From: Candidatus Hadarchaeota archaeon
Lineage (GTDB): Archaea; CAYQAE01; CAYVLA01
Assembly: GCA_964621445.1 (NCBI GenBank)
Contig: CAZUNO010000024.1
Coordinates: forward strand, 1-44,332
Reading direction: 5' to 3'
Length of the DNA stretch: 44,332 nucleotides
The position numbers and the translations under genes were made by a program. The notes below the pieces were generated by a model. It searched no databases. It was not told the DNA's origin and worked only from the letters and a program-made list of their open reading frames with translations. Every line of letters begins with the position of its first letter. The stretch's first letter is position 1. Below are positions 1 through 44,332 of this stretch, piece after piece.

Positions 1-106
1 GCTCTCCCATCTCAAGGGCACCGGGAAACATGGGGGCATTAGGGGTGTCCTTTACCGGTTTCCCGCCCTCGATAGCCAACTTTTCACTGTGATTCAGAAT
101 AATCAC
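1..106 (-). CDS. 5' end of DegT/DnrJ/EryC1/StrS-family PLP-dependent aminotransferase (runs off window)
   Basis: Not in the ORF track. Minus strand reads (V)IILNHSEKLAIEGGKPVKDTPNAPMFPGALEMGE; KLAIEGGKPV is the typical N-terminus of this family. SD GGAGTGA at 109-103; start either GTG 106 or CTG 97. Confidence 0.7.
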   Translation of the reverse strand, partial: MIILNHSEKLAIEGGKPVKDTPNAPMFPGALEMGE

Positions 107-181
107 TCCAGACCTTGGGGTCAGGAAACATCTTCTTGCTTATAGATAACTTTCCTCTCATCCTGGCTGGTGAGAGCCCGA

Positions 182-922
182 TTAGAACGAGGGCTTTTCC
201 CCCACTATCCTCTCGTAGGCCTCGTCATAGGCTCTTTTTACATCTTCAGGGGATCCACCGTCTCTAAAGACCTGCTTGTCATATTCGACCAAATTGCCCT
301 TGGAGAATTCCTGGGAATCGAAGAGACGCATAGTATCGCATGTTATCTCGTCCCCCAGGAACAGATCACCGTTTTCCCTGCCGAATTCAAGCTTGAAGTC
401 GGCTAGAACCAGGTCTCTGTCCTGGAAGAAATCACTGAGAATCGCATTTACCTTGAGCGTTAATTCCCTCATTCTCTGCAACTCGTCTCGTGTTGCTAGA
501 TCCATCAATACTATGTGATCATCGTTTAGCCAGGGATCATGCAGTTCATCGTCCTTGAGGTAGAATTCTATTACCGGGTCTTCAAGTTGTTTTCCATTTT
601 CCAGCGGAAGACGTCTGGCCATGCTGCCAGTTGCAATATTCCTTAAAACCACTTCCACAGGTATGATGTCCAGCTTCTTTACCTTCATCAATCCGGGTTC
701 TATCAAAGAAATGAAGTGGGTGGGGACGCCCTTATCATCCACCTCCTTCATCAGGGTGGCGGTGATAACCGAGTTGTACTTACCCTTGGTTGCCATGAGG
801 TCGTGCTTCTTCCCGTCCAATGCGGTGAGATCGTCCTTGAATTTCATCAGAATTTCGCCGCTATCGGTCTCATAGAGTATCTTTGCCTTTCCTTCCTTCA
901 GCTGCTTATTTTTATCTTCCAC
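182..922 (-). CDS. purC: Phosphoribosylaminoimidazole-succinocarboxamide (SAICAR) synthase
   Basis: EGKAKILY, FKDDLTA.DG, IPVEVVLRNIATGS, LADFKLEFG, LGDEI..DT.RL.D, DKQVFR motifs. Confidence 0.97.
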   Translation of the reverse strand: MEDKNKQLKEGKAKILYETDSGEILMKFKDDLTALDGKKHDLMATKGKYNSVITATLMKEVDDKGVPTHFISLIEPGLMKVKKLDIIPVEVVLRNIATGSMARRLPLENGKQLEDPVIEFYLKDDELHDPWLNDDHIVLMDLATRDELQRMRELTLKVNAILSDFFQDRDLVLADFKLEFGRENGDLFLGDEITCDTMRLFDSQEFSKGNLVEYDKQVFRDGGSPEDVKRAYDEAYERIVGEKPSF

Positions 923-992
923 TAAAACACCTGCGGACGATCTTGGTTTTTTTTCTAAAAAAAGTTACCTTGTTTGGCCTCTCATTCCGTTT

Positions 993-1928
993 TTAGAAAC
1001 TAAGTATCCCCTGATTGATCTCAGAATCCAACCTAGTTAGGCCGGATTCCCTGGCTAGGGATAAGACATTCTCGTACTCCTCCCTGGTGATAGGGCGTGA
1101 GAGAGAGGGACATTCACCGGCCTTATAGCAAGGCCTATATTGATTCATTATGTTAACGTAGGTGTTCTTCGAAATCTCACGCGCTATGAATGAAGTGACC
1201 TCATCCGTGCCGGAAAGTCCTTCGGGAAGTACCAGGTGCCTGATTAGTAACCCCCGAACCGCTACCCCATCTACGATACTTAGCGATCCAACTTGTCTCT
1301 GCATCTCCTTGACCGCTTCTCTATTTCTTTCCACGTAATCTCCAACTCCCGAAAACTTACTGGCAACCTCGTTGAGGGAGTACTTCATATCCGGCATGTA
1401 GATGTCGAGGATTCCGTCCAAAATCTGGAGGCTCTTCAAGGAGTCATAACCGCCGGTATTATAGACCAGGGGTAGGTCAAGGCCCTTATCAACCGCTTCC
1501 GGCAGGGCCTCCAATATCTGGGGCATTACGTGGGTAGGGCTCACCAGATTGATGTTTTCACATCCCCTTTTTTTCAGGTGACCCATAATCAGAGCGATCC
1601 GATGAGGGTCGACCTCTTCGCCCTTTCCCAGATGGCTTATATCATAATTCTGGCAGTAGATACAGTTCAGATTGCAGTTAGCAAAGAAAATAGTGCCCGA
1701 ACCGCCGCTACCTACCAGTGGAGCTTCCTCGCCGAAGTGTGGATTGAAACTGCTGACTACTGCCTTGGACCCCGTGTCACAGGCGCCGGTCTGTTCGCCA
1801 AGCCTATCCACCTCGCATTCTCTAGGGCAGATCTTGCATGGGGAGAGCATGGATTTCGCTTTTTCTATGCGTTCCCGGAGTTCTTCCCGGGAAAGATGCA
1901 GGTAAGCAGGAGTGGGTTCCCGGCTCAT
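993..1928 (-). CDS. Radical SAM protein, PflX-like (PFL-activase related)
   Basis: CxxCPxxCxVDR N-terminal cluster, HFGEE, GSGTIFF, CNLNCIYCQNYDIS, NINLVSPTH, DIYMPDMKY, RHLVLP, QYRP. Confidence 0.9.
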   Translation of the reverse strand: MSREPTPAYLHLSREELRERIEKAKSMLSPCKICPRECEVDRLGEQTGACDTGSKAVVSSFNPHFGEEAPLVGSGGSGTIFFANCNLNCIYCQNYDISHLGKGEEVDPHRIALIMGHLKKRGCENINLVSPTHVMPQILEALPEAVDKGLDLPLVYNTGGYDSLKSLQILDGILDIYMPDMKYSLNEVASKFSGVGDYVERNREAVKEMQRQVGSLSIVDGVAVRGLLIRHLVLPEGLSGTDEVTSFIAREISKNTYVNIMNQYRPCYKAGECPSLSRPITREEYENVLSLARESGLTRLDSEINQGILSF

Positions 1929-2416
1929 CTAGTATTTTCTCCCTCTATCTCCCCAATAGTCTTGAGGAACTCCCCGACCTTATCCCGATAGCTATCCGTT
2001 TCAACCTCCTCGGCCAAAATGCTGAGGGTTTCTAGCAATTTGGAATTTGCCGTTAGTTTATCCATGTCCTCAAAGACATCTGTCGCATCGCCGCCTTTGC
2101 TTGTGACGAAAAAGGCAACCTGCTTGCCATCGAGTTCATTTTCAACCAGGAAGGTCCTGACTGCCGGGGCCATTTTGCCCGCATTTATGGGCGTGCCCAC
2201 AATGATCAACTCGTACCGTTGGGGATCATTTGAGAATTCTATTTGGGTCTTCTTTTCCCGTCTAGCCTCCATGCCCAGCTTGAGCCAACCGATGATGCCA
2301 CCGCGTTTTTTACTATCTTTGATGGGTTCTAAATCTGCCTGTGCCCGTGCTGCTATGTCCTGGCCAACCTTTTCGGTATTCCCGGTGCGAGAATAGTATG
2401 TGACAAGGGTTTTCAT
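1925..2416 (-). CDS. Flavodoxin-family protein
   Basis: YYSRTGNT FMN-phosphate loop, IIVGTP, K.VAFFVT; 4-bp overlap with the radical SAM gene. Confidence 0.85.
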   Translation of the reverse strand: MKTLVTYYSRTGNTEKVGQDIAARAQADLEPIKDSKKRGGIIGWLKLGMEARREKKTQIEFSNDPQRYELIIVGTPINAGKMAPAVRTFLVENELDGKQVAFFVTSKGGDATDVFEDMDKLTANSKLLETLSILAEEVETDSYRDKVGEFLKTIGEIEGENTR

Positions 2417-2489
2417 GATCGGCTAATAGAAGGTCTTAATGATTCATAAATGACAAGATTTATGTCCGCTATTCTGAAAATGCGACCTA

Positions 2490-4136
2490 GTGGATAGGGA
2501 TTTGCCAGTGGCGAAGGGTAGTGGGGCCAGAACGATAGTAATGGCCCTTTATATCATGATCCTTTTATTACTGGGGCCATGTTTGGCCAAGATGGAGATA
2601 GATGGTACTCCTCTACTTAACCTTTCGGTGGAAGCTTCAAACTCATCCTGGTACAGGTGGAATAAGAGGCTTGAAAAGAAGCCCTATGCACCTAATTACT
2701 TCGCGTGGGGTATGTCGTACGCTCTTAGAGCCTTCATCAGACTGTATGAACTGACCGGCGATGATATCTGGTTGGAAAGGGCCGTTTCATGGGCGGATTA
2801 TTATGTGGAATATTCGGATGTGAACGGCGATGGTGAGCCTGCTTGGGGGAATTACAACAGTACTTGGGGAATGGACAGATATGACTTCGTGGAGTTCACG
2901 GTCCACGACGGGAAGATATGCACTCCATTGCTTGAGGTGGCAAGGCTAATTCGACAGGATGGAGAGCTTTTTTCCGCTCCGGTTCTAAGCGGGAAAGCTG
3001 ATACCTACGTCTCATTGGTTAAGCAGGTGGTGGATAGGCATCACTCATTCTGGACGGATGTTTCGGATGATTCCGGATATTACTGGAATGACCCCGGAAA
3101 TGCGGAGATGATTATCATAAACCGATTCGCAGTTCTTGGGACGGCGGAGATCATGCTGGCTGATATTACCGGAAATTCTACCTACCTCGAAAAGCCTAGG
3201 AAGATGGCCAGGTTCATCAAGGATAATATGCGTTATATATCCGAATGCGACTGCTACCAGTGGCCCTACGGGTTGGGTGAATATAATAAAATAGAGGATA
3301 TCTCTCATGGCTCGTTGGACCTGGAGTTCATGATCCGGGCCTATGATCATGGTTTGCATTTCAACCTTACGGATATGGAGAGGCTGGTAAATACCTATCA
3401 GCGTAGAATATGGCAGGGGGTCAAGATGTTCGACACGGGGGTCGGCTTGGGACAAAAAGTAGATGGGTCTGTAGATCCGGGAAATGACTACACGAGATTG
3501 GCTAAGATTTGGCCTTTGTTATGCCGTTTTGAACCTAGGGTTCTCAAGCAGCATAGGGCGGCTATCGAGATATACGCCCGCGAAAATGGACTCCCAAAGG
3601 ACCGTGTTATGGCCTGGATCCTGGCCCAGATGTGTGTTCTGGAGGATGAGCTTGAGGACTCTGGAGTTCATCTTGATTCCATCCGGGCTTTTAGCGGGGA
3701 GGATGTGCTTCCAGAGCTGAAGGAGCTTGAGGCGGCTATCGAGGAGACGGAGGAAATGGGGATTAATATGTCCTCTTACCGGAATTTGCTATATGGACTG
3801 GACGCCAACATGAGTAAACTAATAGCGAAAAATATGACTAGCCTGACGAATACCATATGGAATACTACCCACCAGGTAAAGCGTGCTAAAGCGGAGTTTT
3901 TAATTGAGAAGTCACAACAGCTGATCATGGAGGCCAAGGAGCTGGGTATTGATACCAGTCGCCATGAGATCTACGTTGAGCGGGCTCGGAAATCCCTTGA
4001 TTCCGGGTTCTTTAACTCGGTGGAAAGTCTATGTCAGCACCCCTTGAGTCTAGAGGAGGAACTCGAATTTCCCTTGCTGGTCGTTTTCCTACTTTTCACA
4101 CTTACCTTTGGCATCCTAAAACTCCCGTGGAGATAG
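2490..4136 (+). CDS. Secreted (alpha/alpha)-barrel-like protein with helical C-domain and C-terminal membrane anchor
   Basis: Hydrophobic signal (IMILLLLGPCLA); repeated LYELTGDDIWLERA / LADITGNSTYLEKP six-hairpin-like helices; tail LEFPLLVVFLLFTLTFGILKLPWR. Start uncertain. Confidence 0.6.
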   Translation: MDRDLPVAKGSGARTIVMALYIMILLLLGPCLAKMEIDGTPLLNLSVEASNSSWYRWNKRLEKKPYAPNYFAWGMSYALRAFIRLYELTGDDIWLERAVSWADYYVEYSDVNGDGEPAWGNYNSTWGMDRYDFVEFTVHDGKICTPLLEVARLIRQDGELFSAPVLSGKADTYVSLVKQVVDRHHSFWTDVSDDSGYYWNDPGNAEMIIINRFAVLGTAEIMLADITGNSTYLEKPRKMARFIKDNMRYISECDCYQWPYGLGEYNKIEDISHGSLDLEFMIRAYDHGLHFNLTDMERLVNTYQRRIWQGVKMFDTGVGLGQKVDGSVDPGNDYTRLAKIWPLLCRFEPRVLKQHRAAIEIYARENGLPKDRVMAWILAQMCVLEDELEDSGVHLDSIRAFSGEDVLPELKELEAAIEETEEMGINMSSYRNLLYGLDANMSKLIAKNMTSLTNTIWNTTHQVKRAKAEFLIEKSQQLIMEAKELGIDTSRHEIYVERARKSLDSGFFNSVESLCQHPLSLEEELEFPLLVVFLLFTLTFGILKLPWR

Positions 4137-4139
4137 AAA

Positions 4140-4655
4140 ATGTCACTTGAAAAGGAAATCGTCACTGCGGTCATAATCATTTTGTCGAAAAATGAGAGCA
4201 TGAAGAGGAAGGGGCTGGAGATTTCCCCGGCCGTGGTTAAGAATCTAAATGACATGGAGAGAGCTCTGGATATACTGAGAAGCCTTTGTGAGGGCGATGA
4301 AGTCAATTATGCAGAAAAATGGTTTGAACGTATCAGAGATCTTCGAGGACAAGTAGAAGAGGTCATGGATCTATACAGGAAAAGCGCAGGTGAATATCCA
4401 GATGAAATTGAAAGGGATATGTTCAGGCTCTTGGATGGCAGGTTGCCGGATCCTGGATATCGCGAGGTGCTGAAGCAAGAGCTAAGCAAGGTAGAAATTG
4501 AGGATAGGGACGATACAGGGCTAATCTCTTCCCCGTCGGCATCTCGAGCTAGGGACTCCGAGATCTCAAGCCTGGAACAAAAACTTAGGATGATAAAGGC
4601 AGAGGTCGATTATTCTGGCCTTGAAAAGTTCTTGGCTGAAGAGGAGGAAGATTAG
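4140..4655 (+). CDS. Hypothetical acidic helical protein
   Basis: 171-aa ORF starting 3 bp after the upstream stop, natural composition, fills the space exactly; no recognised family. Confidence 0.7.
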   Translation: MSLEKEIVTAVIIILSKNESMKRKGLEISPAVVKNLNDMERALDILRSLCEGDEVNYAEKWFERIRDLRGQVEEVMDLYRKSAGEYPDEIERDMFRLLDGRLPDPGYREVLKQELSKVEIEDRDDTGLISSPSASRARDSEISSLEQKLRMIKAEVDYSGLEKFLAEEEED

Positions 4656-5515
4656 TCCACGCCCAGATCAAAGCTATAATGCGAACGGTTGGCGTAGTAG
4701 GGATGCGAAGAACCAATGAACACGTGGGTAGCCTCCATTAATGCTTCTGAGCCCTTTATGCTGGTGGAGGTGGTATCCAATAAATACCATCTATATTCAT
4801 TCCCCTTCACGTACCACGCCTTTTCCTTGGTGCCTGTAAGACCTAACCTGGTCTTCTTTATCCTGTTCACTATGATATCTCTTAGTTCCTCCTCACTCTT
4901 GGTAGTTCCCACCAGGATCCTGTAGTGAAATCCCCGCTCTTCCTCCTCGCTCTCAACGATATCTATCTTGAAATCAACCTTAGCTTCGTTGAATATGGAG
5001 GCCAGTAGTATAACGTGGGACAGATCATTTCCAGAGAACTTACTCATTATCTTCTCAACATCGGTGAAGTTGTTTGATTCCTTGTACTTGATATTATTGG
5101 TGACGAAGGCGGAAAGGGAATCTATTCTCTCCAAGTAAGGGTCATTCCCCCCATCGGTCTTCTTTTCCACCAGCTGCCGGACGGGCGATGAATTCAGATT
5201 GCTCCTGATTAACTCTCTTTGTTCCTGTTCCCAATCCTGAAGCGCGATGGAATCGTTCTCGAGATCGAGCTTTCTCAGGAGGGCACTGCTGTCATTCCCT
5301 ATCTCCACGAAATCGAGATCAACCGCCTCAATGAACCGGAACATCTGCTGGGGAAAAATGACGCTGAGGGCTACTAGAATTATGACCAATGCTACTAGGG
5401 CAAGGAATATCTTCTCCATTCTAGTGGTCTTTGTTTTCGGTTTGCCCTGGCAGACTGGACACCTGTCCAGATCTTCCGGGATCCATATACCGCATTCCGG
5501 ACAGTACTTGCGCAT
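4652..5515 (-). CDS. Zinc-ribbon + TM + degenerate transglutaminase-like domain protein
   Basis: CPECG..CPVC ribbon, TM IFLALVALVIILVALSVIF, then FVTNNIKY...GNDLSH..LLASIF...FHY...WYLLDTT pattern of the TGc fold. Confidence 0.65.
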   Translation of the reverse strand: MRKYCPECGIWIPEDLDRCPVCQGKPKTKTTRMEKIFLALVALVIILVALSVIFPQQMFRFIEAVDLDFVEIGNDSSALLRKLDLENDSIALQDWEQEQRELIRSNLNSSPVRQLVEKKTDGGNDPYLERIDSLSAFVTNNIKYKESNNFTDVEKIMSKFSGNDLSHVILLASIFNEAKVDFKIDIVESEEEERGFHYRILVGTTKSEEELRDIIVNRIKKTRLGLTGTKEKAWYVKGNEYRWYLLDTTSTSIKGSEALMEATHVFIGSSHPYYANRSHYSFDLGVD

Positions 5516-5538
5516 TGGTAATTTAAAGTGGTAAGCCG

Positions 5539-5557
5539 TCGATAAATCTTTTATCGA
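5539..5557. promoter_or_regulatory. Perfect 8-3-8 inverted repeat over the putative promoter of the 4652-5515 gene
   Basis: TCGATAAA-tct-TTTATCGA, 24-42 bp upstream of the ATG at 5515. Confidence 0.35.
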
Positions 5558-5777
5558 GACCTAGGATTTTTCAAATCTTCGTTATTCTTCTCTAAACCCA
5601 TCTTTTCCATAGGCTTTTGGCACAAGAATAGGGAAGAAGCATCGTTAATCCGGATTTTGGATCAAATAAAAACTTATGTCATGTAAGAGAAGTTTTACGT
5701 TACATCCCAAATTCTTGTGTGTCATAATAATTCCAATCGAAAGACATATATGTCCTGTGTTCACAATGCGGTGTTCA

Positions 5778-6626
5778 ATGCGTGTAAGGGACGTAATGAC
5801 ATCCGACCCAAAGTACGTTGAAATACCAAGTACCAGGCGAACGGCCCTGATACTCTTTCAGAAGCATAGAGTGAATGGTTTGCCCGTTCTCAAGGAGGGA
5901 ACCAGGAAACTCGTTGGCCTGGTCACCCTTAACGATCTAGCCAAAAACCCGGATGAAGAGCAGATAGCAATGCTTATGACCCGGGACGTTGTTACCGTTG
6001 GTCCCGATGATGATTTCGAGGAGGCCTGTAGGGTAATGATCGAGGAGGGCGTTCGTTACCTTCCGGTTGTCTTCGAGGAGATGCTAACGGGGATCATCAC
6101 CGTAAAGGATATCCTGGACAGGGCGGTCAGTGAAATGGACCTGGATATCCATGTCAAGGATATCTATTCCGAACAGGTAACAGCAATTTGGGAAGAAACC
6201 CCTTTGATGGCCGCCTATGTGATTATGGATGCATCCAAATCCCGAACCGTGCCCGTGGTTGATGACGAAGGAAAGGTCGTTGGCATCATCTCCGATGTCG
6301 ATATCCTCAGAGCATCCGAGATTAAGGAATCCACGGCCACTGACATGCTGACAACCGAAACCGAGGGAGACTTGTGGTCTCTCGAGGGGAAAAACCTTCT
6401 CTATGTAGTGAGCAAAAATTTGGTATTCCCCGAGGATAAGGTCGTTGGTGATCTTATGACCAAGGAAGTCGGCGTTGGGAGGAGAACGCCCATCAAGCGA
6501 TGCTCAAATGTAATGGTAACGGAGGATCTCAAGGAGGTCCCGGTAATGACCCCCGAGGGAGAGCTGGTGGGAGTGGTTCGCGATTTCGATATTCTATCGG
6601 CCGTGATCAATGAGGATCTGTCCTGA
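5778..6626 (+). CDS. Four-CBS-domain protein
   Basis: MRVRDVMT..., [41 protein letters not shown]...GELVGVV..DI. Start moved to ATG 5778; TATA-like CATATATG about 30 bp upstream. Confidence 0.92.
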
Positions 6627-8118
6627 TATCCTGGAATTCAAGCACTCTATTTTGGAGCTTCCAAAGCAATACCGGGAGATCAGTAATTTTAACCCTTATC
6701 TGTTCGCTGGAATCCCTTTCCCTAATGGTTACCATTTGGTCATCCTTGGTATCATAGTCAACGGTTACTGCAAATGGACAGCCAACCTCGTCCACGCGGG
6801 CGTACCTCCTGCCAATGGAACCCGATTGATCGTAAACAACTCGGTGGCCATTTTTCCTGAGGGAATCCACTATATGGTGTGCGATTTTGGGTAAGCCATC
6901 CTTCTTTACCAATGGGAATACGGATACCAGGAATGGAGCTAGCTGGGGGTGGAGGGAGAGGTAAGCATAGCCGTGTTTGTCGTCCTCCCTGAGGGTGGCT
7001 TCCAAAAGGCAGAGAAGGGATCTATCCAGCCCCGCCGAGATCTCCCAGATGTGGGGGATGAATTTCCTTCCTTCCTGGTTCTTCCATCGGAGATCGGTTG
7101 AACTGCCCTCCTGGTGCCCCGAGAGATCATATTCCATACGGTAGTTGTTGGCTACCAGCTCGACCCATCCCATCTGATCCGAGTGGTACTCGAAGTCCCA
7201 GGTCTCCTTTGAGTAGAATGGCTTTTCATCCTCGCCCACCTCCCTGAAGCGAAGAGATTCATGGGGGAACCCCATAGATTCCCAAACGCGTTGAACCTCA
7301 GCCAGATAATATGCTATCAACTTTCCGCTGACCATTTCCCTGTCCAGGAGTTCATGAGGACCGATTTCCAGGGGTTTCTCCCGGGCTATGGTCTGGAACC
7401 GCATGTCAACGTCCTGGACCTCCCCGAAATTATCCACATCGTCGATGGCCTCGGGGTCGAAGAAGATTTCACATTCCATCTGTCCAAATTCTCGCTGCCT
7501 CAGGAGGTAATTCCTGGGGGATATTTCATTTCTGAACGCCTTGCCCGTCTGTGCGATTCCTAAAGGTAGTTTTGCCCTCATGGTCTTGGTCATTCTGAGG
7601 TAGTCGCAAAAAATTGACTGACAGGTTTCGGGTCTCAGGAAGCATTGTTGGTCCTGAAGAGGTCCCAGCTTCACACCCATCATTAGGTTGAATTCCTTGA
7701 CCTTTGAAAGTGGGCCCTTGCAGGAAGGACAAACTAGTCCGTTGGCCTCAATCTTCTGGTCCAATACCCCGGGGTCGGTCCCCTCCGGTATGTGTTCACC
7801 GGTGGCCTGGGAGATGATCTTATCTGCCCTGTGCATGGAATGGCACTTCTGGCATTGGGTCAAGGGATCGCTGAATCCCTTTAGGTGACCGGAGGACTCG
7901 AATACCGCTTGGGGCATTATCTGGGATCCCCTTATCTCCATCATCTCGTTTTTTTCAACGAGGTGACGCCTCCAGAACTGGGCCATGTTGTCTCTGATCG
8001 CGGTTCCATAAGGCCCAAATTCGAAGATTCCCGAGGGGGCTGATGAGTATATTTCGGATGCAGGGTAAAATAGGCTTCTCTTTAATGCAAGTTCTATGGC
8101 GCTTTCAAATTGTGAGAT
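6607..8118 (-). CDS. glyS: Glycine--tRNA ligase (homodimeric alpha2 type)
   Basis: SGHL.GF.DPL, FNLM, LRPETCQSIF, AQTGKAFRNEISPR..LLR.REF.QME, PHIWEIS.GLDR, GSIGRRYAR.DE.G.P. The conserved N-terminus (ELALKRSLFYPASEIY..PSGIFEFGPYG) extends 44 codons upstream of the tracked ATG to an ATC at 8118. Confidence 0.95.
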   Translation of the reverse strand: MSQFESAIELALKRSLFYPASEIYSSAPSGIFEFGPYGTAIRDNMAQFWRRHLVEKNEMMEIRGSQIMPQAVFESSGHLKGFSDPLTQCQKCHSMHRADKIISQATGEHIPEGTDPGVLDQKIEANGLVCPSCKGPLSKVKEFNLMMGVKLGPLQDQQCFLRPETCQSIFCDYLRMTKTMRAKLPLGIAQTGKAFRNEISPRNYLLRQREFGQMECEIFFDPEAIDDVDNFGEVQDVDMRFQTIAREKPLEIGPHELLDREMVSGKLIAYYLAEVQRVWESMGFPHESLRFREVGEDEKPFYSKETWDFEYHSDQMGWVELVANNYRMEYDLSGHQEGSSTDLRWKNQEGRKFIPHIWEISAGLDRSLLCLLEATLREDDKHGYAYLSLHPQLAPFLVSVFPLVKKDGLPKIAHHIVDSLRKNGHRVVYDQSGSIGRRYARVDEVGCPFAVTVDYDTKDDQMVTIRERDSSEQIRVKITDLPVLLWKLQNRVLEFQDIRTDPH

Positions 8119-8172
8119 TTTAACACTCCCTGTCGGTGGCCATTGGGCGGGTCAATTAAAATATCTCTGGCC

Positions 8173-8622
8173 CTATACATCCAGGAGTCTGAGGGCGACT
8201 ATGTGCTTGCACCCACCAAATTTCCTTCGGTATTTCCAGTCAGGGCAAGTGCATTGGTAGAATCTCCTCGAGAATCCTACCTCGCGGGTGCCCACCATGT
8301 AGGATCGATTTTCCTTCCGGATGGTTGATTGCAGTTCCATTGCCTGGATCAATCTCTTTTCGTTGGAGAGGGATCTCAGGCTTTTCAGGGCTTGGTCATC
8401 CTTTCCCTCGAAGAGCTCCGAAAGGTAGGTCAGAAAATAGTCATCGCAGGTGTTGCCTAATTCCAGACCTTCCATTGAGATATCATAGCCCATTTCCGCC
8501 GGTTGGAATTGGATTTTCCTTCCGCCAATAATGAGAAAATTTCCCTCTCTTTCGTATCCCCGATCTAGCTCCTCGATCAGTTCCAGGTAAAGCCCTTCCT
8601 TGGGGAAGCTATCCGTATCCAT
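8173..8622 (-). CDS. SWIM zinc-finger domain protein
   Basis: C-terminal CTCPDW...GGCKHIVAL (CxC...CxH). Confidence 0.8.
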   Translation of the reverse strand: MDTDSFPKEGLYLELIEELDRGYEREGNFLIIGGRKIQFQPAEMGYDISMEGLELGNTCDDYFLTYLSELFEGKDDQALKSLRSLSNEKRLIQAMELQSTIRKENRSYMVGTREVGFSRRFYQCTCPDWKYRRKFGGCKHIVALRLLDV

Positions 8623-8628
8623 TTCCGA

Positions 8629-9156
8629 TTATCCCTGGTCCTCTTCGCCTTCTTGGTATTCGCTAGTCTGGTGGATAATCAGGATCAGGGCGAGCACGAA
8701 AAGGGCGACGGCCATGAAACCGAGGTTAACGGGGTCTAATAGCTTCTCCTCCTCGTTCGCGGGTTCTGGTTGGGCGTGAATGGTGAACTCGGAGCTTCCG
8801 TGAGCAATCAGGTCCCCGCTATGTTCGAGGCTTTCCTCCATTCTCTCCACCACATAGTAGTTGAAGGAGTAGTTACCCGCTGCTAGTTGGAAGTACCCGA
8901 GGTCGGTCTTCCTTTCTACCTCGGGTAAAACCAAGGTGCCGGCCATGGCACCGGATATCTCTATCCTTAGGCTCCTGTTTATCAGGGATTCATTATAGGG
9001 GGAAATGGTAAGCATGAGGTTGGCTGCCCCTGGCCCGGTAAGGTTCTGATGTCCTGTAAGGTCGAAATCAAGACAAAACCCACCGTTGGCAAAGGCTAGG
9101 CCTGTCAGGAACACGAAGACCAGGGTTCGGTGGTGCCAACTCTTGTCCATTATCAA
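8629..9156 (-). CDS. Hypothetical single-pass surface protein
   Basis: N-terminal signal (LVFVFLTGLAFA), several N-x-S/T sequons, C-terminal TM LGFMAVALFVLALILII followed by an acidic tail. Confidence 0.7.
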   Translation of the reverse strand: MIMDKSWHHRTLVFVFLTGLAFANGGFCLDFDLTGHQNLTGPGAANLMLTISPYNESLINRSLRIEISGAMAGTLVLPEVERKTDLGYFQLAAGNYSFNYYVVERMEESLEHSGDLIAHGSSEFTIHAQPEPANEEEKLLDPVNLGFMAVALFVLALILIIHQTSEYQEGEEDQG

Positions 9157-9230
9157 CTCAGCAGTATCGCCGCAATAAAAGGCTTTTTGCGCTCGAGACG
9201 TCTGGTGAAAAAGTTTCCGTGCTTTTTGAT

Positions 9231-10748
9231 CTATCCTGGAATACTCCAGCTTATTTCCTTGATGGTGTCATAGATATCTCTGTAAACCGCGAATTTCTCC
9301 TGATAGTCCTTTACCTTGACGGGGTCGGGATCGATCCTCCGGGTTGATCGCACATTCGATTTTACCGCCTTCTCGAGGCTGGGGTAGTAACCGGTGGCAG
9401 TGGCAGCCAGCATGGCCGCCCCCAGACAACCGGCCTCGGATGTTGTCATTTTGACGATCTTACGGTTCAATATGTTGGCCTTTATGTCAAGCCATATGGG
9501 GGAGTTTGCCCCTCCTCCGATGGCACGGAGTTCTTTGATCTTGACTCCGCACCCCTCCAGTCTCTCAAGGTTGATTCTGGTCTCGTAGGTAATTCCGTCA
9601 AGTATCGCCTTGTATATCTGGTTCCTGGTTGTTGAGGTTGTTAGTCCCAAGATGGCACCCTTTGACTTGGGGTCCAGATATGGAGTTCCCGTTCCCACGA
9701 AGTGTGGCAGGACGTAAACATCGACGGGTCCCTCGCTTGCATTCCGATCAAGCAGTTCGTAGGGCGAGGTTTTTTTCTCCCTGGACCTTTCAACCTCCGT
9801 TCTGGCATAGTTATCTCTATACCACTTCAGAACTGACCCGGCCCCAAAGTGGAAGGCCAGGGTAACGAACATGCCCTTTTTCACGTGGCAGTAACAGGGA
9901 AAATTCGAGTCCAACATATCCTGGTTCAGGATGGGTTCGTCCATGGCCGGGGTGACGCATTCCACGGTGCCCGTTGAATCAACGGCAGTTCCATTCGCAA
10001 TGGCCCCTCCCCCAAGTGCGCTGCAAGGTTGATCGTGTCCCCCGGTAACCACGGCCAGACCGGCTGGAAGACCCAATTCCTTGGCTTTTTCAGAGCTCAA
10101 CTCGCCCACGACCTCCCCTGATGGCCTCGGGTCCGCTAAAAGGTCCTGATCTATTCCCGCGGTCTCCGTCATGAGGTCTGACCATTCCTTTTCAATTATG
10201 TCAAAAGCCATTGTACGGGAGGCAAGGGAGTGGTCTATTACCGGGTCGAGGCCTAGCCGGAAGAAGAAAAGATCCTCGTAGCAAAGAAATTTCCAGGCGT
10301 CCTGGTAAACCCGGTGCATATTATCCCTGAACCACATGATTTTATTTAGGGTGGTCATGGGATGGAGTGGTTGCCCGGTGATGGAGAAGATCTTTTCCCT
10401 GCCCAGCTCGCTTTCCCACCATTCCGCCTGCGGTATGGTCCTGTTATCGAAGGTGACCACGCTGTTGTATAGAGCCTGGCCATCAGCCGAGATGGGTGTA
10501 ACCGCCTCCCCCTGCACGGATACGCTTAGAGCCTGGATGGAATCCGCTTCCTCCCATTTCCCTAGCTCCTTGAGGACCTCTCTGGTCTTGGACCAGACGG
10601 AATCGGAGTCCAGTTCCCGCCACCCCGGTTTGGGGTAATGGAGGTCATATTCGCGATGTGCTTGCTCCATCTCTCTTCCATTTTGATCGAATATTATGCC
10701 CTTGACAACGGTGGTCCCGATATCCAATCCGGCGTGGTACATTTTCAT
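9231..10748 (-). CDS. FGGY-family carbohydrate kinase (xylulo/fuculokinase-like)
   Basis: GLDIGTT, QGE, D.R, DHSLASRT, GGHDQ, STGT, AIGGGA.S..WL, E.GCLGAAMLA. Confidence 0.93.
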   Translation of the reverse strand: MKMYHAGLDIGTTVVKGIIFDQNGREMEQAHREYDLHYPKPGWRELDSDSVWSKTREVLKELGKWEEADSIQALSVSVQGEAVTPISADGQALYNSVVTFDNRTIPQAEWWESELGREKIFSITGQPLHPMTTLNKIMWFRDNMHRVYQDAWKFLCYEDLFFFRLGLDPVIDHSLASRTMAFDIIEKEWSDLMTETAGIDQDLLADPRPSGEVVGELSSEKAKELGLPAGLAVVTGGHDQPCSALGGGAIANGTAVDSTGTVECVTPAMDEPILNQDMLDSNFPCYCHVKKGMFVTLAFHFGAGSVLKWYRDNYARTEVERSREKKTSPYELLDRNASEGPVDVYVLPHFVGTGTPYLDPKSKGAILGLTTSTTRNQIYKAILDGITYETRINLERLEGCGVKIKELRAIGGGANSPIWLDIKANILNRKIVKMTTSEAGCLGAAMLAATATGYYPSLEKAVKSNVRSTRRIDPDPVKVKDYQEKFAVYRDIYDTIKEISWSIPG

Positions 10749-10751
10749 ACC

Positions 10752-11360
10752 CTACCAGTTCTCGTAACCCTTGTCCTCGGCCTTGTACCCGGCCTGGAGG
10801 GCAAGGTAACGGAGTTTTGAGATGCTGTCCACCACGCTGACCCACATATAGGCCTCCTCCAAGATGCTCCCCGTGGCGAAGACCCCGTGCGACCTTACCA
10901 TCACTGCCTTGTAGTTCTTCAACACCGGTGGGACCTTTTCGGCGGCCTCCGTGGACCCCACGGGCACATCGAGGTCAACTACCGGAATCTTGTGCATGTG
11001 GTATTGTCCCTCAGCGTCCACGGCAACTATCTCCTTCTCGATCAAGGACAGGACTATGGCGTAAGGCGTGTGTGCATGTATTACGGCCAGAGCGGAGGTG
11101 TTCTGGTAAATGGCCCTGTGCACTATGGTTTCCGTCGATGCTAGGACGATCCCACTGTCATCCTCGTATATTCCGGTCTCCACCACGTCCTTTTTCTTGA
11201 TCTCTGCTGACATCGATCCTCTACGGGTTATGAAAATCCGGTCGCCCCTGCGGACGCTAATGTTTCCGCTGTGAGAGGTATTATAACCGTGGGCGTCAAG
11301 GAGTTTACCGAATTTGCGGAATTCCTTCCAGATCTGTGTTTTCTCGTCCTCGGTATCCAA
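10752..11360 (-). CDS. Class II aldolase (L-fuculose-1-phosphate aldolase-like)
   Basis: SHSGNISVR, ASTETIVHRAIY, IHAH, SHGVFA.G..LEEAY zinc-binding motifs. Confidence 0.9.
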   Translation of the reverse strand: MDTEDEKTQIWKEFRKFGKLLDAHGYNTSHSGNISVRRGDRIFITRRGSMSAEIKKKDVVETGIYEDDSGIVLASTETIVHRAIYQNTSALAVIHAHTPYAIVLSLIEKEIVAVDAEGQYHMHKIPVVDLDVPVGSTEAAEKVPPVLKNYKAVMVRSHGVFATGSILEEAYMWVSVVDSISKLRYLALQAGYKAEDKGYENW

Positions 11361-11413
11361 TTTCTGGTGCCCCTTTTGCGCTAATATCGGTGTTGTATAT
11401 GTCTTTTTTAAGG

Positions 11414-12325
11414 CTATTGGCCCAGTTCCAGCATTTCCTTGATTTCCTTGTACCTGTTCCTTATGGTTACCTCGGTGACTCCCGCGGCTTCTGCCACCTC
11501 TTTCTGGGTCCTTTTCTCTTCCTCTTCAAGACAGGCGTAATATAGAGCTGAGGCCGCGACTCCCACGGGACCCTTACCTGAGGCAAGTCCCTCCGATAGA
11601 ACCATCCTGAGTATCTCTATCGCTCTTTGCTGGACTGGCCCTGGAATTGCCAACATGCTGGCGAATCTTGGCACGTAGTCTATGGGGTTGACGGGGACGA
11701 GGTTGATATCCAGTCGCCTGCATATGAATCTGTAGCTTCTTCCAATATCCTTGGTTTCTAGCTTGGTGGCTTCCGAGATCTCGTCCAGGGTACGCGGGAC
11801 CTTGAATTGGCGACAGGTTATGTATACCACGGCCGCCGAGAGAAGTTCGATGGATCTACCCCTAACCAGCCCGGCATCAATGACTTTCCTGTAAAGAAGG
11901 CTTGCCGCTTCACGGAGGTTCTTGGGGAGGTTTAGAAGACCCGAGATGCGCTCGATCTCCGACAGCGCGGTCATCAGGTGACGATCTTTGGATTTCTGCA
12001 TCTTGCTACGAGAATCCCATTTTCTGAGGCGGTGGAATTGATTCTTGGTTCGGGACTTGAGCTTTCTGCCGGATATGTCTCTGTCACGCTTATCGATGGT
12101 TGAGGATAATCCCTTGTCGTGCAGGGAGTAGGTGGAAGGGGCTCCTGTCCTCTCGCGTTCCCTTCTTTGATCCGCGTCAAATGCTCGCCATTCCGGGCCC
12201 CTATCTATCAACCTGTCGGATATGACATAGCCGCACTTGGAACAGATGACCTCTCCCCTTAGTGGATCCTCCTCAAGCTTCTTACTCCCGCATTCAGGAC
12301 ATGTCTGTTCCTCTTCCTCCACCAC
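11414..12325 (-). CDS. tfb: Transcription initiation factor IIB
   Basis: CPECG...C..CG ribbon, IDRGPEWRAF B-reader, two cyclin repeats (VRGRSIE; GKGPVG.AA..LY), RTQKEVA..AGVTEVTIRNRYKE. Confidence 0.98.
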   Translation of the reverse strand: MVEEEEQTCPECGSKKLEEDPLRGEVICSKCGYVISDRLIDRGPEWRAFDADQRRERERTGAPSTYSLHDKGLSSTIDKRDRDISGRKLKSRTKNQFHRLRKWDSRSKMQKSKDRHLMTALSEIERISGLLNLPKNLREAASLLYRKVIDAGLVRGRSIELLSAAVVYITCRQFKVPRTLDEISEATKLETKDIGRSYRFICRRLDINLVPVNPIDYVPRFASMLAIPGPVQQRAIEILRMVLSEGLASGKGPVGVAASALYYACLEEEEKRTQKEVAEAAGVTEVTIRNRYKEIKEMLELGQ

Positions 12326-12484
12326 ACACCGTCCTCCTAATTAGGGTCCCTCGGAAGCCGAGAACCGTGTACCTAAGGATGTACTGCTACTTATACTTGT
12401 TTTCGATTTGGCCCCAATTCCCGGATATGGCCGCCCCTTTCGGACTGAACTTATTAGAGGGACGGGGGCAAAGAGGGATGGATT

Positions 12485-13216
12485 ATGTTGACCAACGAAG
12501 ACATCATCGAACGTCTGGTGGAGGTTTCGCACGAAACGGCCCGCAAGGGTTTGGTCATCGCTGGGGAGGGAAATACCTCCGCCAGGTCATCGGGGAGTTA
12601 TACCTGCTGGGTAAAGAGGTCGGGTTGTGAGCTGGCCAAGGTAACGAGGAACGATTTCGTGGAAGTGGACATCGAACTGGCCGTTAAGAACCTCAGTAAG
12701 GCCCAGGAGGCCGTGGTTCGTAGATCGGATGATAACCACCGTGCGTCCATTGAGACGGCCATGCATGCATGTATATACAGTGAACAGTGTGATGCGAATT
12801 TCGTGATCCATACCCATTCGCCCTATGCCCTGGGAGGGTGCTGTACCTCAAGCCTCAAATCCTTCTTCAGCCCACAGTTTCCGGACTCCGTGGTCTATCT
12901 GGGGGAGCCTAAGAGAAACTGGATATTCCTGGATTACGCTCGCCCGGGAGAGGAGGTGGCGAGCTTGCTGGAGGAAAGGCTGAGGAAAATTGAGAATCTT
13001 AGAGTAGTGGTACTGGCCAACCACGGGATACTAACCGTCGGGGAGACGGCCTCCGAGGCCATGGCCCGTGCTGAGATGGTGGAAAAACAGAGTCTTGTCA
13101 GGGTTATTTCATCAATTTGGGGTGAGCCAAAGGACCTTGATCCCGTAGAGGTCGAATATATCCGTGGTTGGGAGTCGGAGAAATATAGACAGCGGGTTAT
13201 GAAGGAGAGGGGTTAA
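12485..13216 (+). CDS. Class II aldolase/adducin-family protein (second, divergent paralogue)
   Basis: GEGNTSAR, VKRSG, ASIETAMHA, IHTH, LANHG motifs; ends WESEKYRQ. Confidence 0.88.
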   Translation: MLTNEDIIERLVEVSHETARKGLVIAGEGNTSARSSGSYTCWVKRSGCELAKVTRNDFVEVDIELAVKNLSKAQEAVVRRSDDNHRASIETAMHACIYSEQCDANFVIHTHSPYALGGCCTSSLKSFFSPQFPDSVVYLGEPKRNWIFLDYARPGEEVASLLEERLRKIENLRVVVLANHGILTVGETASEAMARAEMVEKQSLVRVISSIWGEPKDLDPVEVEYIRGWESEKYRQRVMKERG

Positions 13217-13548
13217 GAGGTATCCTTCCAAACATGGTTGCACTTTGTGCAAGTGAGGTATACCGTCTCTGCCTCGTCGCCGCCTCTGGTCTGGACAGAG
13301 TAATAGTAAGCCTCCTTATTTCCACATTTCCTGCAGATGGCCTTGGTCTTGGGGTATGGGACTATCTCATCCTTAACCACGACCACGCTTTCCTTTCCCG
13401 AGGCGTTGGGGTGGTCATCGGACATCACGTATTCCTTCTTCGATTCACCAATTTCCTGGACTGCTCCACAGGAACGACAGACGAGAACTCTTTTTCCATC
13501 AACAGTTTTTGGAGAAAGTAGTGTTCCACATTTGGGACAGAATTTCAT
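13213..13548 (-). CDS. tfs: Transcription elongation factor S (TFS/RpoM family)
   Basis: FCPKCG...CRSCG and CRKCG...QTRGGDE...CTKC zinc ribbons; catalytic DE retained. Confidence 0.93.
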   Translation of the reverse strand: MKFCPKCGTLLSPKTVDGKRVLVCRSCGAVQEIGESKKEYVMSDDHPNASGKESVVVVKDEIVPYPKTKAICRKCGNKEAYYYSVQTRGGDEAETVYLTCTKCNHVWKDTS

Positions 13549-13964
13549 TTATCTTCCTCTCCTTCGCTTTCTTCATTTAACCGGTTCTTATAGTCCTCTA
13601 TCATTTTCGAATGGTCAAATGCGAGGTCCTTAGGTATATCCTTGAGTTTAAACAATTTGACTTCTGCTGCATCGCTTCCGTGACATGGATCCCCCTCACC
13701 CATACCAACGAAGGCAATGCTTATGGACCTACCCCTGGGGTCTCGATCAGGATCGGAATACACCCCAAGCAGACTGAGATTTTTGACTTCCAAACCGGTT
13801 TCCTCCCTGGCCTCTCTAATCGCTGCCTGTTCCACTCTCTCATCATCCTCGACGAACCCGCCTGGAATCGCCCAGCAACCCCTGTACGGTGGGGAACCTC
13901 TACGTATCAGGGGGATGCCGTCTGGAGTTTCGATAATTATGTCCACGGTAACAAATGTGCTCAT
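13545..13964 (-). CDS. NUDIX hydrolase (ADP-ribose pyrophosphatase-like)
   Basis: PGGFVEDDERVEQAAIREAREETG Nudix box; YSDPDRDPRG; LAFDH. Confidence 0.93.
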   Translation of the reverse strand: MSTFVTVDIIIETPDGIPLIRRGSPPYRGCWAIPGGFVEDDERVEQAAIREAREETGLEVKNLSLLGVYSDPDRDPRGRSISIAFVGMGEGDPCHGSDAAEVKLFKLKDIPKDLAFDHSKMIEDYKNRLNEESEGEEDK

Positions 13965-14582
13965 TCATACCCTTCCATGGGATTCTCCCTTAACCACGCC
14001 GGATGCTATCATGTGGGCGACCCTTATTGGCTCCGGCATGAGGGAGGTGGTAGAGGTTATGTCTATGATTCGGTGGGCGTCCTCCTCCTGTATGCCAAAG
14101 CTTTGAAAAAAGACGTGTGCCCTTCCCCGATCATCCGGGAACATGTGTTTCAGAGGCTCCCCGGCACGCTTGATCTTTTCCCACCGCGTTTCAAAGTCGG
14201 GAAAGTTCCGTAGTGCCCTCTTGATCGATCCAAGATCCGGTTGGTTACGGGTGACTGAAATCAATGGGAGATCGGAGCGTCGGAAAAATGCGGGGCCATC
14301 GATGATATTGAAACCCCCGAAGGTCAACCCGTCGGTCATGACCACCCTTATCTGCCCTCGATGCCTTGAATTTTTAACCATATGGAGCAGCCGATCGGTG
14401 ACGTCGTTTCCATCGACTTCGATTTCGGTGGTAAGCACCGCGTCCATACGGGAACCGCCTCTGAAAACCACACCGACCACAAAAGCAGTTTTCCCTTTTC
14501 CGAATTCAAAGGGACCATCATCAACGCCAACGACCCTGATCTCGTCTTTTATCTCCCAGAATTTGGCAGCTGATCTAGACAT
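13965..14582 (-). CDS. DUF99/UPF0215 family protein (endonuclease V-like fold)
   Basis: IK.EIRVVGVDDGPF, EVDG.D.T, DGLTFGGFNIID, PEPIRVAHMIASG. Confidence 0.9.
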   Translation of the reverse strand: MSRSAAKFWEIKDEIRVVGVDDGPFEFGKGKTAFVVGVVFRGGSRMDAVLTTEIEVDGNDVTDRLLHMVKNSRHRGQIRVVMTDGLTFGGFNIIDGPAFFRRSDLPLISVTRNQPDLGSIKRALRNFPDFETRWEKIKRAGEPLKHMFPDDRGRAHVFFQSFGIQEEDAHRIIDITSTTSLMPEPIRVAHMIASGVVKGESHGRV

Positions 14583-15036
14583 TTTCGGGGATCTCCAGAT
14601 TCTCTAGGACCCTGTCAATGAGTTCGCCCAAAGCTTGGGCATATTCGTCCTCGTCGAAGTGGTCTCCCATACGATTGGCCAGGAACATTATGCTCTCCCT
14701 TATCTTGATCTCGCCCCTTAGCCATGCATAGGCGAATATCGCTTCCACGACATCGCCTTTCTTGTGTTTATCACTACGCCTGGGAATAACATCGCTATGT
14801 TCACATCCTGCGATCGCCTTGGCCAGGATCAAATTGGGTACCTTGCTGCCGTCCGCAGCCCCCCGACTTATTGAAATACTGAGCGAGTAAATGAAGTTCA
14901 TTAGGGCGTCACCTAGCTTGGATAGCTTCTTGTTATTCACCACACCCTCTATGGTAGCTGGGGTTTCGATGAGGTCATCGAAAGGGTCCTTGTGGATTTT
15001 AGCCCAGGGCGGCTTCAAATTCACCACTAAGATCAT
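14575..15036 (-). CDS. Archaeal stand-alone RNase III-like (Mini-III-like) protein
   Basis: LSKLGDALMNFIYSL, KVPN..LA.A, R.DKH.KGDVVEAIFAYAWL; resembles the Thermococcales RNase III-family hypothetical. Start uncertain. Confidence 0.8.
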   Translation of the reverse strand: MILVVNLKPPWAKIHKDPFDDLIETPATIEGVVNNKKLSKLGDALMNFIYSLSISISRGAADGSKVPNLILAKAIAGCEHSDVIPRRSDKHKKGDVVEAIFAYAWLRGEIKIRESIMFLANRMGDHFDEDEYAQALGELIDRVLENLEIPENV

Positions 15037-15292
15037 CGCAGATCTCCACGAGTCTTTGAGTTGCTCGTTTCAGCGCTGTTTCCGGCCGCCTTCGGTTCTG
15101 GGTTTCCAGCTCGAACTTTGGCTTGTATCTGTGGGTAATTGGATGCTCGATTACGTAGGCTGCTCTCTTAACATCATCCGACTCGGAGAGAATGCTTCTT
15201 AGTATATTGGCGAAGGTGTGTCCTTCCCCTTTCAAGTAGAATTTCATGTATCTATTGTCGGATTCCAGTGCCTCTATCTCCACTCGAATCAC
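14999..15292 (-). CDS. rpoL: DNA-directed RNA polymerase subunit L (Rpo11)
   Basis: GEGHTFANILRS.L...V..AAY.IEHP; directly after csl4. Confidence 0.95.
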   Translation of the reverse strand: MIRVEIEALESDNRYMKFYLKGEGHTFANILRSILSESDDVKRAAYVIEHPITHRYKPKFELETQNRRRPETALKRATQRLVEICDDLSGEFEAALG

Positions 15293-15877
15293 CTACAAGG
15301 GGTTTGAACCGTAGAGCTTTGAGACCTTTCTCTTCTCGTTCCTGTCGCATTCCTCGCAATAGACCCGCTTCCCGCGAGCCACCATGGGGTTTCGGCATTC
15401 CTGGCACTTTGCAAGTATGACCCCGAATTCCTGACCCACAGTGCTTAGTATCATGGGGTCCCTCTTAGTGTTTACCACCTTGGCCCTGACGATGTCGCCA
15501 ACCTGGAACTGACTGGTCAGATTTTTGACATACTTGTTCCGAGTCTGGGAGATGTGTACCGCTCCTTGCGGCGCCGAGGGGATCTCCCTTTTATTTTCAC
15601 CCTCGATGGAGATGATATCCATCTTGGTGAACTGGCCCCTCATGTAGGATACCATACCTATGACGGTGTCACCCTTTTCCGGGTAGGGGGGCAAGTTGCT
15701 TGTAGGGTTGACAAATACCTTTCTTGCCTTGTTGTCGAAATTTACTATGCCGGTTGCCGATGAATATACAACGCCAGAATCGACGAATGCGTTGTCACCG
15801 GGGATAAATTCCTCTTCAACACCGAGGACGTCCCCCGGAATCACAAAATCACCTGTCTGTATCTTTCTCTGAGCCAA
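15293..15877 (-). CDS. csl4: Exosome complex RNA-binding protein Csl4
   Basis: FVIPGDVLG.EEEF.PG, S1 domain (HIS...F.VGDIVRAKV), C-terminal C..C...C..C ribbon ending E.RKVS..YG. Confidence 0.95.
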   Translation of the reverse strand: MAQRKIQTGDFVIPGDVLGVEEEFIPGDNAFVDSGVVYSSATGIVNFDNKARKVFVNPTSNLPPYPEKGDTVIGMVSYMRGQFTKMDIISIEGENKREIPSAPQGAVHISQTRNKYVKNLTSQFQVGDIVRAKVVNTKRDPMILSTVGQEFGVILAKCQECRNPMVARGKRVYCEECDRNEKRKVSKLYGSNPL

Positions 15878-16526
15878 TATCTTTCCTCCTGATGATGAAC
15901 AGATCGGTCAGTACTACATACTTGGGCTTCCTGTGGAAGTCGAACTGGTGGGGAATGGAGACCTCTATTCCGATCTTATCCTGAACTGCGCCTCCCAGTT
16001 CCCATACATAGGCATTGACGAACCTCTCCACCCCTTCATCCCTCTTGTGAAGCGAGTAAAGGACCGGAGAGAGTTCAAGTCCCTTCCTCAGGAAAACTCG
16101 GTCCGATGACCGCGTCTGAACCCCGAAAGGGGGGTTCTGGACTGCCGTGTCGAATCTCCCCGTTTCTTGTATGTCGACCCGGGCCACATCGTTCTCTATC
16201 AATTTCACCCTAGTACTGACTACATCCCTTGCATGGGCCTGTGCTATATTTATGTTTTCTTGAGCGGTTTCCAGAGCTAGGGGATCGATATCAATCCCCA
16301 CCACCTCTTTCGCCCCACAGAGAGCGGCAGCTATGGCAAGCATTCCAGTTCCGCAACCCAGGTCACAAACGCGTCGGTTTTCTATATCTCCTCTATCCCA
16401 GGCCACGGTTATAATCCTGGCTGCCGCTTGGGGGGAAATATCATACTGCTCCAATCTGGGGTCGGGGTCCGGATGGCGGGAGAGGTGGGACAATATCATC
16501 TCCAGTTTTCTCTTACGTAATCTCAT
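15849..16526 (-). CDS. METTL5-family N6-adenine RNA methyltransferase
   Basis: LEQY, DLGCGTG.LAI, NPPFG, FH.K. Start moved to ATG 16526 (MRLRKRKLE), overlapping the end of dph2. Confidence 0.92.
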   Translation of the reverse strand: MRLRKRKLEMILSHLSRHPDPDPRLEQYDISPQAAARIITVAWDRGDIENRRVCDLGCGTGMLAIAAALCGAKEVVGIDIDPLALETAQENINIAQAHARDVVSTRVKLIENDVARVDIQETGRFDTAVQNPPFGVQTRSSDRVFLRKGLELSPVLYSLHKRDEGVERFVNAYVWELGGAVQDKIGIEVSIPHQFDFHRKPKYVVLTDLFIIRRKDIGSEKDTDR

Positions 16527-17517
16527 CCAGAGCATACTCCTCCCATTTACGTTCGCCAAGTAGAATTTCGAGTTCGATCGGGGTGATAACGGGTTTGGGG
16601 AACAGGACGGAGTCCTCTAAGGACATCCTTGGGCATCCGAAATTCACGTATGCATCGCATTTAGTTATCCTGAGTCGTTCGGGGTCGAGGTGGTCCGAAC
16701 AAAAGACGGTCCCTTCATATCCATCTTTCTCCAATTTTCCGAGGCAGGAAAGGGCCTCCTCGAGCCTATTTTGACCAGGTTTGGTGGAAACGATTATCCC
16801 AAATCTTCGGGCTCCCCTCGCTTTCTCGATTTGGGCGAATCTCTTTCTCAGGGCTCTCTCCGTCATCTCTTGCGCATCCCTGAGTTCATTTGAAAAGGGA
16901 TCCAACACGTAAACTTTCTTGCCTGTGCTTAGTGCCGCACCAAGGGGGTGGAAGTCGCCTCCTCCGACATACAGGAAGGCATCAACTTCCCCTTCCAGGC
17001 TTCTTGCAGCATGAAAGTTGCACCCAAGTATCTGACCTGGGTACTGGGTTCGGGTGCCTTGGGGTGCTACCCTGACTTGATGACCATTTTCCTCCAGTGT
17101 CCTGGATATCTCAGGTATCTCCTGGACATGTTGGACGTTTGCTAGGATGCCAATCCTGGATTCGGTTATACGTTTGACCTTTCTTCTCAGAGTTTCCTTG
17201 CCGGACACCCCGGAGAAGCAGGGCACGTATATGACCGGAATGCCGGGCAGATCGGTCATCTTGGCGTGGCCCATGTGCACGATGATGTCAGCTCCAAGCT
17301 CTGACAGAGAGCAAGGTATATCACAGGCACCAAAACAGGGGTCAATGGAAAAAACCGGGAAAGCTGAGGTCTCGGCCTCCACCTTCCGCCTTATATGGGG
17401 TATGTATCTCTTTAGTCCATCCGGCATTTGGAATACGACCACTCGGCTTTGCCTTCTACTTATTTCATCGATAACTCTCTCGAGTTCAAGGTCATAGTCC
17501 GGATAGGAAGTTTCCAC
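16513..17517 (-). CDS. dph2: Diphthamide biosynthesis enzyme Dph2
   Basis: QMPDGLK, CFGACD, HMGH, GQILGCN, GGG.FH.LG, STKPGQ, GCPR.S.ED. Confidence 0.96.
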   Translation of the reverse strand: METSYPDYDLELERVIDEISRRQSRVVVFQMPDGLKRYIPHIRRKVEAETSAFPVFSIDPCFGACDIPCSLSELGADIIVHMGHAKMTDLPGIPVIYVPCFSGVSGKETLRRKVKRITESRIGILANVQHVQEIPEISRTLEENGHQVRVAPQGTRTQYPGQILGCNFHAARSLEGEVDAFLYVGGGDFHPLGAALSTGKKVYVLDPFSNELRDAQEMTERALRKRFAQIEKARGARRFGIIVSTKPGQNRLEEALSCLGKLEKDGYEGTVFCSDHLDPERLRITKCDAYVNFGCPRMSLEDSVLFPKPVITPIELEILLGERKWEEYALDEIT

Positions 17518-17614
17518 ATGTGGGGTTGTCCCTATACCGATTTTAATGCTTTTAGAATCCTAGTATGCTAGACAAGAGTAAAGAACTTGAAACGGGAAGA
17601 TGGTAATGTGTTAG

Positions 17615-18433
17615 ATGTGGTCGAAGGTGCCTAAGAGGAAGTTGGATAAATTTCGCAAGGAGAGGGCTCTGGACAAGAAGAAAAGGGAGAGACTGGAGAA
17701 GGACATCGATGAGTTCCGGGTCTTTGCGGAAGTATTTGATTCCTCCACACTGATGGCGATATATCGCCTGCTGAGCCGAGGGGTGATAACAGGGGTACAT
17801 GGATGCATTAGAATGGGGAAGGAGTCCTGCATACATCTAGCCGAAGCTGAAGAGGAGGTGGTTATTCTCAAAGTTTACAGGGTTGCAACCTCCGATTTCA
17901 GAAATATGTGGCGTTATATACGGAGCGATCCCAGGTTCGATACAATTGCCAGAAAGAGAAGGAAAGTAATCCACACCTGGGCCTCCAGGGAATACAAGAA
18001 CCTTAGCACGGCCCGTGAGGCCGGTTGTTCCTGTCCCGAACCGATACAGTGGCACGAGAATCTCATCGTCATGGAATGCATAGAGAAGGAAGGGATGCCC
18101 GCACCGAGGCTGGTTGACATCGATTGCCAGTTCCCTGAGAGGTATCTGAAATCACTGGTGGGGGATTATAGGGCACTTTACCAGGAAGGCGAGATTGTCC
18201 ATGGAGATCTCTCACCGTATAATGTTTTGGAATCCGATGAGGGCCCGGTTATGATAGATTTCTCCCAGGGAACCATAAAGGATAATCCTCTTGCCGTCAA
18301 TCTCCTATTCAGGGATATCGAGAATTTGCTCCCCTATTTCAGCAAAAGGGGCTTGGAATCCGATGTTCAGTCCCTGGTGGAGGACATAACCGGCGTTGAG
18401 GGAATAGAACCAGATGAGAGCATCGCTATATGA
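17615..18433 (+). CDS. rio1: RIO1-family Ser/Thr kinase/ATPase
   Basis: GKES, KVYR...SDF..M..YI..DPRF, WA.REY.NL, HGDLSPYNVL, IDFSQ, RDI.N. Confidence 0.95.
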   Translation: MWSKVPKRKLDKFRKERALDKKKRERLEKDIDEFRVFAEVFDSSTLMAIYRLLSRGVITGVHGCIRMGKESCIHLAEAEEEVVILKVYRVATSDFRNMWRYIRSDPRFDTIARKRRKVIHTWASREYKNLSTAREAGCSCPEPIQWHENLIVMECIEKEGMPAPRLVDIDCQFPERYLKSLVGDYRALYQEGEIVHGDLSPYNVLESDEGPVMIDFSQGTIKDNPLAVNLLFRDIENLLPYFSKRGLESDVQSLVEDITGVEGIEPDESIAI

Positions 18434-19025
18434 AGCTAAATACCTTCTGGAGTTCCTTTGCAGCGAGCTCGGCGTTTTGGAAGGGATATTCTTCCACATC
18501 CCGGTCCTGGAAGACCTTTAGAGTCGCCCCGGAGATGGCACAATAGGCTACCGCATAGGACCGGTTAAGGTCCTGCTGCAATGCTATTGTTTCCGTCTCT
18601 TCCTGATCTCTCTTGGCCCTTACCCCGCGCTGCCTATCACGGTTTCGCCTCTCAACAATGGCACCAGGATTTACTTCCCTTAGAAATATCGAGTCAGGGC
18701 TAAGCTTCCGGAGTACCTCAAAGGGGAGTCCAGGGAAATAGCCGGCGGGCGAAGCGATAGTACAATGGGTATCAACTATCACGTTCTCCCCTAGCTTCTC
18801 GATCTCCGAGGAAAGAGCTTCAGCCGCTTTCTTCTGCATCTTCCTGGACCTTTCGATGCTTATCTTCTTTCGCATTTCGTCCCGGTCCTTCACCAAACCT
18901 GATTCGGTGGCAATTCGGAACATGAAATCGCCGAAGTTCAGAACATCGACATCCATTTCCTTCCTGAGGAATTCAATTACCTTTCCTTTTCCACAGCCAG
19001 GGACACCGGTGAGAACAACTATCAA
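18426..19025 (-). CDS. adkA: Archaeal adenylate kinase
   Basis: TGVPGCGK P-loop, NFGDFM, RDEMRK, IVDTH..I.SP.GY.PGLP. Confidence 0.92.
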   Translation of the reverse strand: MIVVLTGVPGCGKGKVIEFLRKEMDVDVLNFGDFMFRIATESGLVKDRDEMRKKISIERSRKMQKKAAEALSSEIEKLGENVIVDTHCTIASPAGYFPGLPFEVLRKLSPDSIFLREVNPGAIVERRNRDRQRGVRAKRDQEETETIALQQDLNRSYAVAYCAISGATLKVFQDRDVEEYPFQNAELAAKELQKVFSFI

Positions 19026-19186
19026 TCATCTACACCTTTGCTCTCCGCTAGGGACCGACCGTATAAATGTGATCAGGGTACAGGGTGCAGATCCCGCCTG
19101 AAAAGATACTCAAACTGAAGGGGTTCTCTTCAAGTAATGTTTATATGTGGTAAACCCATATCGATAAACCCCTCCCCATTCCGTAG

Positions 19187-19426
19187 GTGAAATGGTTGCG
19201 AAGACCGCTTGTGACCATCTATTTGGTATTGATCGGTGTCTTTCTATTAGTTGCAGCGCCATTCTTCGCCATTTTGGCCTGGCAGATGATAGTTACCAGG
19301 CAGCTAAACGTACTGGACAATATTTTCTTGGTGATCATAATATTTTGCTTTCCCCTAGTGCTGATCCTCGCCTGGACTCTGCTTCGACCCCAGTTCAAGG
19401 AAATAATGCGAAGGGGAGGACTTTAG
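19187..19426 (+). CDS. Small two-TM membrane protein
   Basis: 79 aa with two clear hydrophobic helices and basic ends; TATA-like TTTATAT near 19140; directly upstream of queC on the same strand. Confidence 0.65.
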   Translation: MKWLRRPLVTIYLVLIGVFLLVAAPFFAILAWQMIVTRQLNVLDNIFLVIIIFCFPLVLILAWTLLRPQFKEIMRRGGL

Positions 19427-19480
19427 GGACGTATTTCAAGGAATTTCTTTTAGGGAAAAGAGAATTATACTATTTCGGCC

Positions 19481-20203
19481 TTGGAGATAGGCGTGGTTGA
19501 CAACTTGAAGAAAAGGGGACTTATGTTACTGTCGGGGGGCTTGGACTCCACGGCTGCCCTGTGGTGGGCTTTGGATGGAAACTATGAGGGTGTAAAAGCC
19601 CTGACTTTCAGATATGGGTCAAAGGAGGAAAGGGTATCGATCCACTGTGCATACCAGATCGCTAACCGTGCCCGGATAGGTCATGATGTTATTAATCTCG
19701 ACATATTGAGTACCCTAGCTCGGGGCAAGAGCTCGCTTATGGAGGGAGGGAGTTCAATCCCTGAGGGTATGGGAACCACGAGTTCAGTTTGGGTCCCAGC
19801 TCGTAATCTGGTAATGCTGTCGGTCGCCTCCTCGTTTGCCGAGGGGCTTTCCAATGCCGTGGATATCATAGTTGGCTTTGATGAACAGGAAGCCAGGACC
19901 TTTCCCGATAACTCCAGGCGCTTCGTGAGGAATTTTAACAAAACTTTATCGGATGCCGTCCTTGAGAAGGAAATCAAGGTCGTTGCTCCTCTGATTGACA
20001 TGGATAAGAAGGAGATAGTTCGAACTGCACAGCGAATGGGTGCTCCAATCGAACTGAGTTGTTCCTGTTATAGACCAAGGGGATTCATAAACCATCGGCC
20101 CGTTCATTGTGGTAGCTGCCAGAGCTGTATCTTGAGGCATAGGGGATTCCTGGATGCAGGAGTTAAGGATCCCACCGATTACGAGGTGGAGCCAGGTGAG
20201 TGA
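19481..20203 (+). CDS. queC: 7-cyano-7-deazaguanine (preQ0) synthase
   Basis: LSGGLDS PP-loop, VWVPARN, FPDNS, APLI...K..IV, SCY...HCGSCQSC.LR..GF zinc site; no GAT fusion. Confidence 0.96.
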   Translation: MEIGVVDNLKKRGLMLLSGGLDSTAALWWALDGNYEGVKALTFRYGSKEERVSIHCAYQIANRARIGHDVINLDILSTLARGKSSLMEGGSSIPEGMGTTSSVWVPARNLVMLSVASSFAEGLSNAVDIIVGFDEQEARTFPDNSRRFVRNFNKTLSDAVLEKEIKVVAPLIDMDKKEIVRTAQRMGAPIELSCSCYRPRGFINHRPVHCGSCQSCILRHRGFLDAGVKDPTDYEVEPGE

Positions 20204-20999
20204 AGAGGGCTACCTGTGGAGCATCTTCTCGAGTTACCAGGGTGAGGGGGGTTCGGTTGCGGGAAGCTGTCTTGGGAAGAGGCAGATCTTCGTCCGGTTT
20301 TCGGGCTGTAATCTAGCCCAAGGATCTATGGGGACCAGGGGGTGCATATATTGTGACACCCCCGAATCGAATGACCAGAAGGCGTCTTTTGTCAGGTTTC
20401 AGCAGATCCCGGGCTCCAAGGAATTCGAAAAGCTGGAAAATCCGTTGAATGCGGAGGAGGCGAGCCGGGTTATTCAAGGACTGAAAACCAGTGATCTGCA
20501 TTCGGTGAGCTTGACGGGAGGGGAGCCCCTATTTCAGCCCCGGTTCTTAGCCGAGCTGGCGCGGGAGCTAAATGGGAAAGGAATGAGAACCTACCTGGAG
20601 ACTAATGGCTCGCTACCCCAGAACCTGGGGGTCGTATCCAAGCATATCGATTTTGCCTGTGTCGATGTCAAGGATAGATCCGCCAAGGCGGCCGAGGACT
20701 GGAATCATCTGATTGACAGGGAACTCGAATCAATAGGAATATTGAGCGAGTCGGGAGCGAAAGTATTTGGTAAGCTGGTGGTAACTAGCCAAACGAGACC
20801 GGAGGACGCGGGAATGGTAGCTAGTGCTCTTTCGGAACTGGATTGCCCTCTCAACATTCAGGTGGTGACGCCGGTGAAGGGGGTGAAGAGACCTTCTCAG
20901 GGACTGATCTTTTCGCTTACCGAGGCCGCATCGAAGCATTTACAACCGGAACTGATCAGTATCTCCGTTCAGATTCATAAGGAACTGGGTCTTCCTTAG
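20196..20999 (+). CDS. queE: 7-carboxy-7-deazaguanine synthase (radical SAM) with CX11CX2C motif
   Basis: IFSS.QGEG, RQIFVRFSGCNL...CIYCDT, VSLTGGEPL, YLETNG, Q.HK. Start GTG 20196 overlaps the queC stop. Confidence 0.93.
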   Translation: MSEEGYLWSIFSSYQGEGGSVAGSCLGKRQIFVRFSGCNLAQGSMGTRGCIYCDTPESNDQKASFVRFQQIPGSKEFEKLENPLNAEEASRVIQGLKTSDLHSVSLTGGEPLFQPRFLAELARELNGKGMRTYLETNGSLPQNLGVVSKHIDFACVDVKDRSAKAAEDWNHLIDRELESIGILSESGAKVFGKLVVTSQTRPEDAGMVASALSELDCPLNIQVVTPVKGVKRPSQGLIFSLTEAASKHLQPELISISVQIHKELGLP

Positions 21000-21008
21000 G
21001 CGATTTTC

Positions 21009-21800
21009 TTGAAGGAGAAACAGACACAGGATCGGAAGCCAAAGATAATGGAAAGAATTGACAGAGTTGGTGTGGAGAATGTGCGCACTCATCTAAAGAT
21101 TGAGAGAGATGGCACGACTCTGTTCCACCTGCCGCTACTTGATGTTGCCATAGACCTGAAGGAGGACAAGAAGGGCATCCACATGTCCCGGATCATTGAA
21201 ACCATAAACGAGGTGGTTTCAAGAAGGCACTCGGATCCAAGTCTAGAAAAGGTGGGCTATGACATACTGCGAGGGATAGCCAGGCGACATGAATACCTGA
21301 GGGGCGAAGCAACGATAAGGACCCATCTCCTGGTGCCCCGGACTACCCCGGCCTCGAAAAAGCGTACTTATGAGGACTACGACGTTACCGTTAAGGTCAC
21401 CAAGGATGGGAAATTCCGGAAATATCTGGAGGTCAAGGCCATTGGAAATACTCTATGCCCACATAGTTTGGTTTTGACCGGAGGGAAATCACATATCCAG
21501 CGGGCAGAGCTGGTCTTTGGCATAGATACCGATTTTGAAAAGGACGTGGAGCTGACCGAAATGGCAGACATCTGTGATTCATGTTTTTCCAGCCCTACGT
21601 ACATGGTGGTAAAGGGCGAGGATGAGGAGTACCTGGTGGAGCAGATGTTTGCAAATCCCAAGTTCGTTGAGGACCTGGCTCGTGACTGCCTTATAAAATC
21701 CAGAAAACTTGGAGTGAAAGGCAAGGTAAGGATACGTGCACGGAGTTTCGAGTCCATACATAAACATGACGCGTTTTGCGAGATAGAGAGGGAGATATAG
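21009..21800 (+). CDS. folE2: GTP cyclohydrolase, FolE2/MptA (GCYH-IB/IV) family
   Basis: TQD, RVGV, KGIHMSR, TLCP, H.QR, K..DE...V...F.NPKFVEDLAR, ESIH.HDA. Confidence 0.93.
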   Translation: MKEKQTQDRKPKIMERIDRVGVENVRTHLKIERDGTTLFHLPLLDVAIDLKEDKKGIHMSRIIETINEVVSRRHSDPSLEKVGYDILRGIARRHEYLRGEATIRTHLLVPRTTPASKKRTYEDYDVTVKVTKDGKFRKYLEVKAIGNTLCPHSLVLTGGKSHIQRAELVFGIDTDFEKDVELTEMADICDSCFSSPTYMVVKGEDEEYLVEQMFANPKFVEDLARDCLIKSRKLGVKGKVRIRARSFESIHKHDAFCEIEREI

Positions 21801-22438
21801 TGGAGGGGGAGGCCATAAAGCACCAGGTCAAGGGAGCAATGTTTCCAATCAAGATATTTGAGTGGAACAAGGAACACAAATACGTGGGGGAGGAGATAAC
21901 CCATCTCTGGTTCTCCAATATCGTAGGCGCCGAGGCCTATGGGAACATAGTCTTCATCTGGCGGGGTCCAATGGATGTGACGCTGGAGAATGTGAAGGAC
22001 CAGACCGAGAGGGTTGAATGGAAAGCCGGAACAAGGATAAGAGGGCCGGATCTGTATCATGTGGTGGCCGATTTCCCACAAATAGCAGGGGACCTAAAGT
22101 TAATGTACGCCTTTCAGAGCATGCTAGCAAAGGATTTGGCACTGGGGTTATGTTCACGAGGTCTAGATCCGGAAGTTAAAGGAAGCGATATTTTCATAGA
22201 AGGTGAAAAGCTGAATGTTGGAGTTTGCACCTCCACGGCCAACTCATGCAATATGCATTTCGGGGTGAACGTTACCCTGAATGGGGAACCCAGCATTCCC
22301 GTTGGTGTAAGGGCTTCAAGCCTTACGAAAGTTCTTGGACAGGATGCGGACGCCTCCATGGCCCTAATGCGAGAGGTTATTATCAGCTGGGCTGAAAGCC
22401 TGGAAAATCTGGTTCGCAAGAGCTACAAAACGGTATAG
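21800..22438 (+). CDS. DUF366-family protein (biotin/lipoate ligase-like fold)
   Basis: Y.G.EI...W, WRGPMDV.LE...D, I.G.D..H....F, DLKL.Y..Q.ML, KGSDIFIEGEKLNVGV, HFGVNV, P.GV.A.SL match the DUF366 pattern. GTG start overlaps the folE2 TAG. Confidence 0.8.
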   Translation: MEGEAIKHQVKGAMFPIKIFEWNKEHKYVGEEITHLWFSNIVGAEAYGNIVFIWRGPMDVTLENVKDQTERVEWKAGTRIRGPDLYHVVADFPQIAGDLKLMYAFQSMLAKDLALGLCSRGLDPEVKGSDIFIEGEKLNVGVCTSTANSCNMHFGVNVTLNGEPSIPVGVRASSLTKVLGQDADASMALMREVIISWAESLENLVRKSYKTV

Positions 22439-22906
22439 GTGGCAAACTTGTTCTCTGTTAGCGTGGATAAAAGCCGTTTGAAATTCAGCGCAGCCCACTT
22501 CCTGGTCAGCCATGAGAAATGTGGAAGGCTGCACGGACATAATTACAGAGTGAGGGTCGGCGTGAAAGGGGACCTGGACGAGAAGGGGATGCTTGTGGAT
22601 TTCGGGTCCTTAACCGATAAGACTTGGGAAGTTTGCCAGGAGATGGACCAGAAGGTTATAGTCCCTTCCCTAAATCCGGACATGGCCATATCGCGGGGCG
22701 GTGAGGAGATCCGGGTCCTGCTTCCCGATCGGGAATACGTGTTGCCAAAATCCGACGTTCTTGAGATTCCAGTCAGGTCGGCCACGGCCGAGGAGCTGGC
22801 AGCCTACATCTTTAGGCGCGTAAATGAGGGCATTGGAGGGCTTGATTTCGTCGAGATCGAGGAAACGAGAGGATCGGCGGCCCGGTTCGAACCCGGGAAG
22901 GATTAG
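22439..22906 (+). CDS. queD: 6-carboxy-5,6,7,8-tetrahydropterin synthase
   Basis: FSAAHFL, CGRLHGHNY, GML.DF, TAEELA.YI, EET.G..A. Confidence 0.94.
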   Translation: MANLFSVSVDKSRLKFSAAHFLVSHEKCGRLHGHNYRVRVGVKGDLDEKGMLVDFGSLTDKTWEVCQEMDQKVIVPSLNPDMAISRGGEEIRVLLPDREYVLPKSDVLEIPVRSATAEELAAYIFRRVNEGIGGLDFVEIEETRGSAARFEPGKD

Positions 22907-23700
22907 ATATGAAATAGCTTCTCGGCGTTTCGTCCCAGGATGTTTAGCTTCTGGCTACTCTTGATATCCGCATATACCACCTTACCGACCTGGGGATTTG
23001 GATCCAGAAAAGGCATATCAGATCCGAAGAGAATCCTCTTTGACCCCAGGGAATCGACCATGCTCTCGATAAGCCCGAATGTCTTTGAGCCACAGGTCTC
23101 GAGGTATATATTCTGATGGAACGAGGCGGTTTCAATTGCCTCTTCAACACCTTTGGGGGTTCCACCGGAGTGGACAAGAACGAAATCGGTTCCCGGATAA
23201 TCCGAGGCCAGTTCACCGTAGATTTCGGGGTTGCAGCGTTTATCCCCCTCCCAGGTGTGAGTGGTAACTGGTAGGTCATTTTTGCCCGACGCCTCATAGA
23301 TCCACCTGTAAATCTCCCCGTCGGCCGGGTAGTCATGGAGAGATGGATGGAGCTTGACCCCCTTCATCCTGGGGGAGGACGACATCTTGTTGAACTCCTC
23401 CCGAGCGAGTTCCGGGTAATTAGGGTTAATACCTATGGCCCCCCAGAAGCGACCCGGGTATCTCCTGGCTGAGCTCTCCGCGGTCCTATTCCCGCGCTGG
23501 AAACCTGGCCCTATGGATATCAGCGGGGCAATTATGGCCGAATCTATGCCAACGGCGTCCATGGAGACCAGCATTCCCTTCGCGTCTCCGTAAGGTACGT
23601 GGAAGTTCCAGTAAGGCCCCATGTGTGCATGCGAATCTACAATTTTGATATCGGAAAGGGTGCAACCCGAGTTGGTCTTGGATATTAGTTCCTTAGTCAA
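22903..23700 (-). CDS. Amidohydrolase-2 family metallo-hydrolase
   Basis: IVDSHAH, GVKLHP, HT, LVHSGG, NIYLET, RILFGSD.P, ILG.NA..LF. Confidence 0.9.
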   Translation of the reverse strand: MTKELISKTNSGCTLSDIKIVDSHAHMGPYWNFHVPYGDAKGMLVSMDAVGIDSAIIAPLISIGPGFQRGNRTAESSARRYPGRFWGAIGINPNYPELAREEFNKMSSSPRMKGVKLHPSLHDYPADGEIYRWIYEASGKNDLPVTTHTWEGDKRCNPEIYGELASDYPGTDFVLVHSGGTPKGVEEAIETASFHQNIYLETCGSKTFGLIESMVDSLGSKRILFGSDMPFLDPNPQVGKVVYADIKSSQKLNILGRNAEKLFHI

Positions 23701-24443
23701 TCCCGTATTCCCTCGATTAGTCTATTGAGATTCCCGCCCAAGATTTTGGACTTTTCCTCCCCCGATATCTGGGCATAACGTATGGCCATGGCCATGGGTC
23801 CCGGAGCAAATTCAGGACTCCTGCTTCCGAAAAGTAAACGGGAAGAGCCGAACCTCTTGCATAAGGTCTCTATTCCTCGATGGTTTTGATAGAAAGATGT
23901 CTCCAGGTGGAGATTCCGGTTCCGACTTAGGAGGGGGAAGAGAAAACGATTCACTCTGTAGTTCACGTTGGAGAGGACAATCGGTAACTCGGGATGGGAT
24001 TGGCAGACGGCATTTATGTGCTCCGGGTCGGTCTGATCCAGGTCGACCAATATAGGCATACGGTGGGCCTCCATGGTACTCAGCAGCTCGCCACAGCACC
24101 ATTCAACTAGCGGGAACCTGTGATCCTTTGGGAAAAGACGACCCATTACCACCTTTTTGGCAACCATTTCTTGAAGGATTTCCTCGGGAGGCTTTAACTC
24201 TCGTGTGGCGGGAGGTAGTAGGACCCAGGTCGGAAGTAGCCTCGGTCTCCCGGATATCTCCTCCATCAGCTTTTTATTGCCGATCCGGGGATCATGTTCT
24301 TTGGCCCAGGCGTGGTAAACAACGGTGGCGTTTATTTCCGCCTTATCCATTTGTCCCTTTACTGCCTCGGGAGTTAATGGTCCCCTTGCACCGGGTACGG
24401 TCTCCTTTCCTATCCTGCAGTTACAATCTATCTTGGAGTACAA
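23697..24443 (-). CDS. Amidohydrolase-2-like protein with degenerate metal site
   Basis: Same fold pattern (N.HLETS, RLLFGS..P, ILGGNL.RL) but DCNC replaces DxHxH and GSR replaces GSD. Confidence 0.85.
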   Translation of the reverse strand: MYSKIDCNCRIGKETVPGARGPLTPEAVKGQMDKAEINATVVYHAWAKEHDPRIGNKKLMEEISGRPRLLPTWVLLPPATRELKPPEEILQEMVAKKVVMGRLFPKDHRFPLVEWCCGELLSTMEAHRMPILVDLDQTDPEHINAVCQSHPELPIVLSNVNYRVNRFLFPLLSRNRNLHLETSFYQNHRGIETLCKRFGSSRLLFGSRSPEFAPGPMAMAIRYAQISGEEKSKILGGNLNRLIEGIRD

Positions 24444-24484
24444 GTATCCAGAGGGGTGAGATGGGCCCTGAAATCTGTTTGCAC

Positions 24485-24700
24485 CTAGCTACTTGAGCGG
24501 TTCATGAGCCCTTTCCAGGTCTTAATTAGCAGAGGCGCGGAGACGATCAATCCATAGGCCAGGAAGGCCAATCCAAAGAGATGTCCGCTGGCTATAACAT
24601 ACAGAGAATAGGGGATTACCAGGAATAAGGCGAGATATGAGCAGGGGGCACAACCGCGCAGTTTGCAGCTAGAGGTACATTGGTTTTTGGTTTCATTCAA
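24485..24700 (-). CDS. Small two-TM membrane protein with N-terminal Cys cluster
   Basis: CTSSCKLRGCAPC followed by two hydrophobic helices; 14 bp downstream of the thioredoxin gene. Confidence 0.6.
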   Translation of the reverse strand: MNETKNQCTSSCKLRGCAPCSYLALFLVIPYSLYVIASGHLFGLAFLAYGLIVSAPLLIKTWKGLMNRSSS

Positions 24701-24714
24701 TTCTATCGGCCCTT

Positions 24715-25059
24715 CTAACTGTCCAACATGTTCATTATCTTGGATTTTAATTGGCTCTTTCTTGTTACCCCCACTATTCGATCCGCGGGCTGTCCATCCT
24801 TGAAGAATAGAAATGTGGGAACACCGGCAACGGAAAACCGGGAGGCGGTCTGCGGTGCTTTGTCCACGTTAACTCTTCCCATTACTACTGAGCCATCTAA
24901 TTCAGAGGATAGGGATTCAAATACGGGTCCCATCATTCTGCAGGGCATACACCAGTCGGCATAGAAATCCAAAACCGCTACGCCATTATCTGGAACTGCT
25001 TTCTCGAAGTTCGAGTCATCTATATCCTTTATCCTCAATTTTGGCACCTGTTTGTGCAA
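24715..25059 (-). CDS. trxA: Thioredoxin
   Basis: DFYADWCMPC, NVD, GVPT..FFKDG. Confidence 0.93.
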   Translation of the reverse strand: MHKQVPKLRIKDIDDSNFEKAVPDNGVAVLDFYADWCMPCRMMGPVFESLSSELDGSVVMGRVNVDKAPQTASRFSVAGVPTFLFFKDGQPADRIVGVTRKSQLKSKIMNMLDS

Positions 25060-25125
25060 TGATTATGCACAAACACTTAAAAATGTTGATTCTAAACTTT
25101 CGAATGACAATCTAGGATACGGCAA

Positions 25126-25503
25126 TCAAGATTCAAAGATCTGGTCAGCGGAGTTTATTGCTTCAAGATGTTCCTCGTACCAGCACTCCAGCCGTTCGGT
25201 CAATCTCTTTCGAATATCTATCATGGATGCGGGCGAGTAAAGAAAATAGCGTCCCCTTTTTGGTCCCTCACAACACTTGGCCTCTCTCTCCACCAGCTTC
25301 CTGTCATTTAGAGCATTCAAGGCCCGTTGGACCGTCGACCTGTCCTTATTCAGGATTTCTGAGAGGTTTCGGACCCTTAACTTCCCACTTTTACATAAGT
25401 GGGCAAGGCATCGTATCTCGGTATCATTGAGTTCGAATACAATCTCCAGAACCGATCTTATCTTGCCATTGCAGATTCCGCCCTCTGATGAATAATTAGC
25501 CAC
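25126..25503 (-). CDS. Archaeal winged-HTH transcriptional regulator (COG3355/TrmB-like)
   Basis: FELN.TE, L.KDRSTVQRAL..L....LV.RE, G.YFLY.P; start uncertain (GTG 25503 chosen). Confidence 0.85.
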   Translation of the reverse strand: MANYSSEGGICNGKIRSVLEIVFELNDTEIRCLAHLCKSGKLRVRNLSEILNKDRSTVQRALNALNDRKLVEREAKCCEGPKRGRYFLYSPASMIDIRKRLTERLECWYEEHLEAINSADQIFES

Positions 25504-25564
25504 GATTATGCACGGCCTGGCAAATTCAAATATCTTGGGGGCCAGGAACACAAATAGGAGGGAA

Positions 25565-25951
25565 TCAGCGACCCGACATTGGAGCTCTCTCGTCCGTTAG
25601 GCATAGCAGGTAGGAATACATACGCACCGCGAATCTCTGATAACCCAGGATAAATTCCCATAGGCCTCTATTCCTTCTACCCAAAACCAGAATGTGGAGC
25701 CAGAGAACCACAAATGCCAAGCCAGCTGCCAAAGACCAAAAATAGAAAACTATCAACAGCACGATGCCGTAGAAGATTCTGATAATTAGTTCGGTTCGTT
25801 TGGATTTCTCCTGGTAATCGGCATCCAGACGGATGGGGTAGGTTATGAACTGCTGTCCCTCAGCAGGGGCGACAGGCCTACCGCAGTATCTGCAGAACGA
25901 GAAATCGTCGGGAATATTCTTTCCGCAGTACCGGCAGTACGTCTGACTCAC
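25565..25951 (-). CDS. Zinc-ribbon + DUF4389-like membrane protein
   Basis: CRYCG..IP....FCRYCG double ribbon; YP......Y.E...R..L..R, W..IL..GRR..GL..F..GY.R...R..SY...LTDE.P. SD GAGGTG before GTG 25951. Confidence 0.8.
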   Translation of the reverse strand: MSQTYCRYCGKNIPDDFSFCRYCGRPVAPAEGQQFITYPIRLDADYQEKSKRTELIIRIFYGIVLLIVFYFWSLAAGLAFVVLWLHILVLGRRNRGLWEFILGYQRFAVRMYSYLLCLTDERAPMSGR

Positions 25952-26098
25952 CACCTCTGGACATGAAGGACATTGATAAAAATCTATCGTGAAGGGGGAC
26001 GGGGCTTTGTTACGATTCTCTGTGAGGGAAACAAGATCCCGCTGGACCATTTGTGAACAGTTAAATAGCGCTTAAGCCGATTCCTACCAAGTGATTAG

Positions 26099-26764
26099 AT
26101 GACCAAGAAGATGATTTTCACCATAACTATTGCCATGATAGTGGCCTCACTAACCCTTGGGTGCGTGAAAACCGATGTGGATATGACCGTTCATGAAAAT
26201 GGCTCGATGACCGCATCCTTCACCATGGGTATGCAGGAGATGTATTGGAACATGAGTGGGGGTATGAACTCGACCTTTGGCAATTTCAGTTTCTTTGGAA
26301 ATGAAACTGAATTGACTGAGAACGCTACCGAGGTTTGGAAGGAGAATGGTTGGGTATATGTTAGAACCGAGGGAATTAGGGTTCCCGAGGAGAACATGAG
26401 CTTGGAGATAGATCAATATCCAAGCTACACGGAATATGTAATCCGGGCCAATATGACTGATGTTGACGATACACCGGATGAGGGTGGGGACATTGGGTAT
26501 AATCTCAGCGATCCCATGGTTCGTGGCATGCTTGAAAGCATGACCTTCGACTTTTCCATCAATATGCCGGGGGAGATAGTGGACCATAACGCCCATGACG
26601 TGGCAAACGGAAGGGCTACCTGGAACTACAACGGCATTACCATGGAGAACGCCACTACCCTGTATGCTAAATCACATTACTATGGAATGCCAGAGGGATT
26701 GACCCTCCTATTTGCCATTGTCACGGGCGGCTTAATGGTTGTAAGAAAGTCTAGATCAGGCTGA
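26099..26764 (+). CDS. LppM-like surface protein with lipobox-like signal and C-terminal anchor
   Basis: Signal ending LTLG-C, CVKTDVDMTV.ENGS, FSINMPGEIV.HNA...G.ATW; tail MPEG-TM-RKSR; many N-glycosylation sequons. Confidence 0.7.
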   Translation: MTKKMIFTITIAMIVASLTLGCVKTDVDMTVHENGSMTASFTMGMQEMYWNMSGGMNSTFGNFSFFGNETELTENATEVWKENGWVYVRTEGIRVPEENMSLEIDQYPSYTEYVIRANMTDVDDTPDEGGDIGYNLSDPMVRGMLESMTFDFSINMPGEIVDHNAHDVANGRATWNYNGITMENATTLYAKSHYYGMPEGLTLLFAIVTGGLMVVRKSRSG

Positions 26765-27626
26765 GAAGAAGGGCCTTCGTTGTGTGTAGCCGGTTCTCCG
26801 CCTCGTCAAATGCGAGGCACTGTGAACTCTCCAGCACCTCGGATGTGATTTCGTAACCCCTCTGAGCTGGTAAGCAGTGAAGCACTATGGCTTCATCATT
26901 TGCCAGGCTCAGAATGTCGGTGTCAACGGTGTAGCCCTCAAAATCCCTCAATCTCCTCTTCTTCTCTTCCTCCTGTCCTAAAGAGACCCAGGTGTCGGTT
27001 ACCAGAACATCCGCGTCTTGGGCGGCCTGTCGCGGGTTCCGTAGTATTTCAGCATCAGTTGGAATACTGGGTTCGTATCCCTTTGGGGTTGCGATGGCGG
27101 TTTTCATTCCGAGCAAGTTGGCGGCCTGCGATAGAGATACAAAGACGTTGGTGCCGTCCCCTATCCAGGCTAATTTGAGGCCACTCATCTCCCCTTTTGC
27201 CTCGAGAATGGTCATTATATCTGCCAGGGCTTGACAGGGGTGATGATCATCATCCATACCATTAATCACCGGACTTTCGGAGGCCTCGGCGATATGAATT
27301 AGATCATGATGGTCATAGAGACGGGCCATAATTGCGTCACAGTATCTTGAAAGGACCTTTGCCTCGTCCCGGATATCACCCTTAATGAAGTTAGTCTCTT
27401 CCCATTTCAGGTTGAGAGCATGTCCCGATAGCTCGGTCATTGCCACCTCAAAGCTGACTCTGGTTCTAGTTGATGTCTTGGCGAATAGCATAGCGAGGGA
27501 TTTTCCGTCCAGATCCTTTCTCAGCTGGTTGTCCCTCTTCAGGTCCATGGACAGGTCCATTAGCGCAAGTAGCTCCGACTTCGAGAGGTCGCTAAGCTCC
27601 AGAAAGTCTCTTCCCTTGAGGTCCAT
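26751..27626 (-). CDS. argF: Ornithine carbamoyltransferase
   Basis: STRTRVSF, HPCQALAD, GDG.NV, TDTWVS.G.E, HCLPA.RG.E, AENR. Start moved to ATG 27626 (MDLKGRDFL). Confidence 0.95.
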   Translation of the reverse strand: MDLKGRDFLELSDLSKSELLALMDLSMDLKRDNQLRKDLDGKSLAMLFAKTSTRTRVSFEVAMTELSGHALNLKWEETNFIKGDIRDEAKVLSRYCDAIMARLYDHHDLIHIAEASESPVINGMDDDHHPCQALADIMTILEAKGEMSGLKLAWIGDGTNVFVSLSQAANLLGMKTAIATPKGYEPSIPTDAEILRNPRQAAQDADVLVTDTWVSLGQEEEKKRRLRDFEGYTVDTDILSLANDEAIVLHCLPAQRGYEITSEVLESSQCLAFDEAENRLHTTKALLLSLI

Positions 27627-27750
27627 GGTCAATTGGATGGTCCTTGATATGATAAGTGCTTTGGATTTCTCTTGATTTTCCGTGGCCAAGGTAATCCTTT
27701 TAAGTCTATGGTGAAGTGCGATAGATGCCTCGTTGAAAGGTGTTGAATAT

Positions 27751-28272
27751 ATGTCCCAAGATACCGGCCCTCCTCCACAACCAGCCTCCTCTCCAGGCGG
27801 TCAAACACCGACAGGGAAAGGCGGGCCAACTGACTACTCGACTATGCCCAAAGCTGGATTTCTCTATAGATTCATAGCCTGGCTAATCGATGCCATAATA
27901 TTGGGAATTATCCAGGGAGCGATAACAGCTGCTCTGGGAACCCCAGTGATGACCGGCGTGTCTTTTGATCCCGTTCAAATGGCCTCAAGGTATAGTGCTA
28001 TTTCGGCCATCAGCCTTATCATTGGCGTGGCCTACTTCGTCTACTTCTGGGGTGACAAGGGAGCTACCCCCGGCAAGATGGCCCTGGGCCTAAAGGTTAT
28101 CGGAACCGACGGGTCCATGCCGGTTGGCTACCCCAAGGCTTTTGTTAGGTATATCGGGTATATCATATCCTCTATCATCTGTATGCTTGGGTATCTGCTG
28201 ATAATTATCGATGACGATAACCAGGGCTTGCATGACAAGATAGCATCCACATATGTGGTCAAGACTCCCTGA
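27751..28272 (+). CDS. RDD-family membrane protein
   Basis: AGF..RF.A..ID, G.TPGK.ALGLKV, Q.LHDKIA.TYVV. Confidence 0.93.
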   Translation: MSQDTGPPPQPASSPGGQTPTGKGGPTDYSTMPKAGFLYRFIAWLIDAIILGIIQGAITAALGTPVMTGVSFDPVQMASRYSAISAISLIIGVAYFVYFWGDKGATPGKMALGLKVIGTDGSMPVGYPKAFVRYIGYIISSIICMLGYLLIIIDDDNQGLHDKIASTYVVKTP

Positions 28273-28762
28273 TCAGTCGGGCGGGCCTTCTAATCACTCG
28301 ACGCGTCCGGCGAAGCATTTCCTCAACTGCGGACTCGGCTTGAGGGGCTAGGTAGAAGGCGATAGCTGTACCAAGGATGAAACCGGTGATCGCTCTTAGG
28401 GAGTTATTGCTCTCTCTAAGTCCAACTAACTGGGTCAGGCCATCGATGATGAGGGGAAAAGCAGCCACGAAAAGGTAGGTTTTCCCGGGAGTGCGCCTTG
28501 GCCTGAGCATGAAAACCAGGGAACCCGCTAGGACACCAAAATAGATGAAGGTACACCTTGAACAGACGGCCAGGGGATTACCTTGCAGGTAGAAGGATCT
28601 CTGCGTTTTCTGGTGGCAAACCCAGGAAAAAACGTCGTAAATTCCCTGACCGAGAAATCTTGTCTGCGTGCTGGAGTATAGAACGGGGGCGGCAAATATG
28701 GATCCCACCCAGATTGAGAGAGCCATTAGATATATGACGTAATTTGTGGACCGTGGTTTCAA
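28259..28762 (-). CDS. DUF2085-family membrane protein
   Basis: VCHQ...RSF...G.PLAVCSRCT.IY.G, P..IDG.TQL.G.RESNN.LR.ITG. The upstream part of the tracked ORF is a shadow of the opposite gene; start set at TTG 28762. Confidence 0.88.
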   Translation of the reverse strand: MKPRSTNYVIYLMALSIWVGSIFAAPVLYSSTQTRFLGQGIYDVFSWVCHQKTQRSFYLQGNPLAVCSRCTFIYFGVLAGSLVFMLRPRRTPGKTYLFVAAFPLIIDGLTQLVGLRESNNSLRAITGFILGTAIAFYLAPQAESAVEEMLRRTRRVIRRPARLIRES

Positions 28763-28778
28763 TAAAATGTCTAGGACG

Positions 28779-28793
28779 CCTATATTTATATTT
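28779..28793. promoter_or_regulatory. Shared bidirectional TATA element between divergent genes
   Basis: TATATTTATATTT reads TTTATA on + (about 30 bp before ATG 28818) and TATAAATA on - (28 bp before TTG 28762). Confidence 0.5.
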
Positions 28794-28817
28794 GCGAGGT
28801 AACTGCTTTCGATATCC

Positions 28818-29633
28818 ATGACCCATAATGACCTGAGGCTATTAGCTCCAAGCATATGCGAGATATTAGGGGCCAGATTTCCGGAATCTTGTCGAGTGGA
28901 GAGCTTCAAACCCATGGTTGAGAGTCTGGCAGGAAGTTCTATTTTGGCTGCAGTGGTTTTCGATGGTTTTGGCCTCAAGACATTCCAATCGTTAGGTTCA
29001 AATTGCCCTAATTTCGAGAAGATCTTTTCCCTCCGTTGTGCGGAAATACGATCGGTTGACCCTCCAAAGACCCCCGTTGCCTTTGCTTCCATGGCCACCG
29101 GTCTATCCCCGGCTAACCACGGCATAAGGTCCAAAGAGGAGACTCTGGATAGCGAGACGGTATTCGACGTGCTGGGGGATGAAGACATGAGGACATGCGT
29201 GGGAGGCCGGCTCAGCGGAAGCCCGGCTCACCTTTTCGGCGACTCCTGCGATTACCCGGCCATAGCTCACTCCAATCGGGACGAAGAGGTGCTAGAATTG
29301 ACACTTGAAGCGATCGAGACGAGGAACCCGGCCTTCACCATGGTTCAGTTTCTCGATATTGACAAGGCTTCGCACAAATACGGCCCTTTTGGGGATAATG
29401 CTCGCAAAGCGGTCCGAGATACTGATATGAGATTAGGGGCCTTAGTCCGGGTTTTAGGTCAGATAGGCGGGGCCGTGATAGTTCTTGCTGACCACGGTCA
29501 GCATGAACGTAGGGTAATTGAGGATGGGAAAAAGGTGCTTAAAGGAACACATGATGGCAGCTGTGAGTTGGACTACATGATACCACTGGGCTGGTGTGAT
29601 GAGTCAGAAGTATCGAGAATCTCGGAAACCTAA
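28818..29633 (+). CDS. Alkaline-phosphatase-superfamily (type I phosphodiesterase-like) protein
   Basis: VFDGFG, PPKTPVAFASMATG..P..HG, D.ASH.YGP, IVLADHGQH, G.H. Confidence 0.85.
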   Translation: MTHNDLRLLAPSICEILGARFPESCRVESFKPMVESLAGSSILAAVVFDGFGLKTFQSLGSNCPNFEKIFSLRCAEIRSVDPPKTPVAFASMATGLSPANHGIRSKEETLDSETVFDVLGDEDMRTCVGGRLSGSPAHLFGDSCDYPAIAHSNRDEEVLELTLEAIETRNPAFTMVQFLDIDKASHKYGPFGDNARKAVRDTDMRLGALVRVLGQIGGAVIVLADHGQHERRVIEDGKKVLKGTHDGSCELDYMIPLGWCDESEVSRISET

Positions 29634-29701
29634 TGATAATACATTTAACGCTGGATCCGATGTGTCGCCAACTGGCAATTTGGTTGTTATGGAACGGGTG
29701 A

Positions 29702-30844
29702 ATGATGCTCGACCGTAAGAAGGTAGACCAGGCATCAAAGATGGCATCCAGGTTCATGCTAAATGTCTGTCAAGTGGGAGAAGAAGACCATCCCGATCAC
29801 GGCGGTTTTCGAACGGAATTCGATCTTGAGGACAGGAAATTTAGGATGGTCCGGGAGCCCTGGCATACTGCTGCAGCAGTTAGGGCCTTGCTAAGGATTC
29901 ATGGTAGAACGCGAAACCAATCTTGGCTTGAAGGGGCGGGCAATGGGGGCATGTACCTGGAGCGACTTCAGTGCAGAGAGGAGGATTGCATAATGGAAGG
30001 AGCTCTCTGGGATCCCTGGATAGAAGGAGAGGAACCCTTGAGGGTCGATTCCAGCTACAGGAGTATACTGGGACTACTTGACCTGTATGGCCCTACGGGG
30101 TCGGGCCATTACCTTGAAACGGCTAGACAGGTGGCAAAATGGTTCAAGGAGGATGTGTATCGAGGTGGGGGAACCCATTTAAACCGCTATTTCCCGGACA
30201 AGGAGACCTTTGGATGGCCCAGAAGCCATATACTAGATGAGGGCTCCTTCGCGAGACTCCAGGATCTCACACGGGAGAAGGTGTTCGGCGATATATATGA
30301 TGATCAGGTTGATGCTTTGGTCGATTCCTGGGTCGAACCCGGTGTCTTTTCATGCAGGGACGCACCAAGGATGGAAAAAGATGACGCCAGTGAGGGAGAG
30401 GAGGTCTCGACAAGGAATATGTACTGGCATCTAGCTCCATTGATAACGGCATGTGAAAAGAGACGAAAGGAGAGATTTATCCAACCGGTAAGCACCAGTC
30501 TGAGATTGATAATGAACTCACAGTCCACAGAGGGCTATGTTCCCCAGTCCTTTGATCCCACCAATTCGGTAACCAATGGCGGTCCCGATGGGACCGGGAC
30601 CGCGATGTTCGCGATATTATGGCTGAAGATGTACGGGCTGGCGGCTGAGGACGTATACATGGAGGCATCCGAAAAGGCGATATCCTGGATAGTGAAGTCC
30701 CAGTTCCTTTCCAGAGAGACCTTCCTTGGAGCTTTTTACGAGGGGAAGAGCATGGAAAATGGCGAGATCATGGATAGTTGGGGTGCCGTGTCTTCAATTT
30801 ACGGGGTTCTGGCCTGTGAGGAGTACTTGAAAACATCAAGTTGA
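29702..30844 (+). CDS. Cytoplasmic (alpha/alpha)6-barrel protein (six-hairpin glycosidase/epimerase-like)
   Basis: Repeated LL.LY..TG...YLE.A / LK.YGL...YMEA..KA..W...Q helices; WHTA; no signal peptide. Confidence 0.6.
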   Translation: MMLDRKKVDQASKMASRFMLNVCQVGEEDHPDHGGFRTEFDLEDRKFRMVREPWHTAAAVRALLRIHGRTRNQSWLEGAGNGGMYLERLQCREEDCIMEGALWDPWIEGEEPLRVDSSYRSILGLLDLYGPTGSGHYLETARQVAKWFKEDVYRGGGTHLNRYFPDKETFGWPRSHILDEGSFARLQDLTREKVFGDIYDDQVDALVDSWVEPGVFSCRDAPRMEKDDASEGEEVSTRNMYWHLAPLITACEKRRKERFIQPVSTSLRLIMNSQSTEGYVPQSFDPTNSVTNGGPDGTGTAMFAILWLKMYGLAAEDVYMEASEKAISWIVKSQFLSRETFLGAFYEGKSMENGEIMDSWGAVSSIYGVLACEEYLKTSS

Positions 30845-30863
30845 TATTGACCTGAAAGGAGGC

Positions 30864-31559
30864 ATGGTTAAAACGAGCGCTGAAGCTGTGGTGGAGCTTG
30901 AGGACGTTGAAAAAGCCTACGAGTTTGGTGGCCTATCAGTTAAGATAATGAGAGGAGTAAACTTATCGGTGGAACCTGGGGAGTTTATCTGCCTTTTTGG
31001 TTCGGCAGGTTCAGGTAAAACCAGTCTTCTAAACATGATTGCTTGCATTTCGCTTCCCTCCTCTGGCAGGATTAGTATTTGTGGGGAGGACCTGATAGAG
31101 AATCCGGAGGTCAGGGAGGGCTTGCGGAAGACGAGGGTTGCCCTTCTATCCAGGGTCTCCGGCCTTATACCGGACATGACGGCACACGAGAATATCGATA
31201 TGGCTCTGGGAATGACCGCTTCGGGTCAGTTTAAAACTACCGATCAGATATTCGAAGAGGTTGGGCTCAAGGGCAAAGAGAACGAAAGGGTAGCAAATCT
31301 TTCTCCTATAGACTCAATAAAGCTGACCATAGGAAAGTCCCTGGCAAACGAGCCAGATCTCCTAGTTTGTGACGATCTTACCGGGGATTTCGAGGAAGAG
31401 GAATCGATGCAGGTCATCGAAATTCTCCGCCGGCAGGCCGAAGCCGGTAAAACGGCTATCGTGCTAAGTACATCTGAGGTCAGCATAGAAGGAATGGCAG
31501 ATAGATCTTTCAAAATGGAGAATGGAAAGTTAATAACATTTCAAAGAGAGACGGAATGA
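30864..31559 (+). CDS. LolD/MacB-type ABC ATP-binding protein, degenerate
   Basis: Walker A GSAGSGKTS intact; signature LSPID, Walker B LLVCDD and H-loop LSTS are all non-canonical; no permease adjacent. Confidence 0.8.
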   Translation: MVKTSAEAVVELEDVEKAYEFGGLSVKIMRGVNLSVEPGEFICLFGSAGSGKTSLLNMIACISLPSSGRISICGEDLIENPEVREGLRKTRVALLSRVSGLIPDMTAHENIDMALGMTASGQFKTTDQIFEEVGLKGKENERVANLSPIDSIKLTIGKSLANEPDLLVCDDLTGDFEEEESMQVIEILRRQAEAGKTAIVLSTSEVSIEGMADRSFKMENGKLITFQRETE

Positions 31560-31668
31560 TAATGAGTTTTCCAGGAGCCTTTGTGCCCGACCTTTTTGGC
31601 TGGGAAGGTTTCCATTCTTTGAAGGTGGCAAACTCTACCCGAGGCTTTGGGAATTTCGTTAATGATAG

Positions 31669-33798
31669 CTAATAGGCACGTATTTCGTAGACCCTAGCGC
31701 TTTTCGATCCCCAGGTCTCCTGTGTTGCGAATTTGATTGCTTTGGTGGTTACCTCCTCGAATTGATGTACTGCCACCCGATGGTGGTTATCCTTGACCCG
31801 GACTATCTGGCGCCATTGATTATCTGAAAGGTAATGTATTGAGTAAGCCCTTATGCATTCCGGCGCAGGGCCCCTTCCTACCAGCTCATCCGTATTGGTG
31901 TCCATGGTGATCCTGATCTGGTGGATTCTTTCCTGGTTTTCAAATTCGATCTTTATATACTGGGGTAGATCCTGGTTGGGGTCTGAAATCCAAAGGTTTG
32001 GTCCCCCTTCGGGGCGTGTGATGCCATTGAGCACGTTTTGCGGTCCGTAAGGCCGGGACCTGGGGTGGAGCCGGAAAAGGTATGTACCTTTGAGTTTCCT
32101 GAAGTCGCCAGGTTCGGTCCTCTGAACAGTAACCATATTTTGTTTGCTGTATCCCCACTGGACACCGGGTGACGGGTCCAGAACTACCCAGCAGTATTCA
32201 TCCTCAATTTTGCATGGCGTACTGAAGGAGACCCACGATGTGCCTACTGGTACTTCCTGAGAGGTGACGACGAGGTCTTCCTGGTTCTGGTTTAGATACC
32301 AGTCATTGGCTTTCCTGACCCTCATAGTGATCTTGGTGTGGGCCGAAGATTTGAGGTAAACCTCCACGGATTCGAGTTTTTTGCATGACAAGGGTATAAT
32401 CTGGCCCAGGGGCTGGTCCAATTTCTGAAAGTCGTCTGGAACGGTTTGTTCTACCGGCATCTCACTGGATGCTCTGGCAGTTCCGGTCCTTGACACATCC
32501 CGAGGGTCCTGGTTCCTGGCTCCTGGTATATAGCAATCGTTTTTTAGCAGGATCTGGCGTAGTTCCTGAATATGTTTTTTGTATATCTGGCGGGGATTGG
32601 TTCGGTACTTGTGGCATAGGTATGCGGCTGTCCCCACGGCCTGCCCTTCTACGGCTCCGGTGGCTATCAGTCTAGTAGTGCCCAGAGCGACGTGGGTGAC
32701 GCTTATATTTCTACCGGCCATCATCAGGTTTTCTATGTCTCTGGAATAGAGGCACCTGAAGGGGATTCCGTATGGACCTGGCAGTTTTTTCATATTCGCG
32801 GGCCTTCCGGGTTGTCGAATTCCCCCTGGCGGATGGAGGTCAATTGGCCAACCACCGTAGGAAACGGCATCCGGGAAATCTCTCATGTTTTCTACTTCTC
32901 CCTGGGTTAGAATGTGGTCTCCCATGAATCTTCGCGATTCCCTCTTTCCGGGAATTGATCCCACCCAGTCCAGGGCAAGAGTTTGGGCACCGTGATCTCC
33001 CTTATTTTTTATATGGTCCCAGACACCCAGGAGGCAGGCTAAGAGTTCCTTCCGGATTTCCTCGTTATCGGTTATGGTATTCGACTCGCCTCCGAGTTCT
33101 ATCCACCAGTATCCAGTATCTATTCCCTCATGCCGCCTGAATTGTAGGTCTTCATCTGTGGGGTATTCCTCGGACCATTCCGGCCGATAAAAGGAAACGG
33201 GCCTTCCAGTGTCAATTGCCTTGAACATGAGTGAAGACCCCATGGTCTTGTCGTCACCTTCCTCCGGTGCCATGGATTCTCCAAATTCGCTTGCCGCTTC
33301 CCTTCCCCTCCTGAAGCTCGCACCGGCGGAGTAGGCGATCTGGCCGTCCCCGCTGGCGTCTATGTACTGGGAAGCCTGGATATGATGGGTCTTTTCATTT
33401 CCTAGCTGATGGCAGGTGATGGATTCTATCCTACCGCCATTTACATGGGCCTCCCTGGCGCTAGCGTTTAGATAGAGATCCAAATTTGATTCCCGTTCAA
33501 CCCATTCCAGGAGGACAAGATCCCAAATGGCATTCTTCTCACCATTTTTTGCCGGCGCGTGGTTCCTGAACCGGTCCTCAATCCTTATCTCCTCCACGAT
33601 CCCTGTTTCTCGGGCCCATCGAAAGTGTTTGTCCGCTCCCCCGACATGTACCTTGATCTCGCTGCTTGAATTACCTCCAAGAACCGGCCTGTCCTGTATC
33701 AAGGCTGTTTTGAGTCCAAGTCTTGACGCTGAAATCGCGGCACATATACCGGAAAGACCACCGCCTACAACGGCTAGGTCGTATTTTTTATTCGGCAT
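31669..33798 (-). CDS. FAD-dependent oxidoreductase with C-terminal carbohydrate-binding/discoidin-like domains
   Basis: VVGGGLSG.CAA, QDRPVLGGNSSSE, IDASGDG, GRE...EFGE..AP, WW.E.GG, KRESRR..GD, GGW.IDLH, GRNIS.TH.ALG.TR; ends RVYEIRAY. Start moved to ATG 33798. Confidence 0.9.
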   Translation of the reverse strand: MPNKKYDLAVVGGGLSGICAAISASRLGLKTALIQDRPVLGGNSSSEIKVHVGGADKHFRWARETGIVEEIRIEDRFRNHAPAKNGEKNAIWDLVLLEWVERESNLDLYLNASAREAHVNGGRIESITCHQLGNEKTHHIQASQYIDASGDGQIAYSAGASFRRGREAASEFGESMAPEEGDDKTMGSSLMFKAIDTGRPVSFYRPEWSEEYPTDEDLQFRRHEGIDTGYWWIELGGESNTITDNEEIRKELLACLLGVWDHIKNKGDHGAQTLALDWVGSIPGKRESRRFMGDHILTQGEVENMRDFPDAVSYGGWPIDLHPPGGIRQPGRPANMKKLPGPYGIPFRCLYSRDIENLMMAGRNISVTHVALGTTRLIATGAVEGQAVGTAAYLCHKYRTNPRQIYKKHIQELRQILLKNDCYIPGARNQDPRDVSRTGTARASSEMPVEQTVPDDFQKLDQPLGQIIPLSCKKLESVEVYLKSSAHTKITMRVRKANDWYLNQNQEDLVVTSQEVPVGTSWVSFSTPCKIEDEYCWVVLDPSPGVQWGYSKQNMVTVQRTEPGDFRKLKGTYLFRLHPRSRPYGPQNVLNGITRPEGGPNLWISDPNQDLPQYIKIEFENQERIHQIRITMDTNTDELVGRGPAPECIRAYSIHYLSDNQWRQIVRVKDNHHRVAVHQFEEVTTKAIKFATQETWGSKSARVYEIRAY

Positions 33799-33884
33799 CT
33801 CCATCTCCACTGATGGTATTCTTTGGGTACTTATTGATTCAAAAAGCTTGCTTAATGGGAAAAATAAGCTGGCAGGGTGAGCAG

Positions 33885-34469
33885 ATGACATTTGAAATGA
33901 AACAGATTGCTAGTCCAAGGATGATGAACCTTTCCTATTTGCTCTGGTCTTCAACGTTTGGGTTAGCCATTGACCCTTCATTCGCGGGAGAGAAGATACT
34001 TGATGAGGCCAACGCAAGGCATGTCCAGATCGTGTACGTGATTAATACCCACGGCCATTTCGACCACGTTAACGACAACACTAAGATACGTGATGCTACG
34101 GGAGCTAAGATTGCCGTTCACGAGGCGGATTCATCCATGCTAGATCCCTCACCTGATATCCTACTTCATGATGGTGAATGCCTTTACTTTGGTGATGATG
34201 AGCTAAGGGTGATTCATACGCCCGGGCATACTCCCGGTGGTATCTGTCTTCACGGAGAGGGCAAGCTATTCACCGGGGACACTCTGTTCCCCGGAGGTTT
34301 CGGGAGAACAGATTTGGATGGAGGTAACCGGAAAGAGTTGATGAATAGCATGAAACGACTGGGGGCACTCGACCCGGATACTAAGGTATATCCCGGGCAT
34401 TACTATGGTTCCAGGAGGTCATCCACCATTGGCGAGGAGCTGAAGAGTAACCCAGCTCTATCCCCCTGA
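33885..34469 (+). CDS. MBL-fold metallo-hydrolase (glyoxalase II-like)
   Basis: NTHGHFDH, HTPGHTPGG, LFTGDTLF, GRTDL.GG, VYPGH. Start ATG 33885 after SD GGGTGA. Confidence 0.93.
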   Translation: MTFEMKQIASPRMMNLSYLLWSSTFGLAIDPSFAGEKILDEANARHVQIVYVINTHGHFDHVNDNTKIRDATGAKIAVHEADSSMLDPSPDILLHDGECLYFGDDELRVIHTPGHTPGGICLHGEGKLFTGDTLFPGGFGRTDLDGGNRKELMNSMKRLGALDPDTKVYPGHYYGSRRSSTIGEELKSNPALSP

Positions 34470-34564
34470 TGTTTTAATCTTAGTCAAGAATATTAAGTAG
34501 AACGTTTGAATAACAGCCATTTCAAACAAAAGTATCTTATTTTCGTAACAAACACCTTTTAGAC

Positions 34565-34653
34565 GATCCCAAGGGGCTCGCGGTCGGCTTCCAACACATA
34601 TTAGGGGAAATAGGGGACTTCTCAGGCCACCTCTTTTGATCCTCCTTGGGATC
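34565..34653. repeat. Long-range inverted repeat in the intergenic region upstream of the UroD-like gene
   Basis: GATCCCAAGG (34565-34574) and CCTTGGGATC (34644-34653) are perfect complements; extends to 12 bp with one G-U pair. Confidence 0.5.
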
Positions 34654-34706
34654 ACAGTTATTGGCTCATAGCAGGTGCTAAATCCATCAATTAGAGGAGA
34701 ATTCAT

Positions 34707-35768
34707 TTGGCACCTATGCTTTACAAGGATGACTGGGAGGAAGCAAGGGATGGACTTGAGGCCTGGTGGGAGGGAACCCTTGTCGACCGACCGGTAATCA
34801 TGGCACGGGCACCGAGGTCAAATGCCTCACCGGATTTGGATGGCTGGGGATTCGCAAGATATCCCGACCGCCCAATGAAGGTGCTGGAGCATTTTGAGAG
34901 ATGGTGCTCCGGTACGTATTTTGGGGGAGAGGCCTTTCCTAATTTATTTGTGAATCTGGGTGCTGGGGTTCTGGGGGCTATTCTTGGAGCCAGGCCAAGG
35001 TTTTACTCCAACACGGTATGGTTTCAGAGCTCGATGGAGTGGGAGGACCTGGAGGAGGTGGAATTCGATTCGGAGAACCCGTGGTGGGAAAGGGTAAGGA
35101 CCTATACTGAGAAAAGCGTGGCGGAAGGGGAGGGAAAGTACTTCGTGTCCATGACGGATCTCGGTGGAATTTTGGATATCGTTCAGTCCCTACGGGGAAA
35201 GAAGAAGCTGATGATCGATCTTTTTCGTAGACCTGAGAAGGTGCTCGACCTTTCCTGGAAGGTGCTGGACATATGGCACCGATGCTACGATGAACTTTAC
35301 CAGATTATCCAAACCGGTATGAAAGGTTCCTCTGCTTGGCTATCCATTTGGTGTGATGGAAAGTGGTACCCAATCCAGTGTGACTATGCATATATGCTGT
35401 CACCAGGGAAGTTCAGGGAGTTCGTGCTCCCGTTTCTGAAGGAACAATGCCGAAGACTCGATCGGTGCGTATATCACCTGGATGGACATGGCCAGTTACC
35501 TCACCTTGACGATCTGCTGGAGATTGATGATCTCGACGCCATACAGTGGGTACCGGGGGCGGGAAAGAAGCAGTGTGGATCGGACGAATACTATGATATG
35601 TACCGAAAGGTAAAGGCGGCTGGAAAGGGGCTTGTTCTGGGCTTGAAACCTGGCGAAATAAGGCCAATTTGCAAGGAGCTGGGGGCCGATGGCATCTTGT
35701 TCCAGGTTACCTGTCGATCCGAGGAGGAGGCAAAAAAACTCATTGAGAACTCCAAGGCATGGGCTTGA
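34707..35768 (+). CDS. Uroporphyrinogen-decarboxylase/methylcobamide methyltransferase (MtaA/CmuA)-like TIM-barrel protein
   Basis: AWW.G...DRP, N.G.G..A..LG, DL.G..D....LRG, QCD...M.SP..F.EF.LP, YHLDG, IQWVPGAG. Confidence 0.8.
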   Translation: MAPMLYKDDWEEARDGLEAWWEGTLVDRPVIMARAPRSNASPDLDGWGFARYPDRPMKVLEHFERWCSGTYFGGEAFPNLFVNLGAGVLGAILGARPRFYSNTVWFQSSMEWEDLEEVEFDSENPWWERVRTYTEKSVAEGEGKYFVSMTDLGGILDIVQSLRGKKKLMIDLFRRPEKVLDLSWKVLDIWHRCYDELYQIIQTGMKGSSAWLSIWCDGKWYPIQCDYAYMLSPGKFREFVLPFLKEQCRRLDRCVYHLDGHGQLPHLDDLLEIDDLDAIQWVPGAGKKQCGSDEYYDMYRKVKAAGKGLVLGLKPGEIRPICKELGADGILFQVTCRSEEEAKKLIENSKAWA

Positions 35769-35776
35769 AAATCCGG

Positions 35777-35805
35777 ACCCTGAAGGGTTATTTTGTTCTC
35801 TTTTT
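35777..35805 (+). terminator. Putative terminator after the UroD-like gene
   Basis: Short hairpin ACCC-TGAA-GGGT followed by TTTTGTTCTCTTTTT, about 10 bp after the stop. Confidence 0.4.
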
Positions 35806-35908
35806 GAATAGAGCCGGGATCAGCTGGAATGCCTAAGCACGGCAAGAAGGGGCATTACGCGGATTCTTTATATTCCCTTATCTGATCTAACACCCGAAGG
35901 TCCTACAT

Positions 35909-36532
35909 TTGGGTATCTTGAGAATTTCCTTGGCAAGTCTAGCTTTTATGTTACTACTATCGGCTGGGGCAGTGGCTCTGCCGGAAATAGACGGGATGAT
36001 AGAGAGCGGAGAATATGCCAATTACAAAGCCGTATCTGCAGGATTTGATGTATATTGGTCCTTAACCGAGAACATGGTTTACTTTGGTATACACGCGGAG
36101 ACGGATGGCTGGGTCTCCCTTGGATTCGAGCCCACCATAGCCATGAAAGATGCGGACATGGTATTCGGGTGGGTCGAGGGCTCGGGGGATAGCTTCGTTG
36201 TTGATGCCTATTCAACTGGTAACTATGGGCCCCATCCTCCGGACACCGAACTTGGTGGAAATATCGACATTACGGATTATTCAGGTTCCCAGGCCGGTGG
36301 GGTGACTGAGTTCGAATTCAGTCGGGCTTTAGCGACGGGGGATGCCTATGATCACGAGATAATACCAGGCACTGACATGAATGTGATATGGGGAATTGGC
36401 CCTTCGGATGATTTTGAAGCAAAACATCCCAGAAGGGGGTCGACGGTCTTGAGCATGGAGATTGTGGAGACCTTCATACTCTTTTCCGCCTTGCCGGCCA
36501 TTTTGTTCGCCGGTGCCACCTCTAGAGATTAA
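35909..36532 (+). CDS. Secreted DOMON-domain protein with C-terminal anchor
   Basis: Signal peptide, GWVSLGF.P..AM..ADMVFG.V, D.YSTG..GPH..D..LGG, EFSR.L.TGD..D, KH; tail IVET-TM. Confidence 0.88.
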   Translation: MGILRISLASLAFMLLLSAGAVALPEIDGMIESGEYANYKAVSAGFDVYWSLTENMVYFGIHAETDGWVSLGFEPTIAMKDADMVFGWVEGSGDSFVVDAYSTGNYGPHPPDTELGGNIDITDYSGSQAGGVTEFEFSRALATGDAYDHEIIPGTDMNVIWGIGPSDDFEAKHPRRGSTVLSMEIVETFILFSALPAILFAGATSRD

Positions 36533-36854
36533 TTCCTTTGCTGGCCAGTTTGGTTCTTAGGATTTCAACTAGTCTAGGGTCCCCCCGGCGGTAGATATCC
36601 GGTATTTCGAGGACCCGAATCTTTGATTCTGCACCGGGTTCAATCCCCAATAGGTGCCTTCGATGGTGTTCCTCCATAACCAGTATTCGGTCGGCCCATT
36701 CGATGTCCTGTTTACTTACCCTTCTGCGGGCCCCCGACATGGTGCCCGCGGATCTAACCTCATATCCCGGCTCCTTTTCCAGAAGGGCCTCGGCGGTTGG
36801 GCTCCTATCGATGTTCCCGGTACAGATAAACAGTATATTCTCCAATGTAATCAC
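36522..36854 (-). CDS. Low-molecular-weight phosphatase-like protein
   Basis: LFICTGNIDRSPTAE (CX5R), VRSAGT, WAD.I.VME, L.IPD.Y...DP.LV..L. Confidence 0.88.
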   Translation of the reverse strand: MITLENILFICTGNIDRSPTAEALLEKEPGYEVRSAGTMSGARRRVSKQDIEWADRILVMEEHHRRHLLGIEPGAESKIRVLEIPDIYRRGDPRLVEILRTKLASKGINL

Positions 36855-36902
36855 CGTTTTACGTTTAAATCAAAGGAATTTCCCGCTCAAATAAAGAAAT
36901 TT

Positions 36903-37760
36903 TCATAGTTCCAGGAGCCGCGAAGCATTTTGATGTGATATCTTTTCAAAGGCCTTTTTGCCCAGTCTCCCGTCTTTTCTCAGATTTTCCAGCAAATCGA
37001 TTATTGGTGTTCCGGAATCCGGGGAGCAAATATCAAGCCCGAATAGAAGTCTGTCCTGGAATTCGTGCAAAAAATTAACTGCGTAATCCTCATCCCTGGA
37101 CAGGGCGTTGTATCCGCTGCCGGCGGACAGATCCCCATAGAGATTTTTGTATTTTCTAAACAGGGTTGGGACCACGCCCTCCTTTTCCACAGGGTATCCG
37201 GGATACCCACTGCGGTCGTTTTCTTTTCGGAGCTTCGCGATCTCGGCCCAGAATGGAGGGCCATGACCGAGGAATTTCAGGCTGGGGAAGCTTTCAAGAC
37301 TTCGTTCTAGCCCTGGTAGTCCTGGATGATCATAGAGACCGTAGGTTCCACCTATATCTGTTGACATATCAAAGGTTAATGGCAGGTCAACCTTCTCCGC
37401 GCATCGAAAAAGATTCTGAACCAGTGGATTTTGGAAGGGGAGATTGGGCATGACTTCCCCTATTCCCCTGCAGCCTAAATCCCTGTAATGGGTCAGCAGG
37501 TCCGTTAGGGGGGCATCCGGGGAGTTGGATAGAGCTCGGGGGTCGATATTGCAGAAGGGTATGAAGCGTTTGGGATGCTCCTCGGCAATTGTAAGGATCT
37601 CCTCGTTGGACTGCGGGAGATATACCTCTGGGTTGACCAGCGGCAATAGGACGCCTGCTTGGACTCCTATTTCATCGTATCGTGACAGAAGCTGTTCCGG
37701 GTTACAGAAGTTCCTTGGACCAGGCCTGGCAAACGCATGGGCGTGGATATCGATATACAT
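36903..37760 (-). CDS. Amidohydrolase-2 family protein
   Basis: IDIHAH, PFCNIDPR, GIGE, GHGP.FW.EI, NLYGDLSAGSG, DRLLFG.D. Confidence 0.9.
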   Translation of the reverse strand: MYIDIHAHAFARPGPRNFCNPEQLLSRYDEIGVQAGVLLPLVNPEVYLPQSNEEILTIAEEHPKRFIPFCNIDPRALSNSPDAPLTDLLTHYRDLGCRGIGEVMPNLPFQNPLVQNLFRCAEKVDLPLTFDMSTDIGGTYGLYDHPGLPGLERSLESFPSLKFLGHGPPFWAEIAKLRKENDRSGYPGYPVEKEGVVPTLFRKYKNLYGDLSAGSGYNALSRDEDYAVNFLHEFQDRLLFGLDICSPDSGTPIIDLLENLRKDGRLGKKAFEKISHQNASRLLEL

Positions 37761-38095
37761 ATTTCTCCCAGATTAGCCGCTATTTACGGCACAACTTGGT
37801 CTTTTTCCCTCCTTGAATAGCTTTCATTTCACTATTTTCCATTATAAAATCGTAATTCGGGCGCTTTTTAACTTAAAACATTGGTAATAGCCGTATATGG
37901 TTCTTACCTTTCTGGTTTAAGCTCCGATGAATTTCATCCGATATGTTCACGTAATCGATTTAGCGATTGAATCGCAATGCATGGAACGACCCGCTGTCCT
38001 CAAAATCGCCTGGTGAAATATCAACTATTTCAGGTCCGCCTTGGGTTGTATTACTGATGAACCCGGACAATGGAACTATCAATGTCGAAAGTAGC

Positions 38096-39376
38096 ATGGG
38101 ACTTCGACGTTTCTATTATAAACACCTCTTCGACCAGATACTTCCCTTCTGGCTCGAAAAGGGAATAGACTCAAAACACGGAGGTTATTACACCGGTTTT
38201 TCAAACTCGGGAGGAGAGCTACTCCATGATCATAAATTCACCTGGTCCCAGGGTCGTTTCGTGTGGGTTTGGTCCAGGCTTTCTGATCAGTTTAAGAAAA
38301 GACCTGATTCAAAGTATTTTCTAAAGTTGGGAAGGTCCGGGGCAAGTTCCTCATGGAGAAAGCTCTTCTTCCAAATGGGAACTGCAGTTTTGTTCTAAGC
38401 CGCGATGGCAATCCAATATCCCTGGATGAGGGGGGGAATAAAATCAGGAAAACTAGCGGTATAAGGTACGATACTAGCACCTATGCCGATTGTTTCGTTA
38501 TCTATGGGCTATCCGAATACGCTCGGGTATCCGGAGACCAGGGTGCATTCGAATTCTCCTTGGATCTATACGAATCCGTTCTGGAACGTATCTCCCGTGA
38601 GGCCTTTCGCACGGACCCGTATCCTACTCCTTCAGGCTTTAGACAGCACGGAGTACCAATGATTATGTTGGAGACAAGTCGACAATTGGCCCTGACCTGT
38701 GACAGGTTTGCCCTCGATCATGGCCCCAAAAATTCGGGAAAGGGCCGGAGAGTTTGAACGCCAGCTGATGGATAAACACAGGGACGGGGAAAGGGACATC
38801 ATGAAGGAGTTCCTCAGAACGGATAGGGAGAACGAGGAGAATATTCTAACTACCTACATCAATCCAGGCCATACACTCGAGTGCATGTGGTTTGTAATTC
38901 ACTACGCCCTGGACGTCGGGCAGAGGGAAATAATCGAACCCGCCGTAAAGGTTGTCCGGAGGGCCCTGGAGCTCGGTTGGGATCGCTCCTATGGGGGTCT
39001 GTATCAGTTCGTGCATATGGAGGGGGGCCGGCCACGCGGCCCTATTACTGGGAATATTGAGGGCCATCCCATGGTCGAAAAGCTAGAGGATAATTGGGAC
39101 GCTAAGTTATGGTGGGTTCATTCGGAGGCCCTCTATGTGTTGGTTCTATGCAACTCTCTTATACAGGCGCCATGGATGGAGGAATGGTATTGGAAGGTTC
39201 ACGATTACACCTTCGAGACCTTTCCGGCGGCCGAGGGAGAGGAATGGGTCAATATTCGGCATCTCGATGGCTCGCCCAGTGACCGCGTTGTGGCGCTACC
39301 TGTTAAGGACCCTTTTCACGTTCCCAGAGCTCTCATGAATGCTATTCGTGTACTTGATGAAGGAGTCCCGCTCTGA
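38096..39376 (+). pseudogene. AGE (N-acylglucosamine 2-epimerase)-family gene split by two frameshifts
   Basis: ILPFW...ID...GGY.T, KFTWSQGR..W (ORF1); S.YADCF...GL.EY (ORF2); INPGH..E..WF, GWD...GG, KLWW.H.EALY, GEW, KDPFH.PR (ORF3). One base missing near 38344 and one extra in A5 38728-38732. Confidence 0.88.
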
Positions 39377-39411
39377 ATTCCTATCGTGTAATTGAGGCTC
39401 CACTACCTGGT

Positions 39412-41433
39412 ATGAAATTGCTAAATCAATGCCGGGCAACTTTTTTATTGCAGAGGCCTTCTTGCCGCTCTGGTGTTCGGTTGAAGGGATGTCCCACAGG
39501 GGTCACTGTCGTGCGGGACGGCGAGGCCCAAGCGGTTGTATTGACATCGGACGAGCCTCTGAGGACGGCGGAATACGCTGTGGAGGAGCTCGTGTGGCAC
39601 GTGAAGAAGGGGACAGGGGTAGAGCTGGAGATATTCCCCGAATCGGAAGTTCCGGATGAGCCACACACCCGGGTGTACATTGGGGAAACGGTTGCCGCCC
39701 GCCATGTGGGGATAATCCCGGAGCGCCTGCCACGGGAAGCATACACGATGCGCTCGGTTGGAAACGACCTGTTCATCACCAGCCATGACGGTAATGTGGA
39801 CCCCCTTCTGCAGGATAATCCCGATGTTGGTACCTTATTCGGCGTTTACGAGTTCCTAGAGCGTTTCCTGGGCGTGCGTTGGTTGTGGCCAGGTGAGCTT
39901 GGTACCTATATCCCCAAAACCGACAACTTGGAGTTTTGGTCGGTCAATGAGACCCGGGAACCGGATTTGAATTTCCGATTGCTTGCCTGGTCCCGCATAC
40001 GAGCCGTGGCTCGGGGGGAAAGGGAACTCAGCGAGGAGGATGAGAAACTGGGGTTCAGCCAGGAGGGCGCTGAACGATACGGCAAGGCACTGGAGATACT
40101 TCTACGCCGGCACCGAATGGGAGGTAGGGACGCCAAGCCTCCCACCGGACATGCCTTCAGCGGCTGGTGGAAAAAATATGGAGAGGAGCATCCGGAGTGG
40201 TTTGCCCTGCGAGGCGATGGCGTACGTGGTCATCCGGATAGGGACTTCGGGGATGTTCCCATGTGCGTTTCAAACCAGGAGCTCCAGGATTTCATCGTCG
40301 AGCAGTGGGACGGGGAAAGCGTGCTGCTGCTTGGCCCTGTGGACAGGCCTGGACGCTGTACCTGCGAGAACTGCATGGCCTGGGATGGCCCACAGCCAGA
40401 AGAACCGCCCTGGTTCGCAAAACGGATATACGAAACCGATCCAAGGGCTCAGGAGCTCTTCTCGGGGGTAACTTCCGATCGCTATGCCCGCTTCTGGAAG
40501 TCCATACAGCAGAAGGCCTCCGAACGCGATAAGCATGCCCTGATATCCGGTTCATTCATCTATGAAAACGAGTTCCCGGCCCCGGTCACCGATATAGAAC
40601 TAAACAGGAACATATATGCTGAGTTCGTCCAGTGGCAGGACCCCCATTTGCGCTGGTTCCCCATGCCCGAGGATGCTCTGGATTGGATCAAGGAGCAGTG
40701 GCTGGGATGGAGGGAAACCGGTATTCGAATGGGTTACCGGCCAAACTACTTGCATGACGGATACGTGATGCCCCACTTTGAAACACGACAATCGGGCGAG
40801 TTTTTCAAGTTCGCATACCAGCACGGGATGGAGGGCGCCCGCTTCGACTCCCTAACGGGGCAGTGGGCGACCCAGGGCCTCAGAATCTACATGCACCTGC
40901 GCCTCATGAACAAGCCGGAGATGGATGTAAGTGAAATACGTGATGAGTACTTCTCGGCCTTCGGACCCGCGGCGAAAACCATGGAGCGCTACTTTGATTA
41001 TTGGGAGAACTATGCGGTTGGCAACATGATGAGGTTCATAGACCTCTACTGGGATGTGGGTTGGAGGTACAGCAGCTACCTACGCCGTGCACACCTGGCC
41101 TTTCCCGAGAGATGCTTCGAACCTGCCCAGGAGTTGCTCGAACGCGCACTAAAGGAGGCCAGGAAACATCCCGACCCAGAGTTCGCTGAACGAGTTCGGT
41201 TTATTCAAACCGGCCTTCGACATGCCCGGTTGGCAAGGGGTCTGGCTCAAGCGTTTGATGGCCAGGAAGAGGTTCCTCCGGAACGTATATCGGAGGCCCG
41301 GGAGGCCCTGCGCAAACTGGTGAAGTTTCGCAAGGATAACGAGCACACCTTCTTCTCGGACCTTTTACACACCACCAGTTATTGGGAACTTCGCCAAATC
41401 GATCTGGAGCCCCTGATGGATTCTCTGGAATAG
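39412..41433 (+). CDS. DUF4838-domain protein (glycoside-hydrolase-like)
   Basis: VVRDG.A.AV, A.EEL..H....TG..L, GTLFGVYEFLE..LGVRWLWPG.LG, H.F..WW..Y...HPEWFAL, C.SN, C.CENC, Y...RL...P, Y...FGPAA..M..YF..WE. Start uncertain (possibly TTG 39481). Confidence 0.85.
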   Translation: MKLLNQCRATFLLQRPSCRSGVRLKGCPTGVTVVRDGEAQAVVLTSDEPLRTAEYAVEELVWHVKKGTGVELEIFPESEVPDEPHTRVYIGETVAARHVGIIPERLPREAYTMRSVGNDLFITSHDGNVDPLLQDNPDVGTLFGVYEFLERFLGVRWLWPGELGTYIPKTDNLEFWSVNETREPDLNFRLLAWSRIRAVARGERELSEEDEKLGFSQEGAERYGKALEILLRRHRMGGRDAKPPTGHAFSGWWKKYGEEHPEWFALRGDGVRGHPDRDFGDVPMCVSNQELQDFIVEQWDGESVLLLGPVDRPGRCTCENCMAWDGPQPEEPPWFAKRIYETDPRAQELFSGVTSDRYARFWKSIQQKASERDKHALISGSFIYENEFPAPVTDIELNRNIYAEFVQWQDPHLRWFPMPEDALDWIKEQWLGWRETGIRMGYRPNYLHDGYVMPHFETRQSGEFFKFAYQHGMEGARFDSLTGQWATQGLRIYMHLRLMNKPEMDVSEIRDEYFSAFGPAAKTMERYFDYWENYAVGNMMRFIDLYWDVGWRYSSYLRRAHLAFPERCFEPAQELLERALKEARKHPDPEFAERVRFIQTGLRHARLARGLAQAFDGQEEVPPERISEAREALRKLVKFRKDNEHTFFSDLLHTTSYWELRQIDLEPLMDSLE

Positions 41434-41554
41434 ATCAAGCTGAGAGCCTAACGATCGAGGGAGTGACCTTTTGCAATAGGATTAACTTGACGGAGATAGA
41501 TTATTGAGCCATCAAATTTCTAAGATAACAGAATAAGAGATAGGGATGATTGCC

Positions 41555-41719
41555 ATGCCAAGAAACGATGCAAAGCGTTGGAGAAGAAAGGTGGAAAGGA
41601 TAATTAAATCCTCTCTGGACAAGGAAGAAAACAGGAAGAAGGAATTTTCACAGGAATACCACGACAAGGTCCTTCAAAAAATTCAGAAAGGAAGAAAAAA
41701 GCAGGAAAAGGAAGAATGA
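41555..41719 (+). CDS. Small highly charged hypothetical protein (54 aa)
   Basis: Below the track cut-off. MPRNDAKRWRRKVERIIKSSLDKEENRKKEFSQEYHDKVLQKIQKGRKKQEKEE; SD-like GGGATGA upstream; strongly purine-biased coding strand. Confidence 0.55.
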   Translation: MPRNDAKRWRRKVERIIKSSLDKEENRKKEFSQEYHDKVLQKIQKGRKKQEKEE

Positions 41720-41887
41720 TTAACTTTGCATGAACCTCCTAGGCGCTTGATTATCTAAGTTTATCGTTTCATCCTTATGATATTAAACCCGTACATCCTT
41801 TGCCCAGGTACCGAACCGGGATAATCACTTGAGGACGCATCCAAGAGATATTTTAGGGAGATCCGAGAAGAGTGGTGATGGATTTTT

Positions 41888-43159
41888 GTGGAAACTATAC
41901 CCGCTCTCAGTCATTTATTCATTTGTCAAAAGCTCCTCCTATCACTTCTTATCATCTCTTTGGTTTTGCCGGTGACCTTGGGCGAGGATCAAATCAATGT
42001 CCTAGCGATAGGTCAAGTATTACCGGGGGAATCCCCAATACCCCTCTGGTTTGGTGCTGACCCTCTCGTCGACTATGTGCTAGTCCCCACGGAAGCAGAC
42101 TTCTGCCAGGGCTATAGTGGTGCTTCCTTCAAGAGAATCATCCGATTGTACTTCCCTAGGACCAGGAAGGTTTTGGTGGATGGCTTCGATTTCCTGGTTT
42201 TCCCGGATGGAAGGTTGGACCATTTCACCTCTTCCCAGATGATGGATATGAAGCATGCCGTGGAAAACGGACTGGGAAGCTTCGTAACTATGGGAGGGGG
42301 TCTAGGCACCCCGAGTGGCTCGGTATACCCTAGTTGGGCGAACTCCGTACTAAGAGAGATCCTGCCGGTTGAGCTCAACGATAAGATGAGGCGGGACTCA
42401 TCTGCTTTCACTATCGAGGTGATGAAGAGAGACCCGGCTCTCCTATCTATGTTCATTCCACTGGGTATAGAGGAATTCAGGGGAACCTGGTTCACTAATC
42501 TAATGTTAAAACCCGGGGTTACGGTTTGGGGTAATTTGAGGGTGGTGGCAGAGGCTCACATATCCATAGGTCTAGGGGAGACGACCGAATGGTTGGTTTC
42601 GCGTAGGGCCGGGCCAAAGGGTGGTATTTCCTGGGCGGTGGCAGACGATCTTGATGCTCCCTGGTGGTCCTCGGTGATCATCCCTAGCGATAACCAGTAT
42701 GCGGGGGATGTTTTTATGAACATACTTATTCACTCCACTGGAGGCCCCCTACCGGAAAATATTTACCAGCTTCACCGTTTGCGAAATTTGTACTCCGATT
42801 ACCGGGTGGAAAAGTCACTGCTAACCGGTCTGCTTGAATTTGCGGATAGCTTCGGGGCCAATACCCGTGGAATTTACTCCAAGATCCAGAAGATAGACGA
42901 AACAGGGGGAGAATCTGTTGATTATTACCGGGATTACAGATTCGGAGAGGCGACGGAGAAGATTGAGAATGCAGTTTCCAGGCTGAGGGAACTGAAGGAT
43001 GAGGCCACTGATCTCAAGGATAAAACTCTATTTTGGATCTATCTAACCCAGTGGATAGCGGTTACTGGGACCTTTCTCATCTGTGGATATCTGGTATGGA
43101 GCCTAATGGTTCGGCGCAGACTCTACCGAGAGGTTTCGACCACGCGTATGACCATCTGA
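41888..43159 (+). CDS. Hypothetical surface protein (signal peptide, GATase-like alpha/beta domain, helical stalk, C-terminal TM)
   Basis: Signal LLLSLLIISLVLPVTLG; FDFLVF.D...V.NG.G..V..GG...W..S.L.EILPV resembles class I GATase-like domains; TM then RRRLYREV. Confidence 0.7.
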   Translation: METIPALSHLFICQKLLLSLLIISLVLPVTLGEDQINVLAIGQVLPGESPIPLWFGADPLVDYVLVPTEADFCQGYSGASFKRIIRLYFPRTRKVLVDGFDFLVFPDGRLDHFTSSQMMDMKHAVENGLGSFVTMGGGLGTPSGSVYPSWANSVLREILPVELNDKMRRDSSAFTIEVMKRDPALLSMFIPLGIEEFRGTWFTNLMLKPGVTVWGNLRVVAEAHISIGLGETTEWLVSRRAGPKGGISWAVADDLDAPWWSSVIIPSDNQYAGDVFMNILIHSTGGPLPENIYQLHRLRNLYSDYRVEKSLLTGLLEFADSFGANTRGIYSKIQKIDETGGESVDYYRDYRFGEATEKIENAVSRLRELKDEATDLKDKTLFWIYLTQWIAVTGTFLICGYLVWSLMVRRRLYREVSTTRMTI

Positions 43160-43215
43160 GGAGCAGAGGTCCGGGCCCGAAGACTTTTTAAGGGATTTCT
43201 AACCTTACAAAGGAC

Positions 43216-44332
43216 ATGCCGAGGTCTAAACTCTTCCCCACGTAATTGTTTTACTGTTAGTGATTCCCCTAGCTCAGGGCGTTGAACCAGCTCAGGTTGG
43301 TTGCAATGTCTTTGGTGCTTTCCAGGGCGAGGATTCGATTAGGTTTACCACCAATGATAAGGGAATTTACCTTTTCTCACCGTCGATTGGAACCATGGAT
43401 CATCTGGTTGCACCGGTGGATATACCGGTCAATGAAACGACCTGCGGTATTATTGCGTTGGGAAGGATTTGGTTGGGCACCGACGAGGGTCTTTACTACT
43501 CGGATGCTGATGATATGGTTTGGACCGAGGTGGACGAAAACAACCTGCCCTCTCCTAAAATCAATTGCATGGCGGTGGATGAAGGGTCTCTCTGGGTGGG
43601 CACACCCAAGGGAGCGGTAAAACTGGATTCCGGTTCGTGGAGAACTTATACCAAATCGGATGGCATGGGTGACGATTGGGTAATGGATATCGAGGTGCAG
43701 GGAGAACAAGTGTGGTTTGGGACACTCAGAGGGGGATATCAAGGTACACACCATCAACGGATACCTGGGAATCATGAGGTACGGGTGAAGGCCTGATCTC
43801 CAGGACCGTGTTCTCCATTTCCTGTTCAGTCTCGCGGGTCTTTGTCGCTACTGCCAGTGGTTTTTCGGTTTTTGATCTCGATTCGGAGGAATTTGCCAAT
43901 TACGGATTTGGGCAGCTTCCTAGCTCATCAGTCACCTGTTGCGCATGGTCCGATGAGCTTGAACAGGCATGGATAGGAACGGGAAAAGGAATTGCCATTT
44001 GGCAAGAGGACGAGGAAAAACCTGACCGTGATCCAGGAGGTTGGGGAGATAAAACTCGGTAAGATAAATGGGATAGAGGTTCTGGACGGGGTGTTATGGG
44101 TGATGCGAAGCACCACGGAATGGTTCTACCACAGAACAACGGGTGTACTTGGTTATGACCTTGAGGATTCAAAATGGATTCGCCCTACATTTCTCGATGT
44201 TCTCGTCGATCAATCAGGGTATAGCCCAGGTCATCCCAAGGAGTTTTTGGTCCAGTGCAACAAACCGCTGGATGAGCCCGGGGGTTTCAGGGTGTTGAGT
44301 GGGGCTGGCAAGGAGGTATACCAAGGTCACTT
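43216..44332 (+). pseudogene. Disrupted secreted beta-propeller (Reg_prop-like repeats) + GH9-type Ig-like domain gene, runs off window
   Basis: Repeats IWLGTDEGL, LWVGTPKG, VWFGT, VFVATASG, AWIGTGKG; then VLVDQSGYSPGHPKEFLV. Lesions: frameshift near 43228-43241, frameshift in G5 43731-43735, TGA 43775-43777, frameshift in A5 44016-44020. Confidence 0.75.

Follow-up and report, generated by a model that had tools for sequence, protein, structure and literature searches.

DUF366, a protein with a biotin/lipoate-ligase-type fold, as a probable accessory component of the pathway from GTP to preQ0

The GTP-to-preQ0 route supplies the precursor of queuosine and archaeosine in tRNA, of 7-deazaguanines in the DNA of phages and bacteria, and of deazapurine antibiotics, and it is treated as a closed pathway of four enzymes. 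The QueE step of the route releases ammonia, and QueC requires ammonia. FolE or FolE2, QueD, QueE, and QueC are described as the four enzymes that make preQ0 in bacteria and archaea, with QueC converting the carboxylate 7-carboxy-7-deazaguanine (CDG) to the nitrile in two ATP-dependent steps via an amide (excerpt of PMC5699537).

The closest described relative of the protein studied here is PH0223 of Pyrococcus horikoshii, whose structure is available as PDB entry 2DDZ; the entry states no function. The only relevant find in the literature on DUF366, PF04017, COG2029, PH0223, and 2DDZ is a P. horikoshii two-hybrid table, the accessible part of which lists a self-interaction of PH0223 (PMC1414084). 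Searches of the literature on preQ0, QueC, lipoate, MptA, and CDG returned nothing on DUF366. The DUF term does not occur in the accessible text of preprints from 2026 that deal with QueC and deazapurine clusters; the neighbourhood tables of PMC13082051 might list PF04017. The original prediction that no function of DUF366 is in print holds for the literature searched.

The window analysed here is a 44,332-nucleotide stretch of contig CAZUNO010000024.1 (assembly GCA_964621445.1) from a Candidatus Hadarchaeota archaeon. Positions 19481–22906 of the window contain five genes on the forward strand: queC, queE, a gene for a FolE2-family GTP cyclohydrolase, DUF366, and queD. All five assignments were confirmed, and, judged from its sequence, the operon encodes all four preQ0 activities (QueC, QueD, QueE, and GTP cyclohydrolase). 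The octanucleotide GTGAGTGA at positions 20196–20203 combines the GTG start codon of queE with the TGA stop codon of queC, which results in an overlap of 8 nt. The nucleotide G21800 is common to the TAG stop codon of folE2 (21798–21800) and the GTG start codon of DUF366, and the GTG of queD begins at position 22439, directly after the DUF366 TAG ending at 22438. The gene row and the overlaps of start and stop codons, read from the sequence, match the original prediction exactly. The order folE2-DUF366-queD, with overlapping or abutting codons, is common to the window and three relatives from its family. The arrangement is not due to chance: the same gene row is present in these three genomes and DUF366 occurs in que clusters of many lineages.

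The queC open reading frame (19481–20203, + strand) encodes a 7-cyano-7-deazaguanine synthase (PF06508, E = 2.1e-57; TIGR00364, 170.7 bits, cut-off 150.3) with a C-terminal Cys cluster. It opens at TTG 19481, Pfam similarity sets in at residue 14, and the true start is likely ATG 19523. The queE gene (20196–20999, + strand) encodes a radical-SAM 7-carboxy-7-deazaguanine synthase (Radical_SAM, E = 7.6e-10). The best NCBIfam matches of the protein are QueE models, every one of them scoring under its cut-off, and it is homologous to proteins encoded at the QueE position of other que clusters. Alignment with the N-termini of 13 homologues is consistent with the GTG start, and the cluster motif of the window QueE aligns as CX11CX2C instead of CX3CX2C. 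The cyclohydrolase (21009–21800, + strand) is of the short type of the FolE2/GCHY-1 family (PF02649, E = 3.2e-57). It scores below the NCBIfam cut-offs for GTP cyclohydrolase IV (264 of 468), MptA (168.6 of 220), and FolE2 (149.8 of 215), and the MptA model (TIGR00294) matches it in two pieces. It is the sole PF02649 gene of its genome, in which canonical FolE (PF01227) was looked for and not found. The last gene of the operon, queD (22439–22906, + strand), encodes a 6-carboxytetrahydropterin synthase of the long type (PF01242, E = 3.5e-23) with about 35 inserted residues; its TIGR03367 score of 72.3 bits is under the cut-off of 89.25. The C-x3-HGH motif, which is invariant in QueD alignment A5, presumably counts towards the identity of the gene product as QueD. 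A convergent gene overlaps the queD stop codon.

The DUF366 gene (21800–22438, + strand) encodes a protein of 212 amino acids. Its identity, proposed in the original prediction, passed the HMM check: PF04017 matches with E = 5e-25 and 88.5 bits (cut-off 29.9), over profile positions 4–183 of 184. The proteins from other archaea score 174–257 bits, and in the phylogenetic tree the window DUF366 falls in a distinct long-form clade (support 100/99, branch length 2.78). The window combines an unusual gene order (folE2-DUF366-queD) with a rare, divergent DUF366 clade. The segment KGSDIFIEGEKLNVG (22178–22222, + strand; residues 127–141) contains an Asp-x6-Lys motif formed by D130 (22187–22189) and K137 (22208–22210). 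Residues G30, G56, D67, K137, and N157 are invariant among 44 DUF366 sequences, the window protein included, and at least 90% of them share Y28, D130, S149, H153, and K210. The equivalents of D130 and K137 are invariant in two further alignments (A4 and A8). Among 1001 relatives of near-DUF366 length, the best 120 carry PF04017 only. A 347-residue Clp_N-DUF366 protein exists; fusions of DUF366 to QueC or any other que enzyme were sought among proteins of 400–2000 amino acids and none was found, which is weak evidence by the nature of the search. A search of the ESM Atlas returned DUF366 clusters only, and nothing usable with those left out.

The AlphaFold2 model of the window DUF366 (pLDDT 94.9) consists of one domain, which closes with a long helix (residues 183–211). 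It superimposes onto 2DDZ with a Z-score of 25.9 and an rmsd of 1.4 Å over 184 aligned residues, and onto biotin protein ligases (BPL), LipB, and LplA with Z-scores of 12–13.5 over about 165–175 residues. Foldseek matches the model to biotin/lipoate ligases with E-values of about 1e-6 and TM-scores of 0.5–0.57. The predicted structure has the fold of the catalytic domain of biotin/lipoate ligases. Both the ligase-like fold and the conserved Lys of the original prediction were borne out, the latter by the invariance of K137 in 44/44 sequences. PF03099 (BPL_LplA_LipB) gave no match to DUF366 up to E = 10, in a search whose HMMER filters drop most weak matches. Profile comparison by hhalign places D130 and K137 on N-D116 and K123, which are identically spaced in five archaeal ligases, at a probability of only 9.7% (E = 0.0033), and the G-x-N strand that follows the Asp-x6-Lys hairpin also aligns in this low-probability comparison. 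The Lys of the superfamily binds the acyl-adenylate. The GRGRxGR biotin/ATP loop is absent from DUF366, whereas the ligase alignment contains QTxGRGRxGR; in our reading of the strand order, its place is filled by (F/W)-R-G-P, of which G56 is invariant and R55 variable. The model does not contain the C-terminal cap domain, which is needed in ligases for adenylate formation, and ligase chains of about 230 residues align to DUF366 only up to about residue 176. Because DUF366 is equally distant from BPL, LplA, and LipB, it constitutes a fourth branch and is a member of none of the three. We know of no acceptor protein for DUF366.

DUF366 occurs in 38 of the 151 archaeal genomes sampled, and its distribution is nested almost strictly within that of QueC: full-length QueC matches are present in 37/38 DUF366 genomes and in 70/151 overall, although these counts, like those of the loci below, overstate the support because neither related genomes nor metagenome loci are independent samples. 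Only one of the 81 genomes without QueC contains DUF366; it is a 230-contig assembly in which the gene is positioned 157 nt from a contig end. QueD/PTPS is encoded in 37/38 DUF366 genomes and a PF02649 cyclohydrolase in 38/38. The MptA cut-off is exceeded in 27 of these, whereas families f1 and f8, with 11 DUF366 genomes (that of the window among them), have a short cyclohydrolase scoring below it. DUF366 is absent from 33 of the 70 QueC-positive archaeal genomes, and the control genomes of E. coli, B. subtilis, Haloferax, and Sulfolobus encode QueC and PTPS without it. As predictors of DUF366 presence, three enzyme types were rejected: the MptA type because of genomes with an MptA-type enzyme but no DUF366 and of bacterial operons with canonical FolE, the QueD type because both short and long forms co-occur with DUF366, and the QueE type because families f13, f19, f33, and f56 have the same type (HMM scores of 218–290) and no DUF366. 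The original prediction had suggested profiling against MptA and QueD types, and neither of them tracks DUF366.

Linkage of DUF366 to que genes in other genomes, anticipated in the original prediction, was found in archaea, bacterial-type loci, and viral contigs; the searches for related loci used narrow alignments, since the broad ones (A1 and A4) are too divergent. In archaea, DUF366 lies beside que genes in 19/38 genomes from 8/12 families, and the remaining four families (19 genomes) have no such linkage. Three gene orders were found in archaea: queC-DUF366-queE-queD, DUF366-queD-queE, and folE2-DUF366(-queD). The immediate neighbour is queD in four families, and adjacency to folE2 is restricted to one class. 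Bacterial-type metagenome loci contain que genes in 63/80 cases, in the arrangement queD-queC-DUF366-queE, with QueC immediately upstream of DUF366 in 48/80 and QueE immediately downstream in 46/80. Canonical FolE (PF01227) accompanies DUF366 in 8 of the 11 bacterial operons with flanks checked. Viral contigs have que genes near DUF366 in 16/20 cases; QueC is immediately upstream in 9/20, QueE is adjacent in none, and one locus consists of QueC-DUF366 only. Phage modules carry DUF366 with either FolE type, and one of them has FolE and QueF. Some of the loci without a que gene (17/80 bacterial-type and 4/20 viral) are short contigs. QueC is the most frequent immediate neighbour of DUF366, and neither tgt nor arcS adjoins it in the loci examined.

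DUF366 is very probably a component of some kind of the preQ0 pathway. Since it accompanies preQ0 genes in archaea, bacteria, and phages, the four-enzyme pathway probably has an unrecognised helper, and since many organisms make preQ0 in its absence, DUF366 would be a helper rather than an obligatory step. The best explanation makes DUF366 a fifth, accessory member of the GTP-to-preQ0 route, neither a tailoring enzyme nor an MptA-specific adaptor. As to ligand, partner, and chemistry, we infer, with a probability of roughly 0.4, that DUF366 binds CDG, possibly together with ATP, and helps QueC at the stage of conversion of CDG to preQ0. The one-domain protein has lost the cap domain and the loops specific for biotin or lipoate, and would keep the Asp-x6-Lys hairpin of the superfamily together with a set of conserved polar residues where the ligase sequences have their ligand-binding motifs. 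It may bind a carboxylic-acid intermediate, most likely CDG, possibly with ATP, and could pass it over from QueE to QueC. Because QueE releases ammonia and QueC needs it, DUF366 might likewise transfer ammonia between the two enzymes. Alternatively, DUF366 itself might form an acyl-adenylate; the suggestion of the original prediction that it might adenylate or amidate CDG fits the adjacency to QueC. Several observations speak against the role in CDG conversion. In the window, folE2 and queD flank DUF366, and queC does not adjoin it; four archaeal families have queD next to DUF366, and four others are unlinked; no que gene is present in 17/80 bacterial-type and 4/20 viral loci; the residue match to the ligases is a low-probability profile alignment; no fusion to que enzymes was found; and 33/70 QueC-positive archaeal genomes do without DUF366.

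A role at the pterin stage would fit part of the same gene orders. DUF366 might bind the labile carboxylate CPH4 and deliver this product of QueD to QueE, or assist QueE in another way, which would be consistent with QueE immediately downstream in 46/80 bacterial-type loci and in three archaeal families, with QueD as the immediate neighbour in the window and four archaeal families, and with CPH4 likewise being a carboxylic acid. However, the gene adjacent to DUF366 in viral loci is that of QueC in 9/20 cases and that of QueE or QueD in none, and the archaeal families f13, f19, f33, and f56 have the same QueE type but no DUF366, so that this role appears unlikely. It is very unlikely that DUF366 converts or channels 7,8-dihydroneopterin 2',3'-cyclic phosphate, the product of MptA, to the substrate of QueD, as the original prediction proposed. 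Nine archaeal genomes from three families have MptA above the cut-off, QueC, and PTPS but not DUF366, and the window enzyme (168.6 against 220), like the other f1 and f8 enzymes, falls below the cut-off. Canonical FolE in 8/11 bacterial-type operons and the phage module with FolE and QueF point in the same direction, and also leave the specifically archaeal role envisaged originally unsupported. These findings outweigh the folE2-DUF366-queD order of the window and its three relatives, which is confined to one class, the MptA-type gene (227 bits, cut-off 220) directly before DUF366 in one genome of that class, and the PF02649 gene in every DUF366 archaeal genome, 27 of which exceed the MptA cut-off.

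The missing GRGRxGR substrate loops and cap domain, the dispensability of DUF366 in many lineages, and the self-interaction of PH0223 in the accessible part of the two-hybrid table (PMC1414084) would also suit a non-catalytic sensor that binds preQ0 or a relative and tunes the pathway enzymes, as some degenerate ligase and synthetase paralogues do. Such a sensor is decidedly unlikely, as an invariant Asp-x6-Lys, accompanied by numerous conserved acidic and His residues, resembles an active site more than a loose binding site, and the retention of DUF366 in compact phage modification modules fits the raising of flux better than feedback control. A ligase fold could join a carboxylate to an amine, and the window genome shows only one TGT-domain gene, so that no gene could be assigned to its archaeosine-forming step; DUF366 might accordingly make a new 7-deazaguanine derivative or take part in archaeosine formation, as was also proposed originally. 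This is highly improbable, because its hosts, which are archaea with archaeosine, Bacillota-type bacteria with queuosine, and phages with modified DNA bases (one module having QueF), share only the route to preQ0, and DUF366 is never beside tgt or arcS in the loci examined. Least credible is that DUF366 is a mere neighbour with an unrelated function. The gene is away from que in 19/38 archaeal genomes, accompanies signal peptidase and surE in some bacterial loci that have no que genes, and gave a single weak tblastn match in the GenBank phage collection (E = 4e-3), in Microcystis phage MaAM05, where no que gene is nearby. However, it is nearly confined to QueC-bearing genomes (37/38, against 1/81 without QueC), and its linkage is independent in archaea, bacteria, and viruses, with differing gene orders.

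A more far-reaching form of the CDG reading is rather doubtful. DUF366 would then be a true fifth enzyme or subunit of preQ0 synthesis, and the ligase fold would comprise a fourth functional branch. The protein would bind or adenylate CDG and couple QueE to QueC, so that the CDG and ammonia set free by QueE go straight into use. A higher flux would be the reason for its retention in anaerobic archaea, Bacillota-type bacteria, and DNA-modifying phages, and the Hadarchaeota-type long form would be a fast-evolving variant re-wired beside the cyclohydrolase and QueD. DUF366 is conserved, structurally solved, and functionless, and it travels with preQ0 genes in three kinds of genomes, which makes it a concrete and cheap target. 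If the helper role is true, the preQ0 pathway gains an unrecognised component, and the ligase fold could gain a new class of substrates.

Like the canonical four-enzyme preQ0 pathway, the window operon includes a GTP cyclohydrolase (here of the FolE2 family), QueD, QueE, and QueC. It differs in the embedded fifth conserved gene, in the CX11CX2C motif of QueE, and in the short cyclohydrolase that scores under every subtype cut-off. The window DUF366 and PH0223 (2DDZ) are of the same family and fold (sequence E = 2.2e-10) and have the Asp-x6-Lys segment in common, whereas the window protein is only 24% identical to PH0223, has an extra N-terminal hairpin, and belongs to the separate long-form clade. 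In contrast to BPL, LplA, and LipB, DUF366 lacks the GRGRxGR loop of BPL, the cysteine of LipB, and the cap domain.

Five co-directional genes occupy positions 19481-22906 of the window on the forward strand. The first encodes QueC (Pfam E-value 2.1e-57, above the NCBIfam equivalog cut-off), with a start probably at ATG 19523, because the region matched by Pfam starts at residue 14 of the longest open reading frame. The product of the gene in the queE position (20196-20999) matches the Pfam radical-SAM family, and its top NCBIfam models are those of QueE, each scoring under its cut-off. These genes are followed by those of a GCHY-1/FolE2 cyclohydrolase (Pfam E-value 3.2e-57), DUF366 (21800-22438; E-value 5e-25) and a PTPS/QueD protein (E-value 3.5e-23). 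The DUF366 assignment of the original prediction holds, with a score of 88.5 bits against the PF04017 cut-off of 29.9, and the predicted gene junctions are borne out by direct reading of the sequence. The segment GTGAGTGA at 20196-20203 contains the start codon of queE together with the stop codon of queC, G21800 is common to the folE2 TAG and the DUF366 GTG, and the DUF366 TAG is directly followed by the queD GTG at 22439. The N-termini of 13 homologues agree with GTG as the start of queE. The queD gene ends the operon, since a convergent gene overlaps its stop. The cyclohydrolase scores under all three NCBIfam subtype cut-offs: 264 of the 468 required for GTP cyclohydrolase IV, 168.6 of 220 for MptA, and 149.8 of 215 for FolE2. 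The radical-SAM cluster motif of the window QueE (residues 38-53) has the form CX11CX2C, with an eight-residue insertion characterizing the QueE of the window's family; the other aligned archaeal homologues have CX3CX2C, and the top NCBIfam match of the window protein is the Cx14CxxC QueE type.

Beyond queD lie two convergent Amidohydro_2 (PF04909) genes, at 22903-23700 and 23697-24443 on the reverse strand. The pair also follows queD in all three same-family genomes, with a URO-D gene after it in two of them. The Amidohydro_2 family includes non-oxidative decarboxylases; a link of the pair to deazapurine carboxylates is pure speculation. Upstream of the operon (16513-19025), genes for diphthamide synthesis, a RIO kinase and an AAA_17 kinase-like protein are found; the order of the last two is shared by two relatives from the family. 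The window's genome contains one DUF366 gene, a second PTPS-family gene and a single TGT-domain gene, within a 580-aa open frame (coordinates given jointly for the observations in this genome: C12:21215-21625 and C17:50931-51899, on two of its other contigs). Neither canonical FolE nor a match to the biotin/lipoate ligase family PF03099 was found in this genome, which is 96% complete. In the genome collection, its nearest relatives are MAGs that carry the label Hadarchaeota or uncultured Thermococci.

DUF366 is conserved as part of preQ0 gene sets. It occurs in 38 of 151 archaeal genomes, the window's own included, and is confined to genomes with QueC in 37 of the 38 cases, although related genomes are not independent and the counts overstate the support. 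Full-length QueC (at least 131 bits; the next match scores 44 bits) is present in 70 genomes, 37 of which carry DUF366, as opposed to one of the 81 genomes without QueC. The lone exception, an assembly in 230 contigs, has its DUF366 gene at a distance of 157 nt from a contig end. PTPS/QueD was detected in 68 genomes, including 37 with DUF366, and the PF02649 cyclohydrolase in 76, including all 38. The original prediction that the linkage of DUF366 to que genes would recur is borne out in 8 of the 12 archaeal families with DUF366 (19 genomes), as well as in bacterial-type and viral loci. The gene order queC-queE-folE2-DUF366-queD is found in all four genomes of the window's family, folE2-DUF366 in the one genome of the same class, DUF366-queD-queE in three archaeal families, and queC-DUF366-queE, in some cases followed by queD, in three. 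No que linkage was seen in the four other families (19 genomes), as judged from the DNA of 12 genomes and from the coordinates of QueC, PTPS and PF02649 matches only in the remaining seven. One methanogen-type genome lacking que linkage (locus L043:5912-6916) has DUF366 beside a methanogenesis marker 9 gene and the gene of beta-ribofuranosylaminobenzene 5'-phosphate synthase, an enzyme of the methanopterin pathway. One archaeal family has a PCC/DUF296 gene directly upstream of DUF366 (loci L018:5629-6561 and L019:5989-6932), and in one genome of that family the two domains form a single 310-aa open frame.

A profile search identified 1001 DUF366 proteins at E-values of 1e-5 or lower. Judging by their names, the best 120 of these include proteins of anaerobic Bacillota (Carboxydocella, Desulfotomaculales, Pelotomaculum, Desulforudis, Calderihabitans and others) and of methanogens, and all 120 have PF04017 as their sole domain. 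The only multi-domain form seen is P0090, a 347-aa search match with two Clp_N repeats and a full DUF366 domain. Nine named bacterial members were used to retrieve 453 metagenome loci, and que genes were called, as in the viral contigs, with custom HMMs built from archaeal que proteins. Among the best 80 of the 453 loci, which are mutually related, 63 contain que genes; the immediate neighbours are QueC upstream in 48, QueE downstream in 46 and QueD upstream in three. The typical row is queD-queC-DUF366-queE, and canonical FolE (PF01227) and then surE follow queE in 8 of 11 operons with Pfam-checked flanks. Six checked loci (L087, L088, L095, L098, L108 and L110) have DUF366 beside signal peptidase S26, surE and EF-G genes and no que gene in the 10 kb covered; related contigs carry queD-queC-DUF366-queE at the same place. 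Among 20 viral contigs, 16 contain que genes, with QueC as the immediate upstream neighbour of DUF366 in nine. According to Pfam, the viral modules are phage deazaguanine modules with FolE2 or FolE, and with QueF in one; the viral proteins called as QueE have low scores (46-102) and could instead be other radical-SAM proteins. In one viral contig (L158:5971-7942), with a FolE2 gene upstream, the QueC-domain gene is immediately downstream of DUF366; it is a 488-aa open frame with the QueC domain at residues 274-482 and no Pfam match in the N-terminal 270 residues.

In a tree of 43 DUF366 proteins, the window protein belongs to a long-form clade of eight rows (support 100/99), parted from every canonical member, whether of archaea, bacteria or viruses, by a very long branch (2.78). 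Long-form clusters numbered only five in an exhaustive search of 1.84 billion representatives (E-values 9e-72 to 8e-29); canonical members rank after them, at 5e-15 and weaker. Residues G30, G56, D67, K137 and N157 are invariant across 44 diverse members, and Y28, D130, S149, H153 and K210 are nearly so. The resemblance to a ligase motif including its lysine, put forward in the original prediction, is consistent with a profile alignment to five archaeal ligases, in which D130 and K137 fall with identical spacing on the N-D...K hairpin and H153-x-G-x-N157 falls on the G-I-N strand. Since the probability of this alignment is low (9.7%, E-value 0.0033), the equivalence of the residues is considered likely only.

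The product of MptA is a cyclic phosphate, and DUF366 was originally proposed to convert it or channel it to QueD. This bridging role fits the gene order in the window; however, it fails as a general account, because bacterial and some phage DUF366 modules use canonical FolE, nine archaeal genomes from three families combine MptA above the cut-off with QueC and PTPS but have no DUF366, eleven DUF366 genomes including that of the window have a short cyclohydrolase under the MptA cut-off, and the control genomes of Haloferax and Sulfolobus have QueC and PTPS without DUF366. The literature searched contained no paper joining archaeosine, QueD and MptA, and none on DUF366 function. Genomes with DUF366 are not set apart from those lacking it by either QueD type or QueE type. 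The other suggested role, in tailoring toward archaeosine or a new deazapurine, is unlikely, since the hosts of DUF366 make different final products and have nothing but the steps leading to preQ0 in common.

DUF366 adopts a ligase-type fold, and its conserved polar residues probably line up in sequence with the ligand-binding motifs of ligases. The chemistry of this fold is the ATP-dependent activation of a carboxylic acid, with a conserved lysine holding the adenylate. Passages of a review (PMC5699537) describe preQ0 as made by four enzymes, and QueC as converting the carboxylate CDG to a nitrile via the amide in two ATP-dependent steps. CPH4 and CDG appear to be the only carboxylic acids of the pathway, and QueC is the most constant immediate neighbour of DUF366 in bacteria and phages and in three archaeal families. 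Most likely, therefore, DUF366 binds CDG, perhaps together with ATP, and aids QueC. It may act as an adaptor linking QueE to QueC, or as an enzyme forming the adenylate; more speculatively, a coupling protein could conserve the ammonia released by QueE for consumption by QueC. DUF366 would be a helper rather than an obligatory step, because many organisms manage without the gene.

By sequence, the window DUF366 convincingly matches a single solved structure, 2DDZ, that of a hypothetical Pyrococcus horikoshii protein (E-value 2.2e-10). A confident AlphaFold2 model calculated from 44 sequences (pLDDT 94.9) superposes on 2DDZ with a Z-score of 25.9 and an rmsd of 1.4 Å over 184 residues. The protein has no match to PF03099 even at an E-value of 10 and, unlike the ligases, lacks the GRGRxGR loop and the cap domain. 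Superposed on biotin protein ligases, LipB and LplA, the model reaches Z-scores of 12-13.5, indicating that DUF366 is a separate branch of the biotin/lipoate-ligase fold, equally distant from the three known branches.
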